IMG/VR virus record: IMGVR_UViG_3300007734_000510
Coordinates: 1 to 25,382 of that record
Reading direction: 5' to 3' (one strand)
Origin: a virus
Lineage: Duplodnaviria > Caudoviricetes
Length of the DNA stretch: 25,382 nucleotides
Shown here: piece by piece, positions 1-25,382 of the stretch
Numbering within the stretch: the first letter of the stretch is position 1
How the letters are laid out: each line of letters starts with the position of its first letter
Program-made: the position numbers and the translations under genes
The notes under the pieces: generated by a model
The model's input: only the letters and a program-made list of their open reading frames with translations
Databases searched by the model: none
Told to the model about the DNA's origin: nothing

Positions 1-93
1 GCAACCCGTAGGCAGGACATGAAGGACGACATCATGGAGGACATCCACGACCTTCAGGTGCGCGTCAAATTGATGGAGGAGCGCGGCAAATGA
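1..93 (+). CDS. 3' end of a gene truncated by the window edge (ATRRQDMKDDIMEDIHDLQVRVKLMEERGK*)
   Basis: Frame 1 is open from base 1 to TGA at 91-93, which overlaps the holin ATG (ATGA, 90-93). The peptide looks coiled-coil-like. Confidence 0.7.
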   Translation, partial: ATRRQDMKDDIMEDIHDLQVRVKLMEERGK

Positions 94-575
94 TGACGAT
101 GATTAGCACCTTTCTGTCATTCCTTGCGGGTGGACTACCCAAGATTCTGTCGATCTTCCAAGACCGTCAGGACAAGAAGCACGAACTTGCTTTGGTCGCA
201 GCGCAAAAGGAACGCGAACTGGCGTTGGCTGAACGCGGGCTGATTGCACAGGCGCGGGTCGAGGAAATCAAACTGGAGCAAATCCAGACCCAGACGGCTG
301 GCGAGGAACGGCAAGCCTTATACGCCCACGACATTGAGATCGGCAAGGGCGCAAGTCAGTGGATGATTAACCTGCGGGCCAGTGTGCGCCCGGTGGTGAC
401 GTACATCTTTGTGTTGGAACTTGTCGCGCTGAACGTGGCCGGTGTGTGGTACGCATGGCATCAAGGCGTGCCGTTTGCGATTGCGATGGAGAATGTATTC
501 TCAGATGATGAGATGCTGATTCTGAGCAGCATAATTGCGTTTTGGTTTGGTACGCAGGCATTTAACAAGAAATGA
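90..575 (+). CDS. Putative holin (3TM 'gene-transfer release' holin-like)
   Basis: Hydrophobic N-terminus, coiled-coil spacer, 'LRASVRPVVTYIF' leading into a TM segment, and a C-terminal TM ending 'IIAFWFG..FNKK'. Lies directly upstream of a lysozyme with an ATGA overlap. Confidence 0.75.
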   Translation: MMTMISTFLSFLAGGLPKILSIFQDRQDKKHELALVAAQKERELALAERGLIAQARVEEIKLEQIQTQTAGEERQALYAHDIEIGKGASQWMINLRASVRPVVTYIFVLELVALNVAGVWYAWHQGVPFAIAMENVFSDDEMLILSSIIAFWFGTQAFNKK

Positions 576-1060
576 AAGTGTCTGCCGCCGCCATTAAAAC
601 CATAAAACACCACGAGGGCGTCAAGACGCGGCCTTACCGCTGTCCGGCTCTTTTGTGGAGTGTGGGCGTCGGCCATGTCATTGATCCCTCGCATATTGCG
701 GTAAAATATGAAGAGCGGCGAAACCTACCGATACCAGATGGCTGGGACCGAAGCCTCGCGATGGACGAGGTGGACGCTATCCTTGCTCAAGACCTTGCGA
801 AGTTTGAGCGCGGCGTGGCCCGACTTTGCCCTGCTTCTACTAATAGCCAAGGCATCTTCGACGCTCTGGTTTCCTTCAGTTTCAACGTGGGCCTTGGAAA
901 TCTGCAACGCTCTGGGCTGCGGATGAAGACAAACCGGGGTGAGTTTCAGGACGCTGCGGAAGAGTTCATGAAGTGGACCAAAGCCGCAGGTCGTGTACTT
1001 CCCGGACTGGTTAAACGCAGGCAAGACGAACGTGCCATGTATTTGTCTGGGGTAGCGTAA
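572..1060 (+). CDS. Endolysin, phage lysozyme (GH24 muramidase)
   Basis: HEG..PYRCPA..WSVGVGH catalytic region (E15-x8-C24-x5-S30), 'FDALVSFSFNVGLG', and 'W.KAAGRVLPGLVKRRQDE' C-terminal signature. Confidence 0.95.
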   Translation: MKVSAAAIKTIKHHEGVKTRPYRCPALLWSVGVGHVIDPSHIAVKYEERRNLPIPDGWDRSLAMDEVDAILAQDLAKFERGVARLCPASTNSQGIFDALVSFSFNVGLGNLQRSGLRMKTNRGEFQDAAEEFMKWTKAAGRVLPGLVKRRQDERAMYLSGVA

Positions 1061-3348
1061 TGCCTTTGCAGAAAGTTGATCTCCGACCGGGAGTGAACAG
1101 AGAAACGACGAACTACGCCAACGAAGGCGGTTTTTTCGTTTCTGAGAAGGTCCGGTTCCGGGGAGGATTCGCCCAGAAGATAGGTGGATGGCAGAACATC
1201 ACCTCGTCTGGCGAAACCTATGTCGGAGTAGCCCGGTACATCTGGAACTATGTGACGCTTCTGTCCCAGAACCTTTTGGCTTTGGGAACCAACCAGAAAC
1301 TCTACATGGAACTGGGTGGTACCTATCACGACATCACCCCGCTCAGAACGACGGTTACCCTTGGCACTGACCCCATTGCTACGACAAGTGGCAGTCGGCT
1401 AGTCACCATCACGGCAACCTCCCACGGCGCGCCTCCCGGAACTTACATCACGATCAGTGGTGCCACGGCTGTAGGTGGCATTACGGTTTCCGGTGAATAC
1501 GAGATTATTGGTGTCCCTTCGGATAACACCTACACCATCATTGCTGCGACTGCGGCAAGTTCGACCGCTACAGGTGGCGGTTCAGCCGTTTCAGTGGCAT
1601 ACCAGATCAATGCTGGTCCTGCGGTAGCCAGTTCTGCAATCGGCTGGGGTAGTGGACCATGGGGCTTTGGCGGATGGGGTTCCAGTACGCCTATCGGCAT
1701 ATCCATGCGACTCTGGTCCATCCTCAACTATGGCGACGATGCCATCTTTGCGGAACGCGAAGGCAACATTTACTACTGGACTGCTGACACCACCACATGG
1801 TCACGGGCCACCACCCTCAAAGCCAAGATCAATACGATCCCCAAGGTTTCAACCATAGCCACCTTTGCTTCGGGCGCTACAACCATTGTGGTAACTGACC
1901 CGACAGGCATCAATACAGGCTCTGTCATCTCCGGTAGCGGCATCCCGGCTGGAACCTATGTCACGGCATCATGGAACGGATCAACGTCCCTAACGCTTTC
2001 TGCGGCGACTACAGGTTCCGGGACAGTGGCTATCACGGCGTCTTATTCAGGTCTTCATGCCCCTGATGAAACCATGGGGATCAACCTGTCTCCAGTCAGC
2101 AATTTCCTAATCTGTTTAGGCTCAAAGCCTTATGACCCTACCAATTTCGGTACGGCTTTTGATCCTTTGCTAGTGAGATGGTCGGATCAGGAAAACCCAT
2201 ATGAGTGGGTGCCTGAAATCACTAACCAGTCTGGTGAGCAAAGACTATCCAACGGGTCATTCATTGTGACCTCTACCGCCACCCGTCAAGAGATTGTGAT
2301 CTTTACGGACACTGCGGTTTATTCGATGCAGTATGTAGGACCGCCGTTTGTGTGGTCGTTTAACCTGCTGGATCAGAACGTATCTGTTGCATCTCAGAAT
2401 GCAGTGGTTAGCGTTGACAACAGCGTCTACTGGATGGGCGATGACAACTTCTTCGTCTACAACGGTCGTGTCCAAACACTTCCTTGCACCCTAAGACAGC
2501 ATGTCTTTTCTACTCTGAATAGAGACCAAATTTCTCAGGTGATATCTGGGATCAATGAGCCATTCAGTGAAGTGTGGTGGTTCTATCCGGGTACTGATAG
2601 CCAAGTAAATAGTCTGTATGTAGCGTTTAACTACAGAGATGGCACATGGCATTACGGAAATTTAAACAGAACAGCCTATGTCCAGCAGACGCTCAGAACC
2701 TATCCCATGCTGGCAAAAAGCGTTCAGGCTTCGTATTTGTCTGCTGCAATCAATTCGACTGACGCGACCCTTACGTTGCTCAATGCGGCTTCATACCCAA
2801 ACACGGGGACGGTGGTCGTTGGCAATGAGGAGATTACCTACACTGGAGTTAGTGGTAACTCACTGACAGGGTGTGTTCGCGGCGTTAACAACACCGTTGC
2901 CGCTTCTCATGCCATCTATTCTACGGTTGCCATGAAGGCACCCAACCAAGTCATGTTCCATGAGATTGGCTTGGACAATGTAGAAACGGGTGTCCCGGAA
3001 CCCATCACGGCCTACATCGAAACCTCAGATTTCGATATTGGCGATGGAGATCGATTCAGTTTCGTATCTCGCATCATTCCTGACCTGAAGTTTTTGGGGT
3101 CTTCTGCCAGTTCCCCGTCAGTTACCTTGACCTTGTACCCGCACAACTATCCGGGTGCTATTTATGGAACAGGGGATTCAGACCCAGTTACCGCGACAGT
3201 GGTGCTACCGGTTGAAAGATATACGGAGCAGGTCTATACCCGCATCAGGGGTAGGCAGTTAGCCCTCCGTGTGACCTCATCTGACCTTGGTGTGGCATGG
3301 CAGATGGGTGCGATGCGTTTAGATATTAGACCAGATGGGCGGAGATAA
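1060..3348 (+). CDS. Virion tail nozzle / head-stabilisation-like protein (P22 gp10 / T7 gp12 positional analogue) with inserted Thr/Ser/Gly-rich beta modules
   Basis: 762 aa, beta-propeller-like content ('LVRWSDQENP..W', 'VYWMG..NFFVYNGRVQTLPC', 'FSEVWWFYP'), C-terminal 'RIRGRQ...WQMG.MRLDIRPDGRR', and a position upstream of the ejection genes. Confidence 0.7.
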   Translation: MPLQKVDLRPGVNRETTNYANEGGFFVSEKVRFRGGFAQKIGGWQNITSSGETYVGVARYIWNYVTLLSQNLLALGTNQKLYMELGGTYHDITPLRTTVTLGTDPIATTSGSRLVTITATSHGAPPGTYITISGATAVGGITVSGEYEIIGVPSDNTYTIIAATAASSTATGGGSAVSVAYQINAGPAVASSAIGWGSGPWGFGGWGSSTPIGISMRLWSILNYGDDAIFAEREGNIYYWTADTTTWSRATTLKAKINTIPKVSTIATFASGATTIVVTDPTGINTGSVISGSGIPAGTYVTASWNGSTSLTLSAATTGSGTVAITASYSGLHAPDETMGINLSPVSNFLICLGSKPYDPTNFGTAFDPLLVRWSDQENPYEWVPEITNQSGEQRLSNGSFIVTSTATRQEIVIFTDTAVYSMQYVGPPFVWSFNLLDQNVSVASQNAVVSVDNSVYWMGDDNFFVYNGRVQTLPCTLRQHVFSTLNRDQISQVISGINEPFSEVWWFYPGTDSQVNSLYVAFNYRDGTWHYGNLNRTAYVQQTLRTYPMLAKSVQASYLSAAINSTDATLTLLNAASYPNTGTVVVGNEEITYTGVSGNSLTGCVRGVNNTVAASHAIYSTVAMKAPNQVMFHEIGLDNVETGVPEPITAYIETSDFDIGDGDRFSFVSRIIPDLKFLGSSASSPSVTLTLYPHNYPGAIYGTGDSDPVTATVVLPVERYTEQVYTRIRGRQLALRVTSSDLGVAWQMGAMRLDIRPDGRR

Positions 3349-3351
3349 ATC

Positions 3352-3549
3352 ATGGCCCAAACGAACATTCTCAATACGGTCGCCCCCAATCTTCCGGTTG
3401 CAACCAATGACTATGAACGCCGATATCAGGATCAGTTCACGAACGTCCTGCGTCTTTACTTCAGGCAGGTGGACAACAGCAACGAGCAGTTGATCAAAGC
3501 CGCCAACAGCCTCTCAGTAATGAACTGGTTAAACACAGGATCATACTGA
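3352..3549 (+). CDS. Small virion protein; resembles the N-terminal anchor of tail needle/fibre proteins
   Basis: 65 aa, 'APNLPVA..DY...YQDQF.NVLRLYF.QVD' followed by a short helix. Tightly packed after the nozzle gene; its TGA overlaps the next ATG by one base. Confidence 0.6.
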   Translation: MAQTNILNTVAPNLPVATNDYERRYQDQFTNVLRLYFRQVDNSNEQLIKAANSLSVMNWLNTGSY

Positions 3550-3884
3550 TGGCTTTTCAGAATATCGTCGGATACAAGTTAGGTCAGGCAACAGCACCGA
3601 CCTCCTACTTCACGCTGTATACCGTACCTGCCAACACCCGTACCTACGTCAAAGACCTAGACATTTGCAACACCACAGCGGGGTCGTTGAGGTTCTACAT
3701 CCATTTGGTTCCGGCAGGAAAGTCTGCCGACACCAGCAATGCGCTGTTCTACAACGCGCCCATCAATGCAAATAGCACGGTCCAATGGACAGGCTCTGCG
3801 ATCATGAATGCGGGAGACACCATCCAAATCAAGGCTAGTGCGACAGGGTGTGTCATTGGCGCAACAGGCGGTGAAGCGACATGA
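3549..3884 (+). CDS. Small beta-sandwich structural protein (hypothetical)
   Basis: 111 aa, 'TLYTVPA..RTYVK.L.ICNT' and 'MNAGDTIQIKAS' alternating beta pattern; coupled to both neighbours. Confidence 0.65.
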   Translation: MAFQNIVGYKLGQATAPTSYFTLYTVPANTRTYVKDLDICNTTAGSLRFYIHLVPAGKSADTSNALFYNAPINANSTVQWTGSAIMNAGDTIQIKASATGCVIGATGGEAT

Positions 3885-5140
3885 CCATTACTGTCTATCC
3901 GCCGTATGGGTCTGACCCTAACAACCCGATCTATATCAACTTTAATCCGACCGCAACGGATGCATTCGGTCGCCTACAGGTGTCTGAGCCTTACACGCTC
4001 TTTGATAGCCAGAATCGCTACGCAATTGACAACCAATTCAATACCTCCACTTCGGGTACCGGAACTACTTCGTTTTTAACCAACGAAGCATCTGTGAAAA
4101 TGGAGGTCACTGGAGCAGGCGTTGGCTCAGTTGTCAGGCAGTCTTATCGATCCTTCCCTTATCAGCCCGGTAAAGGCTTGCTGGTTCTTGCGACGTTCGT
4201 TATGGACAGCAGCAGCAGTGCCAACCTGACTCAGCGTGTAGGGTATTTCAACACCCAGAATGGAGTGTTCTTACAGCGTGTAGGAACCACGCCTTCTTTC
4301 GTACTTCGTTCTTATGTGACGGGTACTGCAAGTGATGCAAGAACCGTCAATCAATCTTCTTGGAATGGCGACAAGTTAGACGGCACTGGTCCTAGCGGAA
4401 TTACCCTTGATCTATCCAAAGCACAGATTCTATGGATGGACTTTGAATGGCTGGGTGTTGGGTCTATTCGCTGTGGCTTTGTGATCAACGGTGTGTTCAT
4501 CCTTTGTCACACGTTTAACAATGCCAACGAAATCTCTAACGTCTACATGACAACCGCCACACTGCCGGTTCGTTATGAGATTACTTCTGTTACATCTGCC
4601 GTTGCGGCAAGCATGAAGCAGATTTGTAGCACGGTTATATCTGAAGGTGGTTATGAGCAGGCGTCGATTGAGCATGTGGCGCGACGCACCACAATATTTA
4701 ACAATATCGATACGGCTGCAAACTTTTATCCCATCGCGTCGATTCGACTTGCATCGACCGCGTTGGGAGCGGTAGTCATTCCAAACCGCATTCAGTTCCA
4801 GCCGACAACGCTCCAGAACTATGAGATTGCGTTGATTAAAAACCCGACACTAACCGGTGCTTCGTGGGCGGCAGTATCGTCTGACGCGAACGTCGAAATG
4901 GACGTATCAGCGACCGCTATTTCTGCTGCCGGAACCATCGTCCAAACCGGATACATTGCCAACACAGGCGGTGGTGGTCAGACCAGCACGGTGGCCCCAA
5001 CGGGATACAACTGGGATACCCAATTGGGGGCATCCATTTCTGGAACCAGCGACATCTACACCTTGGGAGTCCGGACCATCTCCGGCGCTACCAAGGGGGA
5101 CGGAGTTGGGGCTATTTCGTTCTACGACTTAACACAGTAA
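3881..5140 (+). CDS. Beta-rich virion structural protein, possible tail-tip/receptor-binding protein ('DAFGRL.VS' type)
   Basis: 419 aa, motifs DAFGRLQVSEP, RQS...FPYQPGKG, WNGDKLDGTGPSG, DFEWLGVG.IRCGF. ATGA overlap with the preceding gene. Confidence 0.6.
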   Translation: MTITVYPPYGSDPNNPIYINFNPTATDAFGRLQVSEPYTLFDSQNRYAIDNQFNTSTSGTGTTSFLTNEASVKMEVTGAGVGSVVRQSYRSFPYQPGKGLLVLATFVMDSSSSANLTQRVGYFNTQNGVFLQRVGTTPSFVLRSYVTGTASDARTVNQSSWNGDKLDGTGPSGITLDLSKAQILWMDFEWLGVGSIRCGFVINGVFILCHTFNNANEISNVYMTTATLPVRYEITSVTSAVAASMKQICSTVISEGGYEQASIEHVARRTTIFNNIDTAANFYPIASIRLASTALGAVVIPNRIQFQPTTLQNYEIALIKNPTLTGASWAAVSSDANVEMDVSATAISAAGTIVQTGYIANTGGGGQTSTVAPTGYNWDTQLGASISGTSDIYTLGVRTISGATKGDGVGAISFYDLTQ

Positions 5141-5160
5141 TGAGTGACTTTGTGATCTCA

Positions 5161-5189
5161 TTGAAATTTAAACGCTCTTACAACAGAAT
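5161..5189 (+). promoter_or_regulatory. Candidate sigma70-type promoter TTGAAA-N17-CAGAAT
   Basis: -35 TTGAAA (5161-5166), exact 17-nt spacer, -10 CAGAAT (5184-5189). Lies in the only sizeable AT-rich gap of the + strand gene block. Confidence 0.45.
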
Positions 5190-5227
5190 CCATGGAGCCG
5201 TGGCTCCGCGCAACCCAAGGAGTTGCC

Positions 5228-7786
5228 ATGTATAACGCCCCTTACGCAGGAGTCGCAGATCAACTTGCCAAGTTTGGTAGGTATGGTGACTCAGAATTAG
5301 TACACCTGAACCCGATTGAGGTTCAGATGTTGGCCTCCTTGTCGCCTACCGGTCAGTTAACGACTAACCCTATGACTGGCAGAAAAGAAGCCTTCCTGCC
5401 TTTCCTCGCCCCTCTTCTGGGATCGTTCCTTGGATCGTCCCTACTGACCGGTACAGGCGCTGCCCTTCTAGGTGGCGCAGGACTCAGTTCCGCCGCAGCA
5501 GGAGCCATTGGATCGGGCCTCGCCACAGCCGCCGCTACGGGTGACCTTGAGCAGGGCATCCTCTCAGGCATCACCGGATTCGGTTTGGGACAGGCTTTCG
5601 GTGCAGCGGGTGATGCGCTGTCCAAGACTGGCGCAAATGCTGCAACCCAAGGGGCCACTCAGGCGGCTACTGGAACTGCTGATGTTCTTGGCAAGGGATT
5701 CCAGATCACTCCGGAAGGACTGACTGGGCAGGGTTTGCCATCGTCAATCACTCCGGAAACAATGATCAATGCCCCGGCTTCTCAGTTTACGGGGAGCCTT
5801 GCCAATGCGCCGTCTGCATTGACTGGTATGCCAACCGTTGCCTCTCAGGCTGGTGGCATGGGCAGTGCAATTCAGTCTCCGGGTGCGCCCCCATTGAGTG
5901 CCACTCAGCGCATGGCTGCGCCGTTTCAAGAACCCGGTGCATTCCTCAACCAACTGTCATCCCCCGGTTCTTTCCTCCCCATGTATGTGGGCGAGACCGG
6001 TCGCATGGCTCGTGAGCAAGAACTCATGGGTCGCGGCAGCATGGCTGAGTACGAAAGGGAGCAGGAAAAGGAACGTAAGCGTGTCAGGGACCAGATGGGC
6101 GGTGTGTTCAATGCCATCCGTTCTGCTTATCCGGGCGTTGGATACGCTCAGGGCGGCTACATAGACCGCTACTACGACGGCGGCAGCATCGAAGAGCAAG
6201 CGCAAAGGGCTGCTGACAGGGCGTTGTTTAACGCTGGCATCCCAGAGGCCAAGGACGTTCAGTTGTCACTTCGTGGTCAGTACGCACTGACCCCTCCGAA
6301 AGCCAGTTACTCCGCATTGGATGTGGGCGGTGAAGGCTATCTACCGGGTGTTGCACCTGAGTTCAGGTACTTCACTGACGTAGACCCCAATGCTCCCCCT
6401 AAAGATGAGGCAGGCGCTCCGGGTGGCATTGGTCCGGGAGTTGGTAAAGACATTGCCGGAACACCCGGCTTCAACCTTGAAGACTTCCTTGGGAACTTTG
6501 GTGGATACCGACGTTTCTTCGGAAATCAGGGACAAACTGCTCCTATTGAAACCCCTGAAACTGTCACCCCGCCTGATCAGGACATGATTGCCTATCCGGG
6601 TGGCAGCAAGGATTTTGATGAACTCATTGGTCAGTATCGTGATCGTGGCAATCTGGAAAACTTCCCCGGAGTTATTTCTCAGGACGGTGAAGAAATGCCG
6701 GGAGTCCCTCAGGTTCCGGGCGACATCATTGAAAGATTGGCTCCGGAACGGAGGCCCGAAGTTGTTCCGTTCCCGATGCCGGAAATGGAGCAGCCTCCTG
6801 TTTCTGAACAGTTCGCTGAACGTCCCGCGCCTCAAATAAGTCTTGAGCAATTCATAAGAAATGCTGGGGGAGATTTAGCGGCAGGACTTGATCGTATGCC
6901 TCCGCCTGTCATGAGTGGTGAACCGGCTACTATGAGTCGTAAGGTTGAGCCGGATATTTCAAGGATGGGCATTGCCAGTCTAGGTGCCACCAATCCGTTT
7001 ACCGGTATGCCAGACATCCAGATGCCTGCCCCGCAAATGGCTGCTCCGCAAATGGCTGCACCTCCGGCTTCTTCTTCGATTCCGGAATTTGACTTTACTG
7101 CACCGAACAGAACTTATGCTGAGGCAATGCAGGAGTATCAGCCGCAGGCCGCACCGGAACTCAGTTTCCCTGATCTTACTGAAGCAGACCTGCGTCGGTT
7201 CCGTGGTAGAGGGATTGAAGAACTCATCTCTGCGCCTGCTGTTGAAGCCTATCAAGCGCCAACGTATGAACTGCCTGTCTACAGCCAGCCTTCAGTCTAC
7301 GATGAGTATGGTTTAAACGAAGCAAGCCTTGCTGACATGGGTCTCTTTGCAGAAGGCGGTATGACTGAAGTTGATGCGTCTTCTGTTGATGCAGGCAACC
7401 AGTTGGTAGAAATGACTGTGGCTGCGATTCGCGGAGAAGTCGAAAACGCGGATCAGATCATCAATGCATTCATCCAGCAGTATGGTCCGGAACTGTTCAT
7501 GGACCTTCGCGAGAGAGTGCTTCAAGACATCATTCCGGGCGCACAGACCCAAGGAATGATTGAAGGTGAAGGCGGCGGTCAGGATGATCTCGTTGAAGGA
7601 ATGATCGGCACACAGCGTCCTGTAGCGGTGTCACCGGGCGAATACATCATCCCTGCGGATGCTGTAGCCCTTGCGGGTGGCGGTTACTCAGGAGACGGTG
7701 CAAAGTTCTTTGATGGACTTGTCGATGATATTCGTCAGAAAACAATGGGAACCACTCAACAAGTGCGCCCCTATAGGAGTGCTTAA
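5228..7786 (+). CDS. Putative internal virion / injected protein with conserved terminal domains and phi-x-x-GG motifs (start re-called from 5192 to 5228)
   Basis: SD AAGGAG (5217-5222) precedes ATG 5228. N-domain GRYGDSELVHLNP.E...TTNPMTG..EAF, Gly/Ala-rich hydrophobic segments, long Pro/Glu-rich linker, C-domain GMIEGEGGGQDD...VSPGEYIIPADAV...G.SGDGA. Confidence 0.65.
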   Translation: MYNAPYAGVADQLAKFGRYGDSELVHLNPIEVQMLASLSPTGQLTTNPMTGRKEAFLPFLAPLLGSFLGSSLLTGTGAALLGGAGLSSAAAGAIGSGLATAAATGDLEQGILSGITGFGLGQAFGAAGDALSKTGANAATQGATQAATGTADVLGKGFQITPEGLTGQGLPSSITPETMINAPASQFTGSLANAPSALTGMPTVASQAGGMGSAIQSPGAPPLSATQRMAAPFQEPGAFLNQLSSPGSFLPMYVGETGRMAREQELMGRGSMAEYEREQEKERKRVRDQMGGVFNAIRSAYPGVGYAQGGYIDRYYDGGSIEEQAQRAADRALFNAGIPEAKDVQLSLRGQYALTPPKASYSALDVGGEGYLPGVAPEFRYFTDVDPNAPPKDEAGAPGGIGPGVGKDIAGTPGFNLEDFLGNFGGYRRFFGNQGQTAPIETPETVTPPDQDMIAYPGGSKDFDELIGQYRDRGNLENFPGVISQDGEEMPGVPQVPGDIIERLAPERRPEVVPFPMPEMEQPPVSEQFAERPAPQISLEQFIRNAGGDLAAGLDRMPPPVMSGEPATMSRKVEPDISRMGIASLGATNPFTGMPDIQMPAPQMAAPQMAAPPASSSIPEFDFTAPNRTYAEAMQEYQPQAAPELSFPDLTEADLRRFRGRGIEELISAPAVEAYQAPTYELPVYSQPSVYDEYGLNEASLADMGLFAEGGMTEVDASSVDAGNQLVEMTVAAIRGEVENADQIINAFIQQYGPELFMDLRERVLQDIIPGAQTQGMIEGEGGGQDDLVEGMIGTQRPVAVSPGEYIIPADAVALAGGGYSGDGAKFFDGLVDDIRQKTMGTTQQVRPYRSA

Positions 7787-7788
7787 CC

Positions 7789-8775
7789 ATGAGTTCAGGT
7801 GGCGGCTATAGCGGCGGCATGGGTGGATATGGCGGAGGCTTCGGCCAGCCCCCTATGTTCGGCGGTGGATTTGGGGGCGGCTTTGGACAGCCTCCTCAGT
7901 TTGGCGGCGGATTCGGTGGAGGGTTCGGACAACCGCCTCAATACGGCGGTGGCTTCGGGTCTCCTTATGGCGGATTCAGCGGTGGCTTTGGTCAACCTCA
8001 ACAGTTTGGAGGTGGCTTTGGACAGCCTCAGCAATCTCCCTTTGGCGGTGGGTCTCAAGGCCCAATGCTTCAAGCCCAAGGCCCAAACACCTTCGGCAAT
8101 GCGTATGCACAGAGGTTTCAGAATCCCTCTGTAGGGATGTTCCCCCCGACTTCTCCCAATCCTAACCAGCCTCCTCCGGGGATGGAACTGAACCCGGATT
8201 ATATTGATCGATTTGCTGGTGGGATGGCTGGGACTTTAGAAGTTCGACCGACTGACAATAAGTTCCGTCCTATTCAACAACCCCAGCCTCAAACCGGCGG
8301 CGACGTTCAATATGCCGGAGGCAGTCCCGGTTTTTATGAGGCCCAGTTGCAGGCTCAGCAGCGTCAGGGCGGTCAAGGCTACGGCAATCAGTTTGGCGGA
8401 GACACTCAGGATATTCCTAAGCCAGTTCGTCCGGCTGGTTCTTTTCTTGGCGGACCTTATGACCCTGCGGGTGGTTATCTTGGCGGATACGGTGGCGGAT
8501 ACAGCAGCCCTTACATGTCTTCGGCAATCATGTCAGGACTTGGAAGTTTATTTGGCGGCATGCAAGGCGGTGGGTTCCAAGGGATGTTTAATCCGCAATC
8601 GCAGGCGCAGGCTCAAATGAGGGCGTATCAGCAAAATCAGCAGCGCGATCCTAATCAACCTCCTCCGGGAATGAAACTCAATCCAACTTATGACGCTGGA
8701 TACGCGATGGCTGATGACATGCCGCCGCCCGGTTCAGCCGCTGCGATTAGAAAACAACAATTTATTCCTATTTGA
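7789..8775 (+). CDS. Gly/Gln/Pro/Phe-rich low-complexity protein
   Basis: 328-aa ORF with SD-like AGGAG at 7775-7779, packed between neighbours. Repeats are conserved at the peptide level with varied codons. Confidence 0.75.
   Translation: MSSGGGYSGGMGGYGGGFGQPPMFGGGFGGGFGQPPQFGGGFGGGFGQPPQYGGGFGSPYGGFSGGFGQPQQFGGGFGQPQQSPFGGGSQGPMLQAQGPNTFGNAYAQRFQNPSVGMFPPTSPNPNQPPPGMELNPDYIDRFAGGMAGTLEVRPTDNKFRPIQQPQPQTGGDVQYAGGSPGFYEAQLQAQQRQGGQGYGNQFGGDTQDIPKPVRPAGSFLGGPYDPAGGYLGGYGGGYSSPYMSSAIMSGLGSLFGGMQGGGFQGMFNPQSQAQAQMRAYQQNQQRDPNQPPPGMKLNPTYDAGYAMADDMPPPGSAAAIRKQQFIPI
7831..8052 (+). repeat. Tandem peptide repeat GGGFG(GGFG)QP(P/Q)Q(F/Y)
   Basis: Five 'FGQP' units separated by GGGF blocks in the N-terminal quarter of the 328-aa protein. 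Confidence 0.8.
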
Positions 8776-8776
8776 A

Positions 8777-9220
8777 ATGAACCTTGATATCTCACTCGTC
8801 CCCTACGGAAAGATCGCTTATGTGATCCCGTCTCTCATTCGTTATTTAAACGAGTCGGAGTCATGGGCATTGGGACGAGCGAATATCGATGATCTTGTTC
8901 GGTTTGCATTAACCGGGCAGATGCAGTTGTGGGCGGTCTACGATGAAGAAACCAACGAGATGCATGGTTTCCTGATGACTGAAATCAAGTCATACCCACA
9001 GAAGAAAATGTTTGTGATTCAGTATTGCGCGATGACTTCGAATCACATGAAGCACATTGAGGACAAGATGCACGAAACAGCCGACAAGTTCGCCAAGGAC
9101 ATGGGCTGTCATGGCATTGAGTTCTTCGGTCGCCCCGGATGGGAGCCGCATGTTAAGAAGCGCGGGTACACCGTCAAGACGGTGGTCTTTGAAAAGCATT
9201 TTGATGAGGTGGCGAAATGA
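8777..9220 (+). CDS. GNAT-fold (acetyltransferase-like) virion assembly protein, P22 gp14 / T7 gp13 positional analogue (start re-called from 8690 to 8777)
   Basis: 147 aa from ATG 8777, just after the upstream TGA (8773-8775). Motifs 'MQLW.V', 'TEI..YP.KK', 'FAKDMGC..IEFFGRPGW...K.RGY'. Lies immediately before three ejection-type genes. Confidence 0.65.
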   Translation: MNLDISLVPYGKIAYVIPSLIRYLNESESWALGRANIDDLVRFALTGQMQLWAVYDEETNEMHGFLMTEIKSYPQKKMFVIQYCAMTSNHMKHIEDKMHETADKFAKDMGCHGIEFFGRPGWEPHVKKRGYTVKTVVFEKHFDEVAK

Positions 9221-11091
9221 GTAGCGGTGGCGGCGGCGGTGGTGGTCCACAACAGGTCACCTCAACAGTTACCCAAAGCAATCTTCCTGCCTATGTACAG
9301 CCGTACTTTGAGCAGGTTCTCCAGCGTGGCCTCTTTGAGAGTGCGCGTCCCTATCAGGAATACACGGGCCAGCGTATTGCCCAGTTTGCCCCTGAAGAGA
9401 CTGCTGCCCAGAAGGCCATCACTGGACTTCAGCGTCCTGAGCAGATTGGGATGGCAACGGACATTGCCCGTCAGGTGGGGTATGCACAGACGCCTTCTGG
9501 GTCTGATATTGCAGCCCAGTTCCGACCGGAAGCCATCAGTCCTACCTATCAGGCCACCCAGTTCCAGACCGGATATGCGCCCGGTCAATTTGATGCAGGC
9601 TATCAGGCGGGTCAGGTTGGCCCCGGTTACCAAGCCGGTACCCTGACTCCGGGCTACCAAGCCGGTCAAATCACCTCTGGATATCAGGCAGGACAGTTTG
9701 CTCCGGGGTTCCAATCACGGGAATTCCAGCCGGGTTATCAGGCGGGAACTATCACTCCGGGCTATGAGGCCGGTACGTTTACACCCGGCTATCAAGCAGG
9801 GACATTCAAAGATCGTTTCGAAGCCGGTTCCATGGCGGCTCCCGGAACAATTGAATCTTACATGTCGCCTTATCAGCAGGCGGTTACTGACATTGAGAAG
9901 CGTGAAGCGATTCGCGCTTCTGAGCAGCAGCGTCCTCAGATTGGCGCACAGGCCGTTCGCGCAGGTGCTGTGGGCGGAACCCGATCTGCTCTCCTTGAGG
10001 CAGAGCGTCAGCGTAACTTGGGTCAGCAGTTGTCTGATATCCAAGCCAGAGGCGGTCAGGCGGCATTCCAGCAGGCCCGTGAAGGGTTTGAGGCTGATCG
10101 TGCTGCCCGTCTCAAACAGGCTGAGTTTGGCTTAGGCGCATTCCAAGCACAGGAAGCCGCCCGTCAACGTGCCGGTGAAATGGGCTTTCAGGCTCAACAG
10201 GCTGGCGAACAGGCTCGTCAACGGGCTGCTGAAATGGGCATGAATGCTCAACAGCAGAACGAAGCAGCAAGGCAGGCTCAGGAGCAGTTCCGTCAGCGTA
10301 GTTTTGAGATGGGTGGTCAAGAGCGTCAGTTCGCGGCCAACATCAATCTTCAGGCACAGCAGGCGGCAGAGCAGGCCCGTCAAAGAGCCGCAGAGATGGG
10401 CATGTCTGCACAGCAGCAGCAAGAGGCTGCTCGTCAGGCACAGGAACAGTTCCGGCAGAGCGCGTTCCAGCAGACTGAAGCCGCCAGACAGGCGCAGGAT
10501 CAGTCGGGTTTGGGTCGATTCCAAGCCCAAGAGGCGGCTCGTCAACAGCAGGCTCAGTTCAGAATGCAGGCTCAACAAGCCGGTGAACAGGCCCGTCAGG
10601 AAGCCGCTCGTATGGGACTCTCTGCTCAAGAGCAGACTGACGCAGCCCGTCGCGCACAGCAGCAGTTCCAGATGCAGGCCCAGCAGTTCAATGTGGAACA
10701 GCAGCGACAGAGAGCGATGCTGGGTCTTGAGGGCGCTGCGGCAGATCGTGCTGCATTGGCCCAACGGCTCAGTGCTGCGGAACTACTCTCTGGCCTTGGC
10801 GGAACCCAACAGGAACTGGACCTTCGTCGCATTGCCGCTCAAATGGGCGTCGGTACAGAACGTCGGGGTCTCATGCAGCGGGGTTTGGACCTTGGCTACG
10901 AAGACTTCCTGCGTCAACAGGCGTATGGCCGGGAACAGTTGGGCTATCTCAGCAATCTTTTGCAGGGCGTTCCCATTCAGGCCGGTAGCACTGTTCAGAC
11001 ATTTGGTAGAGTTCCGTCAGCCGGAGAACAGGCATTGGGCGCAGGCTTAGGATCACTGGGCCTGTATCAAGCCCTTGGTCGAGGTGGTTAA
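9217..11091 (+). CDS. Ejection (DNA injection) protein 1 with two internal repeat arrays
   Basis: 624 aa, Gln/Ala/Gly-rich. N-terminal 'T.TQSNLP.Y..PY', core 'YMSPYQQAV...AGAVGG.R', Gly/Leu-rich hydrophobic C-terminus. First gene after the GNAT. Confidence 0.7.
   Translation: MSSGGGGGGGPQQVTSTVTQSNLPAYVQPYFEQVLQRGLFESARPYQEYTGQRIAQFAPEETAAQKAITGLQRPEQIGMATDIARQVGYAQTPSGSDIAAQFRPEAISPTYQATQFQTGYAPGQFDAGYQAGQVGPGYQAGTLTPGYQAGQITSGYQAGQFAPGFQSREFQPGYQAGTITPGYEAGTFTPGYQAGTFKDRFEAGSMAAPGTIESYMSPYQQAVTDIEKREAIRASEQQRPQIGAQAVRAGAVGGTRSALLEAERQRNLGQQLSDIQARGGQAAFQQAREGFEADRAARLKQAEFGLGAFQAQEAARQRAGEMGFQAQQAGEQARQRAAEMGMNAQQQNEAARQAQEQFRQRSFEMGGQERQFAANINLQAQQAAEQARQRAAEMGMSAQQQQEAARQAQEQFRQSAFQQTEAARQAQDQSGLGRFQAQEAARQQQAQFRMQAQQAGEQARQEAARMGLSAQEQTDAARRAQQQFQMQAQQFNVEQQRQRAMLGLEGAAADRAALAQRLSAAELLSGLGGTQQELDLRRIAAQMGVGTERRGLMQRGLDLGYEDFLRQQAYGREQLGYLSNLLQGVPIQAGSTVQTFGRVPSAGEQALGAGLGSLGLYQALGRGG
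9544..9840 (+). repeat. 11 x 27-nt (9-aa) tandem repeat, consensus GYQAG(Q/T)(F/I)xP; degenerate 12th copy from 9517
   Basis: TYQATQFQT/GYAPGQFDA/GYQAGQVGP/GYQAGTLTP/GYQAGQITS/GYQAGQFAP/GFQSREFQP/GYQAGTITP/GYEAGTFTP/GYQAGTFKD/RFEAGSMAA. Confidence 0.9.
10087..10680 (+). repeat. 11 x 54-nt (18-aa) helical tandem repeat, consensus (F/Q)QxxE(A/Q)ARQxxxx(M/F)(G/R)xxA; degenerate 12th copy to 10734
   Basis: FEADRAARLKQAEFGLGA/FQAQEAARQRAGEMGFQA/QQAGEQARQRAAEMGMNA/.../QEQTDAARRAQQQFQMQA with exact 18-residue period. Confidence 0.9.
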
Positions 11092-11094
11092 ACG

Positions 11095-12792
11095 ATGAAC
11101 ATCCTTGAAGCAGAAGACATGGTTAAGGGTCTTCCTGACCAAGTTCTTTTCCAGTACGCCCAGAATCCTCCCCCGCAGATCCCTCAGTACCTAGCGGTCT
11201 CTGAGGTTCAGCGCCGTCAGGAGATGCGTCAACGTTTTCAGGCTCAGTCTCAAGGTCAACAGCCCACCGTTATGGACCAGATCCTTCAGGGTGGTTCCCC
11301 TGAACAAGCCCCTCAGGGTGGTCCTCCGGGCGGTGCGCCTCCGGGTGCAGCCCCTCCGGGTGCGCCTATGGAACAGCCGATGACCGGTGCGCCGATGGGC
11401 GGAATGTTCCGTGGTGGAATGACTCGCATGGCTAACGGTGGACTGACACCGGGTGGCATAGTTTACATGCAGGAAGGACGAACGGTTCCGAACTTCCTGA
11501 GTGCCATCAATTCCAAACTTGAAGAGTATTCCAACGCAAACAGAGCCAGAACTGCGGGCCTTCGTCCGCAAGACCCCAATGCGGTGATTGCTCAAGCAAA
11601 GGATCTTGTGCGTCAGGGCCGCACCCAAGAGGCAGTGGGTCTTTTGAGTCAAGAAGGTATTGACCCCAGTGTGTTGCAGGCTGCTCCTCCTGCACCTCCC
11701 GCACCTCCCGCAGCGCAGATCCCATCACCCGGACCTTCGCGAAGAGGAGCCGTTGAGCCGCCATCCATTACCCCAGTTGGCATTGCTGCTTCGGCACCTG
11801 CCGCTCCTGCCGCCGCACCTGCTGCTGCTCCGGGTCCGGTTGACTTCATGGCTGAACAACGTCAGCCGCCAATGAACTTTTCTCTGCCTGCGAATTTCGG
11901 AATGCCATCTGCTGCCTCTGTTTCTCAGCCTCAAGCGGCACCTCAGGCTGCGCCCCCTGCACCTCCTGCGTCTAATGTTGCGCCCGGTGGCATTGGTGAC
12001 CTCGCGCCTAGACAGCAGACTGGTGGCATCCCAAGTTATCTAGCCAATCTTTTGAAGCCTCAGGAAAGATCACCTGAAGTTCAGGCTGCAATTGATTTAA
12101 ACAGGCAGATGGCGGAACAAGGTCTTCCGGCTCCGGTTGATCTCAGTCAGTACGTCAAGTCTGCACAACAGCGTCAACAAGAAGCCCAAACCGAAGCCCG
12201 TCGTATGGCGATTGCCAATACGCTGATGGGACTGGGTACGGGTCTTGTGGCCGGTGATCCTGCCGCAGGTCTGCAACGTGCCACTCAGATGGCGACTCAG
12301 ACCTTGGCAGAAGGACGCAAGGAAGCGCAGGCTGAAGGTCGCATGGCTGAACAGTTGCAGTTGCAGCAAGCGCAGCAACAGCGTCAGGCCGTTCTGGATG
12401 CAATGAAGTTCCGTAGCGAGTCTGTCAACTCCATTGCCAACCTTGTCTCTGGCGAAGAGAAAGCGAACCGCAATGACAAATTGCAGGCCGCTCAGATCGT
12501 TGCCACTTACAATGCGGCTCTTGATAGAAATCGCGCTGAACTTGAATCTCAGGGTAGACTTGACGAGCGCTCATTGAGAACAGCAAGGACTGCCGCATTG
12601 CAGGCAGCACGAGAAATCTATCTTGCTAACCCGGCTAACGTCACTGGCAAAACCAATGACGAGATCGCCAGAGAACTTAGCGATATGGCTCGTATGTTGG
12701 ACCCGGATTCATTTGGTTCTTCAGGCTCTACTACGGAAACTCCAAGCGGAAAATCTAGGTTTACGATTACTGAAGTCAGAACGGGGCGGTAA
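11095..12792 (+). CDS. Ejection protein 2 (Pro/Ala-rich linker, coiled coils, one Gly-rich hydrophobic segment)
   Basis: 565 aa. Helical N-domain 'KGLPDQ.L.QYAQNP...PQYLAVSE..RR..MR', MFRGG/MANGG motifs, 'IANTLMGLGTGLVAG' segment. Sits between the 624-aa and 2997-aa genes. Confidence 0.65.
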   Translation: MNILEAEDMVKGLPDQVLFQYAQNPPPQIPQYLAVSEVQRRQEMRQRFQAQSQGQQPTVMDQILQGGSPEQAPQGGPPGGAPPGAAPPGAPMEQPMTGAPMGGMFRGGMTRMANGGLTPGGIVYMQEGRTVPNFLSAINSKLEEYSNANRARTAGLRPQDPNAVIAQAKDLVRQGRTQEAVGLLSQEGIDPSVLQAAPPAPPAPPAAQIPSPGPSRRGAVEPPSITPVGIAASAPAAPAAAPAAAPGPVDFMAEQRQPPMNFSLPANFGMPSAASVSQPQAAPQAAPPAPPASNVAPGGIGDLAPRQQTGGIPSYLANLLKPQERSPEVQAAIDLNRQMAEQGLPAPVDLSQYVKSAQQRQQEAQTEARRMAIANTLMGLGTGLVAGDPAAGLQRATQMATQTLAEGRKEAQAEGRMAEQLQLQQAQQQRQAVLDAMKFRSESVNSIANLVSGEEKANRNDKLQAAQIVATYNAALDRNRAELESQGRLDERSLRTARTAALQAAREIYLANPANVTGKTNDEIARELSDMARMLDPDSFGSSGSTTETPSGKSRFTITEVRTGR

Positions 12793-12794
12793 CA

Positions 12795-15700
12795 ATGCCT
12801 ACTTATCGCGTTACGGACTCCGTGTCTGGGGTAACGCTTGATTTAACAGGCGACTCTCCGCCAAACGAGCAAGAACTTCAGGATATCTTTAGAGGATATA
12901 AGCCACCTGAAGCGCCAAAGCCAGAAGAGCAATCTGCTCTTCGTCAGGTTGCTGACGTTCCGTTGCAGTTTGGAACGGGTGTCGCTCAGGGCGTTCGCTT
13001 CATCACTGACGCCTTTGGTGCAGACAATGCTGTATCTGAAAACATCCGTGGTGTAGAGGATTACCTCAGCAATCTTCTCAGCGCACAGGCTAAACAAGAT
13101 CAGCAAGAAGTTGCCCGTATCTTTCAGGACGCTCAGGACAAAGGACTGGGCGAACAGTTGGGTGCCGGTCTTCGCGCATTGGCTGTGTCCCCGGTGGACT
13201 TCCTTGCTCAGGGTCTAGGCACTGCTGTCCCCACTATCGCAGGTGGTCTTGCAGGTGCGGCTCTCAAGGGCGGCACATTGGCGGCTCGTGCTGCAACCGC
13301 CAGTGCGGTGGGTACCGGTATCGGTACTGTGGGTGGCGCAGGTATCACCAAAAGCACCATCTACGATGAGGTTAAACGCGAACTTGAGGCGGCTGGTGTT
13401 GACCCAGAAACCGCTGATGAACGCGCTAAGTTGGCTCAGGAATATGGTGGCGAGAATCTGGATCAGATTCTCCTTGGTGCAGGCTTGGGCGGACTTGCTG
13501 CCGGAACCGGTTTAGAAAAGGTTCTCGCAAGTCGCATCCTCAAGAATGCAGGCATTGTTCCGAAGTCCATCAAGACCGCAGCATTTGCAGGTGCCAAGGA
13601 AGCCGCACCTGAATTCGTTCAGGCTGCACAGGAACAGATTGCAGGCAATGTCGCCCTTCAGCGTGAAGGCTTTGAAGACATTCCCACATTGCGTGGTGTC
13701 GCCTCTGCTGCGGCACTGGAAGGTTCACTTGGATTCTTACTTGGCGCTGGCGTAGATGTCGCACTACCTGCACAACAGCAGCAGGAATACGACGCAGCCC
13801 GTGCCAACATCACCAACGAAGTAGATCGCCAAAGAGAGGCGGCTCTTCGTGAACAAGAGACCATAGACGCACAGAAGTTTATTGCTGCACTGAATGCAGA
13901 GAATAAGCGCCGTCAGCAGGGGCAGGCAGATCAGGTCAATCTTGATGCGGAAGCGGCAAACATTCGCGCCAGAGCGGGAGAGATTGCTCCGCCCACACAG
14001 GATGAAGTCAACACACTGGCTACGCCGATGCGCGGCCCTGATGTGTCCAATGACGTTCAGTTCGGTGTTGCATACGGACAAAAGATTGCACGGGAACTGG
14101 GCGACTACTTCCCCAACTTTGGTCAGTTCGCCGTCACCCAAGGCGAAACGATTCGCAACGAAGCAGGCGAAACGCAGCCGACCTTCACCATCATCGACTC
14201 TGAAGGCAAGCGTTACGGTCAGCCGCTCACGACTTTCGAACAAGCCAACGCCACGGCATACAGTCTCAACAAGGAAGTCCTGAACCAGAATGTTCGGGGT
14301 GCCATCCTCAATTCACTTGAGACTTCAAGTCAGGCTTATGACCCTGAGACCACTCAACGTCTCTTCAGTTACGGCTATCGAACACTGAATCCGGATGCCA
14401 ACACGTTTTCAACGGTTGCCATCAACGAAGCAGCCAAAACCGTTGGCCCTCAGTATGCAGAGGCACTGAGTTGGCGACAGGTTGAAGCACTTCCAGAAGT
14501 CAAGGATCGTCGTGGCCGCAGGATTGGTTATCAGTACACCATTGAGGGGCAACCGCCTAGAACCATCATTGGTTTAACCAAGGCGCAGGAACTTAACAAG
14601 ATGCGTTCTCAGGAAGGAAAACCTGAGAGCAACACCTTCAGTCTGCAAGAGACTAAGTCCGCATTAGGCAAGAGTTTTGCGGCTATCACCAAGGATGTGC
14701 CGATTGATCCAAAAATCGGCAAGCAAGGCGCTATCAATCAGATTAAGTCTCTTCTTCAGTCAAAGAACGTCATATCTGAAATTGATTCCCCAGAAGTTAA
14801 TGCCCTTGCCAAGGGATTGACCGGTAAGAGTTCGGTCAATGACATGGACTATGGCGACATCCGCCTGTTCTACAAGAAACTGGCAGACCTGCCGCGCTTC
14901 GAAAATGAAACTCGTCTCCCTGAATTTACGTTTAAACCATACAACAGGGAGAACTTCGTCAAGGCATCGAAGTTCATTCAGCAGTCCAACGCTCAGGGTG
15001 TAAAGCCTACCCAAGATCAGATCATCGAAGCGGCAGGCATCTCCAAGGATGACCCGAAGATCGATGAGAAGATCACTGCACTACAGGCTGACCTTTCTAA
15101 GCAGGGCGTCAAGAACGAGCCTAAGCCTGTTCTCGCATTGCCTGCTCCTCCGGGTGGAACCATTGACCTAGAGCCGCTACGAAAGGCTCTCCGTGCGAAT
15201 CTCAAAGGGTTCGGCCTACAGGATGTGGGTCTGTCTCTTGAGCGCAATCTGATCAAGCCCACTGGCGAGATCGTCCAAGAGGGAACCGAAGGGATGTTCA
15301 TCCCTGCCATGAGGCGGGTGTTTTTGGCAGTGGATCGCATTGACCCGGACGGATCACTGACTCCTGAGCAGCGTTTAAATGCTCTTAGTGAGATCATGGA
15401 TCACGAGGTCATTCATGCCGCACGGTTTATGGACCTGTGGAAACCCAATGAATGGTCCAATCTGGAAAGGACCATTGCCAAAATTAAGAAGCCGGGTACT
15501 GATCAGAGTTACTTGCAGATCGCCCAACAGGGCTATGCAGATCAGAACACGGTGGTTCAGATCGAAGAAGCCGTCGCAGACATGTGGCGCGACTATCGGG
15601 CCAAGCGTTTAAAGGTCGCTGGCAAACCGCAGAACCTGCTGGAGCGTCTCGCCCAGTTCTTCCAGAGACTCCGTTCTGCTTTGGCCGGAACCGGGTTCCA

Positions 15701-18700
15701 GACGTATGGGGAAATCCTCAATCGACTGGAAGCAGGTGAAATCGGTGCGCGTCAGCGGGGTGAAATTCGTACCCTCCGTGCCACAGAGGAAGCCGTTGCC
15801 AGAGCCGGTCGTTTGCCTGAGCGATTGCAGGGCATATTGGGCGCTCCTGCGCCACGAGCGGCGGCAAGGGCTGCTGCGGTAGCACCTGCTGCGCCAGTCG
15901 CTCCTGCGACTCCTGCGGCCCCTGCCCCTGCTGCACCTACCGCCACACGACCCCAAGACTTCGATGTCGGTCTCCTTGCGGGGGCTGATGTTCGCGAGTC
16001 GCGTGTACGCAATCCTCAGATTGACACGCCACAGTTTCAACGGTTTATCAAAGACAGCAAAGCGGTTGATGAGTCCGGAGAGCCACAAGTTTTTTACCAT
16101 GGCACGACAAGAGATATTGATGTATTCAGGCCAAAGCCGGGACACAAACTAATATTTATTTCTCCAGATCCTAACTTTGCATCTCGTTATGCTGCGAATA
16201 ACATGCTTTTCTTTCAGCCGCCACGAGATATGCAAGATGTTGACTGGGCAGAAAGGCAAATAGCAAATGCACAATTTGGTGATCAAACCAGATCGCCTGC
16301 CATTTACCCTATTTATGTTAACGCAAAAAATCCGTTTGACTTTCAAAACAAGTCCCACATTGCTCAACTGGAAAAAGATCTTCCCAAAATACTTTCCAAA
16401 TCAACCCCTTCAAGAGGCGCATATACAAAAGCAGAAATAAGAAAAGCCATTGATGAAATAAAGAAAGGTCGATGGGCATACATTGAAGATGTTGCAGAAA
16501 ACACGGACTTCTTTGAAAGGTCTGGTTACGACTCTATTTATGTAGAAGAGGCTGGCGTTAGAAACCTTGCTGTCTTCAGCCCAAACCAGTTGAAGTCCGC
16601 CGTTGGAAACGTTGGCACATTCGACATCACTCGTCCGAGCATTCGGGAGTCGCGTGTACCTAGAGAAAAGACCTTAGAAGAACTTGAGGCGGAAATCGCA
16701 GCACTTGACGCAGCGGAAGCAGCAGAGCGTGAGACAGTATCGGAAGTAGAAAGTTTTGCGAGACGTTCTGCACAGTTTGCTTTTGACTTTCAAAAAGACT
16801 ACAGCGATCTTCAAGACAGCATAGATTCTAGTAGAGACAACGTCCGCGAAACTCTAAAGGAAAATCCTTTTGGACCGAACTCAACTAGGTATGAAGAGCA
16901 GGCATTTTCTGCTTACGATGCAGAGGTTGAAAGACTAAGGCAAAAAGGAAGGGCTGCTCCGAGCATTCGGGAGTCGCGCAGACTTCAAACGACTCCCATC
17001 CAAAGCGCACTGGACCTTGCCCGTCGCAAGTACGCAGATTATTCGACTGCCTCCGAAGAGGAATTCTTCGGTCGCTTCTGGCCCACCCTGTTGTCCACTG
17101 TCAGGGGAACTGTTGCTCCCACTAACAGCAACATTCGCACTGCGGCTAAACGTGCGATCCGTGACATGGACCAGTGGCTGAAGGACAACCCACGGTTCCG
17201 GGACTACTACAACAACGACATGGCAGCGACCAAGCGGGTTCTTGAATCTGCTTATGGTCCGCTGAGTGACGAAGACTTCCTGTATTACCGGATTGCAAAC
17301 GGTCTCACTTCACCTGCCACAAAACTTCCGTCCAATGTGGGCGATGCGCTGCTTGTCTTTGACCTTTGGAAGAACAGAGGGAATCTTGACGACATCAAGA
17401 TGGGACTCAGCGCCAAGGGCAATGTCGTTATTGACGAATCTCCGATCAGTATTTCTGGAACCACTGGTGCCAACAAAGCCAGATCGCTCAAGATCATTGA
17501 TCGTTTGATCCGTGAAAAAGGCAGCATCAACAATGCAGTCAACTTCCTGAAGGAAGGCGTCACGGTCAAAGACCTTCATGCGTTTAACCGTGAGATGGGA
17601 TACAAGGGTAACGCAAGCGACATTGGCGCTATACAAGACCTTGTTGAAATGGCGACGGGTCAGCGCGATTTGATACCAAGGATGTTTATCTTTGGTAAAA
17701 AAGTTGGCGCATACACTTTGAACATGGCGGGTGACTCGCGCTACAATACGATTGACGTTTGGGAATCGCGGTTCATCAGAAGTTATTTTGATGGACTGTT
17801 TTCTGAAAGAACTGGTCTCCCTGAAGTTGTATCAGAGGATCAACTCTTTCAGGATTTCACCAAACTATTTAAAGAGGAATTCGAAAAAGCAACTAACCAG
17901 AAATGGGATAACTCAGCACTTCAGGCAATGAGGTGGTTTTACATCCTCAACGCCGCAAGCAAAGCAGGTTATCGCGGAGCATCCACCAATGAAACGATCT
18001 CAGAATACACCCGTCGAAGCCTCCAATCCCCTAGAAAGGGCCGCGCTTATCGCAGGGGAACGGGCGATGCAGCGACTGAAAGAGCAGGCACTGTCATCCG
18101 CGAAAGCAGGATGGGATCCCAACGCACCGGAGTCGGAAGAGGACGGGCTGAGGGCAGAAGCCTTGCGCCGCTTGAAGGTGCGCCAACTGTCGAAGGGGCG
18201 TCAGGGCCAGACCCAAGATTAGTTTCGGTTGCTGAGGATTACGCACGAAAGGCGGGAATCCCATACACCCGACAGCCGCGCTACGTTGAAGTAGACAAGG
18301 GTCGTGCCAAGCGAATTGCTGATGCCTATGAGGCGATGCAGCACTCGCCCAATAATCCTGCGGTTAAACAGGCTTACGATGATCTGATGCGTCAGGTCAT
18401 GGACCAGTACAACTCACTGGTCGATGCCGGGTATACCTTCACATTCTTCGATAGCAAGACTGATCCTTATGCGGGTAACCCATGGAATGCCATGCGTGAC
18501 CTGCGCCAAAACCAAAGGATGGCGGTCTACGGAACCTATGATGGTTTCGGTACCGAAGGACTTACCACAGGGGCTGTTCAAAACAATCCTCTGCTGGCAG
18601 ATACCGGACTGCGGTGGCCTGATCAGAATGGCGATGAACAAATCGTCACCGGCAATGATCTTTTCCGTGCAGTTCATGACGCATTTGGTCACGGGTTAGA

Positions 18701-21700
18701 AGGCGCAGGGTTCCGGGCAAGAGGTGAAGAGAACGCATGGCAGGCCCATGCTCGTTTGTTCACCGGCCCCGGCCTTGGTGCATTGACTTCAGAGACACGC
18801 GGCCAAAACAGTTGGTTGAACTACGGTCCCTACGGCGAAAGAAACAGAAACGCCAAAGTAGAGGACACCGTATTCGCTGAACAAAAGACCGGCTTAATGC
18901 CTGAGTGGACATGGCAGGAGGGGCTTGATGTAGCCCCCACCGTGGAACCCATTTCGCGTGAAGCCCCGCGCCCTCAGGCGCAACTTGACGATGCAGTCGC
19001 CAAGGCTGAAGCAGATGTTGCTTCAACGCCCACGATGGCAGTGCCGCTCTACAATCCGGGTGCTTCACCTGAAGCCCTGTATGTCGCGCAGAATCCTGAC
19101 CAAGGATTGAAACTTACACCGGAAGAGAACATCCGATACTCGCGCAGGAATCAGCCGCAGTATCAGCCGGGTGTTGAGCAGATTCTGGACAAGTTGACGC
19201 AAGACCCACCGGCCCAGACTCCGGCGCAGACGGTCATCAATTCGATGCGGTTGCCGCCGTTCCGCGACACCATCGACAAGATTCGCCAGAACCTAATCTT
19301 CAACTACTCACGGTTGGAGTTCTATCGAAAGAACCACCCGTCGTTGATGCATCAGACTGCGGCCACTGGATCACTTGAAGCGGCAGAGTTTGCGGATCGC
19401 TCTAAGGCGATCTTCGCATCTGCTGTGAGAAGCGGTGTCCCCGTCTACGAGAACGGGGGTTTCACAGTGAAGCCGTTCGTTCACAACGGTCGCGAATACA
19501 AGAACGGTCTCATTGATGTACTGGCTCCGCTTTACAACAACCCGTATGGGGTGAGCCTTGAGAGACTGGCACAGGCGTATGCCATTGCCCGTCGCGGTGA
19601 GCGTTTAACCAGAGAGGGGAAGGTGGTTCCGGGTGACCCGGCAGACTTCCCGCAGTTGTTGGCTGAGGTGCGGCGGTATACCAATCCTGAGACAGGCAAC
19701 TCCATCATCGAAGACTGGTTCGATACATGGCAGGCGTACAACTCCAACACCATCAAGTTCCTGCGCGACACGGGAATGATCGATGACGCAGGCGCACAGT
19801 TGTGGCTGAACCAGTCCGACTATTTCCCGTTCTATCGCACTGACAAAACGGGCAAGGACATCTCTCACCCAAGAGTCTTTGGTGGCCTCACTTCAGCGAC
19901 CAACCTCAAGGCTTTGAAGGGTGGAGAAGAGGCCATCAATGTTCCGCTCATGGAAGCCATCCTGACGAACCTTGATTCGGCTATCGCGATGGGCATGAAG
20001 AACGTGGCCCAGCAGAGAATCGTTCGCGACATGATCAACATTGGTCTGGGTCGTATGGTTCAGCCGGGTCAGAACATCGAAGGACAACCTGCGGTCACCT
20101 TCAAGATCGGTGGCAAGAAGTATGCTGCGTTCATCGATGACCCGTTGGTGTTCCAGTCCATGCAGACGGTACCCGAAGTCGAGATGGACGGTCTCTTGGG
20201 GAACCTATTCCGGACACCGGCTGTGGTGTTGCGTGAACTGATTACCCGTGAACCGGGATACATGGTCGCGAACATGCTTCGCGATACTGCCTCTGCTGCG
20301 CTGACCACCGGAGCAAACATCATCCCGGTGGTGGACACAGTGCGTAACTTCTCGCGAGGTCTTGAGAACCTTCAGAAGGTTGGCGTTGTGGGCGGCTATG
20401 ACTTTGCCCGTGACCCACAGGACATCGTAAAGTTCCTCTCTGATGAAGCCCGTCGCGTAGGCCACGAGTTCCCGGTACGCGAAGAGACCAAGTGGGATCA
20501 GTTTGTAAACTCGCGCTACCTGAGACCGCTTACTGGCGCGTGGGACATGTTGGGCAGAATCTCTGACAAGTCAGAAGCCGCGACTCGCAATGCGGTTTAC
20601 GAGGATACCTTGGCCCGTACTGGTGACTGGGTGCAAGCCGCGTATGACGCACTGTCTGTAATCAACTACGGACGGCGTGGACGGAACCCGCAGTTGCGTT
20701 TAATCACTGCAACTGTGCCGTTCTTGAATGCTCGTATCCAAGGTCTGGATAAACTCTATCAAGCGGCCATCGGACAAACGGGTGCATTCCCTGAGCGTCG
20801 GAAGAACATCCTGCGCTTTGTGACTCGTGCAGGCTTGATGGTTGGATTGACTGGCCTCTACTACGCCATGATCTCTGACGATGAGTTGTACGAGAACGAG
20901 AATCCTGAAGTCAGGGACAATTACTACATTCTGCCCATCAAGAAAGCCGACCTTGCCAACAAGGAACCGGGCTTCGCAGTCAAGATTCCGATTCCGTTCG
21001 AAGTGGGTGTTCTCTTCAAGACCATCCCTGAGCGGATCATGGATTCCTACTACAAGGATGCTCCAGCCAAGGACTTGCAGAACACACTGACTCGTGCGGC
21101 GACCAGCACCTTTGCGTTTAACCCGATCCCGCAGACTGTGTTGCCGATCTTCGAAGTGGTTGCCAACTATGACTTCTTCACCGGTAGAGCCATTGTTCCG
21201 CAGTACATGCAGAACAGGGACGCTATCGCACAGGCGCGGTTTGGCACCAACGAACTGGCGCGTATGTTGGGCGAAGCGACCGGCATATCGCCGCTGAAAC
21301 TGGATCACATGATGAACGGCTATCTGGGTAGCCTTGGCACCTACACTTTGGATGTCGTGGACAATGTCCTTCGTGACAACGACCGCGCATACCCAGAGCG
21401 TAAGTGGTTTGAGTATCCGTTCGTGCGTCGGTTCTTCACGACTGCCATGAGACCGGGGTTACAGGAACAGTTCTATGAACTGGATAACCGTGTAAACGGT
21501 GTGGTCCAGAGCATGAATGCCCTGAAGAAAGAAGGTCGCGCTGATGAACTCCAAGCCTACGTCATGGAGAACCAGAACATTCTGGCGCTCAAGAAGGGCG
21601 TGAGTGTCCTCGACAAGATGGTAAGCAACTATCGGGATCAGAAGAATGCGATCCTGAGAATGGACATCGATCCTGAGGAGAAGCGGCGTATCATCGATGA

Positions 21701-21788
21701 ACTGGATCGCGGTATCGCGTTGCAGTTGAAGGTGATCCCAGAACTCAGGAGATTGGCTTACCGTGAGCCGGACGAAACACGAGAGTGA
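12795..21788 (+). CDS. Giant polyvalent ejection protein: Gly/Ala-rich membrane segment, HExxH metallopeptidase, ART, unknown domain, HhH glycosylase-like domain, HDxxGH domain, LPD38
   Basis: 2997-aa uninterrupted ORF with the domain motifs listed in the sub-features. Last and largest gene of the ejection cluster. Confidence 0.85.
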   Translation: MPTYRVTDSVSGVTLDLTGDSPPNEQELQDIFRGYKPPEAPKPEEQSALRQVADVPLQFGTGVAQGVRFITDAFGADNAVSENIRGVEDYLSNLLSAQAKQDQQEVARIFQDAQDKGLGEQLGAGLRALAVSPVDFLAQGLGTAVPTIAGGLAGAALKGGTLAARAATASAVGTGIGTVGGAGITKSTIYDEVKRELEAAGVDPETADERAKLAQEYGGENLDQILLGAGLGGLAAGTGLEKVLASRILKNAGIVPKSIKTAAFAGAKEAAPEFVQAAQEQIAGNVALQREGFEDIPTLRGVASAAALEGSLGFLLGAGVDVALPAQQQQEYDAARANITNEVDRQREAALREQETIDAQKFIAALNAENKRRQQGQADQVNLDAEAANIRARAGEIAPPTQDEVNTLATPMRGPDVSNDVQFGVAYGQKIARELGDYFPNFGQFAVTQGETIRNEAGETQPTFTIIDSEGKRYGQPLTTFEQANATAYSLNKEVLNQNVRGAILNSLETSSQAYDPETTQRLFSYGYRTLNPDANTFSTVAINEAAKTVGPQYAEALSWRQVEALPEVKDRRGRRIGYQYTIEGQPPRTIIGLTKAQELNKMRSQEGKPESNTFSLQETKSALGKSFAAITKDVPIDPKIGKQGAINQIKSLLQSKNVISEIDSPEVNALAKGLTGKSSVNDMDYGDIRLFYKKLADLPRFENETRLPEFTFKPYNRENFVKASKFIQQSNAQGVKPTQDQIIEAAGISKDDPKIDEKITALQADLSKQGVKNEPKPVLALPAPPGGTIDLEPLRKALRANLKGFGLQDVGLSLERNLIKPTGEIVQEGTEGMFIPAMRRVFLAVDRIDPDGSLTPEQRLNALSEIMDHEVIHAARFMDLWKPNEWSNLERTIAKIKKPGTDQSYLQIAQQGYADQNTVVQIEEAVADMWRDYRAKRLKVAGKPQNLLERLAQFFQRLRSALAGTGFQTYGEILNRLEAGEIGARQRGEIRTLRATEEAVARAGRLPERLQGILGAPAPRAAARAAAVAPAAPVAPATPAAPAPAAPTATRPQDFDVGLLAGADVRESRVRNPQIDTPQFQRFIKDSKAVDESGEPQVFYHGTTRDIDVFRPKPGHKLIFISPDPNFASRYAANNMLFFQPPRDMQDVDWAERQIANAQFGDQTRSPAIYPIYVNAKNPFDFQNKSHIAQLEKDLPKILSKSTPSRGAYTKAEIRKAIDEIKKGRWAYIEDVAENTDFFERSGYDSIYVEEAGVRNLAVFSPNQLKSAVGNVGTFDITRPSIRESRVPREKTLEELEAEIAALDAAEAAERETVSEVESFARRSAQFAFDFQKDYSDLQDSIDSSRDNVRETLKENPFGPNSTRYEEQAFSAYDAEVERLRQKGRAAPSIRESRRLQTTPIQSALDLARRKYADYSTASEEEFFGRFWPTLLSTVRGTVAPTNSNIRTAAKRAIRDMDQWLKDNPRFRDYYNNDMAATKRVLESAYGPLSDEDFLYYRIANGLTSPATKLPSNVGDALLVFDLWKNRGNLDDIKMGLSAKGNVVIDESPISISGTTGANKARSLKIIDRLIREKGSINNAVNFLKEGVTVKDLHAFNREMGYKGNASDIGAIQDLVEMATGQRDLIPRMFIFGKKVGAYTLNMAGDSRYNTIDVWESRFIRSYFDGLFSERTGLPEVVSEDQLFQDFTKLFKEEFEKATNQKWDNSALQAMRWFYILNAASKAGYRGASTNETISEYTRRSLQSPRKGRAYRRGTGDAATERAGTVIRESRMGSQRTGVGRGRAEGRSLAPLEGAPTVEGASGPDPRLVSVAEDYARKAGIPYTRQPRYVEVDKGRAKRIADAYEAMQHSPNNPAVKQAYDDLMRQVMDQYNSLVDAGYTFTFFDSKTDPYAGNPWNAMRDLRQNQRMAVYGTYDGFGTEGLTTGAVQNNPLLADTGLRWPDQNGDEQIVTGNDLFRAVHDAFGHGLEGAGFRARGEENAWQAHARLFTGPGLGALTSETRGQNSWLNYGPYGERNRNAKVEDTVFAEQKTGLMPEWTWQEGLDVAPTVEPISREAPRPQAQLDDAVAKAEADVASTPTMAVPLYNPGASPEALYVAQNPDQGLKLTPEENIRYSRRNQPQYQPGVEQILDKLTQDPPAQTPAQTVINSMRLPPFRDTIDKIRQNLIFNYSRLEFYRKNHPSLMHQTAATGSLEAAEFADRSKAIFASAVRSGVPVYENGGFTVKPFVHNGREYKNGLIDVLAPLYNNPYGVSLERLAQAYAIARRGERLTREGKVVPGDPADFPQLLAEVRRYTNPETGNSIIEDWFDTWQAYNSNTIKFLRDTGMIDDAGAQLWLNQSDYFPFYRTDKTGKDISHPRVFGGLTSATNLKALKGGEEAINVPLMEAILTNLDSAIAMGMKNVAQQRIVRDMINIGLGRMVQPGQNIEGQPAVTFKIGGKKYAAFIDDPLVFQSMQTVPEVEMDGLLGNLFRTPAVVLRELITREPGYMVANMLRDTASAALTTGANIIPVVDTVRNFSRGLENLQKVGVVGGYDFARDPQDIVKFLSDEARRVGHEFPVREETKWDQFVNSRYLRPLTGAWDMLGRISDKSEAATRNAVYEDTLARTGDWVQAAYDALSVINYGRRGRNPQLRLITATVPFLNARIQGLDKLYQAAIGQTGAFPERRKNILRFVTRAGLMVGLTGLYYAMISDDELYENENPEVRDNYYILPIKKADLANKEPGFAVKIPIPFEVGVLFKTIPERIMDSYYKDAPAKDLQNTLTRAATSTFAFNPIPQTVLPIFEVVANYDFFTGRAIVPQYMQNRDAIAQARFGTNELARMLGEATGISPLKLDHMMNGYLGSLGTYTLDVVDNVLRDNDRAYPERKWFEYPFVRRFFTTAMRPGLQEQFYELDNRVNGVVQSMNALKKEGRADELQAYVMENQNILALKKGVSVLDKMVSNYRDQKNAILRMDIDPEEKRRIIDELDRGIALQLKVIPELRRLAYREPDETRE
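15160..15770 (+). other. Zincin-like metallopeptidase domain (MPTase of polyvalent proteins); boundaries approximate
   Basis: 'EGMF', HEVIH (15402-15416, aa 870-874), distal 'IEEAVAD' (15561 on) and amphipathic helix 'LLERLAQFFQRLRSAL'. Confidence 0.8.
15991..16978 (+). repeat. Dispersed in-frame direct repeats encoding (I/V)RESR at domain boundaries
   Basis: TCCGAGCATTCGGGAGTCGCG is identical at 16634-16654 and 16958-16978. TTCG(C/G)GAGTCGCGTGTAC occurs at 15991-16008 and 16642-16659 (17/18 match). Spacings of 651 and 324 bp are both multiples of 3. Confidence 0.9.
16005..16655 (+). other. ADP-ribosyltransferase domain (ART-PolyVal-like)
   Basis: 'TPQF..F..DSK.VDE.GEP.VFYHGT', 'IFIS.....A..YA', 'IYPIYV...NPFD', 'GYDSI', 'AVFSPNQLKSA.GN.GTFD'. 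Confidence 0.85.
16980..18095 (+). other. HhH-GPD DNA glycosylase-like domain
   Basis: 'LTSPAT', 'FGKKVGAY..NM.G' (17691 on), 'TIDVWESR' (17748-17771) and 'LQAMRW' map in order onto LSxQT / GxK / VDxHxxR / QxxL(W/F) of HhH glycosylases. Confidence 0.55.
18111..18930 (+). other. Uncharacterised conserved domain with HDxxGH...GEE...H...ETRGQNSW motifs
   Basis: 'NDLFRAVHDAFGH' (HDAFGH 18675-18692), 'GEENAWQAH', 'ETRGQNSWLNYGP', 'FAEQKTGL.PEW'. Confidence 0.6.
20205..21785 (+). other. C-terminal LPD38-containing region (large polyvalent protein domain 38); boundaries approximate
   Basis: 'P.YMVAN.LRD', 'VPFLNARIQGLDK', 'RDNYYILP', 'IPIPFEVG.LFK..PER', 'NYDFFTGRAIVP', 'SPLKLDH...GYLG.LG'. Confidence 0.8.
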
Positions 21789-22215
21789 TTACATGGGCAG
21801 GGTGAAGTCCCTGTCCTGTGTCCTCTGTAGCCTCTTAGGACAGCCCCAGAGCGGCGTAACGGAGGCTCACCATATCCGCACAGGGCATGGCATGGGAGAC
21901 CGCGCCAGTGACTTCCTAACCGTTGCCTTGTGCGTGGAATGCCACCGGGGAACCCATGGCTTCCACGGAACCAAGACCCTGATGCGAATCGCCAAACTCA
22001 CTGAGATGGACTTACTGGCTGAGACTATCCGCCAGATGGACAAAAAGGAGGGGAGAGGTTATCTCCCCTCAAATAGGAATGTGATTCCACCAACTGACAG
22101 CAAACAGGAGAACGCTGTCAGCGCGGACAATATCAGGGAGGGTCAGACCATTCAACCCCGTGTTCCGCGCCGAAAGAGTAAAGCAGTTCGATCAGGTCAG
22201 ACATCTCCTGCTTAG
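21763..22215 (+). CDS. Ref-like (recombination enhancement, RecA-dependent) / DUF968-type Zn-binding HNH nuclease
   Basis: GTG start overlapping the end of the giant gene. CVLC...EAHHIR.G.GMG.RASD...ALC.ECHRG..GFHG. The last ~55 aa look non-conserved. Confidence 0.75.
   Translation: MSRTKHESDYMGRVKSLSCVLCSLLGQPQSGVTEAHHIRTGHGMGDRASDFLTVALCVECHRGTHGFHGTKTLMRIAKLTEMDLLAETIRQMDKKEGRGYLPSNRNVIPPTDSKQENAVSADNIREGQTIQPRVPRRKSKAVRSGQTSPA
22042..22070 (-). terminator. Rho-independent terminator for the minus-strand operon
   Basis: On the - strand: GAGGGGAGA-TAACC-TCTCCCCTC (9-bp stem, 22048-22070) then CTTTTT, about 60 nt after the ninB stop. Confidence 0.7.
22094..22121. repeat. 8-bp inverted repeat CTGACAGC-N12-GCTGTCAG
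   Basis: Perfect arms at 22094-22101 and 22114-22121, between the ninB stop and the terminator. Confidence 0.7.
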
Positions 22216-22462
22216 ACATCCCTGACGTAGGCTCACCCAGAAAGACCATACCGCCATCGATACCCGGCACCATTCGCTGTCTGCGGATGGCTGCGGTGAA
22301 CACCCATTTCCAGTCCTTCTTGGTCATCTTCTCGCCATGCCATTCGACCTGACGAGAGATGTCCGACAGCAATGACCACATTAGAGCGTTCTGTCCAATG
22401 GTTCTGCGGTTCTTCTTGATGACCTGCCCAATGGCAATCTCAAGTTCCGGGTCCATGGTCAC
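22133..22462 (-). CDS. ninB: NinB / lambda Orf family recombination protein (N-terminally short)
   Basis: 'RT..QNA.MW..L.DISRQVEWHG.K....DWK..FTAA', 'VPGIDGG.V.LG..TS.M...EMSDLIEL...FGAEHGV.WSD'. Confidence 0.9.
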   Translation of the reverse strand: MTMDPELEIAIGQVIKKNRRTIGQNALMWSLLSDISRQVEWHGEKMTKKDWKWVFTAAIRRQRMVPGIDGGMVFLGEPTSGMSKQEMSDLIELLYSFGAEHGVEWSDPP

Positions 22463-22650
22463 ACCGGATTGAAGGTCTCAATGATCTCCACCTCCATCAC
22501 TGTGTCGGCAGGGACCACATAAATCTTCTGGCCGTCCCGGTTCCGTACACGAATGATGCACTGCGAAACCTTGTTTTTCTCCACAAGGAACTGTGCCTCT
22601 TCTAAAGCATGGTCGATGTCAGTGAACGCCGTTCGATTTTCTATTTGCAC
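22459..22650 (-). CDS. Hypothetical protein
   Basis: 63 aa, GTG start; its stop overlaps the ninB start (GTGA). Confidence 0.65.
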   Translation of the reverse strand: MQIENRTAFTDIDHALEEAQFLVEKNKVSQCIIRVRNRDGQKIYVVPADTVMEVEIIETFNPV

Positions 22651-22834
22651 GTTTCTTTCTCCTGTTTCTCAGTTGGTCGTTCTCAGCACGAAGCGCACGA
22701 ATCTCTTCAGCACATCGTTTAAATAGTTCGGACACCACGATGTATTCGAACTCAGTGGTGATTGAATTGATTTCGTTACCGGACTGTTCCACCCAAGACA
22801 ACACCTCAAGGATGTCCTCTTTGCGCCAGTTCAT
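22619..22834 (-). CDS. Hypothetical protein with C-terminal coiled coil
   Basis: 71 aa, 'CAEEIRALRAENDQLR'; ATGA overlap with the upstream gene. Confidence 0.7.
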   Translation of the reverse strand: MNWRKEDILEVLSWVEQSGNEINSITTEFEYIVVSELFKRCAEEIRALRAENDQLRNRRKKRANRKSNGVH

Positions 22835-23037
22835 TCGCGAATGTTCTCTTTGCGCCAGTACTTGTTAATCAATGTCAGTTCATCTCTGAGTTCCGCAATC
22901 AACTGATCACGAATCTCTATGTCCTGAACATAGTTGAGAATCCGCTCCCTTAGTTCCTTGATTTCAGATTGATACTCAGAAATTGTATGCGGGATTCTGT
23001 CCCACTCCTTTTCCCATTCATCAATCTCTTTAGTCAT
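22831..23037 (-). CDS. Hypothetical coiled-coil protein
   Basis: 68 aa with a heptad pattern; overlaps both neighbours in the operon. Confidence 0.7.
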   Translation of the reverse strand: MTKEIDEWEKEWDRIPHTISEYQSEIKELRERILNYVQDIEIRDQLIAELRDELTLINKYWRKENIRE

Positions 23038-23260
23038 GGCCCAGTTCTCTGCGTGTTTCTTGCCGAACCAACCACATCAGTTTGGCAATGAGCATCTGCT
23101 CAGTGCGGCTATCGGGCTGTGTGGTATCGAACTTGTTGGCAATGTCATGGACCATATCCCAGTCCACAAACTCTAAATTACCGGCTTCGCCAATCTTGCA
23201 CCAAACCTTTTCAACTTCCTTCTTCGGAACATCAAGGTAAGAGACATCATCATCATTCAT
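23030..23260 (-). CDS. Hypothetical protein (start re-called from 23296 to 23260, MNDDDVSYLD...)
   Basis: ATG 23260 overlaps the glycosyltransferase stop (ATGAATGA), which avoids a 44-nt overlap. Confidence 0.65.
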   Translation of the reverse strand: MNDDDVSYLDVPKKEVEKVWCKIGEAGNLEFVDWDMVHDIANKFDTTQPDSRTEQMLIAKLMWLVRQETRRELGHD

Positions 23261-23933
23261 GGACAAGCCCTCGCGATAGTTTGGCCCATTCGTCACCGTA
23301 TTCGACGTTCATGTAATCACGAAACCACGGGCCACCACGGGTGAAGTGAACGGCCAGAGGATTCGGGCAATCGTCTTTGGTATGCCACCCTTCCAAATAG
23401 TTGTAGGCCACAGGAAGTTCCCCAATGCAGTCATTGGTTGCCCACTGTAACCTGTGTAGATAGAGACCTGTTGCAGTGTTTACAGTCTCAAGTGTCAAAT
23501 TCTTTTGGACTTGCTCATGCCCACAGTTAATCAGCATGAACGATGACCAATTCTTTCTGGGGTACTGGGTCTGAACAGCACCATCCATCTTTACCCGCTC
23601 AGGCGGATTGTAGTTGTGCTTAACCACCATCACTGCGTTGCTGTAATCGCAGTAGTCCAGAACCGTTGACACATCCCCTCGCCACATAAAGTCGCAGTCC
23701 ATGAAGACTGCCCAGCCTTTGTATCCAGCCAGATACGGAACGAGGAAGCGTGTAAACGTGAACTCAGTAGAGGACAGCGGGTCATGATCCCGCCAGAACA
23801 GGTTCTTCTCACGCATGTGTTTCTGCTTGATAGGAACGATGTCCAGATCAACGCTGGTGTGCTTGAGCAAAGAGGCACGACACACTTGATACGCAATGTC
23901 CTCGCGACTATCCCAACCGACAAAGATTTTCAT
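23253..23933 (-). CDS. GT-A fold glycosyltransferase (GT8 / CDI-like)
   Basis: 'IFVGWDSRE..AY.VC..S', 'STEFTFTRFLVP', DxD motif 'FMDCDF', 'YPRKNWSS.ML', 'HFT.GGPWF'. Confidence 0.9.
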   Translation of the reverse strand: MKIFVGWDSREDIAYQVCRASLLKHTSVDLDIVPIKQKHMREKNLFWRDHDPLSSTEFTFTRFLVPYLAGYKGWAVFMDCDFMWRGDVSTVLDYCDYSNAVMVVKHNYNPPERVKMDGAVQTQYPRKNWSSFMLINCGHEQVQKNLTLETVNTATGLYLHRLQWATNDCIGELPVAYNYLEGWHTKDDCPNPLAVHFTRGGPWFRDYMNVEYGDEWAKLSRGLVHE

Positions 23934-24115
23934 CGTGAGTTACCTATCGGGTCAGCGTCTTTGTGTATGACAAGGTAGGCAAGTATCTCACCTTCAAAAT
24001 GAAACTGGCTGTCCACAACCTTGCAGATAATGTAGTCACTTCCTGCAAATCCAAGAAACTTTTGTGCTTCCTCAAAAGCCTTGAACCCTTTGATCGCAGC
24101 CTTTACCTCGCTCAT
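23930..24115 (-). CDS. Hypothetical protein
   Basis: 61 aa, with 4-bp overlaps to both the methyltransferase and the glycosyltransferase genes. Confidence 0.65.
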   Translation of the reverse strand: MSEVKAAIKGFKAFEEAQKFLGFAGSDYIICKVVDSQFHFEGEILAYLVIHKDADPIGNSR

Positions 24116-24741
24116 AACTTCCTCAGTATCCAGTCATCCACCACCCGGCCAATGATCCGGTACTGCAACTCCTTCATCAGGAATCGCACTGCCGCATGTT
24201 TACCTTCCTCAGGGATGACGTACTTTTCCTTCTGCTCAACAATCATCACTGGATCATTGTTCTTCAAGGTTTCCATTGCACCCTTGATGACATCCAGTTC
24301 GTAACCTTCAACGTCGATCTTGATGAGATCAACGTCGGTCAGATTGAAATGATCCAAAGGGAACATGGGAGTTAGCCCCGCCTTGCCACGATCCACATGG
24401 GTGGAGCCTGTATTGTCAGGCTCAATTGCCATGGCAACATGACCCTCTCTCCATCCCAGCGCACAGCGGTTGACGGTGTGAACCTTGGGTGCATTCTTGA
24501 GAAGGATGTCCGCAAACTGATCGCAGGGTTCGAAGGCAACGACCTTGTCAAACTTCTCAGTGAGACCTCTAGCCCATAGCCCAACGTGCGCCCCGATATC
24601 TATGGCTGTCCGGAACTGCTTGCAGTGTTTAATCACTGTCTGCTGGTGGATAGGCTGGTACTCCGACTGCTTGATGGCATCGAAGTAAGTGATGATGTGG
24701 GCCTCTTCATCTGGCAACCACCAACCTTGAACTTCTTTCAT
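24112..24741 (-). CDS. FkbM-family SAM-dependent methyltransferase
   Basis: 'AIDIGAHVGLW', 'VVAFEP', 'ALG', 'DLIKIDVEGYE..VI.GA..TL....P...VE'. Confidence 0.92.
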   Translation of the reverse strand: MKEVQGWWLPDEEAHIITYFDAIKQSEYQPIHQQTVIKHCKQFRTAIDIGAHVGLWARGLTEKFDKVVAFEPCDQFADILLKNAPKVHTVNRCALGWREGHVAMAIEPDNTGSTHVDRGKAGLTPMFPLDHFNLTDVDLIKIDVEGYELDVIKGAMETLKNNDPVMIVEQKEKYVIPEEGKHAAVRFLMKELQYRIIGRVVDDWILRKL

Positions 24742-24995
24742 GGCTCACCCCTCGCCCGAATCGCAAACAAGATATTCCACGCCGCACTCGACTTTGGCGG
24801 CATACTGGTCAGCATCGCTGTGTTGCCAAGTTCTTTTTCAGCAATCGCAGCACACGCCTCCCGCTCGGCGGCTACAGCAAGCGCGGCGAGTTGAATGACC
24901 TCTTGTTCACTCAATATCCATCGCCCTTCTGCGTCGTAACTCAGCACTCCGTCCGAAACCTTGTACGCCATGCGGATGATGTCGTCGCGGGTCAT
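24738..24995 (-). CDS. Small phage hypothetical protein of the 'MTRDDIIRMA...AEREACA...AIRARG' type
   Basis: 85 aa with recognisable N-terminal, central and C-terminal motifs of a common phage small-ORF family; ATGA overlaps at both ends. Confidence 0.8.
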   Translation of the reverse strand: MTRDDIIRMAYKVSDGVLSYDAEGRWILSEQEVIQLAALAVAAEREACAAIAEKELGNTAMLTSMPPKSSAAWNILFAIRARGEP

Positions 24996-25278
24996 CGCGG
25001 CACCTCCTGCGCGGCGGTGTAAAGTGGCAATGCTCTATGTTGATCGGTGAAATCGGCAGGGTTGTCGGTCACGCAGACTGACTTGCCATCGCACGTGTAA
25101 ACCATCCACGCCACAGGCTCCTGCTTCGGGACGGTGAGGGCAGTGCGGAGGGCGGTGATGGCTTCACTTGCTGGGGTTGGTTGGTAGTCCTCGCCGCTTC
25201 GGTAATACTCCAACGCTTCCAACGCCTGCTGGGCGGCTTCGCGTAGTGTAGTCATACCTTACCCCTCGCCCGAATTGC
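24744..25278. repeat. Gene-junction direct repeat ACCCCTCGCCCGAAT(C/T)GC
   Basis: 15 bp identical at 24747-24761 and 25261-25275 (17/18 with extension). Each copy lies just upstream of a minus-strand ATG. Confidence 0.8.
24992..25255 (-). CDS. Small phage hypothetical protein of the 'ALEALE...AITALR.AL...QEPVAW...PLYT' type
   Basis: 87 aa with a modular motif set typical of phage accessory ORFs. Confidence 0.8.
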   Translation of the reverse strand: MTTLREAAQQALEALEYYRSGEDYQPTPASEAITALRTALTVPKQEPVAWMVYTCDGKSVCVTDNPADFTDQHRALPLYTAAQEVPR

Positions 25279-25381
25279 GCGTCACATACTTGAACGGTCT
25301 TGTCGCGCCGTTTCCGTTAGTTCTTATGCCTTCGACAATCTCTTTTATCGTCCAGTCATTTCCCCAACTTTCAACCCATTG
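25259..25381 (-). CDS. 3' end of a gene truncated by the window edge (QWVESWGNDWTIKEIVEGIRTNGNGATRPFKYVTRNSGEG*)
   Basis: Open minus-strand frame from 25381 to TAA at 25261-25259, ending 3 nt before the next ATG. Confidence 0.55.
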   Translation of the reverse strand, partial: QWVESWGNDWTIKEIVEGIRTNGNGATRPFKYVTRNSGEG

Positions 25382-25382
25382 A

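Follow-up and report, generated by a model that had tools for sequence, protein, structure and literature searches.

The window, a stretch of 25,382 nucleotides of viral DNA (Duplodnaviria; Caudoviricetes), carries on its plus strand an open reading frame for a phage-type polyvalent protein. We confirmed this frame at positions 12795 to 21788, where it encodes 2,997 amino acids and closes a series of large genes in the virion region. Genes for the virion proteins phrog_3287 and phrog_1645 and for a lysozyme lie upstream in the same orientation, a structural-gene neighbourhood; the window also encodes NinB. The single chain combines biochemically disparate domains: ART-PolyVal and LPD38, both above their Pfam cut-offs, a predicted HhH-GPD fold and an HExxH domain. 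By analogy with phi24B gp47, which has been detected in virions, the protein is likely to be packaged in the virion and injected.

All features of the protein lie on the plus strand. A putative zincin-like metallopeptidase domain (MPTase; 15159 to 15830, amino acids ~789 to 1012) contains HEVIH (15402 to 15416, amino acids 870 to 874) and EE (15564 to 15569), with a predicted substrate-binding strand at amino acids 831 to 837. It is followed by an Ala/Pro-rich, poorly conserved linker (15831 to 15989), where the homology of relatives stops. The original prediction had listed five copies of (I/V)R(E/Y)SR downstream of the peptidase, and all five are present: VRESR (15990 to 16004), IRESR (16641 to 16655, 16965 to 16979, and 18096 to 18110) and IRYSR (19131 to 19145). 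Copies 2 and 3 lie in a perfect 21-nt direct repeat (16634 to 16654 and 16958 to 16978), and copy 4, as had been claimed, is written in different codons (ATC CGC GAA AGC AGG). The stretch before motif 5, previously taken for a linker, is actually an element of ~55 amino acids (18966 to 19130) that is conserved in relatives. Motif 5 itself is an orthologous site across the family, and beyond it lies the conserved C-terminal scaffold (19146 to 21788), which includes LPD38 (20880 to 21425).

Two or more copies of [IV]R[EY]SR arose in none of 2,000 shuffles of the window protein. In a post hoc test, some 4-mer occurred four times in 20 of 300 shuffles and some 5-mer three times in 2 of 300; by this measure the protein taken alone is no more than moderately unusual, and the weight therefore rests on the family data. 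A relaxed five-residue pattern matched five times in this frame and not at all in the 10 other plus-strand frames of the window. When positions were scored with a matrix trained solely on 47 sites from distant proteins, the five window sites ranked 1, 2, 3, 4, and 6 of 2,997. The motif sites lie in low-confidence linkers of the predicted model. A W-E-S-R core at amino acids 1656 to 1659, within a folded helix, is a chance match.

The four modules between the motifs had been described as effector enzymes. Module 1 (16005 to 16640) matched the ART-PolyVal profile at 74.1 bits (cut-off, 31.2; amino acids 1092 to 1276) and has YHGT, FISPD and YVEE, the His, aromatic/Ser and Glu motifs of ADP-ribosyltransferases; its sequence suggests an enzyme-like member of that family with putative activity. 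Module 2 (16656 to 16964) is a 108-amino-acid unit whose ~70-residue core resembles small free-standing proteins of 67 to 73 amino acids. Homologues of module 2 also occur in two other large proteins that lack the motif, and its Atlas structure matches were weak and unnamed. Both modules 1 and 2 are low in third-position GC (0.37 and 0.34, respectively). For module 3 (16980 to 18095), Foldseek and sequence searches found nothing, and VIA comparison of its predicted model (pLDDT 83) aligned 189 residues with 3n0u (Z 10.1, rmsd 3.8). The best 23 VIA rows (Z 5.8 to 10.1) were glycosylases or related base-processing enzymes, and the next dropped to 4.3. The model thus points to an HhH-GPD (DNA glycosylase superfamily) fold and a putative enzyme, the fold leaving the reaction unfixed because queuine salvage enzymes and phage gp46/PUGT, which modifies bases, are also among the rows. 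A profile comparison of module 3 with a DUF7178-bearing module gave no match; DUF7178 itself was named in none of the main texts found by full-text search of the freely available literature. Module 4 (18111 to 18935) is a domain widespread in phages, in which H-D-x-x-G-H and G-E-E-N are invariant. It had no PDB match by Foldseek, a best VIA Z of 2.6, and only unnamed matches among viral structures. We considered whether this domain is a second zincin, an idea that these structure searches do not support. Only two of the four modules, the ART and the HhH-GPD fold, therefore have an enzyme-like assignment, and the 108-amino-acid unit and the HDxxGH domain have none.

Across 29 non-redundant relatives, 40 of 167 clusters of homology breakpoints fell within 5 amino acids of [FYEM]-S-[RK], against 6.1 expected, and at 20 amino acids the excess was 43.2 for the motif, whereas none of 400 random patterns exceeded 20.6; breakpoints common to several relatives are not independent counts. 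The breakpoints lying more than 20 amino acids from a motif numbered 98 of 167. Many motif-distant breakpoints correspond to the linker behind the MPTase, to domain inserts or to F-A-R variants. At the orthologous last site, Ser was present in 29 of 29 relatives and Arg in 26, and the residue ahead of the Ser was Phe in 17, Tyr in 12 and Glu in none.

De novo motif sampling in 81 distant proteins returned [IPAV]-[RLM]-[FYE]-S-R, and in 105 proteins FSR occurred 76 times (21.6 expected) and YSR 52 times (16.7 expected). Within cassette zones, 30 of 40 matrix hits lay within 20 amino acids of a breakpoint (22% expected), and outside them there were 5 hits in 54,694 amino acids. Units already found between motif copies include ART, ASCH, GP88, DUF7178, GNAT and unknown units. 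Searching each protein for exact repeats found little, since the motif is degenerate. The bare tripeptide was rejected as a mining tool because it is too loose, with many matches inside domains; a matrix with context is needed. The matrix failed for Pag-Yong1, VvAW1, PTXU04, Vibrio 1.232.O and Page. Pag-Yong1 has an ESAR dialect in four copies, which rests on one sequence because it has no viral-contig relatives. Where the last cargo adjoins the 55-amino-acid element, no clear motif is present in the window or in some other proteins. The claim that the motifs fall at domain edges thus holds for edges marked in relatives and for the linkers of the model; "every boundary" overstated it, given several junctions and lineages without a motif.

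Relatives gain, lose and swap modules at the motif, and the motif codons are the places where this happens, a point absent from the original prediction. A near-identical phage, L001, lacks exactly amino acids 1066 to 1390 of the window protein, and all five clean indels ended no more than 9 amino acids from a motif. An indel between the window and L005 stands outside these five, having failed the flank filter, and was counted from direct comparison alone. Motif-exact alternative joins were found in at least 5 of 8 metagenome runs, with modules lost or swapped and the joint inside motif codons; at motif 1, joints occurred in L001 and in runs X7, X16, and X18. Runs X2, X3, and X19 had no motif-exact alternative join among the joins listed. 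These joints inside motif codons, the 21-nt repeat around module 2, the low third-position GC of modules 1 and 2, and the presence of a Sak-like annealing protein in a relative and of NinB in the window are what one might expect of a mere recombination footprint, a short DNA repeat for cassette entry and exit with no role for the peptide. We consider this very unlikely. All six Ser codons (AGY and TCN) and all six Arg codons are in use at 85 motif sites, so the peptide itself is selected, as had been proposed from copy 4, and no integron-like fixed DNA site was found at the cassette ends. The peptide is also kept at the non-mobile scaffold edge and in proteins only ~25 to 45% identical in the scaffold, and recombination accounts for where exchange occurs, not for retention of the peptide.

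The peptidase had been predicted to be intact, and H870, E871, H874, E924 and E925 were indeed invariant in 25 of 25 aligned relatives. The HExxH helix and the Glu of the next conserved helix are both present. A Pfam search of the MPTase region gave no match, and comparison with PDB profiles gave one match of doubtful significance, over 43 positions. We co-folded the MPTase with Zn and the motif 5 peptide, a check suggested by the original prediction, and obtained a score of 0.77, against 0.00 for the best of three controls. The mark was attained by 116 of 157 solved complexes and by 2 of 215 mismatched pairs; runs shared at least 65% of contacts, with a partner pLDDT of at least 48. The inputs (author-built alignments and a Zn passenger) both fall outside that calibration, and the pass may reflect likeness, since the motif stood at the centre of the peptide alignment and many solved structures are of protease-peptide complexes. 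In the model, R2114, Y2115 and S2116 touch the strand at 831 to 837 and H870, E871, H874 and E924/E925. The motif is thus predicted to bind in the MPTase cleft, in a pose that suggests a cut before the serine.

The junction motif also tracked the type of peptidase. Of 81 proteins with an MPTase of this type, 56 had it under the relaxed pattern, versus 4 of 18 with other HExxH types (Fisher p 0.0004); with the strict pattern the contrast was weak (39 of 81 versus 4 of 18, p 0.065). We sought a protease-less control group and found none, as HExxH was present in all 18 complete proteins that the MPTase profile had missed. Bacillus phage Page, a single case, has neither HExxH nor an evident repeated motif.

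The motif might bind the cleft and stay uncut. As a tether or pseudo-substrate, it could help to condense the chain for packaging, or could keep the peptidase inactive until a host target, for instance peptidoglycan or a defence protein, is reached. The co-fold speaks to binding alone, the full-length N4 virion RNA polymerase retains its HExxH domain, and a cell-wall role for the peptidase is proposed in the available text of a phi24B preprint (bioRxiv 10.64898/2026.04.10.717836). We nevertheless judge this unlikely: there is one cleft for five copies, all of which lie at module edges and are renewed whenever a new cassette arrives, the catalytic residues are invariant, and distant proteins have the motif both before and after the MPTase, as excision would predict.

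Cutting by another enzyme, whether from the host or a prohead protease of the phage (x-x-E then Ser), seems less probable still. IRE|SR resembles the A-X-E|S specificity given for SPN3US gp245 in the part of that report available (PMC10052503), but the residue before the putative cut at the orthologous site is Phe or Tyr and never Glu in the 29 relatives, and the motif is kept across unrelated hosts. Peptidase_S78 was found in 0 of 5 relatives' records, which may be incomplete (three are at least 90% complete), with the control positive in 4 of 14; a search for S77 prohead protease likewise gave 0 of 5 in the same possibly incomplete records, with an equally silent positive control. In a 95%-complete relative whose identified genes do not include the capsid gene, the pattern occurred at four sites in the polyprotein and at three scattered places.

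Podovirus ejection proteins pass through a narrow tail. By analogy this protein, which sits among virion genes, would have to do so if ejected, and the motif might act in sorting or threading, as a signal that the portal, a chaperone or a different ejection protein recognises. We think this highly improbable, since the motif is absent from the neighbouring large virion-region proteins and the modelled partner, the sole one modelled, is the MPTase cleft.

The original prediction is thus partly supported. A hydrophobic-x-[F/Y/E]-S-[R/K] motif delimits the interchangeable modules and is where they are exchanged, and we consider it probable that the zinc protease in the chain cuts at this motif, which would free the modules as separate units. 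The mixed chemistry of P1, Glu versus Phe/Tyr, speaks against such a cut. Cutting between [F/Y/E] and Ser would yield six pieces of 115, 25, 12, 43, 38, and 100 kDa, five of them beginning with Ser, and a single chain, presumably injected, would thereby become separate units. Short homology between motif codons may serve as the crossover handle, with selection retaining an exchange only if both ends still carry a site. Cutting after ejection seems somewhat more likely than cutting in the head, because one chain gets all modules packaged. The motif would explain how whole domains are gained and lost without loss of the putative processing, and the boundary rule offers a search for uncharacterised injected domains; we estimate that ~1,500 stored viral stretches have the scaffold pattern. 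More broadly, we lean towards the view that LPD38-type ejection proteins, from freshwater to Stx phages, are a self-processing platform in which one peptide serves as protease site and recombination handle, any domain flanked by copies of it is packaged, injected and set free, and dialects follow the protease lineage.

RNA virus polyproteins process themselves at repeated short sites, and MARTX and polymorphic toxins exchange effector modules. Those systems use other proteases and delivery routes, whereas this is a dsDNA phage virion protein directed at bacteria, and the likeness is one of analogy only. Prohead protease maturation, as by T4 gp21, is likewise comparable. For SPN3US gp245, the available text (PMC10052503) describes a short degenerate motif that marks virion and ejection proteins for a phage protease, with Ser favoured after the cut; that protease is separate, cuts after Glu and removes propeptides. 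Here, by contrast, P1 is mostly aromatic, the sites separate cargo domains within the chain, and the candidate enzyme, a predicted zincin, is part of that chain itself. The crAss-like phage virion polyprotein is another fusion of virion proteins for which cleavage is presumed and a zincin is suspected, but the available text (10.1101/2020.03.07.982082) gives no motif, and its RNA polymerase module is fixed rather than part of a variable cassette array.

The ejection protein phi24B gp47 resembles the window protein in being an LPD38 polyvalent protein, detected in virions and proposed to be ejected. We found in it HExxxH and three YSR sites at Pfam domain edges, separating LPD1, MPTase, MuF_C and the scaffold. 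In the available text of the preprint (bioRxiv 10.64898/2026.04.10.717836), its authors instead give the peptidase a role in degrading peptidoglycan, and they describe no processing of gp47. Iyer et al. (PMC5512222) proposed in their main text that the MPTase processes polyvalent proteins into units, noting also that N4 virion RNA polymerase, likewise with an MPTase, is packaged uncut. Their proteins share with ours the disparate domains, the HExxH MPTase with a downstream Glu, ART, LPD38 and the virion context. Their main text gives no cut site, boundary motif or exchange at a motif ("linker" and "boundar" occur 0 times and "cleavage site" only in a reference title), and no main text in our full-text searches of the freely available literature named a motif of this kind. 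Cutting by the MPTase, proposed in 2017, is now given candidate sites at the level of single residues, together with a predicted scissile bond and the sizes of the expected fragments.

The window, a viral record of 25,382 bases, carries a polyvalent protein ORF of 2,997 aa (12795-21788, plus strand), the last in a plus-strand series of lysis and virion genes. Pfam recognized ART-PolyVal (aa 1092-1276) and LPD38 (aa 2696-2877) in it and nothing else; the HEVIH of its zincin-like metallopeptidase (MPTase) starts at aa 870, and the EE is at aa 924-925. All five copies of (I/V)R(E/Y)SR noted earlier were confirmed at their positions: VRESR at 15990-16004, IRESR at 16641-16655, 16965-16979, and 18096-18110, and IRYSR at 19131-19145. 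None of 2,000 shuffles of the protein held two or more copies of [IV]R[EY]SR. Since, judged post hoc, a four-fold 4-mer appeared in 20 of 300 shuffles, we examined the idea in relatives. Among the putative ejection genes, 9217-11091 encodes a Gln/Ala-rich repeat protein and 7789-8775 a Gly/Gln/Phe-rich low-complexity protein; no family match was found for either product.

Scanning with the C-terminal, LPD38-containing scaffold (19146-21788) returned 56 viral loci. In 43 proteins, that of the window included, an HExxH was present and the last motif could be mapped; dereplication left 29 of them, and locus L001 was removed from this set, being the same contig as L005. Cargo between peptidase and scaffold differs among these relatives (ART, ASCH, GP88, DUF7178, and unknown units). 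Of 167 clusters of homology breakpoints, 40 lay no more than 5 aa from [FYEM]S[RK], where 6.1 were expected; at a distance of 20 aa, the highest excess among 400 random patterns was half that of this pattern. Because this pattern had been picked after inspecting the same proteins, and kin proteins share breakpoint events, we added independent tests. The last-motif site, placed by homology alone, held Ser in 29/29 proteins and Arg in 26/29; the residue before the Ser was Phe in 17 and Tyr in 12. In a distant set (160 loci, 124 with at least 900 aa before the scaffold, and 105 nonredundant proteins), FSR ranked 7th and YSR 29th in tripeptide excess. Pattern-free sampling of 81 distant proteins with the same MPTase type yielded [IPAV]-[RLM]-[FYE]-S-R, and a matrix trained on 47 sites from distant proteins ranked the window motifs 1, 2, 3, 4, and 6. 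It placed at the top the three YSR sites of the phi24B polyvalent protein, which divide LPD1, an HExxxH domain, MuF_C, and the scaffold. The motif is a real, family-wide boundary code within a known protein class. The predicted structure of module 3 has a pLDDT below 50 in the segments that hold motifs 3 and 4.

The expectation that the motif marks every variable boundary proved too broad: 67 of the 167 clusters lay within 20 aa of [FYEM]S[RK] (22.3 expected), but more than half lie over 20 aa from any motif, many of them at the linker after the peptidase, at inserts within domains, or at F-A-R variants. The junction between the last cargo and a conserved ~55-aa element often lacks a motif, in the window too. 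This element (18966-19130), which precedes the last motif, is kept in 29/29 relatives, with P2084 and A2098 invariant; if a cut occurs at motif 5, it would remain joined to the last cargo. Other lineages have other repeats, ESAR four times in L060 (Pag-Yong1) and LAS[IL] three times in L062 (Vibrio 1.232.O), both missed by the matrix, and a matrix search found no clear motif array in VvAW1, PTXU04, or Page. The peptidase of L058 (phiARM81mr) is flanked by an FSK/FSQ/MSQ dialect, and L065 (CF418P1) has ASR/ESR. The proteins of loci L175, L196, and L130 belong to another HExxH type; where they join the scaffold, all have N-P-[LF]-S-[SG], which may be one more dialect. At L015 (2016-11968), the polyprotein gene, with an R-R-Y-S-R dialect, is split over four frames, through either assembly errors or real frameshifts.

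Modules are exchanged at the motif. The L001/L005 protein, 88 to 99% identical to that of the window, lacks exactly aa 1066-1390, and the joint sits within motif codons. Each of the five clean indels (149 to 429 aa) among the 29 relatives has its end no farther than 9 aa from a motif; four start within 4 aa of one, and the fifth starts at P-A-S-S-R. Module 2 is bracketed by a perfect 21-nt repeat, and third-position GC is 0.37 in module 1 and 0.34 in module 2 versus 0.51 to 0.67 elsewhere. We examined 8 of the 20 metagenome runs containing the stretch, the evidence being contigs, some of low depth. In run X11, a 2,587-base contig omits module 2 (324 bases) at the 21-nt repeat, and in X16 a contig omits the ART (651 bases). 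Loose ends in X7, X12, X16, and X18 run from motif 1 to 2, from 2 to 3, or from a motif into foreign sequence; among the joins listed, runs X2, X3, and X19 had no such alternative. One X12 contig had the central ART insert (16189-16457) swapped for 279 other bases, which is variation within the domain, not at the motif. Exchange through short homology could plausibly be carried out by a Sak-like annealing protein, which is encoded in a relative that is 95% complete.

Codons at 85 motif sites, a few of them probably false, were varied for both Ser (TCT 26, TCG 18, TCA 12, AGC 10, TCC 6, AGT 2) and Arg (CGC 18, AGG 18, AGA 17, CGT 8, CGG 5, CGA 4). No fixed DNA site fits these counts; what is conserved is the peptide.

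The original prediction made all four modules effectors, which is overstated: two are enzyme-like, module 1, an ART with intact motifs, and module 3, which has an HhH-GPD fold (Z 10.1, rmsd 3.8, 189 aligned). Among the members of this fold are glycosylases and a phage base-modifying enzyme. Module 4 (18111-18935) has 959 relatives; its model is confident (pLDDT 90) and matched no solved structure. Its HDxxGH/GEEN domain, also seen in P0070, P0075, P0087, P0105, and P0138, is probably a metal-binding enzyme family and is C-terminal in separate ~390-aa phage proteins with Gly/Ala-rich N termini as well. Module 2 has 20 relatives, many of them free proteins of 67 to 73 aa, and homologues within two large proteins without the motif. 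The core at 16731-16950 belongs to a ~70-aa acidic helical family (proteins P0169, P0170, P0174, and P0177), free-standing as well as embedded in ejection proteins, for which no annotation was found. The occurrence of modules outside the array fits release as free units. In one relative, a GroES-like co-chaperonin gene (L226:1593-1943) adjoins the portal gene.

The peptidase metal ligands and general base were invariant (25/25). When the peptidase was co-folded with Zn and aa 2098-2131, the predicted complex scored 0.77, whereas none of three controls scored above 0.00; the mark that it passed was reached by 116/157 solved pairs and 2/215 mismatched pairs, contacts agreed in at least 65%, and the partner pLDDT was at least 48. 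The closest modeled pairs align I2113-R2117 along aa 831-837, with R2114 against H874 and E925 and S2116 against H870 and E871. By the geometry of thermolysin-type enzymes, the Tyr-Ser bond would lie over the metal, with Arg-Tyr as the alternative. The alignments were our own, their conserved columns being the motif, and many solved structures are complexes of this kind, so placement of the motif-5 peptide at the active site supports binding by the MPTase but does not demonstrate it. By a relaxed pattern, a junction motif was present in 56/81 proteins with this MPTase type versus 4/18 with other HExxH types, and by a strict pattern in 39/81 versus 4/18 (p 0.065). Cutting by a prohead protease fits poorly, since Glu before Ser is not required (the 17 Phe and 12 Tyr at the last site, n = 29) and a search of the records of five relatives turned up no S78 gene. 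We think it likely that the resident zincin cuts the motif.

Searches of the open full-text literature found no paper naming such a motif, and none is named in the accessible portions of PMC9503650, PMC13434306, 10.1101/2020.03.07.982082, and PMC10052503. A phi24B preprint (bioRxiv 10.64898/2026.04.10.717836), in its accessible text, reports that the phi24B homologue is present in virions and gives the peptidase a cell-wall role. Iyer et al. 2017 (PMC5512222) defined the polyvalent protein class and proposed processing by the MPTase; the accessible text gives no MPTase cut site and describes P1 DdrB as cut before packaging and N4 vRNAP as packaged uncut.
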